Below, piece by piece: positions 1 to 64,000 of a stretch of 64,000 bases of DNA. Made by a program: the position numbers and the translations under genes. The stretch is from Haliotis rubra. Taxonomy: Eukaryota. The notes under the pieces are model-generated. The model made no database searches, was not told where the DNA came from, and saw nothing but the letters and a program-made list of their open reading frames with translations. How positions within the stretch are numbered: position 1 is the first letter of the stretch; each line of letters opens with the position of its first letter. Location of the stretch: assembly GCF_003918875.1 (NCBI RefSeq), contig NW_025767730.1, positions 186,001 to 250,000 on the forward strand. The letters run 5' to 3'.

Positions 1-1720
1 ATTGCGGGAACCTCTGGGTGTCCTGCCTCTTCCTGATCCTCCTCTATAGTTGCCATATGGGTTTAATTTTAAAAGAATCTTTACCTCTAGAGCTGGCTAT
101 CTTCCTGTCTCTTGCTCTTTGTAGGCCCGTGAACTTAGATCTGCCTGAGTATCTTTGTGAAGTCTGACCTAATGACGCGCTGGCTAGTGTGTCCATCGAT
201 CTAATCATAAGGACTTCCCTGGAATCCTTAGAGACTTCCTTGGCGACTTTGTCGATTTCTCCGTCAAAGATGGATGTTGTCGACCACGGGCTGTATAAAG
301 TGGGCTGTAAAGTTCTCCCCCAATTACAGGAGGCGAGGAGGCCTTGACGACGCAGCTAAGGTCAGTGCTGCTGAAACAGATGTAAGATGATCCGTAAAAA
401 CTGCTGATCTTTCTTTGCATAAGTAAGGCAGAATAAATCATTCTATCATCTTCCGTCGTGGAATCCCGGAATCTAGTAATAAGAGTCTCATTGATCGGTC
501 CTAGATCTATTTAACCCAAAGAACATCGCCTTCGCCATGGTTTCTATATGAGCCAACTTGCGATCATCCATCTTGTAAATCTTGTTCTTTACATCGCTGA
601 TGATCTTATAGTTCTCATCGATGTCCTGGGCCTTTGTAGAAGGAGTCCATGTTATGCGTGGAGAACTTCTTGGCTTGAAAGTTGGGCAGATGTGGTATCT
701 GAACTTTCGTAGCTTTCTGGAAAGCTGCATCTAGATTCTGTGGCACTGCCGCAATCGGGTCGATCGGGGTAGAGTGATTGCATCTGGATCATCTTCCTTC
801 ATCAAATACGCCTCATGCTGTATTGCCACTTTTAGATGGTGATGTGAGATCTAGGTTATTGACCATCCAATACCGTGATCTCTGCATCAGAAAATATGAT
901 TCCTCCATCATCCTCAAAACCATCATCATTAACAAATTGTAGATGCTCTTCGACTGCGTGTAGCTGTCTGTATATCTGATGAGGTTTGTGGCGATCTAGT
1001 TGACTTTGTCGCTTCTATGTGGAGATCTGACGGGTGATCGAACCTGGTGATGAACGAAGTGGAGATCGCCTATGGGATGATCTTCTCTCGAGACTTGTGA
1101 GGTGAATGTTGATAGCTTCGGCGAAGCTCTTCGGCAGTCCCTCGATGTTCTTCTAGATGATGAAGATCTGGAATCATATGTCCTTTCAGCGAATGCCTTC
1201 GCTGAAGCTTCATTTGGCGTCCGTCCGGGGATCGATGATATGACCTTCGCGAAGGCTTCCGTGGATGTCTGATGGTCTGAGTCCATATCTAGAGATGAAA
1301 TCAAGATGGTGATGATCTCTCCCGCCTTCGCTGGAAGGCCTTAGCGAAAGGCTGTACATCTAGGTCCTTCAGTAAATAGTAAAGGATACTAGCTATACCT
1401 CTATAGTAACCTATGAGAGGTAAAAACTAAGAGATTATCAAAGGATATGGTGTGTAAGGAGACACAAGGCTCTCACATCCTGCTCACTGGGCTTAAGAAG
1501 GAGAGAGTGAAGCACATGGCCAGAGGGTGGCGACACCTTTCCGCCAGGGGAAGCAAAGGGGAGCAACTCGTGGTGAGTACCAATTAGTGATTTTATTTTG
1601 AAGGGGCTTCAAATAAGGAGATACAAGTGTTCCACTATGTTCGCAAGAAGAAGAAGACAAGCAAAAGAGCATGAGTCAGGATAAGGAAAAATAGGAATTT
1701 TCTATAAAGTTCTTATTTTC
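1..1720 (-). mobile_element. 5' portion of a DIRS-like (tyrosine recombinase) retrotransposon in ERMP1 intron 4: terminal repeat plus fragmented gag-like region, continuing beyond the window start
   Basis: 1500-1691 (gagagagtga...gagcaactcgtggtgagt...caagtgttccacta...gcaaaagagcatgagtcaggataaggaaaaat) is colinear with the terminal repeat of the DIRS element at 29000-29200. Minus-strand low-complexity ORF fragments (205-441, 488-730, 996-1304) lie where gag is expected. The gag identity is inferred from position only. Confidence 0.65.
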
Positions 1721-3032
1721 TGAAAATCACTTCAATAATGTGAAAATAAGAAGTAATGTCTCTTTATAAATATTGTCACTGTTATCAGTGAAAGACACAA
1801 CAATTGGTCATAACAATGTTAGAACCATAACCAAAACTTTCAACAGTTCAAGAATGATATTTTGGTACTCATAACCATATTAAATACATTAGAAAGACGA
1901 AAGTTTGTCTAAAAGGCTAACTAAATAGGTTTTAAGGAAATAATGTTTAAGCATTTGAACATGATCAGTTCTGTAACCCAAACTGATCATCTTCTTAGAT
2001 GTAAAAAACACCCAACAGAATAAATATGTAAAGGATAATAATAGAAATCATCTTTGGTCACAGACTCACTCATACATGTACTCAGATTTTCTCTTAAAGC
2101 TAAAAAAATCAGCCTTTTCCACTCATTGTATGCCTCATTTGTTTAATCATACAAGAAGTATCAAACTTGTCACTTTAGCACGGAAAGGAGATGATTTATC
2201 AGGCATAATTTTGTGCAACATTAAAATGCACATGGCCTTTATTCTATCTCATCCTTTGTTTCAGGTATCACTGGCACTACCCCACTAGGACCCCTGCCCT
2301 TTCAGTATCTCAAGCATCCCTTATTTCACACAATGACGTTCATGATGTGTTTGCCGTATTTACTTCCCAGTAAAATATTGATGTATCTCATAAATATAGT
2401 GGAACAAGCATTTAATCAGCTGGTAATGTCAGCCATATTGTATCTTGATGGTGTTGTTAATAGTGTCATGTCCCTATGTCTCATGTCACTAGTTCGCATG
2501 ACACTGTCTAAACCAGCCACAAACAGCTATAAACCATTGAAATCACTGACATCATCATTAAACTTGATGAAGCAGCAAAAAAACATTCAACACTGATACA
2601 AAATCTCCTCACAAATATTCCCCAGCAGGTTTCCATGGTAACGCATTTCATCTGAGTTTTCCACACCACCTTCCTTATGTCCCAGTTTGGATGATCTGGC
2701 TCAAAGTACAGGGACAAGAACATTGAACTATTTCCTGTTCAAGAGATAAGAAGGCCATATCTTGAGTGATGTTGGAAGTGAAAGACAGGATTACGCCATT
2801 AGAAGAAACAATCCAAAGAGATCTAGATACACTGACAGACTGACACTGTTATAGTTTCATTCAGGTTCCTATCTCAGTAGGTTGTTGCTGTTTTATAAAT
2901 CATTTTGGAAATGAATATTCCTCATTTTCACCCCTCACCATAAGCATAACTAACTTTTCATTTTATCTTAAATAAATAGTTTTGCATTATATCATTTGTA
3001 AAAATATCCAAATGATGTCACTTAAGATAGTA

Positions 3033-3629
3033 GTCTTGACATTCACTATCTGAAGCAGACTGTCTTGACATTCACTATCTGAAGCAGACTGTCTTGACAT
3101 TCATGATCTGAAGCAGACTGTCTTGACATTCATGATCTGAAGCAGCCTGTCTTGACATTCACGATCTGAAGCAGACTGTCTTGACATTCACTATCTGAAG
3201 CAGACTGTCTTGACATTCACGATCTGAAGCAGACTGTCTTGACATTCACGATCTGAAGCAGACTGTCTTGACATTCACTATCTGAAGCAGACTGTCTTGA
3301 CATTCACGATCTGAAGCAGACTGTCTTGACATTCACTATCTGAAGCAGACTGTCTTGACATTCACGATCTGAAGCAGACTGTCTTGACATTCACGATCTG
3401 AAGCAGACTGTCTTGACATTCACTATCTGAAGCAGACTGTCTTGACATTCACGATCTGAAGCAGACTGTCTTGACATTCACGATCTGAAGCAGACTGTCT
3501 TGACATTCACGATCTGAAGCAGACTGTCTTGACATTCACTATCTGAAGCAGACTGTCTTGACATTCACGATCTGAAGCAGACTGTCTTGACATTCACGAT
3601 CTGAAGCAGACTGTCTTGACATTCACTAT
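3033..3629. repeat. 29-bp minisatellite, about 20 copies (gtcttgacattcac(t/g)atctgaagcagact)
   Basis: Tandem units read directly; variants cacta/cacga/catga. Confidence 0.97.
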
Positions 3630-4303
3630 TAGAAGCACTGGATTCACATGCAGTTTCCAAAATTACATGGCTTGAGCATTCATTATTTAACAATAATAAA
3701 TTCTTTCATTATGCTTTATCATTATTAATATATGACGTCTATTTCTGTTATAACTGGCAAGGATAATGAGTGAATTTGTGACGTTTCACTGAACAAGCCA
3801 ATTACTTTGTACTAATGTCTTCATAACTGAATAAAACTATATGAGACACGCACAACATGCAGATGCACTACTGTTTCCTGACTGACTGAAGATTGGGCTC
3901 GGCCTTGTTTTGATTACTGGGCTGAATGATGTCACTGACTAGTGTTGTCTACTGATTATTTTGTTTGTTAATGAGTAAATAAACAGTCTGTGAAGTTTTT
4001 ATTGTTGACATATATTTGTTTAGGAATGAAATAGTTTTGTACCTTCAAGGTACTAAAATGCAAAAACTAATGTGTACAACTTGTGTAAATCCACTATACA
4101 GCATGCACACCAAGTTTCACATTACCTCAAAAAATGATAAAAATACTGGAGTAAATTTCATATATAAAAGTATTTAATGTTAACCAAGATCAATATATGA
4201 CATATATATTTAAGTTTGTAAAAGGACATAAAAATGGTTAAAGAAGTTCTGTCTTCTGTAGAGTGAGAGATCACCACTGTCGCCATGGTTGCTGCCAACT
4301 CAC

Positions 4304-7300
4304 CTGGGATATTGCCGTAATCCCGAAACACTCGATAGTCGGTGTCTGATGGGACAAGTCCGCTCTGGAAGATCTCCTGACAGACTGCTGAGCCACAGGG
4401 ATACTTGGCGAGTCAGCGTATGCTCTAACCAGCCAAGGATGCTCTGGACCTATAGCAGGGGTTACCATGGTTACACATAGAAGGCAAAACCATGTAATTT
4501 GAAAACTACTTTTTTAAAATTATTTTCTTAAACAAAACAGGAACACAATATCACAATACAAAAGGGGTGGGGGTGTTTTCTATGCCTCAGTCAGCAATGT
4601 ATCATGGCCATCTGCTAAAATTCACGCCTTGACTAGTCACACGAGTGGTTGACTGCATGAGTGAATACTGGACACCAGAATTGGCTTCACACATTGTACC
4701 GATGTGGGGACTTGAAACCAGGTCGTCAGCATGAGAAAAGGATAACCATTAACCATTAGGCTACCCCACCGCCCCATTGAGGGCATGAGCAATGAACCAT
4801 TTTGGACGAACAAGCACTGAACCTGTCTGGCCACTTGTTGCTGCTTCCATGATAGAAGTAGGTATGGGGTACTGATGCATGCAAAATGGTAAGGGACAGG
4901 GATGGAGTGAATCTGAAGGGGCTCTAACATACTGTTCCTCTCTCTATGCTTTCTCTATACACAAACATCTAGTAACTGAAATACAAACACTTTACAGAAA
5001 AACACATTGTAAACATATTTTAATAAAATATAAAGAAAAAAAACAGTTCGGAAACTTTCTTAATTTTCAGAACTGCAGTAATCTAGACTTGCCAACTATT
5101 TTCACCTTAAATGTGGAATAATAATGTACAGATGAACTATTTCTTTCTCACTACAATTGTTAGCTCTGCTACTGATAACTGACGGAAGGTCACACTGCCT
5201 GTGTAGCCATTGGTGAGTCATCCACTCCCTGTTACCCCGGTACAGGCAGGTGTCACGTCCCCTGTCTGATAGTATCACAGGTGTCTAGAAACAGTTTACT
5301 GAGTTTTGAGCAGGAGCATTTCTCAACATTTAGGTTTTGTTAAGTGATGTGAGTTTCCAGCGGTGTATCACAATAGGGTGCCTAGTTCGATAGCATCGAA
5401 TGTGCTGATTAACCCATCAATTATTAATTTTATATCAATATTACAGAGTAAAAATGTTAATATTATCAAGGATGTATGTCTATTTTTATACTTTGTTGAC
5501 AAGAAACACAAATCTAAATGAAATATATATGTGCTCTACTTATCATCAATTTATGTACATGTATTTTGGGCCGGAGGCCTGTTACTGAAATAAAATTCTG
5601 TTCTGTTCTGTTCTGAATGTGCTGATTAACAAGTTATAAACAGCTTCAATGACATTTTTCTACAAACTGATTGTCAGAATTATGGATACGGGATGTAATA
5701 TTTAACTATTGTTCTGGTGAAATGTGGCATCAGTGACATCACAGAACAGTGTAAAAGATGGAAGTGTTATAGTCGTTTGTACCAGTATCACAGTTGTTCA
5801 TACACATGCAGCATTTTTCTGTGCCCACTGTGACCAAAGCCCAGTGGAAGAGTGAATTGCATTCATAAACTGTCATCAACAGTGTACATAACAAATTTGG
5901 ATTTCATCGTTATTTGTGTTTGAAAATGTTGAACTGACATTTTAATTTAACTCTTAAAGTTTGACAAGTGACTTGAAGACACAAATTTGCCTTGATGAAA
6001 TATCTCAACATTGGAACACCATAGTTATTTTTTGTGTATAACGTGATCACTGAAAACTGGTGAAGTATTGCTCAAGTTGCCAAATATGGAACATTACGGT
6101 CCTGGCGGCCTTGCTCAACCAATGAAGCCGGTAGAGAATCATACAAAAGAGAAAACACCTGGCTAACGTACTTTGTCTTGAATGTAAAATATTTTGATTA
6201 CAGTAGCATAATTACATATGTACCACGAATCGGTGTTACGTCGCCGAAAACAAGTGAAACTGGGATATACATTGTAACAGATACCCAGGTACAATACTTA
6301 TAAGTCAGCCGTTCACTGTCTACACTGTTTCTGTGATACACCATCAACACCTAAACCCAAGCACAAAGAATGTTCTTCATAAAATGCTTAAAAGAAACCC
6401 GCAACTCACAAACTGGCACCCATGATGTTATCACACAAAGGGACTTGAACTATCCTCTAATACCTGGAAGACACAGGGCTGACAAATCCCATCCCTGTCA
6501 ACACTGCCACTTAGCAGTGGGCCATCTTTGAAACAACAGGCATAATCTGTAACATGGTCTCAATGTACACTGGTCAACTACAAACGTACATAAAGGTAAA
6601 CAAATCTTCAGTTGGTACAGGACAACATATTCAGAGTTTTCATTTTAGCCTAAGATTGAATGCATGGTGGGCTGTGTAAAGAGATATGTCTGTCTGAGTT
6701 GTGACTACCTGTTTGAAAGACCAGCTCCCAGCCACCAGCTCCAGCCGAGTCCAGATTGACAAATGCCCTGATCTTGTCTGCCCATCTGTGTTGTGTGATG
6801 AATCCATGACTTGCCTGAAAGAAAGCTTGTACTGCAAGTAATGGCGTTTTTGTCGATATCATCAATGCTAATATCACAACCTTAATGAGGAAGAAATTTA
6901 AACTAATGAAGACCACAGATGACTTTTTATTGTGGTGCTACATGACATGGATCATAATTGGGGTGATTCTGGGATCCAAACCAAGGATCTAGCATGACAA
7001 ATTAGGATGTAGTGAGTTGGTGAGTGAATATTGTGTCATGCTCCATCAGCAAATATGCACTTACCGGTATTCTTGATCACAAGGACCACCATATAACACT
7101 AACACTATGTACATACATAAGTTAACTAAACATTTTTGAATGAAAACATGACACAAACTTTGAAGTGAAAATATAGACAACACTAATTTAATGTTGATAA
7201 AATTTTATTTCAGGAAGAATGAGAAGTCTTTCGTCCATGAATGATAGTACCAGCACCATCTGATGTCACAGAGGCACCACACTACAAACACACAACTGCA

Positions 7301-10300
7301 TCACATCTGTCAGTGCCTAGTGTGACCACCTGTTTGAAGCTGATATAGAAAGGTTCTTGCAATTATTTGTAACTATAGAAAAAACCTGGGTTCAGCACTG
7401 CTAGCCTAAGTTAAAAAAAACCCCAGTCGTAACAGTGGATGTATATGATATCACCAACACCTAAGAATGCAAAGACTGTTCCATCATTTGGTATGGTCAT
7501 GGCCTCTGTGTTTGGGCATGCCTGAGGTGTTATCATGGAGGACTATTTTCTGCCACACAATGTAATGGAGCATATTTTAAGGTTTGATTTAATCACAGGA
7601 TAAAAATAAGAGTAAGAGTCATGGGAAGGTGAGTAAAGGTGTGCTCTTCACTTAGCACTGTCCATAGGTGTGAAACTGAAAGCAACACAGACGGAATGTC
7701 CTGTGCATACCACAAGCACTTTCAGTTTAACGTCTGGGTCAGAGCATCCAGCATGTTACTGTTAGGGACCGATCGTAATTTAAGGCCTTTTTTATATGAT
7801 TTATTATTTTTTTTATTTATATATTAATTAATTAAAACATTTATTTTATTTATTTTTTTTTGGGGAAGAAGGGAGGAGAAAGAATGATGATGATTTTTGA
7901 GGGGGTCACCCATTTTGTTCTGGGAAGGTAGGAGGGGTGTCATTTATTTAAATATTTAAAAACGAAACATGAGTGAGTGGGAGTGAGTGAGTAGACTCTT
8001 CCAGATCCTTCCAAATCAACTCGGTCCCTTAAGTGAGGAGTGCGTGTGGTAGCCTAAAGGTTAAAGGCGCCTGCTCGCCACGCTGAAGACCCGGGTTCAA
8101 TTCCCCACATGGGCACAATGTGTGAAGCCCATTTCTGGTGTCCCCCACCGTGATATTGCTGGAATATTGCTAAAGCGGCGTAAAACCATACTCACTCCAA
8201 ATCAACTGAGCAACTGTATACTCATGTAGCACAAAACAATAGCACATAAGATTGCTTGTTACCATGGTTACAATGATCAACCTCACTGATCAGGTCATGT
8301 GTAACGGAAAAGGCCCATCAGATACTGAGTGACACAGGTCAGATATTAGTCAATCACTTTACGGGAAACCACACAGATTCACTCACGCATCTTGGATCCT
8401 GAATCAGCACAGTTTACTGGGGGAACATACAAATTCCGTCAGGCATTCAGGGTTCTGAATTAGCTGTACACAGATGGTTGGACATCCCACCATTTACCAC
8501 TGCTTAGTGTTTATTGTGCCCTGTCCTTCATTCCAAAGTGGCGTTTACTTCTAGCCACGTACAATCCCCTAAAGTGTAGGAAGTGACATCAATGACTAAA
8601 ACATTCACCACCTTGGTCATGGTGTTCTAGTACGCCATTATGGTCTTCAGTAGCATCAGTTGACACTAAGAACAAGGTGTAAATTAGAGCTGTACGGAAT
8701 CCAATAGGAGGAAACAACATATATCATAAATATAGTGAAATGAATAGATTATTTTATTAAAGACGTGTCACATGCTGTGGACATATGAAGATACAGCACC
8801 CGGCCAACTTGGCCTACGAGACACTTGTTACTTGATAAATATAAAATACATATAAAATACAAAAGTGAATAAAATAGTCATAACTTTGTTTATGTACATA
8901 CATACAGATGGACACATACATACATGCACATACATACACATACATGCACATGCAAACAACATACATCATAAATATAGCGAACTGAATAGAAATACCTTTT
9001 TATGAACACAATAGAAAGTCATCAATGGCTAAACAACAACAAAATGTTATTTGACATGTCACCTTTCGATAAACAACAGAGGAATTCAAGCGAAGAAAAC
9101 CCCGTTAAATTTTGTTGTTGTAAACACATTTGATTCTAGTGCTCATTATTGAAACATGTAATTTTTAAAGTAAAATTGATATTTTATACTTATCCTGACT
9201 CATGATCTTTGCTTATCTCCGTCTTCTATGCGAATGTTAGTGGAACACTTGAGTCATAACAGCCCAAGTGTGAATAGTATCATGTCAACAACTAGAAGCC
9301 ATACTAACTGAAATAAATGCATGAATAAAACCATAGTGAAGATGAAATATGTACATGGTACCTGTAGGATGTTTTCCTCAATTTATTCAAATAATAAATC
9401 AGGGCTCCAGATAACTTTTGGAGGTGTGAGTGTACTTACACATCATATTGCAAGTGGAGGTGTACTGAGAATTTTGAAGGAGTACTGACATGTTTTTGTG
9501 TGAGCGAGTTGGTGATTTGGTTTGTCTGGACAATTCATCAATCACTATTTCCAACCATGTATTTGTATTTGAAAATGCGTGAGAAATAACTGAGCGACCG
9601 TGTGATGCGCGAAATGTCAGGTCCGACTGGATATAAATAGGAACAGTGTAGTTTTTAGCCGAAAAATAGTGACGCATATCGTCGCATGGCAACGCAAGTG
9701 ATTCCTACTGTCGGGGTTTCCTCATGTGTCAAATCATGTTTCGCAAAAAAAATTTGACAAGTATTTATCCGAAATAGATTTCCATTTGCACGATACGCAC
9801 GGAAATTAAATGTTAGACGTACAAAGTTATTCATGTGCGTACACGATACGCTTGAAATCTTATATTATGTCGTACTTAATTGATTTGAGGCGTACATTAC
9901 GCCTGTACGCCCCTTATCTGTAGCCCTGATAAATACATAAATAATACAAAGAAAAGACAAATGTACACAGTACCTGTAGGATGTTTTCCTCAGCTCCGTT
10001 GAAGAGGAAGACGATGTTATGCACCAGTGGTGTTTTCCTCTGAGACAAAGCCCTGAGGATCTCCAACATGAGTGTACAGCTGACAGCATCATCACTTGCA
10101 CCTGAAGCACATGTAACATGCTACATCACTCATCTAGCTCCATACATACATACAGAATACAGCTGACAGCATCATCACTTGCACCTGAAGCACATGTAAC
10201 ATCCTACATCACTCATCTAGCTCCATACATACATACAGAATACAGCTGACAGAATCATCACTTGTACCTGAAGCACATGTAACATCCTACATCACTCATC

Positions 10301-13300
10301 TAGCTCCATACATACATACATACAGAATACAGCTGACAGAATCATCACTTGGACCTGAAGCACATGTAACATCCTACATCACTCATCTAGCTCCATACAT
10401 ACATACATACAGAATACAGCTGACAGAATCATCACTTGTACCTGAAGCACATGTAACATCCTACATCACTCATCTAGCTCCATACATACAGACTACAGAA
10501 TACAGAATACAGCTGACAGAATCATCACTTGTACCTGAAGCACATGTAACATCCTACATCACTCATCTAGCTCCATACATACAGACTACAGAATACAGAA
10601 TACAGCTGACAGAATCATCACTTGTACCTGAAGCACATGTAACATCCTACATCACTCATCTAGCTCCATACATACATACATACAGAATACAGCTGACAGA
10701 ATCATCACTTGGACCTGAAGCACATGTAACATCCTACATCACTCATCTAGCTCCATACATACATACAGAATACAGCTGACAGAATCATCACTTGGACCTG
10801 AAGCACATGTTACTTCCTACATCACTCATCTAGCTCCATACATACATACATACAGAATACAGCTGACAGAATCATCACTTGGACCTGAAGCACATGTAAC
10901 ATCCTACATCACTCATCTAGCTCCATACATACATACAGAATACAGCTGACAGAATCATCACTTGTACCTGAAGCACATGTAACATCCTACATCACTCATC
11001 TAGCTCCATACATACATACAGAATACAGCTGACAGAATCATCACTTGTACCTGAAGCACATGTAACATCCTACATCACTCATCTAGCTCCATACATACAT
11101 ACATACATACAGAATACAGCTGACAGAATCATCACTTGCACCTGAAGCACATGTAACATCCTACATCACTCATCTAGCTCCATACATACATACAGAATAC
11201 AGCTGACAGAATCATCACTTGTACCTGAAGCACATGTAACATCCTACATCACTCATCTAGCTCCATACATACATACAGAATACAGCTGACAGAATCATCA
11301 CTTGTACCTGAAGCACATGTAACATCCTACATCACTCATCTAGCTCCATACATACATACATACAGAATACAGCTGACAGAATCATCACTTGTACCTGAAG
11401 CACATGTAACATCCTACATCACTCATCTAGCTCCATACATACATACAGAATACAGCTGACAGAATCATCACTTGTACCTGAAGCACATGTAACATCCTAC
11501 ATCACTCATCTAGCTCCATAAATACATACAGAATACAGCTGACAGAATCATCACTTGTACCTGAAGCACATGTAACATCCTACATCACTCATCTAGCTCC
11601 ATACATACATACAGAATACAGCTGACAGAATCATCACTTGTACCTGAAGCACATGTAACATCCTACATCAGCTCCATACACACATACATACAGACTACAG
11701 ACTCAAACTAAACTTGTTGCCATGGACAGTACAAATTCATTTTCTTAAAGGTCACATGCAACCAAAAAAACAAACATACTTAAAACACAATTATCACTTA
11801 TTCATGACATATAAGATACATTGCTGATTATGAAAAACATATAAACAAAATTATAAGCGTACAAAATCGCAAATCAATATTTTGTACTTGGGTTTACTTC
11901 CCTCGAAATGAAGCATCTGGGATACCGAACCCAGTCAGAGCGGGTGGGTATGCACTCAAGTTTAACGAAGCCTTTCATTGGCTGGTTCATTTGCCGATAC
12001 CCTGATGGCTCATTGTGTGTGTGTATATAGAGATGTTGGGTTTTGTAAATACATGCTCATTTTTCTGCATTTGTGTTAGATCCAATCAACAAATACTGAC
12101 ATGGTGAACTACTGCGAGGCTGGAAACTGTCGTTCATCCAAGTATAAAGCAGGACTTGAAACTGACAATCTGAGTTTGCACCGGTTTCCATCCGATCTAG
12201 TCATCCGAGAAAAATGGATGTAGTTTGTTTGCAACCCACAGACATAATACCATGTCATGTGTACAGGTATCACACCTGCCTGTCTGTGTAATTACATAAT
12301 GTGACAGAGACAGAACTCAGAGGCACGAGCCATAAATCAATGTATTTTGTTTATGGTGTATAGCCTGATAGGTGTTAAGTTCAAAGTGCATGTGGTCAGT
12401 GATCAAAGTTGTGTATTGCATATTGTCATTAGCAGACAGGTGTCATTAAAACAGACATTGAGTTTTGTCTGTGACTGAGACTGCTTATCACAATCAACAT
12501 ATTTTTCTGTTTCCATAGACATGTATTAAAACATTTCAGTTTTCAAGCTATGCAAGTCTTGAAAACTTGGTTTGCAAATCTGCCAACCCCCCAAAAGCAA
12601 GATGTGAAAACATATGAGAAAAAGTATGGCACCAGTGTATTTTTATTACTGCAGACCCAAGATGCTTGTAACCACAAGAAACATCTTTTGTTCTGCAACT
12701 TCGACCACAGCGATAATCCTTGCACGCATCACTTGCTGTGTTTTTACGAGTCGACTTCCCGGTTCAACCTGCGCGAACCTAATCACAGTTGTTGAAACCA
12801 CTTTTCACCCCAGCGCTGGTGTGAAATTAGTGAAGTGTTTGAACTCAGATTTCGCGGGGTTTTTTCATTGCGTTATTTTTCAACTTATAAGATGAATTTG
12901 CATTTTTGACAATTTTTTACTGTAAGTCCATACCGAAAGGTATCAGAATCTGCAAAGTTTGAGTTTTACGTTGCATGTGACCTTTAAAATTCCCAAATAG
13001 CAAAAGGTACCACTTCAGCCCTCGGTTAATATATGACCCCAGTTTGGATGAAAAGTGTCTAAACAAAGTTTTTTTGGAGCTGTCTACGCTCTACAAACAA
13101 AATCATACCCTTTTGAGACTAAGTCCAAATCATTTTCATGGTAATCAAGAAAAATATAAATGCCAATAATCTGCAAATAGCAAAATGCACCACTTCAAAA
13201 TCTATTTCATATTTCTGCCACGTTTTGTTGAAAGATATTGAACTATATTTTTGCGTTGTGTGCCGTGGAAACGACACCTATCTCCATTTCAGCCAAGTTT

Positions 13301-16300
13301 CACTTGTTTCCATGGAAACATTGAAAAATCCAATTTTGGAAAATTCCTTAATAGGAAAAGGCCCCTCTTCAGCTCTTGGTTAATACATGTACCTTGTTGG
13401 GATGAAATACCTTTCATGGTTTTCAAGTTGTGCTCTGGAAATGAAATCCCCTTCCAATCCTTTTTAAAGCAAGTTCAAATTGTTTCCATGGAAAGAAAAC
13501 AAAAACAATAAAAATACCAAAAATCCACAAGTAGCGAAAGGCACCACTTTGGGATATCTGCCAAGTTTTATTGATAGATATTCAGCAGTTTTTGAGTTAT
13601 GCTCCGGAAACAAAATCCGCTCCTTTTTGAGACTTTCCAGTCTATATTCAGATATTGTTTTTATTACTTTCGACTGGAGTCTTTCTCTGAACTATTACTG
13701 ATCATGATTTAACTAATATTCTATATTTATATTTTCCTAATATTTGAATCCTAATATATCACTTGTAGTGGTAATAATTGATAATGAATTTTTGCATGAC
13801 TTATTATTCCATGATATATATCTGCCAAATATTGTTGAAAATATTGAACGATTTTTTAGTTATGCTCTGGAAACGAAATGATTACAGATGGATGGAGAGA
13901 CAGAGAAGGTGTTGACTATTTCCCCCTGCATTATATGCTGGGGGGTAGAAAAGATCAACAGATTTCATCTTGTCCTACAGTCATACATCTGTCTGTTGTT
14001 AACATGATTATAAATGTTAAAGAGGGGGAAACTGTACCAGCTGGTTTGATGCAAGTTCATTAAAAAACAATTTATTGGCTCTTAACTCAAATTTTTGGCA
14101 ACTCCTCATTACATAGTCACGATTTTCCACAACCTTCTATCAATTCCAATGTCAATGACTTTATATAGGTAGAAAGGTCTTGTCAAATTTTCATTCTATT
14201 ACAGGTACTTAATTCCTACTAGGAATTTAGAGAATGTTTTGATGAGATTTAATGGAGTAACCATTTGAATTTCAAGTAGTGGGTGAGGGCCTTTTCTCCA
14301 GAAATATAATTCTGCAATTATCTTTCAGAATACTGTTAAGAAGTTTTCTATTTTAAAAAAATAACTGAGCTCCTCAAATAGAGAAAGTCCACAAATTGTA
14401 AGCATCAGTAAACTAAAATGTTGTTTAAGCACTCATCTGCAAGGATGAGTTTTTTAACTGTAATGGATTTCCAAGCTGTGATGTTTGCCTTAGTACTTGT
14501 TTCATTTGGAATATTCACCTGGTAACCAGGGTAACCAATAGCAGGGATAGACATGCAATTCTTTGAAGGGTGCCATTTTGTCGACAGAGAGATAATTGTA
14601 TTTGTGAATTTATGTGTGAAAATAGGCATCCCCATAATTCTTGATGATCCTTTTAAACTTAAGACATCGCAACAACTGTAATTTCAATTTATTGTTTAAT
14701 TAATCAGTAAACATCATGTAAACCTGTAAACATGAGAGCCAGATTTCCTAAACACAATCAACACTGCAAGAATAGTTCAGCTTCAATTTTCCTGAGCAAA
14801 CTATGTAACATCCATTTATTTGTTATGCGCACTGGCATTCAAAATGGCCAGACGAGCCTTGAGATTGAGAGTGGCACCAAAAAACAGTTAATGGGGTGTA
14901 AAAAATGGTTTTGAAGAATTTCATTTGGTCAAATTTATTGCATTTCTTAAGTGAATCATGGTGTGTATTATTTGTATAATTTTTGTCGTACAGTCACATA
15001 TTTCAATATTTACTGTGAAATGACACGCAAATTGAGCACTGTTTTGATCCCTGTATAGTGATCCTTTGTAATCAGCAACTAAGTCCAAACATTACACAAA
15101 ACCAACAATGGCCACAAATGCCAGATCACCCGCTCAGTACCTTGCAAACACTTCACCGTTATCATATAAACTTTAACATGGCCACAAAGCAGGTGAATTG
15201 TTTAATTTTGAAATGAGTTTTGACATCATGAAATATACATTAGCATCTGTGAGGGCTTTTAAAATTAACATTGTCATGCTTAAAGCAACATATTGGGGAT
15301 GTCCTTTTTAAAATATGGCCACATATTTCAGTTGCCATGGCTATATCACAGCATGTAACATGGATGTGTTGGCTGGGGCAATCTCCCACCTGAAGGAACA
15401 CTCCACATGGTGCTTACAGTTACTGGCACATTTTCACACAGGTTTACCACAGCGGCCAGAGTAATGCTTTGTCACTGAATATGTATAATTTTGATAGAAA
15501 CAAATAATTCCTCTTAAATTATAAAGGAGCCCCAGTGAGATGGCAGATTCAGAACCTGGGGAAATCTACACTTGCTTGATTTAGGGCTTTAGCATTGTAG
15601 AAAGGGCTGGGTGGAAGTTAAAATAATGTGGTTCAGCGACTGTGAGACTTACTACACAGTATTCAGTTATATCACACTGCAATTCAACATTTCTAAATTC
15701 AGGTTTTCATAGTTACAAATAAAGTTCCAATTTCAAAAAGACAACTTGTATTTCACAGATAAACATCAGGCATGTTAAATCCAAACAGGCTTTGCTATTT
15801 AGTTCAAATTATAGCATTTTAAACCACATTAATTTTCATGGTTTCATATATTGAAATGTTCAAATGTTCCCCAAATGAGCACAAATATTTTTTTATTGAC
15901 AAAATACATAGATATTTCCTTCTTTGGGTTTTGTCAATAATGAAATAAATTAGAATCTTCCTGGTACAGCCGTCTCCAGTTCCATGTGGTTAGATGCTGT
16001 CATTCCCATGTAGCAAATATACGCACGGATATACCCTTCGTTTGTTTTACCATCACAGTCATTGTCCTATTGTTACTGGTTACACATCTCGGCAGTCAAC
16101 CACATTCTTGTGGAACTACACGACTCAATCAAAATGTCACAGACAATATATTTCAGTATGTATCACCATTACAGTGTCCCACTATATTAAAATCAATTTT
16201 CATATCTCCCTAGGTCAACATGATTTAAGAGGAACAATGCCGCAAGTTATGCTCCACCCTACATGCAGTTATAATTAAAAAGTGGAATTGTCACATCCCT

Positions 16301-18175
16301 TCTACATTACACATCATTAAACACACAGTGAACACATGAATGTCTGATGAAAAATGGGAAGAAATGTATCCTCACATCATACAAGACTGTGTAATATAAC
16401 AATATTGGACCTAAATGGCATTGTGTATTCATATTAATATAGTGGGACACTGTAATGGTGATACATACTGAAATATATTGTCTGTGACATTTTGATTGAG
16501 TCGTGTAGTTCCACTAGGGATGTGGTTGACTGCCGAGATGTGTTACCAGTAACAATAGGACAATGACTGTGATGGTGAAACAAACAAAGGGTATATCCGT
16601 GTGTATATTTGCTACATGGGAATGACAGCATCTAACCACATGGAACTGTATACTCCCCAGGGAGTTGAGATTGATAATATGATGTGCCGTTGAGATTGAC
16701 ATCCAATGATAGAGGGAAAAATACCAGCGCCTTGAGCATGCACCAGTTGCGTGGATATGTGCGCTATATTAATATACTATAATAATAATAATAATAACTG
16801 GAGACAGCTGTGCCAGGAAGATTTTAATTTATTTCGTTATTGACAAAACCAAGAAAGAAATATCAATGTATTTTGTCAATATATTCTCCCAATTAGATTG
16901 AATCCCTACACGTGATTTAAGATTTGTATCCAAGTTTGATGTAGCACTGGTTATACCATGCTGTCTCAGTCCACACATGCCCCAGAACATGTTGAGACCT
17001 GTTCCCATCACGAATATCAACATGGTTCAATGAACATGATAACACAACCATGAATGCTCGTCATATGTCAGGTACACATGAGAAAACACTGTTCTACAAT
17101 GTTCTTCTCTAGATATTCATTGTATGGCTAATGGTTTGTTAATGAAAACACATAAGCACTGTATATTGGCAGTTACAGCTGGACACAGAAACCGACATGG
17201 TTGAAGGTTGAAGTAATACACAACAACACACACAACAAATCATGATACGTTATTGTCATGTGCAAAGTTGTTACTGAATATCAAATGTCATAATGACACA
17301 TGCAGGATGGCTGAATAATGGGATTAACAGTCTCATCACGACACCATTGTTTTATGTCCAATCAGAATTCTGCCAGTATATTTTAGCATATTTAGCATGT
17401 ATAGAAGCAACATTGTTTGAATAACAATTAATATGAAACACAATAAATCCTAATATTTAACAGATGGGAAACTTATACATGTAATTTACAGACAATAGAT
17501 GAATGGTTTTACATAAAAAACTGTGATGTCAACAGTCCTAGCTGATGATATTTTTTATCAGAGTATGCAAAAATATGTTATACTGAAAATAACAAATATA
17601 ATGAACAGTGGGGAGAGTTCTATTCTTTATTTTTAATGTAAGCAACATTTCAGTGTAGATGCTAACACCGTTATCACATCAACTCCTAAATGCCACTGAC
17701 AATAGTTAACAAATTCAGAGTCAAAATGATTCATGCACAAATGTCTGAGATATGGCCCAAAATAACATTTTGTAATGGGACAGTAATAGTTCTGAAAAGG
17801 GAATCTATCTGGCAAACATTCAGCAGCAGCTTGTAGGTCTGTACTGACAAGTCAGTGTCAAAATTGTTCAAAAGGTGCTGCACAGAGTTATGGTTGCCCC
17901 AGATAACACAAATCGGCTACTATTAACTTCAAAACAGTCTGTGCCAACAACTTTGGAACCTACAAGCAAAAAGCTTGATATTATTCTGGGAAGATGTTGC
18001 TTTTCAAAAAATTCAATCACAGCATACACAATTTTCTTGTTTCACCTACAAGTTCAACATGAGTTTTTGTCTACAAGCAGTTAGCATCTACAAATTCTCC
18101 ATGACTTTGAATGAATAACTTTCATTACCATTTCACCAACAGCCATAATACAGTACCCCAAAATTGTACAGTTAA

Positions 18176-18219
<44 letters not shown>

Positions 18220-20721
18220 GCACGCACGCACACACACACATACATACTAACATTTGTATAGCGCCGATATCCAGCTCAGCTGCTCAAAGGCGCTTTGTTT
18301 TTCCCTCGTTCACTGGATGTCAATCACAACGGCACATCGTATTGTCAATCTCAACTCCCTGGGAAGCATACAGCTCTTGCAGCCACTAGACGCACCGACT
18401 TATTGTGGCATTCCCATCCTTACGAGGTACCCATTCACAGCTGGGTGGACTGGGACACATAGTCACAGTACTTTGTCCAAGTTCACTGCACGTTGCTGTA
18501 CCCGCAACTGGGTGTTTGCACGTATTCATGTGGCCACCATCTGGTCATATACCAACGGATTCGTGGGTTCTTTTAAGTGCACAGGGTTGTGTACTGTACA
18601 CTAGGGGTTGTGACAACACTGAAAGAGTCTGCACACAAAGTTGACTCCAAGGTTTTTACACCCGGTCACAGGTGGGCTCGATCCCGTCACCTCAAGCTCG
18701 CTGGATCACTAGCCTGGCGCTTTAGCCAGTTCGCCCACCGCGCCCGAAATGGTACTATTTCTTCTTAAAAACCTATTTACAATTACAGTATCTACTTTTC
18801 GTTCAACATTAAGACTAGGACTGCATGGTATTGCCACTATACAGGTATATCGCAATACGCTTTTAAAATGATAGGCAATTCAATTTTTTTCTGAGAACCG
18901 GTATGTTGGGTAAAGAACTTATATGGCATTTTTGTGATTAGCTTTATGGTAGAAAATAACATCTACACAGACTTTCATTCACAACAACAAAATGTTTTTG
19001 TTATTCAATGACAAAATAGCATACTGTAATACTATGAATTGTACCAAAATGAAAACAGAATCCCTGACTATGCAACCTAATGTTGAGATTGCTGTTATAA
19101 CACAGCATCTACAACCAAACTCCAGCAATAAATTCTCATCTATTCTGATATACACTTTAACAGCAGTTTATCTAATGCACTGTAACCTTTTGTTACTGTT
19201 AATAATTTAAGGTTTAAGAGTCCCCTTCGAACCAGGGCCGACGATTATTTCGAATGCTGGTGCTATCTCAATAGGCATACTGCTAAACATACTATTGCCA
19301 TTGAACATATATGATGCGAGATGCAAGCCAAAACCCACACTCAAAACTTTAAACATCATGACCCATAATAATTATCACTTAATCAATGTGATATTATTAC
19401 AAATTACAAAAAACACACTCTCATAACACTTTCCAAAATAAATTACTTTTGAATTAAAACATTCATTTAACATTTCCCACTTTCATTCATTAGTTTTTTT
19501 CACTAGTTAGGGAAATTGAACAACCAACAATTTAACTCAATCATTGTCTTGTCCTTAAGCATGTTAAGTGGCCTAATTGAATGCGATTTTAATCTCCAAG
19601 TGTCCTGGTCACTAAGCATGCTAAGGACAGAAACGATTAATGTTTCAAATCACATGTATTTTCATTGATTGGCTTCAGATTCACTATTTCAGGTATGAGT
19701 CATCCAGTTGATTCGGTTCTTGATATCCAGCCTAAGGCTAGAAAGTATGGCAAAAACGTTAGGGTATGGATCTCTGTGGGTCCTGATCAAAATATGACAA
19801 AACATTAAATCTTTTTTATCTTTTGTATTTGTTTCATTATACAAATAGAATTTTTGTATAAAACTAACAAACTAAAGTGTGATTTTAGCTACAAGGTTTT
19901 CGTTTTACTATTATACTGCTCTTTTACAATTTTATGCTGTTTTACATAAACCTGTTTGCTCAGCTAGATAAAAACATTCAATGGGTAAGTTCTTCCACAA
20001 TAATATCCAGTAATATCAACACACACCCATTACTACATGTAGTTCAAAAGCACAGTTTGTGCAAAATGGCCACATTTCTGAATAAATAATTTGGAGGAAA
20101 ATTAAAGAGGGGAAGCATATTTAAAAACTTACCTGGGCTATCCGTAACACTGTCATAGTGACAATTGATCAATACACTGTGATTTCCAGTCTTCCCTGCA
20201 GGTGACAACATTGCAATAACATTCCTTAGATTACTATAGACACTTGTGAATTCGCCAACTCCAATAAAATCCAACACAAATGAACCAGTAACATTTTGAA
20301 TGTCAACTTGTATGTCATGTACAGGATTCCGCACTTGGTTGATTTTGTCGAGTTCTGAAACAATGTATTTTTCAGCCTGAATGTTTGCATAACTGCCTGC
20401 GACACGGGGGCCAAATCCGGTGATATCATTGAGATGTTTCCTTGCTCTCTCCTCTGTAAAATATTCATCACTGTGGTTATTTGCCAAAAGTGGTGTTGGG
20501 AATGAGTTCATCCGAACGTGCACAAGAAAAACGCTGGAAGAATAGAAAAGCAGGGAAAGCAATACAAGGAGTGGCCCACTAAGGAATAATTTTGACGTCC
20601 CGTGCTTAAGTCGTTGCTTGGAATCTTCATAGTTGGAATTTTGCTCGTGTTGATTCACTTTGTTGTAATGATGGCGATTTCTAAGGTTGACCGCGTCGTT
20701 GCTGTTACTATTGGACGCCAT
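4304..20721 (-). CDS. ERMP1: Endoplasmic reticulum metallopeptidase 1 (M28 family), first four coding exons; the rest is probably beyond the window start
   Basis: Exons 20721-20133 (MASNSNS...TM helix...[29 protein letters not shown]), 10101-9974 ([31 protein letters not shown]), 6814-6709 ([31 protein letters not shown]), 4449-4304 ([10 protein letters not shown]...[26 protein letters not shown]). All introns are GT-AG with matching phases, except for a 1-nt deletion in exon 4 near 4410. Confidence 0.95.
4660..4774 (-). mobile_element. tRNA-derived SINE, family A, partial
   Basis: Reverse complement of the head ggggcggtggggtagcctaatggttaa and the core acaatgtgtgaagcc seen in other copies. 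Confidence 0.75.
5414..5614 (+). mobile_element. 5'-truncated non-LTR retroposon 3' end with a 16-bp target-site duplication
   Basis: Ends in aataaa + (ttctg)4. Flanked by identical gaatgtgctgattaac at 5398-5413 and 5615-5630. Confidence 0.8.
7764..8029. mobile_element. Non-autonomous DNA transposon (MITE), possibly PIF/Harbinger-like
   Basis: Terminal inverted repeat agggaccga...tcggtccct in a TTA/TAA context. A similar end motif recurs near 58028. Confidence 0.5.
8038..8197 (+). mobile_element. tRNA-derived SINE, family A
   Basis: A-box-like tagcctaaaggtt, B-box ggttcaattcc, core cacatgggcacaatgtgtgaagcccatttctgg, tail gctggaatattgct...actcactc. Confidence 0.9.
9153..9256. mobile_element. 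Solo fragment of the DIRS terminal repeat
   Basis: atgtaatttttaaagtaaaattgatattttatacttatcctgactcatgatctttgcttatctcc...tagtggaacacttga is the reverse complement of 29108-29201. Confidence 0.8.
9400..9928. mobile_element. MITE with CAGGGCT...AGCCCTG termini (hAT-like)
   Basis: Terminal inverted repeats cagggctccagataa / ttatctgtagccctg, with ataaat on both flanks. Confidence 0.7.
10074..11690. repeat. 82-90 bp satellite, 19 copies, each containing the ERMP1 exon-2 splice acceptor and the first ~27 exon bases
   Basis: Unit tacagctgacag(a/c)atcatcacttg(t/c/g)acctgaagcacatgtaacatcctacatcactcatctagctc(cata)n cagaa. The copy at 10074-10150 overlaps the real exon start at 10101. Confidence 0.95.
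11700..13952 (-). mobile_element. Degenerate Helentron-associated (HINE-like) repeat, interrupted by the Kolobok-like element
   Basis: Diverged internal tandem units (tttccatggaaac...gcaaaaggcaccac) and a terminal hairpin ttccccctgcat..atgctggggggta at about 13920-13947. The layout is the reverse of 29895-31241. Confidence 0.55.
11749..12983 (+). mobile_element. Kolobok-like DNA transposon derivative with a THAP-domain remnant
   Basis: TTAA on both sides; inverted repeats aggtcacatgcaac / gttgcatgtgacct. From ATG 12101: [13 protein letters not shown]...[16 protein letters not shown], a THAP N-terminal signature with an in-frame stop. Confidence 0.8.
15885..16885. repeat. Long inverted repeat: arms of about 300 bp (15885-16190 and 16433-16885), spacer of about 240 bp
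   Basis: The arms are near-exact reverse complements, seen as mirror ORFs 15986/15994 (+) and 16434/16514 (-). The right arm is interrupted by a SINE 3' fragment at about 16650-16795. Confidence 0.92.
16650..16795 (+). mobile_element. 5'-truncated SINE 3' end, same family as 18245-18745
   Basis: ctccccagggagttgagattga...gcgccttgagca...gcgctata + (aat)n tail; aactg is repeated on both sides. Confidence 0.75.
18180..18745 (-). mobile_element. Full-length tRNA-derived SINE with a Nin/Deu-like central domain and adjoining (CA)n microsatellite
   Basis: Minus strand: tRNA-like head ggcgcggtgggcgaactggctaaagcg...gggatcgagccc, core gtccacccagctgtgaatgggtacc, tail gcgcctttgagca...gcgctataca. (CA)n at 18180-18241. 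Confidence 0.8.
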
Positions 20722-21122
20722 TTTGAGAAAGTGCCCCCTGTCGGAGAGGAAACTATTATAGCTCTCCACAGTGGTTAAACAGATCGGTCGCAATCATAGT
20801 GAGCAACAAAACTGTGCTGAGAGTTTTAAGAACCTTTGATGCTTATAAAAGACGGAGCGCTATACGAAAAACGGAGTTCACGAGTACAATGATAATAGCA
20901 TCAAAACAAAACATTTAGGGAATTTACTTATGATCAAGAATGTATTTTCTGCAAATATTCACTGGGATTGTTTAAAGCCCTAAATACCACAGACAGTGTA
21001 TAACATTCGCCCATAGATCTGTAACATCTTTTCCAACCTTCACGTCAATTCCATTTTTATATTGCTCTCAAATTCCCGAAACGACGCCATCTCGCGGCCA
21101 ACAATTGTAATTATTGAGAACC
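20722..21122. promoter_or_regulatory. Putative bidirectional promoter of ERMP1 and ZRANB2
   Basis: Divergent start codons with 401 bp between them. YY1-like cgccattttg at the ERMP1 ATG and acgccatct at about 21084. No TSS data. Confidence 0.6.
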
Positions 21123-24100
21123 ATGTCTGGTGGTGGGCGCTTTAAACCCAACGAGGGGATTGGATTTGTCCCGATCCGAAGTAAAACAGTTATTTCAGTC
21201 GTAATGTTTCATGGGAGAATGAAGGAAAGCTTTTGCTTATCATTTTGAGTGTAGTTGAATGATGTCTGTGTCGGTTATGATGTTGAATGGAACAAAACAT
21301 GTATTTTGGATTTGGACTAGTCTAGACAATGCGCCTTTCTGGCATAGTTAAGAGAACCCTACGGCTTGAATTAGTTTAGAATGTCCTCATCTTATTTCCT
21401 CTTTGTTTTGATTGGGGCGATTGCTCCTTAAGCCAAACAGAGTATTGTTGGAAGTCGTAGACAAATAAAAGTATGACGAGCAGGGTCGTCACCATTGCTC
21501 ATTTCCAAGAAAACCATATCTCATTCAGGTTGTTTCAACAACTATAGAAATTGACCCAACTCATATTGTCCTCGCCTATCTGTCCAGTAGTTAGGGGATC
21601 ATACTTACTGGTAAACAAATGTCATATTGAACTACTCCCTGTGAAACTGACTCATGGATGTGTATGTCCCTTTGTCTGATCACTCTAGAGTAACTATTCA
21701 GTAGGAAATGTTTAAAGGGAAACTAAACTTTTTCTTGGCCAGCTGGTACCATTTGTCCAACAGGATACCGTTTACCATCAGCCTCCCAGTTAAGTGGGTT
21801 GCCGTTGTTCAAGGGCATGCATGGTTGAAAACCAGGGGAATTCTCCTTGACTTCTCATATTTGATCAGATTATGCTTATTAAAATCTTTCCCTTTACAGA
21901 TTTATGTGTGGGTGAATGTGTATGTTCAGTTATTAAGTTCAGTATAGAAACTTTATGTGTACATATAATTTTTGAATCAGTAAAGTTCAGTTAGTGTTTT
22001 CAAAACAGTGATGACTCTTACTTTTTCAGGCAAACGGTATACTATACAAGAATTAATTCTCCCTTCTTTTCATCCATGGTTAAACATAAGCCCTGTACAT
22101 AACATATGTATTAATTGTTAATGTTGATGCTCAGTTTAGGAATTTAAGAAAAGTATTAATTAGTGGTGACAGCACTTGAATTACCTAGACTCAATTAAGT
22201 TAATCCCTGCCTCAAAGTACATAGCAATCAGTGGTTTGCATTTGGCATTTTTGTGTGTCTGGTGCAAGTATTCAGTCTATGATTGGGTTGTAAAAATTTT
22301 GATGTGTGAAATGTTTGCTGATAATATGTTGATTAATTATTCATTGTTGTCTTACCAAGTTGAAACTATTTAAACAACCATGGATATCATGACCATAGAT
22401 GTCATGTGTGCTGTCTTAGCTGACCAATGAGGCATGACACCAATGTGTTATTATGAACAACTTTCTCTGTACAGCTTTAGGTGTATGGAATGATGTTCCT
22501 GTGGGTGGATACTGAATGCTGAATGTGTGAGAGGCCTCAGTGGTTACTGATCAAACTGTTCCATTTGAATAGATTATCTGGCAATAGCAATCAGTTATTC
22601 CAAAGTGCCATCATTTTATTTATTATGTTTAGGAAAAGCTGCCACTGAAATAACTCAGTATTGGGATATATAATATTTTTGATATAAATAATGCAAATCA
22701 AATGATAAATCATCATGTCTTATGATGATTTATCTCAGATTTCACATTTTTTTACCATATTTGGTATCAGCTGTTTGTTTCCCTGAACATATACAGTACA
22801 TTTTTTACTGTGGATAATACTGATGTTCATGCTTTAAGTTTTACGGGGCGGTTGGGTAGCCTAATGGTTAAAGCGTTAGTTCGTCATGACGAAGACCGGG
22901 GTTCGATTCCCCACATGGGCACAATGTGTGAAGCCCATTTCTGGGGTCCCCTGCCGTGATATTGCTGGAATATTGCTCAAAGCGGTAAAACCATACTCAC
23001 TCACTTGAAGTTTTATATGCATTTATCAACAACAAAACATGTCAGTTTTACTGTACCTCTTTATTATATATCCTTTGTTATGATAGACAGTTTCTAATTT
23101 TTGTATCCTCCAATAGTAGTGTGCAGTGAGAAGAGCACTGAACACAAGTAAAACCTGTTGAATTATAGTCCATAATAAGTAAAGTTGTTTTCTGCTGAGA
23201 AACAACAGATCCATATTTCAACACTTTCAAAGTTGAAGTTTTGTTAATAGTTTTATTTCACTTTCAGGATGATTGACTGAATGATTCAAATTGTGCTGCA
23301 CTTCAGTCCTGAAATCTCAATATTTGTCAGTAGAGTAATACTTTAGACCAATTGTGATCAATTATGCAGACCTTGTATTATGTTTGTGTGTTCATTGTAG
23401 CAGATTTGAGATGGTTCTGATTAATACCTAATGTATTTCATGTTATTTTTGTTGAAGATGTGGCAACGTCAATTTCGCACGAAGATCCTCTTGCAATAAG
23501 TGTGGGAAAGGTAAAAATGGTATGTGCCAGTATTGAAGTCTCTATATCTAATATGTCTCTTTTATAACAGGTGTGCAAATGGATCAGTGCTTAGTTTCAT
23601 TGTGTGTCATTGTACCCAGGCTGTAGATCATTGCTAACAATGCAATCACTGGTCAGACTGTAGGTCATTGCTAACAATGCAATCACTGGTCAGACTGTAG
23701 GTCATTGCTAACAATGCAATCACTGGTCAGACTGTAGATCATTGCCAACAATGCAATCACTGGTCAGCAACATACTACAGTGACATAAAGATCGAAAGTC
23801 ATGCCGTTACATGAACCATCTTTTGGGTGCATTAACGTACAATTACAAGTGACAAGTAGGAAGCTGACATTAGCTAAAAAAGAGAAGATTTCTTGAACTT
23901 TATTGCTCTGAAAGGAAATATCCACTTTAATTCCAGACAATGCTTAGGAAAATATTTTGACAACTTTATCAATTCACACTTTTGAAAGCTAAACAAGATG
24001 TAACTCTGTAATATCTGATGAAAGGTTGAGATTGTTTCTGTTTCAAATGTATATCCCACTGCAGTGAGAGGTACACAGTGTCTAGCTTTCAGAAGCAGCC

Positions 24101-27100
24101 ATACAGCTCTTTAACTGCTGTTTTGAATGCCCTGTGTTATCCTTTTCAAGGCTGGACAAAGAGTGAACACATTTAGACTCAGATGGAAAGTCCTGCTGAT
24201 GTGAACTGGATGTTGTCAGAACTTTGTGTAACAATAGTCATCTGATTTTAATGAAATTGACACAACTCTCTCTAAACAGATACATTGAGTGAAATCTGAA
24301 TTATCTGACTTCAGACAAGTCAGAAAACAAGATATTTCAGCTGGCACTCTATGGATATGTATTGACAGTTTTTTGAGAGTACAGAGCGGTGGGGTAGCCT
24401 AGTGGTTAAATCGTTCGATTGTCGCACCTTTAGACCCAGGTTTGATTCCCCACATGGGTACAATTCGTGAAGCCCATTTCTGGTGTTCCCTGCCGTGATA
24501 TTGCTGGAATATTGCTAAAAGCGTCATAAAACTAAACTCACTCACTCACTTTAGTACAGAGCTTATCCCATTGTAAATCCTCAATGAGAACAGCTCTTCA
24601 TAGTATTAATGAATGTGAGACAGATCCTTCCAAATTTGTTCCAGAAAAGAAAGATGGTGCTACATTTAAGAAGGGAGGACAAGAGATTGGAAAGGCCATG
24701 GCAGAGAAAAGTCATGGCCTCTTCAGTGCTGATGACTGGCAGTGTAAAAGGTAAGTGGATAAATGTTGAAACACTTTGAAAATTGTTTCCTTCCCTGACT
24801 CTTCACAGTGCTTTAGAACAGGGCAAAGGTAGATCACTCCAGAGTATTGGGGCACAAACTTTAATCTGTTTCATTTGTCTCTATTCCAGTACTGTCTAAA
24901 AAAAAGCTTTCATTTTAGTTATGTCAGCAAGTGACACTAGAACTTTTTGCCTCAATTCCACGCTCAGATTCACAGTGTTCACGAATGGCGTCTGTCTGAC
25001 CCACTGAAAATTCACAGGACCCATAGAATGAAAATTAAACACACATTTCAGATTTAACATTTCTTATAATAGGCATTGAAATTATTAACAAACATAAGAT
25101 TTATAAACAGCAAACACGTGTCACATGTCACATATATGACACTGGGGCTGGCAGGTTGTAGACTTCCTTGGACCTTCGTCGAATCTGCCAAATTTGTCCG
25201 AGGGTCTGATGCTATTCGTGAACACTGGATTTATTTCCTGATTTTCAATATAGGAGCACAATTTTTCCTTATCGTGACTCATGATCTTTTGCTTATCTCC
25301 CTTTCCTTGCGAAGGGTAGTGGATAGTGGTGTTCCGATTAATTGAAATAATCGAAGATTGGTCATAGTGACCAAACAACCAAGCAATGGATCACATTTTC
25401 TCATAATTGAACATAGACAATTTTGGAACTACTGTTTTAGTGTTTGAAATACTTGACGATGGAACATATCTTAGAAGTTGTCAGGTCCTGAAAACATGTT
25501 TAATTCTTAGAAAAGTGACTTCACCAACTGAAAAGTCATGACTGAGTATTTCTCTAAGACTCCAGGAAGTTTATGTTCATGATATATTAGCCATCACTTT
25601 AAAGTAGCAAGTTGCATCATTGTTATACTGCAATAACAACCTGGATAGGAAAATCTGAAAAATGACGCTCACCAATTTTTTCGATGATTGTTCGTTGGTA
25701 ATGAAGCAATCATCAATTGTGAGATTTCAACCAATTCCCAACACAAGTAGTGGAACACTTGAATCATTTGTAGTTCCCGAAAATAAAAATACACTCACCC
25801 ACGAGTTACCTCCCTTTTCCCACGCAAACAGTCATGTGACCAGCCTTACTTGTCACTCTCTCCCTTTTCGCCCAAGCGGATGGTTGGGCGAGCACTGGAG
25901 TCCCATATACGGCAGATATCCTTTATATTTAGATCCTATTTATCAAATTTATGCTGTGTATGGTATTTGGCTATAACTATCATGTATTAATTGTATAAAA
26001 TTTGAAGAAATCATGGGCATCTAATACATGTCTAGCCTTGACAGCAGGATAAACGATGTTTATCTTGGAATTTTTCGCTGATAAAAACCTGTATGTGTAC
26101 CTGTCTCCTTCGATACTACAATGGAACAATGATCAACACAGATCGTCCGCATATATAGGGGGAAGAATGATGTATCATCACTGCAAATTGCCATTCTGGA
26201 CAAGGTTATTGTCATCGCTGATGCCCATCTCTGAGGATGAGAAGCGCGCACAAGAAGAAAGAAATGGCGGTGATACCCATTTTGCTGTCGTCTGTGAGTC
26301 GCGGCGAAGTCAAGATAGAGTTATCTCCCTTGCTTCCCTGTTGCAGAAATGAAGGGTATTTTCCCTTTGGAATTTCCTCGGCCCCGGGACTATTTACATG
26401 TGTAACGAAGCCCACTGATGCATTAGCGGAGACTTTGCAGTGCATTCTGCCTTTTCAATGCAATCTAGACGCATCAACAAGCAGATCAACTTCACAACCA
26501 AGTTGCTCACACAACTAGGATGGCTAGTGAACCTGATGAAGTCCGAGTTGGAACCAAAACAAGATCTTCAATTTCTGGGGATAAGATTTATCACAACACA
26601 GAATCGAATTGTGATCCCAGAAGATCGTTGGGTCAAGATACAAGCCATGACTCCTCAAGCAGTCATCTCTCCGTTAACACTACGAACATGGCAATGTCTA
26701 CTCGGTCTACTAACTTCAGCGCAGGACTTGACTCGCACAGGAAGGTTACAACTAAGGTCGACCCTATCTTGCTACCAGACAATCTCAAACGTACCTATTT
26801 TGGTGGACTTGCAGGTCGAATGTATGCAAAGGGACCTATTTACAAGAGCCGGCCTTCGACACACATCTTTATGTAGATGCATTGCTACAGGGATGGGTTG
26901 TGCATCTCAACAACCAAGCTGCATCAGGGAAGTGGTCGAAAACAGAACAGCATCTTCACATCAATCTGCTGGAAATGAAAGCTGTGATCAACGCCGTACA
27001 ACTATGGTCCAGCTCGCTGATCAACAGAATGCTGATGGTCCACACGGACAACTCTACAGTGGCATTGTCCATAAATCGGCAAGGATCAACAAGATCGCCA

Positions 27101-30100
27101 AGCCTACTTCAGCTCACATTCCAGTTGTTCAACATCACAGAGGATGCAAACATCTGGATAAAGGCGTGTCACACACCGGGAGCCAAGAACGTACTAGCAG
27201 ACGCTCTTTCCCGACTACAGATGTTTGTCTCACCAGTGCCAGATCCCCAAGCCTGGGCAACAGATGCACTGAGCATATCATGGGAAGGACTAAACGCATA
27301 CACGTTTCCACCTACGATCTTACTACCGCAAGTGCTGTTGAAGATCAAACAGACACAGGCGCTACAACTGACTTGGTCGCGCCCTATTGGCCAGGGAGAG
27401 TCTGGTTCCTAGACCTAATAGATGATTTCGGAAGTCCAACCCTCAAACTACAAAAATGGTCGAACCTACTCAGACATCCGCACACCAAACAAGTCCACAG
27501 GAACCCAACACTGTTCCAGCTACACGTGTGGACCGTATTAAAAGAGGATACCCCGCCAGAGCAGCGAAAGCAGTAACTTTAGTGTTACGCAGATCTACTC
27601 ACAATTTGTATAACGACAAATGGCAGAAATTTGAACAATATGCAAGGCGGAAAGGCTTCTCAGCTATGAAAGCCTCTCATCCTCAAGTGGGGGAATATCT
27701 ATGTCACCTTAGATATACAAGACATCTGAAAGGTTCGACATTATCCACATATATGGCAGCCATCAGTACAGTTGTCACTATGAAGTTAGGCATCAAACTG
27801 ACGAAAGTACCAGAATTACTTGCTCTGCTGAGATCTTTTAAACTGGAGGACCAGCAAAAGAAATTCAGAGCACCAGCCTGGGGTCTGAATGTAATTCTGT
27901 GACATCTCATGAGTGATGACTACGAACCTCTAGAACAGACTACTTTCGAGCTACTCACACAGAAATTCTGTTCCTACTTGCCCTAGCCACGGCAGCTCGA
28001 ATGTCTGAGATACATGCTCTCGACTTTGGACGAACTAGATTTGACACGGGGCACCGTGCTGCAGTACATCTAGGACTTAGCTGGGACTTTATTGCAAAGA
28101 ATCAACTACCTGGTCAACCAGATAGAGAGTTCCATGTACCAGCGCTGTCTACGAGCCTAGGATCAGAGGACACCCAGGACTTACCCTTGTGTCCTGTCAG
28201 AGCCATGAAGATAAATCTTCAAAAGACTAAAACAAGGAGAAGGAAATTCAAGCACCTATTCATCCCCTTGTCGACGGAGACATCAGTGGAAGTCTCAAGA
28301 ACGACGATATCAGTTTGGATGAGAACCGTTATACTAAGTTATACTTTGTAAGCAGCAGGAGTAGAACCTCCAAGAGCTTCCAACCCACACGAAGTCAGAG
28401 CACTGGCGTCAACACTCGTTCTGCATGGAAATTGCTCTATATCATCAATTATGGAGGGCTGCTTCTGGAAGTCGGATACAGTGTTTGCCAACCACTACCT
28501 CCGAGACATAGCCACCGAAGAAGTCTCCAGCATTCACCAGTTTGGGCCTCTTGTTGTAGCACAACAATTAACAGTTCCTCAAAGGCGCCTAGTTGAAAAT
28601 CTCACCCTTTATCACGTTGACTTGTTGATAAATTTTACTTTGGAAAAAGTTCTAGTTTGAAAGTCCATGCGCACAGTCCATGCGATAAAGGACGAATATA
28701 TGGACAGCTGATGAATCCAGGAAGTGGCTTGACCCACCACCAATCCGTAGGATACTATAAGCAAAAAGATCATGAGTCAGGATACAGAAAAATATGTAAT
28801 TTTTTAAGTAAAATTGATATTTTATAGTTATCCTGACTTCGGATTTCACAGTAGATCCAGGTGCATGGGCAGAAAAATCAGGCTAGCTATTCTCGAAACG
28901 TTCGTAGCCCTACGAATTTCTTAAGCCAATTCTTAACACATTGGCTACGATCAAAGTTAAGAATTCTTAGGTTACGAACGTTTCGAGAATAAGGGCCCAG
29001 GAGAGAGTGACAAGTAAGGCTGGTCACATGACTGTTTGCGCCGGAAAAGGGAGGTAACTCGTGGGTGAGTGTATTTTTACGTCCGCTCCGGGAACTACAA
29101 AGGATGCAAGTGTTCCACTACCATTCGCAAGGAAAGGGAGATAAGCAAAAGATCAGAGTCAAGATAAGTATAAAATATCAATTTTACTTAAAAAATTACA
29201 TTTCTTTTTTTGCTGTAAAATTTATATACTCTACAGTCAGGGTCACTTCAGTATTACCATGATCAAAAGCCATAGTTTAGCTGTTGTGGGTATCATTTTG
29301 TCAAAGTAAAATGCATACACTAACATTTGGGACCGCTGACATTGTTTTGACTGTTTGCAGTTGTGGCAACGTGAACTGGGCGAGAAGAATGAGCTGCAAC
29401 ATGTGTAACTCCCCCAAGTATGGCAAGGTGGAACAGAGAACTGGTAGGTGAACACATTGAAGACTTTCGTAAATACTGCAAGTTGTCTGAGGTTTGACAG
29501 TTTGGGTAGTCAGGCTTCTTGTCCTGGTTTATCAATGTTGCTGTATTTCAATTTTCGTAAATTGAGGCTCATGATGAACTTGGGATTTTCTGATCCAGAC
29601 TTGATTATTTACAGACTGCCGTCTTGTGTCTGGAATAATGGTAAGTGTGGTGGTAACATATATGACAACAATTAGTGGCATTGTTTCTTCTTTTCAGGGT
29701 TTGGTGGTGGCTACATGGAGAGGGATGAAGTTGTAGAGTATGTGCAGAGAGAAGACTCAGAGGAGGAATATGATGAGGTGAGGGGCCCCACAGAATCAGT
29801 TCACAAAATGTGCAACACAACTTAAAGCCTGAACTTACCAAAGGCTTGACAAGGACAATTCCCATATTTCACTTGAGGATATTAATCTTGATCTTTTTAT
29901 CCCCCGCAACAATGAAGTTGCGGGGGATATAGAAACGAGTTCCGTGCGTCCGTCACACTTTGTCCGAAGCATATCTCCTAAACTGTTTGTGATAGCTTAA
30001 CCAAACTTGGTACACATGTCAACCATGATCCCTAGATGTGTCTTTTGGGGTTAGACCCAGGTATGAATTTTATGTTTTGCGGTTTCCATGGAAACGTGAC

Positions 30101-33100
30101 TTAGGCTGTGACTATGAGGATGTCATCTTGTCCGGATCAGATCTTCCAAACTATACATGCTAGCTTCATCAAACTTGGTACACATATCAAGCATGATCCC
30201 TAGATGTGCCTCTTGGGGGTTAGACCGAGATGTGAATTTTATTTCTTATCCCCCGCAACGCCTTTTGGGGGGGTATTAAAATGGACCCCTGTCCGTCGCG
30301 TGCGTCCGTCCCTGCACATTTGTCTTTTCCGGAGCAGAACTCTAAAACCGTTCAATATTTCTTCACCAAACTTGGCACATGGATAGATCTGGTGGTGTAC
30401 TGGTGCCTTTTGGTAGTTTTGGAATTCTGACTAAAATATTTTTGGCATTTCCATGGCAACAAGTTCACTTAGACTGAAATTAGTGGTAGTGCTCTTTTCC
30501 GGAGCAGAACTCTAAAACCGTTCACTATTTCTTCACCAAACTTGGCACATAGATTGGTCTGGCATTGTACTTGTGCCTTTTGGTAGTTTTGGATTTCTGA
30601 ATAAAATATTTTTGGCATTTCCATGGCAACAAGTTTGACTTAGACTGAAACTAGTGATAGTGCTCCTTTCTGGAGCAGAACTTTAAAAAACCTTTCAATA
30701 CTCTCTGTCCACTTTTCTATATACACACCTAAATATTTGACATAATCATAACTCGTAGACATAATCATGAAGAGTATTTTGCCATTGCGGGGGATATTGA
30801 TGACTTCGTCTTCTTGTTGCTGTTTCCATGGAAACATGACTTAGGCTGTGACTATGAGGATGTCATCTTGTCCGGATCAGATCTTCCAGACTATACATGC
30901 TAGCTTCATCAAACTTGGTACACATATCAAGCATGATCCCTAGATGTGCCTTTTGGGGGTTAGACACAGATATGAATTTTATTTTTTTGCTGTTTCCATG
31001 GAAACATGACTTAGGCTGTGACTATGAGAATGTCATCTTGTTGCATTTTCATGGCAACAAGTTAGGCTTCAACTGAATTTGGCGGTAGTGCTCCTTTCTG
31101 GAGCAGATATTAAAAACCTGTCAATACTCTCCTTCCACTTTGCTGTATACTCCAAAACATTTGACATAATCATAACTAGTAAACATATTCATAAAGAGTA
31201 TTTTGCCATTGAGGGGGATATTGATGACTTTGTCTTCTTATTCCTTTAGTTTGGAAGAAAGAAGAAAACTTTGCGCAAGATGTCAACAGATGGTCAGATG
31301 AAGCAGGGAGAGAGAGGAGGGGGAGATGCTGAGAACAAGGTATCACATAATTCCTGGAGTGAAGATCTCAGCTTTTTCTCCAGCTACTGTGGAATCAGAA
31401 AAACTAAGGATGTAAAGGGTGGTACAGCTTGTTCAGCTTGACCTGATCAAGTGAATACTAATGCATTGCGTGACCGTGTCACAACTGGTTGGTTCAATTA
31501 TTGTGAAGGGGTGCACCTTTGTCAGTTGATAGTCAACATGTCCGCACATTCGAGATAAGGACGCCGTCTAACATTCTCTGCTCCCCTATTTAATGAAGTT
31601 AACTCGACCTGCCGTTGTGCCAATTGACCTCCCAGGTCATGCATGTGTAGAGTAGCTCGGGTCAAGCTGAACAAGCTGTAGTATAGTGGTTAGCTGGGTT
31701 CCTTCTTCAAGTTAGAGATCCATGCCTGATCACCCACATAGATAAACTGTAAGAAAATCTTACCAATATGTGTAATCCCTCCATTACATTGCTTGATTGG
31801 AATGTATTACTGGACATGAACTTAGGCTACTTTATCCACACCTTCCATGGCCACAAGAGCAACTTTGGTTGTATACTCTCCTGGGATCTGAGCCTACAAT
31901 GGGATGTTGACTGATCTGTTGATTGGAATAGAAAAATGTGCACTGGAAAAGCAAACATACCAGTAGTGTTGAGTCTTGCTCTCTATGAATGGCCTATTAT
32001 TAATCATTTTACTGTTTTACATTTATTGAGGTTTTGTAGTTGGTGGTAATTCATTAGCACTTGTACTGTTTGTTGCCTAGGAGGTGGATGAAGATGAAGA
32101 CGATGATGGTGGAGGTGATGATGGAGATGATGATGATGATGATGATGATGATGAAGATGATGTTGACCTTTCAAAGTATGACTTGGATGCCAGTGATGAT
32201 GAGGAAGAGGGACAAAAGGACCAGAAAAATGGCACAGAAGTAAAGTCCCAAGATGAAAAGGAAACGTCAAGGTCATCATCTAGGTCAAGGTCATCCTCAA
32301 GTTATTCTTCGGGGTCTAGATCATCATCTCGATCAAGTTCATCGTCAAGATCTCGATCAAGGTCTGGTTCTAGGTCAAGATCAGCAGATGGCAAAAGGTT
32401 CAAGAGAAGCTATTCTAGGTCCAGGTAACCATGGTAACTGGTAACCAGGGTAACGGTCAAAGGTCAATATCAAAATCATCTTGTTTACATTCTTGTGTGT
32501 TCACGTTTGTTAACATGACAGATTTCATGCATGTTCCTTAGCAATAGAAACGAACACTTATTTTTCTTTTAATTTTGAGATTGATGTCAAATGTTTTCAT
32601 TTTGCCATTTGGTTTGGATGGTAAACTTTCTTTTCACTGTTCACAGGGTAGAACAGTTTTGTTGTGTATCACATAGCACTGTTTAATGCATGCCAGTAAT
32701 GATCACATATCCAGTATTGCTGCATATAATTGTTCTAATACAACATACACAACCCTTTTGACATGGAATGCATTGTCTGTCTTCGAAACAAATATACATT
32801 TACCTTGGAATTACTAAGACATGCCTTGATAGGAACAAAATCCTTATTCCACAATCTGATCAAATTTTTATAACTCATATACACTTTGAGTTTTCCTAAC
32901 GAGGCCAGGGAATTGTCCCCTTTTATATGTGAAATGTTGTGAAATTGTCATTGTACAATACATTTTGCATCACCTGGTATGAAACATTTCATATTTTATT
33001 CTTTCTATTTGTTCATTAGAGATACTATGTAGAGTATTCAGGTGTAGATTGATATGTTTTCCTTTTCAGATCCAGGTCACCATCCAAGACGACATACAAG

Positions 33101-33190
33101 AAAAGTAACAGAGGGTCAAAATCGTCTTCAAGGTCACGCTCCAGGTCACCCAGGTCAAGGTCGAGAGACAGAAAGAAGTCAAGTCGGTAG
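21123..33190 (+). CDS. ZRANB2: Zinc finger Ran-binding domain-containing protein 2 (SR-like splicing factor)
   Basis: Exons 21123-21180 (MSGGGRFKPNE[G]DWICPDPK, one G missing in the G-run), 23458-23510 (CGNVNFARRSSCNKCGK), 24645-24750 (GGQEIGKAMAEKSHGLFSADDWQCKS), 29361-29443 (CGNVNWARRMSCNMCNSPKY), 29698-29777 (GFGGGYMER..YDE), 31250-31339 (FGRKKK), 32081-32424 (acidic tract, DLSKYDL, RS), 33070-33190 (RS, TAG). Two RanBP2-type fingers plus acidic and RS regions; phases are consistent. Confidence 0.96.
22845..23004 (+). mobile_element. tRNA-derived SINE, family A
   Basis: ggggcggttgggtagcctaatggttaaagcg...ggttcgattcc...actcactcac. Confidence 0.9.
23621..23768. repeat. 37-bp minisatellite, 4 copies
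   Basis: ctgtag(a/g)tcattgctaacaatgcaatcactggtcaga repeated four times. Confidence 0.93.
24385..24552 (+). mobile_element. tRNA-derived SINE, family A, with target-site duplication
   Basis: Same consensus as other copies; agtacagagc at 24378-24387 and 24553-24562. Confidence 0.9.
25324..25746. mobile_element. Insertion with an 8-bp target-site duplication (hAT-like MITE) splitting the DIRS left ITR
   Basis: gtagtgga at 25316-25323 and 25747-25754. Removing the insert restores colinearity with the right ITR. Terminal inverted repeats are degenerate. Confidence 0.75.
28881..28997. mobile_element. Short palindromic MITE (Harbinger-like) between the DIRS ICR and right ITR
   Basis: tattctcgaaacgttcgta / tacgaacgtttcgagaata inverted repeat; ends gggccc; cag on the flanks. 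Confidence 0.65.
29895..31241 (+). mobile_element. Nested Helentron-associated (HINE-like) elements; inner copy about 30244-30817
   Basis: Each has a 5' tatcccccgcaac...gggggata/ggggta inverted repeat, a (gtcc)-like microsatellite, ~170-bp internal tandem units and a 3' g(c/a)gggggatattgatgac..gtcttctt end. The inner copy sits in a T-run of an outer repeat unit. Confidence 0.7.
31425..31678. mobile_element. Tc1/mariner-type MITE
   Basis: Perfect 19-bp inverted repeats cagcttgttcagcttgacc / ggtcaagctgaacaagctg, flanked by TA. Confidence 0.85.
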
Positions 33191-34404
33191 AGGTTTGGAA
33201 TAGGAGAAAGTCTCAGTGATTACACACTCAGAGATTTTCTAGTATTAGTATTTAATAATATAATATTTGAGGTCATGAAATTGTTGTTTCATCAATATTT
33301 ATGAAGAGATTTCTATTACTTTCTACTGTGAAACTTCAGACAACTCATTCAAACAGTATTCATTTATTACATGTATATTACCTTATCCATGTACACAGAG
33401 TACTGTAAGTCAAATGTTGACATATTTGTTTTTCAGATGCTGACAAATAGAGCTGTCGCCTACAGATGAATGAATCCATCCCTCAATATCTTTCATGTCC
33501 CAATATTTAGCCCACTTTTGGCTGTAGGGGTCTATCCTTGCGTTGTTTTGAAATTATGAGAGAAGTATGTTGAGGTATTAGTCATTGTCTTAGAAAGGAA
33601 AAACTGTTGAAAAAATTACTGAGGTATTTTGAAATGAATCAACTGGCAAATTTTACTAAATTTTGAAAATTTAGACACATGGGAATTGTATAAAATCTGT
33701 CGAAGAGTGCCAAAGACATTTCGAGTAATTATCTGTTAGGATCAGGAATATTGGTTTCGACAGATCCCTAAACATTTTTGTTCTGTTGGGTCATTTTTGT
33801 TCTGGAAGGTAGTGCTCACATGATACTTTCAACATCGATGTTGAAGGAGGGGTTGTTAGGGAAGTATTGTGTTCTCCTGGAAATCATATTTGTCAAGCCA
33901 TGGAGTATTACAACTAACGGTTGAAATGAAATTATCTCTTTGCAGTTTTCTTATTTACCTGGGCACTGTACTCTGCATTGTTACATAGTGCTGTGTTTTG
34001 GACATTGATTGAGGGTTAGGTTTTGGATAAGTCCACAATTGGGTGTCATTGTGCTTATAACAGGTAATAACCTGCCTCTGTCAACCTTGCTGTTACTGAT
34101 GGTGTACTGAAGTCCCACCTATTGACAAAACTGTGACTAGTATCATCGAGGGAGGGGCTGCGTTTAACAAGGCTATTTCAGCACGGACTGATAATTTTTT
34201 TATTGAAGGATTTCATGATGGTTGTAGTGCTGAGATAACTTTGTTAGGTCAGGTCAGGTTCTTTCTACAAAGTGCTCGTAGCCCTGTGATGATTGTAAGC
34301 TTCTGTTCAACTACGATCACCACAGCAACAAGATCACTTTGTGGATTGGATCCCAGGGTCTCCGTCTCAATAAAACAATTAATGTAAGTGTCAATTTGAA
34401 ACAA

Positions 34405-34552
34405 GGGGCGGTGGGGTAGCCTAATGGTTCAAGCGTTGGCTCGTCACGCCGAAGACCCGGGTTCGAATCCCCACATGGGCACAATGTTTGAAGCCCATTT
34501 CTGGTGTCCCCCGCCGTGATGTTGCTGGAATATTGCTAAAAGAGGCGTAAAA
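34405..34552 (+). mobile_element. tRNA-derived SINE, family A
   Basis: Near-consensus copy: ggggcggtggggtagcctaatggtt...ggttcgaatcc...gctggaatattgctaaaa. Confidence 0.9.
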
Positions 34553-37424
34553 CATCTTTGTAATCTTAGTGCTATAATCCTTTTTGTTTAGAGCCCTGAG
34601 CCCAGTTATAAGAGTCTATATTAGTGCCATGACTTTTATTCTGCGACAGTCATAGATCTTAAATCTCTTTGTGGAGAAAGATGCAAAGGCAATCTGAGGA
34701 CAACTGACATAAGGCTTGTACCTGTTTGTTATGATAGTGCCAACATTTCTTTCATCATGTTCAAGAATGGGCATCAGTCAGTTGTAAATTAACCAGGTCT
34801 CCTGCTGAAATGATCATGGTGCTCTCAGCCGGTGTGGTTTTGTTGACATGTAGTCCCTTGTAACCAGATGTTGTTACTGTTTGTATGTGAGATGGAGTTG
34901 TTTGGGAAGTATGGGCAATGGATAAATTATCGTTTTATTGTTTTGGGCTCTGTGTTCTTGATTGGCTTCAGAGGTTTCATTCATACATAGCTGGTTTACA
35001 TTTCCCATCAGCATCGATGAGAGCTTGATGTACAGTTTTACTGTGGCCTTAATAGTTCTCTAGTTCCAGAACTCTTAATACAGGCACTTCAATATGTTGA
35101 GGAACCTAGTAATTATAGCTGCACTGTTTACACCAGTCACATAGCATGCTTATGTACTATTATATGTATAATGGAATTTGCAGAGAATAAGGTAGTCTTT
35201 TGTGTGTTTGCTTCTGTTATTCCTACTGGTTTTCATTCATTCAGTTTGAGTGTTTTGGTCCCAGCTGAGAACATTCTGAAACCCTTTGTTTATGGACAGG
35301 TTACGGGATAGGTATGAGTTGAATCATCTTTTTGTAGATGTCTTTAAGAAATCCCAATGACTTGTTATGTTTTCCAATATCAAACAATATCATTTTATCA
35401 TTCATTTGCACTAACAACTTTTATGTCCAATTTGCAAATATAGTGCATGTATACTACTTAAATGAAGTTAAGAAACATGATTCTTTCATGTTACTATAGT
35501 TACTGTCATTACTTAGTTAATCTGCCATGTCATGACTAATAAGCTATAGTAATATGATAGAATTGGGTGTTCTTACGAGTGGTATGAAGTGAGAAATGAC
35601 AGCTTTCACTCACTCACTTGCTTGGTGTCCAGGAATGGGAAAACAGGTTCACAAAGCATTGATACTTGCTAGGAGAGTAGAATAGATATGTACTGGAGAA
35701 GTGGTAGAACCAGACCTTTTGCTGGGTTGTATTGGAATTTGTAGTTTGAGCAACTTTCGTACATGAGTGTAGGTATATACAGTGTGTAAATTGTAGTATG
35801 CTGGTAGTGCACTTATTTAGGTAGCTATTTTTGCATAATCAAAAGAAATCATACACAAAACATGATACATTATTTTCTGAATGCTTCATGACATTGAGTT
35901 GAGAAGGGAACTGTGGAAGTTATGTCAGTAAATTTCTTGCTTTAGATTTGGTTAAGTTTAAGTATGTGAGCTATGTCATTTAGTGTAAATAACCTATGAA
36001 ATGTCTGCCTGGGTAAGTATGTTTATATGGCAGTGTGTGGCACAAAGGGACATGTTACTTTCCTCAAATCCCATACTTTTCAAATATAAACTTTCTTTAC
36101 AAGTTAAATGATTTGAATGTGGATGAATGGTTTGAAGAATTGGATAGAGTTACTAAACATGTATGCTTAAAGTAGTTAATCTTGCATCATTAAAAACAAC
36201 CACATGGAACTTTAAAATTTCATCTTGGAATAACACCATTTGCCTCGCTGTAGACTGTGAAGCTTGACGTTTCATAGGGTTGTAATTACCATCAACAGTA
36301 TTCTTTGACCCATTCAGCAGTTCTGATAGTGACCTAATTACAGTCAACAGGAACACAATGATTGGTAGATAAAGTACTTCCTATGAAGATGTTATGTAAG
36401 CTCTACTTAAGGGAGGGAATTAAATGCCATTGTGGATGATTTGCATGCTCAAGTGAATGTAACTGTTATAGTTAATGAATTGTCTTGGCCAATTTGATTT
36501 ATTTGAATAAATTGTCTTTAATTTTGAACAAGCTTTGTTCTGTGTGGCTGCAGCTATTTTTGACAGGTACACCAGCTGACAGGTGTAACACTGTACACAA
36601 AGTTCAGAACTCACCATACAAGTTCTGCAGCTCGGACTGCTGTCAGAATGCAGATGGTACATTAGAGCTACTACTTTACAAATGAATGGTAATGAGTGGA
36701 AATCTTACAATAAGCATCAATGGCTTGTGTCTTCAAAACAAAGTCCCTGCCATAACTTAAAAGGATGTTGACAGCAGTGTTTCCAGTGAGACCATTTGGG
36801 TCAGGGGTGAAGACTAAAGTGTCTGGATGATTATTAAATACAGGATGAGCCATATACGATATTTGTTCTGCAGGGATAGGACAAGCATATACAGTGGACT
36901 CCCTGTAAACCAACATCCCTGAATTTGGAATTCCCTGTAAACTGACATTTATTTGGCCCTGAATTTGTCCTTATGTAATATCATATAAGGAACTCCCTCT
37001 ATTCCAAATTCTGACACTCAAATCCAGTCCCAAAACATGTTTTTAGTGCAAATTGACTGTCTGTGAACCAACATAATTTCACAAGAGATTGCATCAACCA
37101 AAACATGGTGTGTATTTGCAATCAACAGACTTGCATGTGAGGTGGCCTGCAAAGGCGTAATAGGATTAACTGTTAATTACTTGCTAATTACTCACCAACT
37201 TCTAAAATGCCAATCAAACAGATAATTACGTGTTCAGTGGATTCATAGAATGCATTAAAGTAGTTTTATTATTTTGACATAAATAGTAGCACAGACTCTG
37301 TACATAGGATTAATCTATAGGTAATAAGTTAAAACAAAGAAGTCCATGATATGTTCTTCAGATCAGTATTATGGTTATTGAAGATATCAAACTGCTTTGG
37401 TGGACTATTTCTCAGACAAGACTG

Positions 37425-38996
37425 TCACCAGCAGTCTGAAAGAACACTTGAGAGGGAGTCTTGCTTTGTAGCTGAGCAGTAGCCACCATACATTTTCATC
37501 AGATCCTCTTCCTCGGGGTCATATTGTGCCTCCTCCACCACAGCCTGTGTGCAAGGCTTGTCTCTCTCGACATGGTACTGCTGGTCGAGTCCAGTGCAAC
37601 TGATGATGATGCCTGTTCTCTCATGTTTCCTGAATGCAGTGAGTTGGAAACAAGCACATGGGAGTATATGGGCGGAGGAGGAAGGGCTTTGGATGGCTTC
37701 GACGTAATGTTCTGTGAGCGATCTGTTTGTCAAAAGAATATTCAAAGTGTCAACATATTTTCTTTGGAAAGGATTTTACAGTATATGATTAAAAAATGGC
37801 AATATTCATTCCCAAACATTCATCCAGGATAAAAAAAATTCATGTTTTCAATTTTTATGCCAAAAGAATACAGTTTTTTTTTATCTAGTAAGTCCCTGCA
37901 GAGTATTCAAATAAGACAAAAAATATGAAACAGACATGCAGTGGTTAACTGAATTAAGGCTGATAATGTTGAGATTTGATTGGCTAACTTGCACTCCACA
38001 ATATTCCAGCAGTTTGTAAATTATCAAGTCATGACAAGACAATCCACTTATTGACATCTTGTGATATGATCAATGCAGTTGGGTTACAGAGATATGTTTT
38101 TTGTTTTGTTAACACCACACCCAGCTATATGGCAGCGGTCTGTAAATAATAATCTGGACCAGACAATCCAGTGATCAACAGCATGAGCATGGGTCTATGC
38201 AATTAGGATACGATGACGTGTGTCAACCAAGTCAGCAAGCCTGACCACCTGATCCCATTAGTCCCCTCTTATGAGAAGCAAGGCTTGCTAAAGATCATTT
38301 GCAACCCGAATGTTCATGGGTATACAGAGATGTGTATTAACCGAGTCAGTGAGTCTAACCATCTGACATTCATAAGACAGAACAATATTGTCTCTGCTCT
38401 ATAGTTTGTCATGGTATTCTTCATTTATATGGAATTTGAGGCTTTTTTCGTTGTAATGTTCCGGTTATCTCTGAAATATTTGAAAAATTGAACCATTACT
38501 AATCTTAATAACCAAAATAATTCTGATTACCCACTAAAACATACAGATGTATTTTTCAAAGCTGTGAAACAAGTGAAAAATGCCCACCTGTTCATATTTC
38601 TTAAGAATTCTGGTCTCAGAATAAATTGGTTCAATTGTTCAACTTGCCTGCATATTACACTACATATTATGCAATGATGTCAGTCTGATTGTATTAGAGA
38701 GGGACTCTTTACTGAATAAAGACTGTCTGTCTTAAACAATGAAAACAGTAATTAAAGCATTTCTCTTCATACTGATCCTGTTTCCAAAGTAATCCTGATA
38801 ACCCAAAAGCAAAACACCATGTTTACACAACACATTTAACAATGAGCACTGGAATGAATTCACTGAAGGAGGATATCACTGAAGAAGCCCTGGAAATATA
38901 CATGATATTTTTTTTAACAAATTCCCTGCACAACCTGAGGGAAACAAATGTTTTCATAATACTAGTTTTGTTGGATCACCTGCCTGATATACATAA

Positions 38997-39043
<47 letters not shown>

Positions 39044-42000
39044 CCACACACCTGCTGATGTGCTTTTGTTTCCTAGTCAGCTTCTAAAATGGGTGGGGCC
39101 TGCTTTACATGTGCTGACTGCATTATCACCAACTCTATGTTGTGGTGTACATTTGTATTTGTGCTTCATTACACAAGCAGTCTGGAATTAATTAGTGGTG
39201 ACATATGTTTTTGTTTTTAACACTGGCTTCAGTATGCATATTACAAGTTATAAATATAAATACCTGTTTGCACCATACTGTGCACATTTACACAGGGTGC
39301 ACATCAGACTTTAGGTTCAGGGTGCACATCAAACTCCATTATGGAAGTCCATTCTTGAATGAACCATCATAAATAGCGTGGCTCACTGATCAAATAAGCT
39401 TCTGGTTGTAACATTGCTATGATAATGATGACTGGGAGAACTAACAACCCTCACTCACTTCATGAAGTACCAATAACTCACAAAATGTGGATCTCTTTGT
39501 CTTGTGTAGAGGTTTCTGAGCCTGTGTAGTCCAGGCCTGTATTACCGGGGTAGCCCAGCCATGTGTCCCTATATCAAACACCCCTCTGCACAACTCCTCC
39601 ATCTCATTGGACAAATAAAAACCTTGCTGTCTAAACAGGCTGTATTTCTGAAACGTGTACATAAAATTGTACAATGATGAGAGTACAAACTAAAAATATC
39701 AGTGAATATCAGTGAACTTTGCCTACCTACTCACATTTCTTCAAAAGTGTTGCTTGTTATATCAGTTGTTCAGCTCACTTGTACTGCATGCTTATGGCGG
39801 CTTACACGTGGCTGTTCTGCTATGCCACTGCAGTTATAAATGTCACTTTATCCTGTCACTTAGACATGCTCTATTCCTTATGCAGTATGAGATGGATTTG
39901 CAAAGTATATTTTCATTAGATTTGGATTCTGCTGTGTGCTGTTTATTTACGTACTGTATTTTGCCTATTTGTGTATAGCTTGACATCTATGAAAACAATG
40001 CAGAAAAATGTGCAAAAGATCCTGTAACAGATAAATATCATAATAAAGTAATATTTTTCCTCAAATCGTCTTATGTCTTTATGAACAGTATGTGATGTAG
40101 TTTGTTGAAAATATATCAATATTTAAATCTCAACACATACACAGCACATGTTTTGTGCCTTAAAGAACAAGATCTCACTTAACAACCCAGCTGACTGATA
40201 AGTGTGGCGGTTTGTTTAATCTTCTATATGGCACCAATCTACTCATGTATGTAACCTTGGATGGAAGGTGAAGCTTTGCCTCTTTGGTGAAAAGTATATC
40301 TTGAGTCCTGATACCGATATACCCAGAAACAAAACATGAGAGTGCCTGAAACAACTGTCCCACTCATTCCTTCCCCTGCATAGCACAGAATATTTAAGGT
40401 TTCGCATAAAACCAAGAATAGAAGAAATGACAGGTACTCTACTTTGACTTTGTTTTCAGACAGGTGTATAATTTTCAGCATAGGTAGACTTGACAGGTAC
40501 TTCACTCCTTTCTCAGTCAGCAAATTCCCTGTATAATGAGAAAACAGAACATAAGTGCCACTTGTCTGAAACAATGCACGGTATACTAAATCCCTCAAGT
40601 GTTTTTGTTGATAAAACAATGTTAGCAGTAGCTTGTTAACCACAGGGGTCAGGTAGATGTCTGTTGATGACAGGTTAAATGTGACAAGTATCTATTACAG
40701 TTGTTCATGTTAACTGGACAGTTATTTTAAATAAATTATCATAAAGCTACATGAAGTCAGGAAAAGACAGATTTATGTTAATAGGTCTTTACCAAGTGAG
40801 TATCTGTACTTAATTCCCATACACCCATATTCCATGTCGCCAAATTTGATAAATGTCACACACACACTGATACTGTATCCTGTATGTAATATTACATGTT
40901 TTTATGTATACTACAGTTTTGTCAAAGGCAGCAGCAATTACTGTAAAAAATTCTTGATAATGTGATATCATGGTGGGGAGTGTGGGGTAGCCTAATGGTT
41001 AAAGCGCTGGCTCGTCACCGAAGACCTGGTTCTGAATCCCCACATGGGCACATGTGTGAAGCCCATTTCTGGTGTCCCCACGTGATGTTGCTGGAATATT
41101 GCTAAAAAGCGGCCTAAAACCAAACTCAGTCAGTCAAAACTTATGGTGGGGGAAACGGAAAATGAACTTCACGCAGTGTACACATGTGGTGAATCGAACT
41201 TGGGTTAAATGCTTTAAGCACAAATCTATCCCATCGCCCCAACAATATTTAAGCAGTTAAAGACTGCCTGATTCTTTCATGTTACTGCAGTTAATCTCTC
41301 ACCTGAAATGTCTATATTCCTGAGCACCTGCAGACCTTGTTTGAACATCCGAGCTGGTGCAGTTAGTTTTCGCATACCATTGTCTGTCATGGCATTACAT
41401 CGAAGATTAAGTATTTGTAAACTGAAAGAAACATTTACATTTTGTCAAAACCTTGATCATCATCAAATACATGTATATAAAATTGAGATATACATGTACT
41501 TTGATTCACTGATTTGATTACTTTACTTCAAGTTCAACATACCACTACAATTCTGCAATTATTATTTTCATTGTTTGTTCTGGATCTACCGGTACCTGTC
41601 ATCTACAGGTTTTATAATTTAACTGTGTTTATCATGAATTTTTATCTTTTTAGTGATGATATGGCTGAAATATTGCTGATGTGACTATAAATCTTAACTC
41701 ACTCACTGGCTCTACCTTGTTTGTCATACACCACATGTTTTTAGACAGTCATGGCAGGTTTGAGTGGACATGCAAGGAAAAACTGTTCTTAGACCATGGA
41801 AATCTTTAACAGTGTTAGATTTATCTTGTAGTTGGCTAGAAGAATATACTTGAATATTTCACTGAGCAGAGACAGTCTGCTCTGACATCGCTTGGTGCCA
41901 GGAAACAATTTTGAAATGTGAAGGCAGCATTTCATGTCAGATACACAATTCATAGCATTTAATTAATATATAACTAATTTCCATTTAAATGCATATTGGC

Positions 42001-43540
42001 ACGACAGTGTTTTATTGTATTGATTACAAAGTTTAGAGAATATTTTGAATCTTTGATCAGGGATTTACCTTGAGTCCTGTATTTGAGGGTCCCTGGGACC
42101 CATACTCTTAATTTTCAGGGGACCTGGACTACAAAACGGGGGTCCCAGACACTTAAATATTAAACATTAATACTATAAAAGAATTGTTGTAATTCAGTTA
42201 CTGTTTTTGTATTGTGTATCATGATCATCACATTGTTACAGTAATTAAATTACAAATGATACCATAGCCCGGCTTGTAGACTAACACCTAGTCTCTGAAA
42301 TGAACATATTTTACAGAAAAAAAGCTCATAGTAAAAAAAATAAAATATACATTTTCTAGGCTTTCTTGGATATATGTGCTTCAGGGTCTGTATGACAGAC
42401 TACCCGGCTTGTAGCAAATCAAAATTTTTACAAAAAGTATTTGGACGTTCTCTGCGTCCCTGTGGATGCGCTAATAACTTTTGTTGTGTCCATTTTCAAT
42501 TTTTATGCGTATAGGATGCAGGAATTCGCGTCCCGTAAATCTTTGTTTGATTGCAGTTTCGAATTAAAACCTTTATTCTCAATATTGTGACATATTGTTT
42601 TGATATTAAAATTTCGGGGTAGATTTACTTATACTGGAACCACTAAACATATTTTCTGCGCATGATTGGAAGGAAGTTTAAGGTTAGGGTTAGCAGGGTT
42701 AGGGTTAGACTCCTATATACAACAACCGAAAGTAGCTAAAACAATGGTACCGGTATAAGTTAAGTGCTCCAAAATTTCTTACATTAGACTGTCTTTATTA
42801 TGTTCAATAAGACATCTCTTTTACACACATGCATACATAACAAAACTGTTTGTCTCACATCGTGCCTGGACGGTGTTTATCTCTTTCAATTCAAATGCAA
42901 TGATCTGCAGAATAACTGAACTAGGTGGTTCTTAATCATGTTTATATTGTAATCTCCTCAACTATGACCCATCTGAGTTTAAGCTGTCTGAAAACTTCAT
43001 GGAGATCAGACACATAGCATACCTTTCTATGGTCTCTGACCATGGCATAACTATTTCTGTTAGCATTATTCCCCAAATGTTGAAGTTATAAAAGGATACC
43101 AATCACCTGTGTAGTTGTGACAGATGCTGCAGCAGCTCATGGTCATCTCCAAGACCGCAACAAGAAACATCTAGTTTACTCAAGTCAGTGAAAAGACATA
43201 TTGTTTCCAGGTAATTGTTTATAACAAGGTGTTCACCTGACAGAGACAGACTGTCCAAAACAATACTCCCATAGGCAGCACTAAATGGGCTTACGTTGGC
43301 TTCAAGACTTGAGCTGGTGCCTGAAAACTTATCGAGAGAAAGTGCTTTTTGAAATATTCTTTCACCAACAATATCAGGGAAGCCCAAGAACGAGTCAACA
43401 AAATGAAGGTTGTTAGCAACAAATATGATGCACAGTTCCATTAAAGAGGTGACAGGTTCAACTTGGGTAGTTTCATCGCTTTGAGATGTGCCACAAATTT
43501 CTCTTCTATTGCAAAGCTTCTTCATTGTTGGTAATGTCAT
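37425..43540 (-). CDS. LRRC42: Leucine-rich repeat-containing protein 42
   Basis: Exons 43540-43107 (SLMELCIIFVANNLHFVDSFLGFPDIVGERIF..AYGSIVLDSLSL..LDVSCCGLGDDHELLQHL), 41421-41303 (LNLRCNAMTDNGMRKLTAPARMFKQGL), 40528-40443, 39647-39482 (GTHGWATPVIQAW), 37722-37425 (EEEDLMKMY). These match recalled vertebrate LRRC42 motifs. The start Met and the last-exon frame are uncertain. Confidence 0.88.
38098..38320 (-). mobile_element. SINE family B (resembles molluscan RUDI-type SINEs)
   Basis: Reverse complement of the repeat at 46711-46942 (ggtcaggcttgctgacttggttgacac...gatcactggattgtctggtccag). Confidence 0.75.
39001..39050. repeat. (CA)n microsatellite
   Basis: About 21 perfect CA units. Confidence 0.97.
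40976..41134 (+). mobile_element. tRNA-derived SINE, family A, followed by a degenerate inverted copy at about 41148-41240
   Basis: Consensus head, core and tail. The downstream cttcacgcagtgtacacatgtggtgaatcgaac...cccatcgcccc is the reverse orientation. Confidence 0.85.
42058..42545. mobile_element. Degenerate MITE (hAT-like)
   Basis: Ends cagggatttac / gtaaatctttg with tttgat on both flanks. Confidence 0.45.
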
Positions 43541-43915
43541 TTAGAGAGAACCGGGCTCATTTACACATGGCTGTCACCAAAAAGTGTATTTGTATCTCCC
43601 GCGGTCACAGACATAAGACTGTTTGCTACACGCCTTACATTTGCTATTGAAACAAATATATCGCAAATATCGGCAAAGGGTATGCTGATAAAAAGTATAA
43701 TAAATCTTATGACTTTATAAAATATCCGCATCAGTTGGTATCGACGTATGCCTCTAAATAATGACTGCATATCCTTTACTTTACATCTAAATAACATGTG
43801 TTCTAAAGAAAAGTGTTTGTATCCTGACTTGCGCAGTGAGAGACATTCCAGAATTCCCACTTCCTGTGTTTACAAGCGAGTGTTGCTGAGTGGTCTCGGT
43901 GGTTGTGTTTACAAC
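43541..43915. promoter_or_regulatory. Putative bidirectional promoter of LRRC42 and HSPB11
   Basis: Divergent coding regions 375 bp apart. ETS-like cacttcctg (43858-43866) and two forkhead-like tgtttac sites (43867, 43906). Confidence 0.6.
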
Positions 43916-45853
43916 ATGTTTGACGTAGCACTCGGAAACGCTGGGGCACAGATTCTGTTAGCTTCGTCAAGTGATGACAAACATCCTCCAGAAAATGTCA
44001 TCGACGGGTAATTAATAATTTTGGATCAACGAAAATGCTTTGCTTCTCACATAACAACCTGATCATACCAAAATGAGAATGAAAAGTTCAACTTCGAAAT
44101 CATCTCAGTGTTTCACTGGACTTTCACTAATTACCATTGAGTGGACACAAATATTTGTCAGATAGTACGACATTGCAACAGGTTGAGTGTCAGTTCGTTT
44201 CCATTAATTATTTCTCTTTGTTTTGTTCAGGGTGGGTACTTTCAACTTGATAGCGAATGGTTGTGATTGAGAAAAAACACCTTGGATACGTGATTCAACC
44301 CGTTGCATTAGTTAAATCATTATTTAACAAACTGACCGTTTATTTCATTTGTGATCAGTAATTATGTTTATAATGTTTTTGTAGATTTGACAGTCTCTGA
44401 AATGGAAAAGTTTAATATTAAGAGGGCATTATTGGACGTAACAATTTGGAGTTCAACAAACCTTATTCACCATTCAAGTAACAGTTTACTTGTGTTTCAA
44501 TTTAAATATTCGTTTAATTTGTTCATCAGGAATCCAGAGACCTTTTGGACAACAACAGGAATGTTCCCTCAGGAATTCATAGTAAAGTTTTCATCAGTCA
44601 TGAATATGACTAGACTTAGCTTCTCTAGTTTCAATGGTGAGTACCATCGTTGAGGTGCCCCAATCTGTGTTAAATACATTGTCTCTTTTATCAAGTAAAA
44701 CTGCTATAAATTGAAAAAAGTGTCTTTTCCCAAATGTTCATGCAGTCTCTATCCTTGAGTGACTAATCTATGTCCACTGGGTGTATTATGTCTAACAGTA
44801 ACAATGTAGATATGAACATTAGAATAATGCATCCTTCTTATTTAGAGAGTTACACTTTGTGTGTACATTGTCATTTTGTTGAAATACACACATCACAGGC
44901 AATGTAAACTGTAGTTTATGATTTCAACAACACTTTGTGAATTTGATTGTAAGTGTTTGCAAAACATCATGTGTGTCTTTTGTTATATGTTTCAGTCAAA
45001 AAGATGGTCATTGAAACTACTGAATCAGAATCTCCGGAGAAGTTTGAAGTAATCCTTGAAAAAGGTTGGTGTACAGTAAAACATTATGGCATTTCATGAA
45101 TAGGACAATGTTTTCAAATCATACTTGGCTTTTTTAAATTGGACCTGTTGTAGAAATACAATACAAAGTGAGCTTATGTCACAGGTTTTCATTTATGTTG
45201 AACTCAAAAGGATTTGAGAGAAAGTTTGACTTTTGTGGTGTTTGATACATCTGAAAAACATATCTCAACACCATAAACAACACTAAAAGAGCATGCTTCA
45301 TTAGATTTGGTATGGAAATTCAAAGTTCATTTTAAATAAGCAGTAAAGTGTTCGGGTTATGAAGATCAAGATAAAAAGATAACATGATAATTTATATCGG
45401 ATAAATATTATAAATCTACATTTTATTGTTATAGTTTTCAATATGGTTGTAAATGCTGCCAGTTATGGCAACAGTTGTACTGTTTGTCAAATTGTGAAGA
45501 AACTTAGTTAGCAGTGCACTTTTTGACAACCTGCACATTTTTCCAAAGAATATTTTGCACTCAAACTGTAAAATCATCTGCATTTATTCATACCTGTAAG
45601 ATCAGATATATGTGTGTGAAAATTGTTTCATTGCATAAATGTATTGTTGACATGGTTAGTTATTAAATGAAAGTCATCGTGTTTGTTATTTTGTATTTCA
45701 GAGTTGGAGTCGACAGATCACCAGCTTCAAAATGAGGAGTTCCCAATGAACAACAAACGAGCTCAGTGTATGCGGGTTGTCATTGAATCTGGCTATGACC
45801 ACTTTGTGTCAGTACACAAACTACACGTTGAAGGAAGTGCTCTACATGGTTGA
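43916..45853 (+). CDS. HSPB11: Intraflagellar transport protein 25 homolog (HSPB11/IFT25), 139 aa
   Basis: Exons 43916-44007 (MFDVALGNAGAQILLASSSDDKHPPENVIDG), 44530-44636 (NPETFWTTTGMFPQEFIVKF), 44996-45064, 45702-45853 (LQNEEF..RVVIESGYDHFVSVHKLHVEG). 420 nt in frame, GT-AG introns, aataaa about 65 nt downstream. Confidence 0.96.
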
Positions 45854-46710
45854 TAGCAAGTGGTTCCTGCACAGACTTTCACATTCCGTCCATCATGTGT
45901 ACAAATTTTATGTCATAATAAATAATTAACAAATAAATGGTTGTGTTTTGTAAGTATTTGTTTTGTTTCTTAATACTGCACCCATCATTATTCTATGCAT
46001 ATAATGGCAGTCCTTAAACTATGCGAGTCAGGACAACTTACCAGTGGTTGATGTTGTGAACACCAATCAAGGTGCAGTGACATACATCAACCCAGTCACC
46101 AAGCCAGAGCACCCCAATCATTGAGCCACCTCTTATGAGAAGCATGGGTTGCTGGGGAGCAGTTCTTACAGACTATATCCCAGAATGATGTTAATCTCGA
46201 CTGGATGCCATTCATCAGTGTACTCTAGCCACTCACGGTTTCTGTTATCATCTCTTGTAGAGGTTCTATGTGGTGAGGTAAGCTAATGAATGAAGTAGTC
46301 CTTATCCCACAGTTAAACCTCAGTTGTTGGCAATCTATAGCCTGTTTTCACATTGTCTTGTCATTTCTAGTTAAAATGTTTTAGATTTAACTACTAGTTT
46401 TACATGGATATCTGTGATACACTAGTAGTTTTTACTGTTCTTTGTCAACAGGCTTTTATTTTCTAATTTTATTGATCTATATGGCTGAAATATTGCCTAT
46501 GTGACGATAAATATTAACTCACTCACTCCAACAGTTAAAGCACTCACTTGTTACTAGAAGCTCTTTGATTAATTTGCTTCATTACAAACAGGGTCCAAGT
46601 TTATCCCCAAAGATCTTCAGCTGGGGATAGTGCTCACAGTTGGTCACTTTGTCTCCTGAGGGTGAATGTCCAGAACAAGCATCACAGATCAGTAGTTCTT
46701 ATTCATCTTT

Positions 46711-46942
46711 ACCCGTGAAGATCCGGGTTTTAATTGATCTTCAGTAACCCATGCTTGCCGTAAGAGGCAACTAACGTGAACGGGTGGTCAGGCTCGCTTA
46801 TTTGATTGACATGTCTTCGTGTCCCAATTGCGTAGACTGATGCTCATGCTGTTGATCACTGGATTGTCTGGTCCATACTCGATTAATTACAGACCACCGC
46901 TGGAATATTGCTGAGTGCAGCGAAAAACTAAACTCACTCACT
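46711..46942 (+). mobile_element. SINE family B (RUDI-like)
   Basis: acccgtgaagatccggg...catgcttgccgtaagaggcaactaac...gctggaatattgctgagtgc..aactaaactcactcac. Degenerate copies at about 48505-48715, 53345-53550, 58130-58270 and 60720-60830. Confidence 0.8.
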
Positions 46943-47398
46943 TACTGTCATTAACCTTCACTTCTAGGTTTGTCAGCACCAATTTAATGTTCACTCAATT
47001 CATCAAAATGGTGAACATCAAAGATCTGCATCATCCCTAATGGAGACCTTTACACTGTGATATAACCCAAACATTGTTCCCTGCAGTGTATAACACAACT
47101 CACTCTCATTTAGGTGACAAAAACCAGTCCATATGAAGTTTTCACATGTATTTTTGTAAATGGTTGCATTTTGAAATGATTAAAGGAAAAGCTCAAAACC
47201 TTCCAACTATGGCCTTGAACGAGAAAGTCTAACATCTAACTGAAGAAGCAGGCTTGGTTTGGTGGAACTTGGGTAATAATATGAATCCCATCTTTGGGTA
47301 ATATGAATCCCATCAAAGTACATGTGCTCTACCGTGGGCACTGTGAATGTGTGTAATTCATGATCTGAATAGAGTTACTTCCCTTGAAAGCCACAAAC

Positions 47399-48360
47399 AT
47401 GAGTTCATCGGCGCGACCAGTGTTACAAGTGCTCCGACAACTGGTCGCCAATCGTGTGGCCGCCACGGGGTTCGAGTCTGTATTGAAACAGGTGAGAGAC
47501 CGAAACAACAGGGATCTATTTGTAGGCATTCGGCCTATATGCTTAACCGCGAATACCAGAGTTCGACCAGCGGCTATTCTAAAGATAGACTTACCAGGGC
47601 TCGTATATAATATTATAAATATTTAATTTAACACAATACCGCAGTTGGCATACAATGCTCAAATTTAAAATTAGTGTACTGCAGTAGTCACATACATATT
47701 ATAATAATTGTACAGCAACGAAAATAATACATAGGAACTACAGGCTTTCACACTGATAAGTTTTTAAACTGTGAACACAACCCTTTTCTTAACACTGAAC
47801 TTACCTGTTTAGACAATGGAGAATGTCTTTTCAATTCACCTTTTTTCGACATCTTATGCGTTTTGTCAGCTTTGTAATACACACATACGTATACGGCCAG
47901 ATTAGTGTGGTGGACGGAGAGGAGGGGCGGTGTGTCTGTGAACTGGTCGTGTCTCCCGAGTTATCCAATCCCCGGGGTTCACTGCACGGGGGCGTGGCAG
48001 CCACGCTGGTGGACGCTGTATCCACGTGGGCGGTCATGACTACCGGTGAGAAGAAACCCGGTGTCACTGTCGACCTGAACGTTTCGTGAGTTGATCAATT
48101 ACCTATTACCAACACAGATCGTTATTACTTTATATTTATTTTATATCAAGTATTAAAACAATTATTGGATATAAATGATTACCATAGCTTTTCCTTTTTA
48201 CAGATTTCTGAAAGCGGCACCCACAGGCGAGCCTATACTGATCGACGCACGTACTCTGAGGGTGGGCAAGACCCTGGCATTTCTGACGGTGGACATCTTG
48301 AAGAAAGACTGTGGGACCTTGTTGGCCCAGGGAAAACACACGAAGTTCATGGGAGTGTGA
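47399..48360 (+). CDS. ACOT13: Acyl-CoA thioesterase 13 (THEM2, hotdog fold), copy 1, 144 aa
   Basis: Exons 47399-47491, 47901-48085 (NPRGSLHGGVAATLVDAVSTWA...PGVTVDLNVS), 48204-48360 (FLKAAPTGEPILIDARTLRVGKTLAFLTVDI..LAQGKHTKF). Intact frame with the HGG motif. Confidence 0.95.
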
Positions 48361-49720
48361 CCAGTATGCCATGGTGTGGTCCTGGATTAAATGGGGGAAA
48401 ACCCCTCACACCAATATCTGAATGAGTTGAGGGATGCGTGTATTTGAAGTATGACAGACAAGGTGTGAAGCTTCATAACATAATTATACACCCAGAACAG
48501 CTTGTGCTTGTTTGTTTGCTATTTAATGTCTTTTCAGCAATATTCCAGATGTATATTTGCAAATAGACCCCATGATCAAGTGATTATCGTCATGGATCCA
48601 GGCAGCTGGGTTACCATGATATGCAATCAACAAAATATTTCAGCCTGGCCACCCGATCCCCTCCTACAACAGGCATATATCACTTGGAGTTATGGTCTTA
48701 CACGGGATCCTCAATGGTCAAAGTTGATGAAGGACGTGATCTACATTGGACACGTCATCTGTTTCTGGTGTGTTGAGTCAGCATGTAAGCAGTATCGAGA
48801 AGTAAATAAATCTTGTTTTCCACAGTGTTTGAGATATTTCTGTCAGTATTTACTGTAAAATATGCCATTGTATACCAAATGGACAACAAATAATACAGTT
48901 CGTCTCCGTTCCACTGAATGTAATGATACGACCAGACATTCTTCTCATACAGTGGTGTGCCTTTGAATACGATAACCACCATGATGTCACGACTGGTAAG
49001 CACCGTTACAACCACCCTTCGTGTGTTTGCAAACCATTAACCTGGTGTTTAGTGACATACGTTCAGACGTTCATGTTTTGTAGGAGAGATGTTTATCCTG
49101 CAGTTTCACATCACGTGGGGCACTATGAACACCTGTATTTTCTATATTACACTACCCCCTTGTACCACGTGTGAATGGCTGCGTTAGGTTACTATATGGT
49201 CTTCCCATGGAAACTGAACAGAACAAAACTGCTGTATCAATAGATTGATGTATTGTGAAATATGCGGATCGGTGGTGTAAAAGAATGTTATTGCCAAGTG
49301 TTTAGTACAGTCCTCTATTTACATTCCATATTCAAACAATATGATTAAAGGCATGTGACAAACGCTTGAATGTTTTGTCAAAGGCGCCGCCCGCTCAAGG
49401 TAAAATTGTTTGGACAAGGCGTTATTGTATTATAATGTAATGTTTGATATAAACTGAAATATAACGCGCCAGACCTTAGTGTGATGGACGAGGCTCACGT
49501 GGGCGATGACTATTTCTTTAGTGAGCGACGCGGCATACATTCAAGGGAGATCAATCCGACAGCCTTATCTAGGTCAACACGACCTGGTTCATGATACTGT
49601 CATTACAACTACTTCACACCTTCACTCTTAAGTTTATATATATAGTAAACTGTCTATTAATTCCAACCCAAAACATTTCTTTCTGAATTATCATTACTTA
49701 ATATCAAAATATACCAAGAT

Positions 49721-52110
49721 GATTACCTCATCTCTTGTAGAGGTTCTATATGGTGGGGTACGCTAATGATTACAGTGATATGTAAAGTAGCCCTTGGTAT
49801 CTTTACCTCATGTCTTGTAGAGGTTCTATATGGTGAGGTAGGCTAATGATTACAGTGATATGTGAAGCAGCCCTTGGTATCTTTACCTCGTCTCTTGTAG
49901 AGGTTCTATATGGTGAGGTAGGCTAATGATTACAGTGACATGTGAAGCAGCCCTTGGTATCTTTACCTCGTCTCTTGTAGAGGTTCTATATGGTGAGGTA
50001 GGCTAATGATTACAGTGATATGTGAAGTGGCCCTTGGTATCTTTACCTCATCTCTTGTAGAGGTTCTATATGGTGAGGTAGGCTAATGATTACAGTGATA
50101 TGTAAAGTAGCCCTCGGTATCTTTACCTCATCTCTTGTAGACGTTCTATATGGTGAGGTAGGCTAATGATTACAGCGATATGTTAAGTAGCCCTCGGTAT
50201 CTTTACCTCGTCTCTTGTAGAGGTTCTGTATGGTGAGGTAGGCTAATGATTACAGTGATATGTGAAGTATCCCTCGGTATCTTCACCTCGTCTCTTGTAG
50301 AGGTTCTATATGGTTAGGTAGGCTAATGATTACAGTGATATGTGAAGTAGACCTCGGTATCTTCACCTCCTCTCTTGTAGAGGTTCTATATGGTGAGGTA
50401 GGCTAATGATTACAGTGATATGTGAAGTATCCCTCGGTATCTTCACCTCGTCTCTTGTAGAGGTTCTATATGGTGGGGTACGCTAATGATTACAGTGATA
50501 TGTAAAGTAGCCCATGGTATCTTTACCTCATGTCTTGTAGAGGTTCTATATGGTGAGGTAGGCTAATGATTACAGTGATATGTCAAGTAGCCCTCGGTAT
50601 CTTTACCTCGTCTCTTGTAGAGGTTCTATATGGTGAGGTAGGCTAATGATTACAGTGACATGTGAAGCAGCCCTTGGTATCTTTACCTCGTCTCTTGTAG
50701 AGGTTCTATATGGTGAGGTAGGCTAATGATTACAGTGATATGTGAAGTAGCCCGTGGTATCTTTACCTCATCTCTTGTAGAGGTTCTATATGGTGAGGTA
50801 GGCTAATGATTACAGTGATATGTAAAGTAGCCCTCGGTATCTTTACCTCATCTCTTGTAGACGTTCTATATGGTGAGGTAGGCTAATGATTACAGTGATA
50901 TGTGAAGTAGCGCTCGGTATCTTTACCTCGTCTCTTGTAGAGGTTCTATATGGTGAGGTAGGCTAATGATTACAGTGATATGTGAAGTAGCCCTTGGTAT
51001 CTTTACCTCATCTCTTGTAGAGGTTCTATATGGTGAGGTAGGCTAATGATTACAGTGATATGTGAAGTAGCCCTCGGTATCTTTACCTCGTCTCTTGTAG
51101 AGGTTCTATATGGTGAGGTAGGCTAATGATTACAGTGATATGTGAAGTAGCCCTTGGTATCTTCACCTCGTCTCTTGTAGAGGCTCTGTATGGTGAGGTA
51201 GGCTAATGATTACAGTGATATGTAAAGTAGCCCTTGGTATCTTCACCTCATCTCTTTTAGAGGTTCTATATGGTGAGGTAGGCTAATGATTACAGTGATA
51301 TGTGAAGTAGCCCTCGGTATCTTTACCTAATCTCTTGTAGAGGTTCTGTATGGTGAGGTTGGCTAATGATTACAGTGATATGTAAAATAGCCCTCGGTAT
51401 CTTTACCTCGTCTCTTGTAGAGGTTCTATATGGTGAGGTAGGCTAATGATTACAGTGATATGTGAAGTAGCCCTTGGTATCTTTACCTCATCTCTTGTAG
51501 AGGCTCTATATGGTGAGGTAGGCTAATGATTACAGTGATATGTGAAGTAGCCCTCGGTATCTTTACCTCGTCTCTTGTAGAGGTTCTATATGGTGAGGTA
51601 GGCTAATGATTACAGTGATATGTGAAGTAGCCCTTGGTATCTTTTACCTCATCTCTTGTAGAGGTTCTATATATGGTGAGGTAGGCTAATGATTACAGTG
51701 ATATGTGAAGTAGCCCTCGGTATCTTTACCTCGTCTCTTGTAGAGGTTCTATATATGGTGAGGTAGGCTAATGATTACAGTGATATGTGAAGTAGCCCTT
51801 GGTATCTTCACCTCGTCTCTTGTAGAGGCTCTGTATGGTGAGGTAGGCTAATGATTACAGTGATATGTAAAGTAGCCCTTGGTATCTTCACCTCATCTCT
51901 TTTAGAGGTTCTATATGGTGAGGTAGGCTAATGATTACAGTGATATGTGAAGTAGCCCTCGGTATCTTTACCTAATCTCTTGTAGAGGTTCTGTATGGTG
52001 AGGTTGGCTAATGATTACAGTGATATGTAAAATAGCCCTTGGTATCTTTAACTCATCTCTTTTAGAGGTTCTATATTGTGATGTTGGCTAATGATTACAG
52101 TGATATGTAA
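49721..52110. repeat. 80-bp satellite, about 30 copies, between the two ACOT13 duplicates
   Basis: Unit ctttacctc(a/g)tctcttgtagaggttctatatggtgaggtaggctaatgattacagtgatatgtgaagtagccct(t/c)ggtat. A single partial monomer lies at about 46248-46290. Confidence 0.97.
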
Positions 52111-52222
52111 ACTTTGGGAAATATGAATCCCATCAAAGTGCACGTGCTCTACCGTCGGCACTGTGAATGTGTGTAGTTTCATTATCTATTCAAGGGAGTT
52201 ACTTCCCTTGAAAGCCACAAAC

Positions 52223-53193
52223 ATGAGTTCATCGGCGCGACCAGTGTTACAAGTGCTCCGGCAACTGGTCGCCAATCGTGTGGCCGCCACGGGGTTCGAG
52301 TCTGTATTGAAACAGGTGAGAGACCGAAACAACAGGGATCTATTTGTAGGCATTCGGCCTATATGCTTTAACCGCGAATACCAGAGTTCGACCAGCGGCT
52401 ATTCTAAAGATAGACTTACCAGGGCTCGTATATAATATTATAAATATTTAATTTAACACAATACCGCAGTAGGCATACAATGCTCAAATTTAAAATTAGT
52501 GTACTGCAGTAGTCCCATACATTTTATAATAATTGTACAGCAACGAAAATAATACATAGGAACTACAGGCTTTCACACTGATAAGTTTTTAAACTGTGAA
52601 CACATCCCTTTTCTTAACACTGAACTTACTTGTTTAGACAATGGAGAATGTCTTTTCAATTCACCTTTTTTTGACGTCTTATGCATTTTGTCAGCTTTGT
52701 AATACACACATACGTACACGGCCAGATTAGTGTGGTGGACGGAGAGGAGGGGCGGTGTGTCTGTGAACTGGTCGTGTCTCCTGAGTTATCCAATCCCCGG
52801 GGTTCACTGCACGGGGGCGTGGCAGCCACGCTGGTGGACGCTGTATCCACGTGGGCGGTCATGACTACCGGTGAGAAGAAACCCGGTGTCACTGTCGACC
52901 TGAACGTTTCGTGAGTTGATCAATTACCTATTACCAACACAGATCGTTATTACTTTATATATATTTTATATCAAGTATTTAAAAAAAAATTGGATATGAA
53001 AGGTCGATTGATTACCAGAGCTTTTCCTTTTTATAGATTTCTGAAAGCGGCACCCACAGGCGAGCCTATACTGATCGACGCACGTACTCTGAGGGTGGGC
53101 AAGACGCTGGCATTTTTGACGGTGGACATCTTGAAGAAAGACTGTGGGACCTTGTTGGCCCAGGGAAAACACACGAAGTTCATGGGAGTGTGA
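52223..53193 (+). CDS. ACOT13: Acyl-CoA thioesterase 13, copy 2, 144 aa
   Basis: Exons 52223-52315, 52726-52910, 53037-53193. Same protein as copy 1. Confidence 0.93.
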
Positions 53194-53876
53194 CCAGTAT
53201 GCCATGGTGTGGTCCTGGATTAAATGGGGGAAAACCGCTTACACCAATATCTGAATCAGTTGAGGGATGCGTACGCGTGTATTTGAAGTATGACAGACAA
53301 GGTGTGAAGCATCATAACATAATTATACACCCAGAACAGATGGTGCTTGTTTGTTTGCTATTTAATGTCCTTCTCAGCAATATTCCAGATGTATTTGCAA
53401 ACAGACCCCACGATCAAGTGATTAACGTCATGGATCCAGGCAGCTGGGTTACCGTGATATGCAATCAACAAAATATTTCAGCCTGGCCACCCGATCTCCT
53501 CCTACAAGCATATATCGCAATGGATGTATGGTCTTATACACGGGATCCTCAATGGTCAAAGTTGATGAAGGACGTGATCTACATTGGACACGTCATCTGT
53601 TTCTGATGTAGTGAGTCAGCATGTAAGCAGTATCGAGAAGTAAATAAATCTTGTTTTCCACAGTGTTTGAGATTTTTCTGTCAGTATTTACTGTAAAATA
53701 TGCCATTGTATACCAAATGGACAACAAATACAGTTCGTCTCCGTTCCACTGAATGTAATATGATACGACCAGACATTCTTCTCATACAGTGGTGTGCCTT
53801 TGAATACGATTACCACCATGATGTCACGGTCTGGCAAGCAGCGTTACAACCACCCTTCGTGCAAACCATTAACCTG

Positions 53877-53983
53877 GACCTAGATTTTCGAAGCTCTCTT
53901 AGCGCTAAGATAGTCGTAAGTTAATGTTAATGTATGGCACTTACGGCTGTCTTAGCGCTAAGAGAGATTCGAAAATCTAGGCC
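53877..53983. mobile_element. 107-bp palindromic MITE (PIF/Harbinger-like, CTG target duplication)
   Basis: Inverted repeats gacctagattttcgaa..ctctcttagcgctaaga / tcttagcgctaagagag..ttcgaaaatctaggcc. Absent from the paralogous site at about 49040, which has a single ctg. Confidence 0.88.
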
Positions 53984-55445
53984 CTGGTGTTTAGTGACTT
54001 ACGTTCAGACGTTCATGTTTTGTAGGAGAGATGTTTATCCTGCAGTTTCACATCACGTGGGGCACTATGAACACCTGTATTTTCTATATTACACTACCCC
54101 CTTGTACCACGTGTGAATGGCTGCGTTAGGTTACTATATGGTCTTCACATGGAAACTGAACAGAACAAAACTGCTGTATCAATAGATTGATGTATTGTGA
54201 AATATGCGGATCGGTGGTGTAAAAGAATGTTATTGCCAAGTGTTTAGTACAGTCCTCTATTTACATTCCATATTCAAACAAAATCATTAATGGCATATGT
54301 GACAAACGCTTGAGTGTTTTGTCAAAGGCGCCGCCCGTTCAAAGTAAAATTGTTTGGACAAGGCGTTATTGTATTATACTGTAATGTTTGATATAAACTA
54401 AAATATAACGCGCCAGACCTTAGTGTGGTGGACGAGGCTCACGTGGGCGATGACTATTTATTCAGTGAGCGACGCGGCATACATTCAAGGGAGATCACTC
54501 CGACAGCCGTATCTAGGTCAACACGACATGGCTCATGATACTGTCATTACAACTACTTCAGACTCAGCACTGCCTTTGAGTTATCGATGAGTTATTTTTC
54601 CTTATCTGAGTGCTTGAACATTTCGACTGTGTAAGCGGTTAGTATTGATCAAAGTAATGCAGGTTTTATCAAATTTTAACACGTGGGTAAAATCCACATA
54701 GAATCAGTGAAAGGGAATTTGGGATTCGAACCAGTGATCATATGATTCCGGCACTCGAAGACCCTGTCTTAAAGTCGTTTTCTCGAATACTGAGCAAATT
54801 TATAGCGGATCCACCCCCACTATTCCTCTGTAGCTTGGAGATACGAATTTGCATATTTTCACCCTAGGTTCTACACATGCATGGTGTTCTGAAACGGCCA
54901 GTGCACAATTAAGTGATGAATGTAACATATACTCTTAAACACATTGCTTAGAGTTTCTTTACTTTCAAATGAACTAGACTTTAGCTTGAAAAGAGCCCAC
55001 TATAACGGTGTTTGAAATAGGGGATTATTTTAGTTGTCTTATTTAAAACGTGTGGCTGAGGCATTCTCCAACTACAGAAAGACTTGCGGGGTCATTTGAT
55101 TCTTTAAAAGTTCGCTGTCTTTCATTGGTGAACCAGCGTGGCAGTATTGAATCTGATGAGTTCTTTTGTGGTCACCCCGGGTACTGAACAGGGACCAACA
55201 GTTTTTAATGAAATAGGCCAAATGACGCACTTGACGTGTGTGTTATTGGGCCACCACAACCTTGTGTATTGTTCATGGTATAAATCGATGCATTGACAGA
55301 CCGCCACGATAAAGTTGGAATCTTTCTGAGTGCGGCACAAAACAACATATTCACATCACCCCAACTCAACAATGTGTATGCCTCAACAGCGTATAGTGAG
55401 CATGGTTTTACACAGCTTTTAGAAAAATCCCAGCAATTCCACACC

Positions 55446-55550
55446 TGGGGACACTAGAAATGGCCTTCACACACTGAAGATGTGGGAATCGAATTCGGTA
55501 GTTTAGCGTGACGAGTGAACACTTTAATCATCATTCTAACTCACCGCCTC
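55446..55550 (-). mobile_element. tRNA-derived SINE, family A, degenerate
   Basis: gggacactagaaatggccttcacacac...gtgggaatcgaa...caccgcctc is the reverse complement of the family head and core. Confidence 0.65.
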
Positions 55551-55791
55551 CGCGTGCTTGGTTGTGTGAGGGTAACCAATTATATCACAAAACAGCTTTC
55601 TTTATATATAATATTTTATTGATCCCGTTAATATTCATTGTTATGTAAACTGTCAGACTGCCCTCTACTGAGTGTTCCAGGTGGGGTGGCGAAGTCACTG
55701 ACTTCCAAATGAAACAGAGATGGCTGGAGAAACCTTGGTCAGTTTTAAACAATACTGTAACTGTTCTATCACAATAAACGTCATTGATCCC

Positions 55792-58700
55792 CTAGTTTTT
55801 GTTGAACTGATACTTGCCGGATCTGAATAGCCACTTTGGTCTCCTAAAAAAATTCTTCTTTGATTTAGTCTCAATTGTTTGTTGCGGGAACATTTTGATT
55901 GACATCTCTACCCGTGGTGACCTCAACGCCGGCGTCTTCTGTGTCACACGACGTGGTTGTGGAGGCGGACTGTCCGGAGTGTCTGGAATTATTGATTGAA
56001 CAAGTACGTCACAAGCTTGATATGGTGGTGTCTAATGAAGCTGGACAATCTATATTGGATTTGTGTTGATCCATTTGTGGACATAGATGATGCAACTAAA
56101 CATTATGTCAAGGGCGTCGTGTACAGTAGAGGGCGTTGACCAAAGAGCAGAGAGCATATAAGTGCGAAAGGGCACGGGACCCTATTCCCCTATAGGATCT
56201 TTGCGCCCAAAGTGTAATAAAATCCCTTGCTTCAACACTGACATACCGCAGTCGTAGTTCGTTTGGTCGAACAGAACTGTGAAACCACCTCCACAGTGAG
56301 AGCACAGTAGGAGCACCATAGCCTTTCCATGTGAATGGTTATGGGCGAAGAGGAGTATTTAAAACGGCGACACAAGCGTTCTCCACACGGATAAAGTGTA
56401 ATACCTGCTTCACGCCCATTCTTGTTGTCGAATAACGCCTCTGAACTTCTTATTAATGGTGTAAATTTATCTCACCTTGAAAACGCCCTGGGTGCCCTCT
56501 GGTTATGACTTCAGCAATGTGACCTTGGTCAGACCTCCTGAGTGCCCGGATGAGGATGTCAACAGCAGTTGGCCCAAATATGGGCAGTAGGTCGAGGAGC
56601 CTGAGCACCTGGTCGGAGACGGACTTCGTGTCCAAGATGTAGTGGACGACTGTTGATGACAGGAGGCCTGAGTCCCGCAGGTAGATGAGAACTAGAGACA
56701 CCAGCAGGTGCTCCACCAGGATCGGATAGCTTGCCTCCACTATAGCCCGGTCTGCAGTCGGCAGCACCTCCACTACAAACACAAGAAGAAGTCAGTAGTG
56801 GGGCACAGTATCACATTTGTCGCTTGGGATGTGGTAGTGAGTGAGTAAATGGAATGAAACAGATTCTGGTCCAGGCTCACCGACCGACCAACTGTGGTAC
56901 AATGATCCATGTCGCCTGAGTACGGTGACTGTATGAGACAGGTTATACATTTTGGTCCTCAGTTTAGGTAAGCATTGAGTAATTGGGATAAAAGTAGACT
57001 TGCACAAGTCTCTAAGGTAACAATTAATAGTTTAAATGATAATTTCCTCAAAAATACAAAATAACAGACTGTACACTTATCTGGACTTGCCTCTTCGAAG
57101 GATAGAATTACTATACACTCATGCGCTCAGCATTCAGTACAGCCTTGGAGCAAGGCTAGAATGAATGTTATGTTATGTGATGGTTGTTTCAGCATTGCTT
57201 TTGGAAGAATGAAGTAAAATCTTATGTCAGCTGGGTAAGCAGCATAAGGAAGTTCAGCAAAATCTATACTGAGAATTCTATATTAGCAATTCTCCGTTAG
57301 ACCTATCATCAGATGTCGAATGGTGGCTTTCAGTATGTAGCGACGGTTATATGTTGGTCCAGTCGTCTATCATACGGGACCTCAACGTGGCCCTGCATCG
57401 TGAGTTCCAATCCCGCATTGATTATGTTTTTTATTTTGTAAATACCAAACCCGCGTTCGTGGGTTTAACAAGGCGTGAAACTTGCATCACTTTGGGTTAT
57501 CCAGCATATCAGGCTAAAAGGCTTTAGCCTTTCATAAACGATGTGTTGGTCCTGAGTATTTCTGAATTTAGGAACATTTGCTCATATCTAGGCTAGCAGT
57601 AGTAGATGTAGGAGAAACGAACGCCGATCTCAGACGTCAGCCTAGTAATGCCATGTCCACAACGCCTGTTTAAGCGAACACCTCTTACATTAATCAACAC
57701 AACTACTTACCTCCTAGAGGGTTGTGCAGCTGGCAATCTACACACGCCTGCACGAGTTGTCCCAACATGGTGGAGCGTCTGCCGTCCACGGTGTTGCTGT
57801 TCCACTCACTGATGACCGACCAGAACAAACCGCTGAAGTCTTCATAGAAATCCAGGTCTTCCCGTAGTCGTGTGAGCGTCTCATGGTTGGGCACGAGGCA
57901 CTGCGAGAACTCCCACACTCGGTCATCTGAAATATGGACAAGTTGAATTAAGCAACACTAACGTCCCCTTCAAGTAGCCCTATCCTTCTGTCAAATCACT
58001 CCTTACGATCAAACACTAAATGACCTATCGGTCCCTTAAGCGAAATACGCATTATGTCGGAAGGTGCACGTTAAATCTCAAAATAATAAAATTAATCATC
58101 ATCATCATCATCATCATCAAGTAACAAAGTGCTTGTCGCAAGAGGCAACGAACGGAATAGGGTGGTCAGATTCACTGACCCAGCGTTAACCCAAATGGGT
58201 AGATTGTCTTCATTGAATACAGACTGCATTCATATGGTTTGAATATTGACGATTAAGGCGTTTAACAACAAAGAAAACAAAATGTGGTAGGGATCTGTAA
58301 ACTGATCTTGAACACTGACAATGCACATATGCGCTACGTACATGAATGTACAACCATGAATCGGAGAATTCATTAGGATGTCATAACTGCACAGTTTTAT
58401 TTGTCAAATCACTGTTGTCACCAACATATCGTTACAGCTATGACCCATGTATGCTTTGTCTGCTTTGAAGTACTGAGAGTGGTTGGGCTGGTTCGGGTTT
58501 GTTTTCAGGACTTTCTCGTACCAAGGAAAGGTTGTAGGTTACAGCAAAATCCCCGGATGTGTGAAGGCAGTGATTTGTCTTTTGTGTCACGCAGAGGGCA
58601 CTGCGAGCTGATTTCGTTAAAGTGTTGAATCCTTTTGTTCACATCCGAGATCGTCTTGTTGGCCAGAACGATGTCTTCCCTGTAGCTGCAGATCTAAACA

Positions 58701-60443
58701 GGTATAGATAGAGTTGTTAACGCAATGATAAAAATGATATAAGGAAATATCAGTAAAAACAGCATCTAACCCTCTTAGCCACGTGAGCTGTGCTAATTTA
58801 CAGAGGGGTACACGAAGTACGTGATTTAGATTATCAGTTGTCGGACTTTTTGTGGAAAGTAGTAAACAGTTATACTTCACTATGAAAGTGTGGTCTCAAA
58901 TATAACATAACAACTTTGTAAAAGGCAATGCTGCAGTATTAAAGTGATGGTGACATTAGCAGTACTGCAGAGAAAGAGATTTCGTTAAGTAGTACTGCAG
59001 TGTAAATAATATTATGAGCAGTACTGCAGAATAAAGAGTGATATAGAATATAGAGTGATGTACACAATATCAACATCTCTTATCATGTTTCATGCTTTTA
59101 AGTGATATTTTATTAAATGTGCGTGGTAGTTGAATTAAGTAGAAAGTAGATGAATTTTGAAAGAGCTTGTATCCAGTAAATGTCAAAATAAAATAACCTC
59201 TTTGGCCAACATATTTGCCAGTTTATCCCTCTGTTGTTCGGTCTCGCGATATCTCGCGACAGGCATTTCTTTTGGTGACAGTTCACCGAATCCGGCATCC
59301 ACGTGACCGGCCCTGCTGGAGTTGCCGAACACGTCATCGTCCTGTAATAAGCAAGCACATGTTCTCAGTTCGATCGGTTTAATGTTGTCACTACGACAAT
59401 TTGTCGGCTTACTGACAAGGCACGGCAAAATAATTGTAAATAACATGTAAAGAACTCTACCACTTGAAGCCTGACCACATTTGAAGTAAATGCAGGCTGG
59501 CCTCGCGGATCCAGGTTCAAGAAACGGTCTCACATTAGTGAGACTTTTCCTACTGGTGTACAGTGAAGGTGCAGTGGGTAAACTCCACACAAATACTGTT
59601 GAGATCAGCGTTAACGCCACGCCCACTCACTAAATCACCAAATCTATTTGTGTCTAGTTATATAGGTCATTGGAAACCAACGCCACAAGCATAACAAAAG
59701 CATACACTTTACAATAAAACATTAACGTGACAGCACCAGAAAGTCAGTAGATCAGGGTTCGATTACCAACATAGGTACAATGTGAGGCCCACTTTTGGTG
59801 TTCCCCGTCGTGATATTGCTGGAATATTGCTAAAAGCGGCGTAAAACTAAACTCACTCATTTGTCTCGCTATTACAATGTGCGGTTATTATCACCTACTA
59901 GAGGCTGTGTAAGGAACTGTTTACTACTGTGACACTCCCCCATCAGAATATACAACTACAGTCGGTTCAAACCTGCTCTGTGTCTGAGTCGATGTCTCCA
60001 ACGGACAATGACGTTGACGGGAAGGTTGTAGCCGCGTAGTCAACTGCTAGTAGTTGACTGCAGCTCTTGGATTTGGTCCTGAACTCTGGCGGTGGTGGCA
60101 GGACAGGAGCCTCTGCGACACTGTTCAACCTCGACGTCCGCCCACACCGTACCTCATTCAGTTCATACTCAAGCTGAGAGATAGTATCTCTGTATTCTCT
60201 TTCCTTCAGTTTCACCAGTGCAAGTTCATTCTCGAGGGAGACAACTCTGTTTTCCGCCTCCATCCTGGCCCACTGCTCTTGTGCCATCTGTGTCTCGAGC
60301 TGCCCCATCCGACCACCTCCAGTTCCTGACTCACTAGGCGGAACTACTATTCCGTTTCTGAAACTACCGTTAAACATTTTCTTGTCAGTCACCGTGTTAC
60401 TGTCGTACGCTTGGATGCCGTGACTGTATTCTGGTTGATACAT
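55792..60443 (-). CDS. Uncharacterised ~496-aa protein: N-terminal coiled coil, death-domain-like region, CARD-like domain, basic tail
   Basis: Six coding exons 60443-59973, 59341-59198, 58693-58522, 57926-57711, 56772-56476, 55982-55792. All GT-AG, phases 0,0,1,1,1, total 1491 nt with no internal stop. CARD-like pattern DRAIVEASYPILVEHL..VLIYL..GLL..I..SVSDQVLRLLDLLPIFGPTAVDILIRALRRSDQGHIAEVI. Upstream UTR acceptor at 60575 and candidate donor near 61812. Confidence 0.8.
59745..59860 (+). mobile_element. tRNA-derived SINE, family A, 5'-degenerate
   Basis: gggttcgatt..acataggtacaatgtgaggccc..gtgatattgctggaatattgctaaaagcggcgtaaaactaaactcactca. Confidence 0.8.
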
Positions 60444-63400
60444 GGCCGCACCTCGTTTGTCTTACTCAATCCTGGTGTTCAAAAACTTCTGGCTTTCACA
60501 GTTCATTTCCCCTGACCAAAGTTTCACCACAACGAGAGTATTGCCGGAATGCACCAGTCAAACCTTTATCTGCATCTGTAAACAGGGTTTACATTATACA
60601 CACACTAAAAACACAAACAAACAGCTGACGAGCTCAGAGTAACATCCTTATGGAGCTACAACATGAACGCAATTCACTGTCATGTAATATCAAGTGATAC
60701 TCAATTTCAGCCCTCAGACATATTCCGGATGTTTGACAGTGACCAGTGACCTGACCGAATCTGAACCAGACAATCCAGTGATTGATATTATGAACATCGC
60801 ACCACTCATAGCATAGGTAACTGGGAACCCATTCCAAGAAGGCGCATCAACTGGCACGCAAAATAACACATACACTCGCAAAGTGGATATGCCCGAAAGC
60901 ATTTACAAAATATTGCAAACTTCATTAAAATGTTACCAGGCTAAAACAGTTTCCGAAACACTGGAAACTTGAAGTCCGAAACACAGAAGGATCGAATTCA
61001 TCAGTTCGAATAATTACTCGTTTGTTTCCTATAACCAAACATTAAACCAGAGTGTTTTGTTCGGCAGTTTATGTACACGCTGAAGGAAAAGACGTGATAT
61101 AATTTGTTGTTATAGTCCGAATTAGTAGATATATATTCATGTATGCCGTTCCTTGGCTTTACTCTCATTTTACACACGTAGCCGATGCTAATTCCGATTC
61201 TAATTAGTGACTGTATAGTGATAGGGTGTATGTTCTTACCGCTGGATTTGAATGCATGTCACAGTGGTACCAAGGCATCCCTATAAACTGTAGAGTTCTA
61301 GTCCGGACCAACATCGTACATAACTCTCTTTACTGCAGCAATTCTTGAAACGCTTATTCAATGCGTTTGTTACATGCTTGTACAAGACTCAGTCCCACCC
61401 ATACAGGACGTACCGCTACCCGCTTAACTGAGCCGGTGATGTCTGTCATCTCACGCCGGGACAGCTGTAGCTGCGAGGCTGACATTCCGGGTGACATATA
61501 TTGATTTTTCCAACTGCGGTTATTGATCTTTAACAACAACATTCGTCTTGTCAAATGTGTTGACACGCATGGATAGCCGTGTTTGAAATAGCGATTATAA
61601 CATCTAAATGGTGATGAACTCACGATAAGGGTATATTCATGAAAGTGTAACTACACATATAGATCGAATATACGTCACTAATGGCGAGATCTGGTTGGAT
61701 GCTGGCAGGTATACCCTTTCAGCAAAAACATGTGTGCTGCCGAGAAGCATTTGTGAAATTAAACCTGATCTCTACTTATCTTCCTAACTCATCTTCACTA
61801 TCAACAACTTACCTCATGAATAGGAATACCTATCCGGAATAGGAACACATGCAGGGGGAGATAACTGCTCTTGTTTACAAGATCGTGATAGGTCTGTCAT
61901 CCATCCATCTTGTTTTCTATCACAGTTTAACCGAGTTAATCAATATTCATGAGGTTCTTGGCAGTTCGTCAAAGCTGACTGCTTAAACATGTGCGTTGTA
62001 GTTTGACGCTGTAGATGCTGGCCCGGCTTAACAGGCCGACGGCTGTCTCGCATCGGTGGACAATCAATTTGTCTTTATATGTGATCAATAGGTTCCTGTT
62101 CTCAGTTGAAGTATTCGATCTGCTTAGAAGGCTGGAGGTAAAGGCATGATGAAACTTATCAGAGTATGGAGACAGGGATGACTGTAAAATGTAACTCCCA
62201 TGTTCACATGGTGCATTCTGGTTTGAACAATGGATTCCACAGAGGTATGCATAGACTTTGTTGGAAACGTATGTGGACCTGCCTACTCATCTATACCATA
62301 TTCGTACAGAATCTTGTATAAACAAATTTTACTTGTTTCAGTATTTATTGTGTTAAACGGGACGTGTGGGTACTAGATACTGCAGTTCGGTGTGCAGAGT
62401 TACCTCCCATTGGTGTTCGAGAAACTGGTGATCGTGGTTCGAAAACGTCCCTGATTATGACACTTGTTTTGTCATACGTCCTGGGGTTGTGAAACATCTG
62501 GCTATTCACCCACACGTAGCTCACATGTAATTAAGATCCTCTTCCAAGCCGCCTTCCTTCATACCCACTAACTCAATCTCGATTCATAAACCTTTAACTG
62601 GAACCTGTGTCTTAGGCAGTGGCAAAACTACATATAGGCAATAAACAACTTCGTGCACACAATGATTTTATTTGCCAATCGTGACCATTCATCGGCCCGA
62701 CCTTTGTCAAAGGAAAAGCAATATTGGAGAAACGCTAAGCTTCCGATAAAAAACAGCGAAAACTATGCGACGGTAAAGTTCGGGCCGAGATGAGAAGCAC
62801 ACCCAGAAATACAGAGGTGTTTAAGGTAAACACGATGTGTGCTTCTTTACTCGACAGTCCATTTCCGCCACTTTGCATGGCATGTGTATATTACACAGAA
62901 GAGTTTCTACAGTTTTGAATCGGAGTTGTGACTTGTATTCAAGGTTAGGCTCTACAAGAATATAGACTTTTCACACTTTGAAAAGGATCAAATCGTGGAT
63001 TCAATAGAAAACTATGATGTGGGGTCAAATTTGGTTTAAATATCTAAGCTTATTGTAGCGTGGTTTCTAGGTTTCAGTATGTCATTGCATCTTGTGGATC
63101 CCATACCTGCTATTGACAAGTGGTGTTTATTTGTCAATGACTCGTTTCATGATTTCCAAAATGGTTGATTGGTGCCATGAAAACCATTTTTATGGTTACT
63201 CATGTATCAAGTGCATAAAGTTAAAATAAAGTCGCTGTCTGCCTAAAGAGGGATTACGACATATTATTTATCCAGTCTTAAATGGATACAATTTCGTATT
63301 ACAAATCTACATTTAAGTAAAGTTGTGAATTTTTATGATCCTTATCAAAGTGTGAGTAGTATATTTGAGTCTACTATCACAACATATACTGGATGATACG

Positions 63401-64000
63401 ATGATTCAACATCAAATATACTGAGGGAAACAAATAAGGGAACGCCACTTCATGGCAATGTTCCTATACTTATTCTCAGATTTCCCCCCCCACTGCGCTA
63501 TTCAAAGCTGGTGATTAAAACTTGATGATATTAAAGGAACGCTTGATATTTCCGAGTTCCTGTCTTTGTTTCTCTCAGTATATATATATATGTATAAAAG
63601 TGTCTCATATACTTTATAGGCTTTATAAGCGTTTTGTGAGAGTAACACACACATGAACAGATTCTATCAGTCTCATGTGAACATTATCTTTGTTTAGAAG
63701 GACCACATCTAGCACTAGCAATAACATTCAATGTACACTACATGTAATATGTTTTTCATAGTACAAAAACTTTGAAATACAAGATGTACGATGGTAAAAA
63801 CATACTTTTCGTTTTTCAGTAAAGACTCAATACACGTTACGGTTTCGCCCAACCTGTTCTAATGGTGATGGTAGAAAAGATTTCATGGAATACAGGTGCC
63901 ACTGAGATTGTCATAACTTTGCAAGCGATAAAAAATCTAAAGATTGAATATTTATACCTTTCATGAAACGTTGGGTCTATGGGGGCATGTGGGTTTCTCA

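What the first reader, a model, noticed from the sequence alone, without database searches (positions are those of the whole stretch)
55792..60443. Unnamed coiled-coil + death-domain-like + CARD adaptor gene hidden across six short exons
Seen: six exons splice in phase into an intact ~496-aa ORF that the ORF track shows only as fragments. Exon 56772-56476 has a clear CARD-type pattern (LLDLLP.FGP.A...L..AL....QGHIA). Exons 58693-58522 and 57926-57711 carry a weaker death-domain-like pattern (VWEFSQCL...LFWSVISEW....STMLGQLVQAC). Exon 1 has heptads (LETQMAQEQWARMEAENRVVSLENELALVKLKEREYRDTISQLEYEL). Established: dual death-fold adaptors such as CRADD/RAIDD (CARD then DD) and FADD (DED then DD) bridge receptors to caspases. 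Inference: this DD-then-CARD order with an N-terminal coiled coil and no catalytic domain matches no adaptor I recognise. It may be a lineage-specific immune or apoptosis scaffold.
Basis: partly seen in the sequence, partly recalled or inferred. Interest (0 to 1): 0.75.

Follow-up and report, generated by a model that had tools for sequence, protein, structure and literature searches.

The report
Abalone coiled-coil, death-domain, CARD adaptor gene
This is a real, transcribed six-exon abalone gene, already in RefSeq as an uncharacterised protein, whose product joins a dimerising coiled coil, a divergent death domain, a CARD and a basic tail in an order no studied cell-death or immune adaptor has, so it is a modestly new variant of a familiar kind of signalling scaffold.

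Summary
Six minus-strand exons (60443-55792) with GT..AG borders splice in phase into 496 codons. A spliced RNA-derived contig joins exons 2 to 6 at exactly the predicted borders. The product is identical to RefSeq XP_046556329.1, "uncharacterized protein LOC124265586" of Haliotis rubra, so the gene is annotated, not hidden.

- **CARD:** exon 5 passes Pfam's cut-off (36.1 bits against 23.9). Its nearest solved relatives are the RAIDD, CED-3 and caspase-9 CARDs.
- **Death domain:** exons 3-4 fail Pfam Death. They do align with Pfam-valid death domains that sit before homologous CARDs in Lingula proteins (hhalign 79.5%). Their AlphaFold model matches FADD, RIPK1, PIDD and TNFR1 death domains best (Z 10.1 to 7.5).
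- **Other parts:** two long helices (45-99 and 184-235) are predicted to form a parallel dimer. The last 30 residues are a basic, aromatic tail conserved across the Haliotis members.
- **Relatives:** Haliotis has three paralogues, one of them fused to a probable pseudokinase. Relatives occur in Gigantopelta and Lingula.

Most likely it is an oligomerising, membrane-proximal bridge between a death-domain partner and CARD effectors. Function is untested.

An earlier scan note on other DNA of this genome flagged a different family of CARD genes.

The parts
59973..60443 (-). Exon 1, coding residues 1-157: a disordered N-terminus followed by coiled coil 1
   Evidence: ATG at 60443 with an in-frame TAA 21 nt upstream, and a GT donor at 59972-59971. 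The translation equals P0001 residues 1-157. RNA contigs of run X1 cover 59972-60518.
60147..60311 (-). Coiled coil 1, residues 45-99
   Evidence: AlphaFold helix 45-99 with pLDDT 63-88. Heptad-like segment 45-112. In the dimer model the contacts follow a 3-4 spacing and pair residue i with residue i, that is, parallel and in register.
59198..59341 (-). Exon 2, residues 158-205: the end of a disordered linker and the start of helix 2
   Evidence: AG acceptor and GT donor. Equals P0001 residues 158-205. The X1 contig joins 59198 to 58693.
58522..58693 (-). Exon 3, residues 206-263: the rest of helix 2 (184-235) and the first death-domain helix, with the conserved LPxHIRGF motif at 247-254
   Evidence: Splice sites. 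Junctions 59198|58693 and 58522|57926 are in the X1 contig. L247, P248, I251 and F254 are invariant across the family. Helices 184-235 and 249-261.
57711..57926 (-). Exon 4, residues 263-335: death-domain helices 2 to 5
   Evidence: Helices 263-273, 277-286, 293-308 and 313-326. W298, L320 and A323 are invariant, including in the Lingula death domains. Structural matches to FADD, RIPK1, PIDD and TNFR1 death domains, Z 10.1 to 7.5. hhalign 79.5% to the Lingula death domains.
56476..56772 (-). Exon 5, residues 335-434: the CARD (helices 340-426)
   Evidence: Pfam PF00619, E 6.8e-09, 36.1 bits against a cut-off of 23.9. Six predicted helices, pLDDT 83-90. The family profile hits RAIDD CARD at 5.1e-08 and CED-3 at 8.6e-08. 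Junctions 57711|56772 and 56476|55982 are in the X1 contig.
55792..55982 (-). Exon 6, coding part, residues 434-496 plus the stop: a proline-rich linker and the basic, aromatic C-terminal tail. The 3' UTR runs on past 55700.
   Evidence: AG acceptor at 55984-55983 and TAG at 55794-55792. Equals P0001 residues 435-496. The X1 contig continues to 55700 and beyond.
55795..55875 (-). Basic, aromatic tail, residues 470-496 (KSKKNFFRRPKWLFRSGKYQFNKN)
   Evidence: The last 40 residues carry net charge +9 and 7 aromatic residues. All Haliotis family members have tails of the same kind, with net charge +6 to +10 and 4 to 7 aromatics. AlphaFold predicts the tail as disordered.

Best explanation
The locus is LOC124265586 of the blacklip abalone Haliotis rubra, a transcribed six-exon gene for a 496-residue non-catalytic adaptor. 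Shown here: two long helices (45-99 and 184-235), a divergent five-helix death domain (about 247-326), a canonical six-helix CARD (340-426) and a disordered proline-rich linker that ends in a strongly basic, aromatic tail. Inferred: the helices pair two or more chains in parallel, which holds the DD-CARD units close together. The death domain docks onto a DD-bearing upstream protein, such as a receptor tail, a FADD-, MyD88- or IRAK-like protein, or a paralogue. The clustered CARDs, which resemble those of RAIDD, CED-3 and caspase-9, seed assembly of a CARD-bearing effector. The most plausible effector is a CARD caspase (mollusc caspase-2 or caspase-Y), or one of the many CARD proteins of this genome. 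The basic, aromatic tail would hold the complex at an acidic membrane surface. In short, it would work like CRADD/RAIDD or ASC, as a two-death-fold bridge, but with reversed domain order, built-in oligomerisation and a membrane tether. The confidence figure covers the whole statement. The gene and its domain anatomy I rate at about 0.9, the proposed mechanism at about 0.4.
For: - **Gene model:** splice sites and reading frame; a spliced RNA contig joining exons 2 to 6; identity with RefSeq protein P0001.
- **CARD:** above Pfam's cut-off. The family CARD profile hits RAIDD at 5.1e-08, CED-3 at 8.6e-08, caspase-9 at 2.5e-05 and BCL10 at 1e-3.
- **Death domain, by sequence:** it aligns with Pfam-valid Death domains that directly precede homologous CARDs in P0007. 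hhalign gives 79.5% probability, E 1.5e-05, over 73 columns.
- **Death domain, by structure:** the AlphaFold model has pLDDT 78.5 and pTM 0.72. Foldseek's top eight hits are all death domains, though weak, at E 1.6 to 8.6. An independent all-against-48,161 search gives FADD DD Z 10.1 (rmsd 2.8, 86 aligned) and Z 9.8 (rmsd 1.9, 79 aligned). RIPK1 DD scores 8.7, PIDD DD 8.5, ankyrin-G DD 8.1 and TNFR1 DD 7.5. CARDs follow at 6.0-6.8 and DED/PYD at 5.2-5.8.
- **Independent full-length model:** built without any Lingula rows, it gives the same helices.
- **Dimer test on residues 40-240, two copies:** score 0.49, best of 3 controls 0.00. That mark was reached by 21 of 30 proteins solved as pairs of one chain and by 0 of 23 solved as single chains. 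On eukaryotes it was reached by 17 of 29 (animals 7 of 16), but by only 1 of the 7 with no older solved relative. The runs agree in at least 74% of contacts, and the partner's pLDDT is at least 56.
- **Conservation:** orthologues in H. rufescens and H. asinina are 90-93% identical over the full length. Two paralogues in the same genome keep the same order and tail.
- **Membrane link:** the Gigantopelta relative P0008 ends in a hydrophobic 19-mer (mean Kyte-Doolittle hydropathy 2.03) where Haliotis has the basic tail. Both suit membrane attachment.
- **Background:** molluscs have lost APAF-1 and keep CARD caspases (PMC11463336).
Against: - No binding partner, localisation or expression response was tested, so the mechanism is inference from domain types.
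- Pfam Death does not detect the death domain, either in exon 4 alone (E up to 10) or in the whole protein (E up to 0.1). A profile search of PDB sequences gave only spurious weak hits.
- The model shows five helices, not six. VIA Z values of 8 to 10 lie in the range that helical bundles can reach by common arrangement.
- Two of the ten rows of the alignment used for that model were true death domains, which could bias it.
- The tail is predicted as disordered. It could equally be a calmodulin-binding site or a nuclear-import signal.
- The genome holds at least 150 CARD loci, so the downstream partner is wide open.
- The dimer score comes from a model that may recognise generic coiled coils.
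Confidence: 0.6

Rival explanations
1. It is the divergent MAVS-type antiviral adaptor that abalone are reported to lack. In this reading it is a membrane-tethered CARD plus DD platform that RIG-I-like receptors, or another sensor, nucleate.
For: Searches for MAVS in five abalone proteomes found nothing, and the authors leave open a highly divergent homologue (PMC11103948). Oyster MAVS is CARD + Death + TM (PMC5557890), the same domain types. The Gigantopelta relative P0008 is DD-like + CARD + a C-terminal hydrophobic anchor, and the Haliotis members carry a basic, aromatic tail that could replace that anchor. P0008 reaches the cut-off of CARD_2, a second Pfam CARD model, at 28.7 bits against 28.2.
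Against: The domain order is the reverse of oyster MAVS, and P0001 has no transmembrane segment. The family CARD profile finds RAIDD, CED-3, caspase-9 and BCL10, but no MAVS, RIG-I or MDA5 CARD, at E up to 1. The paper reports that the H. rubra RLR lacks CARDs altogether, so there would be no CARD sensor to receive from. P0001 itself hits only PF00619.
Confidence: 0.1
2. It is a CARD9/CARMA- or BCL10-like NF-kB signalosome scaffold. Coiled-coil oligomers would nucleate a BCL10-type CARD filament rather than a caspase.
For: It combines a coiled coil with a CARD. BCL10 CARDs are hit at E 1e-3 by the family profile. The nearest ESM-Atlas clusters are CARD9-like, but with scores of 0.75-0.78, which is lead level only.
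Against: CARD9 and the CARMA proteins have the CARD at the N-terminus followed by the coiled coil, whereas here the order is reversed with a death domain between. The RAIDD and CED-3 CARDs score four to five orders of magnitude better than BCL10. Atlas scores under 0.8 are reached by shuffled proteins a third of the time.
Confidence: 0.15
3. It is a decoy or brake, not an activator. In this reading, a non-catalytic DD-CARD protein caps or sequesters death-fold assemblies, as CARD-only proteins and ARC do.
For: It has no catalytic or effector domain. One paralogue carries what looks like a pseudokinase (NFH in place of DFG, and no glycine loop, in P0003), which suits regulatory scaffolds. The very large CARD repertoire would plausibly need regulators.
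Against: Built-in dimerisation and two different death-fold domains are features of bridging adaptors rather than cappers. Nothing tested here separates activation from inhibition.
Confidence: 0.1

Closest known systems
CRADD/RAIDD (the caspase-2 adaptor of the PIDDosome)
   Same: It has one CARD and one death domain and no catalytic domain. The RAIDD CARD is the best solved-structure sequence match of this CARD, at E 0.004 for the single sequence and 5.1e-08 for the family profile. The RAIDD and PIDD death domains are among the structural matches.
   Different: The order is reversed, DD then CARD instead of CARD then DD. This protein is about 2.5 times longer, with two N-terminal coiled-coil helices, a disordered linker and a basic C-terminal tail. 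Its death domain is too divergent for Pfam.
PYCARD/ASC
   Same: Both place an N-terminal death-fold domain before a C-terminal CARD, and both act as bridging adaptors that polymerise.
   Different: The first domain here matches DDs (Z 10.1 to 7.5) better than PYDs (Z 5.3 to 5.4). ASC has no coiled coil and no basic tail. PYCARD was not found in lophotrochozoans (PMC11463336).
Mollusc MAVS (Crassostrea gigas CgMAVS: CARD + Death + TM)
   Same: It has the same two death-fold types plus a C-terminal membrane-attachment element. That element is a hydrophobic anchor in the Gigantopelta relative and a basic, aromatic tail in Haliotis.
   Different: The order is reversed, P0001 has no TM segment, it has extra coiled coils, and its CARD is not MAVS/RLR-like by sequence.
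Lingula anatina DD-CARD proteins (P0007, P0019 and P0020 from MetaClust, likely Lingula; P0021 = LOC106152482)
   Same: A death domain directly precedes a CARD. P0007 also has long coiled coils before each DD-CARD unit. Its CARD is hit at E 4.1e-08 by exon 5, and the DD profiles match at 79.5%.
   Different: Their death domains pass Pfam. P0007 has two units and no basic tail, and P0021 adds a ZU5 domain. All are uncharacterised.
CARD9 / CARMA (CARD11, CARD10, CARD14)
   Same: A CARD combined with an oligomerising coiled coil.
   Different: There the CARD is N-terminal with the coiled coil after it, and there is no death domain.

Membership tests
CARD (Pfam PF00619) | Sequence score above the curated gathering cut-off of 23.9 bits | tested here: met
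   36.1 bits, E 6.8e-09, for exon 5 alone. 31.9 bits for the whole protein.
CARD (Pfam PF00619) | Six-helix death-fold bundle | tested here: met
   AlphaFold helices 340-356, 359-368, 374-381, 386-395, 397-414 and 418-426, with pLDDT 83-90.
Death domain (Pfam PF00531) | Sequence score above the curated cut-off of 22.6 bits | tested here: not met
   No Death hit for exon 4 at E up to 10, nor for P0001 at E up to 0.1. The PDB profile search gave no DD.
Death domain (Pfam PF00531) | Homology to accepted death domains | tested here: inconclusive
   hhalign of the gastropod profile against Pfam-valid Lingula DDs gives probability 79.5%, E 1.5e-05, over 73 columns. Against a single DD it gives 44%. 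The equivalent position, directly before homologous CARDs, supports homology.
Death domain (Pfam PF00531) | Death fold, with the DD subfamily as the closest structures | tested here: met
   The top seven of 48,161 representatives are DDs, at Z 10.1 to 7.0. CARD, DED and PYD rank below, and nearly all 50 rows are death-fold proteins. Foldseek's top hits are also DDs, but at E 1.6 to 9. Only five helices are predicted.
CRADD/RAIDD orthologue | An N-terminal CARD followed by a C-terminal DD, about 200 aa, with nothing else | tested here: not met
   The order is DD (247-326) then CARD (340-426). The protein has 496 aa, with coiled coils and a tail.
MAVS (mollusc type) | N-terminal CARD, a C-terminal transmembrane anchor, and a CARD of the RLR/MAVS type | tested here: not met
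   The CARD is C-terminal. The most hydrophobic 19-mer (1.77) lies inside the CARD, and the tail is basic. No MAVS or RLR CARD appears among the PDB hits at E up to 1.
CARD9/CARMA | An N-terminal CARD directly followed by a coiled coil | tested here: not met
   The coiled coils lie at 45-99 and 184-235, N-terminal to the DD and the CARD.
PYCARD/ASC | An N-terminal pyrin domain | tested here: not met
   PYD structures score Z 5.3 to 5.4, against 10.1 to 7.5 for DDs. There is no Pfam PYD hit.
Any death-fold bridging adaptor (functional class) | Homotypic binding of each death-fold domain to a distinct partner | not testable with these tools
   No partner is known. It needs pull-downs or two-hybrid tests with abalone CARD and DD proteins.

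The most novel reading that the evidence does not exclude
The family is a lophotrochozoan invention that fills a gap left by lost platforms. On this reading it is a self-oligomerising, membrane-tethered DD-CARD hub, with a pseudokinase-bearing sister. In abalone it would stand in for the missing MAVS and/or the lost APAF-1 apoptosome as the platform that activates CARD caspases or antiviral signalling. That would overturn the view that CRADD is the only CARD activator in molluscs.
Probability: 0.12. Interest if true: 0.75.

Novelty: new variant of a known kind. Interest (0 to 1): 0.42.

Why it matters
Death-fold adaptors decide how animal cells turn a danger signal into caspase activation or NF-kB and interferon-type signalling. 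Molluscs are reported to have lost APAF-1 and to lack PIDD, PYCARD and TRADD (PMC11463336). Abalone are reported to lack MAVS (PMC11103948). How their CARD caspases and antiviral pathways are switched on is therefore open, and it matters for farmed abalone that die of herpesvirus and Vibrio disease. A conserved, expressed coiled-coil, DD, CARD and basic-tail family, with a pseudokinase paralogue and relatives in a deep-sea snail and a brachiopod, gives a concrete candidate to test. The caveat is that domain shuffling among death-fold proteins is common in invertebrates, and this genome alone has at least 150 CARD loci. The architecture is new in detail but not surprising in kind.

Tried and rejected
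- **Joined model:** I searched the exons one by one by reference. The exon-5 search returned the database protein P0001, which I then used.
- **Pfam Death:** no hit on exon 4 alone or on full-length P0001.
- **PDB sequence searches for the DD-like part:** only spurious weak hits, namely calpain-8, norovirus capsid, ankyrin-repeat proteins and SMC6.
- **Word-index homologue search with residues 206-340:** it found only P0001 itself and the H. rufescens orthologue.
- **ESM-Atlas feature search:** only generic CARD and CARD9 clusters, at 0.75 to 0.78, below the level that means anything.
- **The look-up of encoding contigs for P0007:** nothing on record. I inferred its Lingula origin from the 73%-identical P0021.
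- **Rfam and tRNA scans of 55000-61500:** nothing, so the high-copy intron repeat stays unidentified.
- **Literature search for 'DD-CARD':** the only biological hit, on Biomphalaria AIG genes, uses the term for a CARD-type death fold, not a DD plus CARD tandem.
- **MAVS-substitute idea:** considered and ranked low, because the CARD profile finds apoptotic CARDs and no MAVS or RLR CARD.
- **Sequencing runs X5 to X7:** they cover introns, so they are genomic DNA and say nothing about expression. Only X1 gave RNA evidence. Run metadata are coded, so tissue and infection state could not be read.
Full report

The minus strand of window 55700-60520 shows six exons:
- E1 60443-59973
- E2 59341-59198
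- E3 58693-58522
- E4 57926-57711
- E5 56772-56476
- E6 55982-55792

Each intron begins with GT and ends with AG. The phases fit: 0, 0, then 1 carried through E3 to E6. The exons total 1491 nt, which is 496 codons plus TAG. An in-frame TAA lies 21 nt upstream of the ATG.

Laying public runs on the stretch gave one decisive record. A 1125-nt contig of run X1 lies on five pieces with nothing between them: 59198-59295, 58522-58693, 57711-57926, 56476-56772 and 55700-55982. It is therefore a spliced, RNA-derived contig, and it confirms four of the five junctions to the base. It also shows that the 3' UTR runs past 55700. Another X1 contig ends at 59972 with 44 unplaced letters. That is what an E1-E2 junction would give, because exon 2 starts with the same G, but the tool did not list the joint. 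Runs X5 to X7 cover introns and are genomic DNA.

I searched them one by one by reference.

**2. The gene is already annotated**

An exhaustive HMMER search of 1.84 billion representative proteins with exon 5 returned a 496-residue protein, P0001, 100% identical over residues 336-433. All six exon translations are exact, consecutive substrings of it. The three split codons read as the DNA predicts.

P0001 is XP_046556329.1, "uncharacterized protein LOC124265586 [Haliotis rubra]". So the window comes from the blacklip abalone. The model is not hidden from RefSeq, but nothing is known about the protein.

**3. Domains**

*CARD.* Exon 5 alone hits PF00619 at E 6.8e-09 and 36.1 bits, against a cut-off of 23.9. 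The best solved-structure sequence match is the RAIDD CARD. A profile of eight family CARDs (A4) finds the following:
- RAIDD, 5.1e-08
- CED-3, 8.6e-08
- caspase-9, 2.5e-05
- BCL10, about 1e-3
- CED-4, cIAP1 and NOD1, more weakly
- no MAVS, RIG-I or MDA5 CARD at E up to 1

*Death domain.* Pfam Death does not see it, either in exon 4 alone or in the full protein. PDB sequence searches gave only noise.

The first line is sequence homology. The relative P0007 is built of two units of coiled coil, Pfam Death (2.6e-11) and CARD. Its death domains align column for column with residues 247-335 of P0001. The alignment shares an invariant Trp (W298) and the L..A of helix 5. Profile-profile comparison of the gastropod segment (A2) with four Pfam-valid DDs of that group (A6) gives 79.5% probability and E 1.5e-05 over 73 columns. 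Against one DD alone it gave 44%.

The second line is structure. AlphaFold on residues 232-338 gave pLDDT 78.5 and pTM 0.72.
- Foldseek's top eight PDB hits are all death domains (FADD, PIDD/RAIDD, TNFR1, Fas, RAIDD), but weak, at E 1.6 to 8.6 and TM 0.45-0.62.
- The Foldseek-independent search of 48,161 representatives put seven death domains first: FADD at Z 10.1 and 9.8, RIPK1 8.7, PIDD 8.5, ankyrin-G 8.1, TNFR1 7.5 and p84 7.0.
- CARDs followed at 6.0-6.8, and DEDs and PYDs at 5.2-5.8. Nearly all 50 rows are death-fold proteins.

The caveats are these. Z of 8 to 10 is not far above what helical bundles can reach. Two of the ten alignment rows were true DDs. Only five helices are predicted. 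Against the second caveat, the full-length model was built without the Lingula rows and gives the same five helices, at pLDDT 74-86.

*Coiled coil.* The full-length model has long helices at 45-99 and 184-235, separated by a disordered stretch. A crude heptad score marks 45-112 and 185-237. I folded two copies of residues 40-240 against controls.
- The score was 0.49, and the best of 3 controls scored 0.00.
- The mark was reached by 21 of 30 proteins solved as pairs of one chain and by 0 of 23 solved as single chains.
- On eukaryotes it was reached by 17 of 29 (animals 7 of 16), but by only 1 of the 7 with no older solved relative.
- The runs agree in at least 74% of contacts, and the partner's pLDDT is at least 56.
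- The contacts follow a 3-4 spacing and pair residue i with residue i, which means a parallel, in-register dimer.

This supports binding but does not show it.

*Tail.* Residues 434-496 are predicted as disordered. They are proline-rich and end in KSKKNFFRRPKWLFRSGKYQFNKN. The last 40 residues of every Haliotis family member carry net charge +6 to +10 and 4 to 7 aromatic residues. The Gigantopelta relative P0008 instead ends in a 19-residue hydrophobic segment (mean hydropathy 2.03), like a tail anchor. I read both as membrane-attachment devices. The resemblance of the basic tail to the MARCKS effector domain is from memory and is only a lead. Calmodulin binding or nuclear import are alternatives.

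**4. Family and distribution**

Only 15 proteins in the representative library reach E 1e-3 with the CARD exon.

Within the H. rubra genome there are two paralogues with the same DD-like and CARD exons, both 46% identical.
- One is a tandem copy about 9 kb away on the same strand, with its own coiled-coil exon and basic tail. Its orthologues are P0004 and P0017 in H. asinina and P0002 in H. cracherodii.
- The other lies on contig C2566. Its H. asinina orthologue P0003 (801 aa) carries a tyrosine-kinase-like domain after the CARD. That domain scores PF07714 2.5e-51, is nearest ABL/SRC, and again ends in a basic tail.

Direct orthologues of P0001 exist in H. rufescens (P0018) and H. asinina (P0016). 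They are 90% and 93% identical over the full length.

More distant members:
- Gigantopelta aegis P0008 and P0011 share the invariant LPxHIRGF motif that opens the DD.
- The Lingula anatina group carries the DD-CARD tandem behind coiled coils (P0007) or beside a ZU5 domain (P0021, LOC106152482).

Exon 1 has no paralogue in the genome.

**5. How it probably works**

The anatomy is that of a bridging death-fold adaptor with built-in oligomerisation. My best reading has four steps, all inferred:
- The coiled coils hold two or more DD-CARD units together.
- The DD engages a DD-bearing upstream protein.
- The clustered RAIDD/CED-3/caspase-9-like CARDs nucleate a CARD effector. The most plausible is a CARD caspase. 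Molluscs have caspase-2 and caspase-Y but have lost APAF-1, and CRADD has been proposed as their only CARD activator (PMC11463336).
- The tail keeps the assembly at a membrane.

The rivals:
- **MAVS substitute.** It is attractive because abalone are reported to lack MAVS (PMC11103948) and oyster MAVS is CARD + DD + TM (PMC5557890). The reversed order, the missing TM segment and the apoptotic-type CARD weigh against it.
- **CARD9/BCL10-style NF-kB scaffold.**
- **Inhibitory decoy.**

Nothing tested here separates activation from inhibition.

**6. Comparison and novelty**

The protein works like CRADD or ASC, but it is a member of neither. The order is DD then CARD. The first domain is DD-type, not PYD. 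There are coiled coils and a tail.

I found no characterised protein with this architecture in Pfam, the PDB or the literature searched. Shuffling of death-fold domains is well known in invertebrates, and this genome alone has at least 150 CARD loci above Pfam's cut-off. I therefore class it as a new variant of a known kind, of moderate interest. Its value is as a concrete candidate for the unexplained activation of CARD caspases or antiviral signalling in abalone.

Noticed in passing
G000:C2566:473600-478000+ (L013 5674-9412); H. asinina orthologue P0003: A third paralogue continues after the CARD into a tyrosine-kinase-like domain (PF07714 2.5e-51, nearest ABL/SRC). In P0003 the DFG motif reads NFH, HRD reads HGD and the glycine loop is missing, so it looks like a pseudokinase. 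A coiled-coil, DD, CARD and pseudokinase order is unusual.
   Followed up: partly
G000:C2840:255421-258142, minus strand (L012 5421-8142), about 9 kb beyond the window's end: A tandem paralogue on the same strand has its own coiled-coil exon, DD-like exons, and the CARD and basic tail in a single exon. It has no intron where this gene has intron 5.
   Followed up: partly
whole genome G000: At least 150 loci (352 first-look candidates) encode a CARD above Pfam's cut-off. Many sit in single open frames of about 264-275 aa, which points to a very large CARD expansion in Haliotis rubra. An earlier scan note (s1-322344) describes one such cluster.
   Followed up: partly
window 59725-59885 (intron 1) and 56988-57309 (intron 4): Two stretches collect huge summed contig depth in the DNA runs, up to millions, with many contigs breaking at 59804-59862 and at 56995-57159. 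They are high-copy interspersed repeats. No Rfam or tRNA match was found.
   Followed up: partly
window 58092-58120 (intron 3): A (GAT)n microsatellite, read as a run of Asp or His codons in the ORF list.
   Followed up: no
P0021 (Lingula anatina LOC106152482): A CARD (preceded by a DD-like segment) sits N-terminal to a ZU5 domain. This recalls the ZU5-UPA-DD and FIIND-CARD proteins, but in a different order.
   Followed up: no
P0001 residues 463-469 (window about 55876-55896): The segment FPQQTIE fits the short PxQxT pattern of TRAF2/3-binding motifs (recalled from memory). It is conserved in the H. rufescens and H. asinina orthologues but absent from the paralogues, and could be chance.
   Followed up: no
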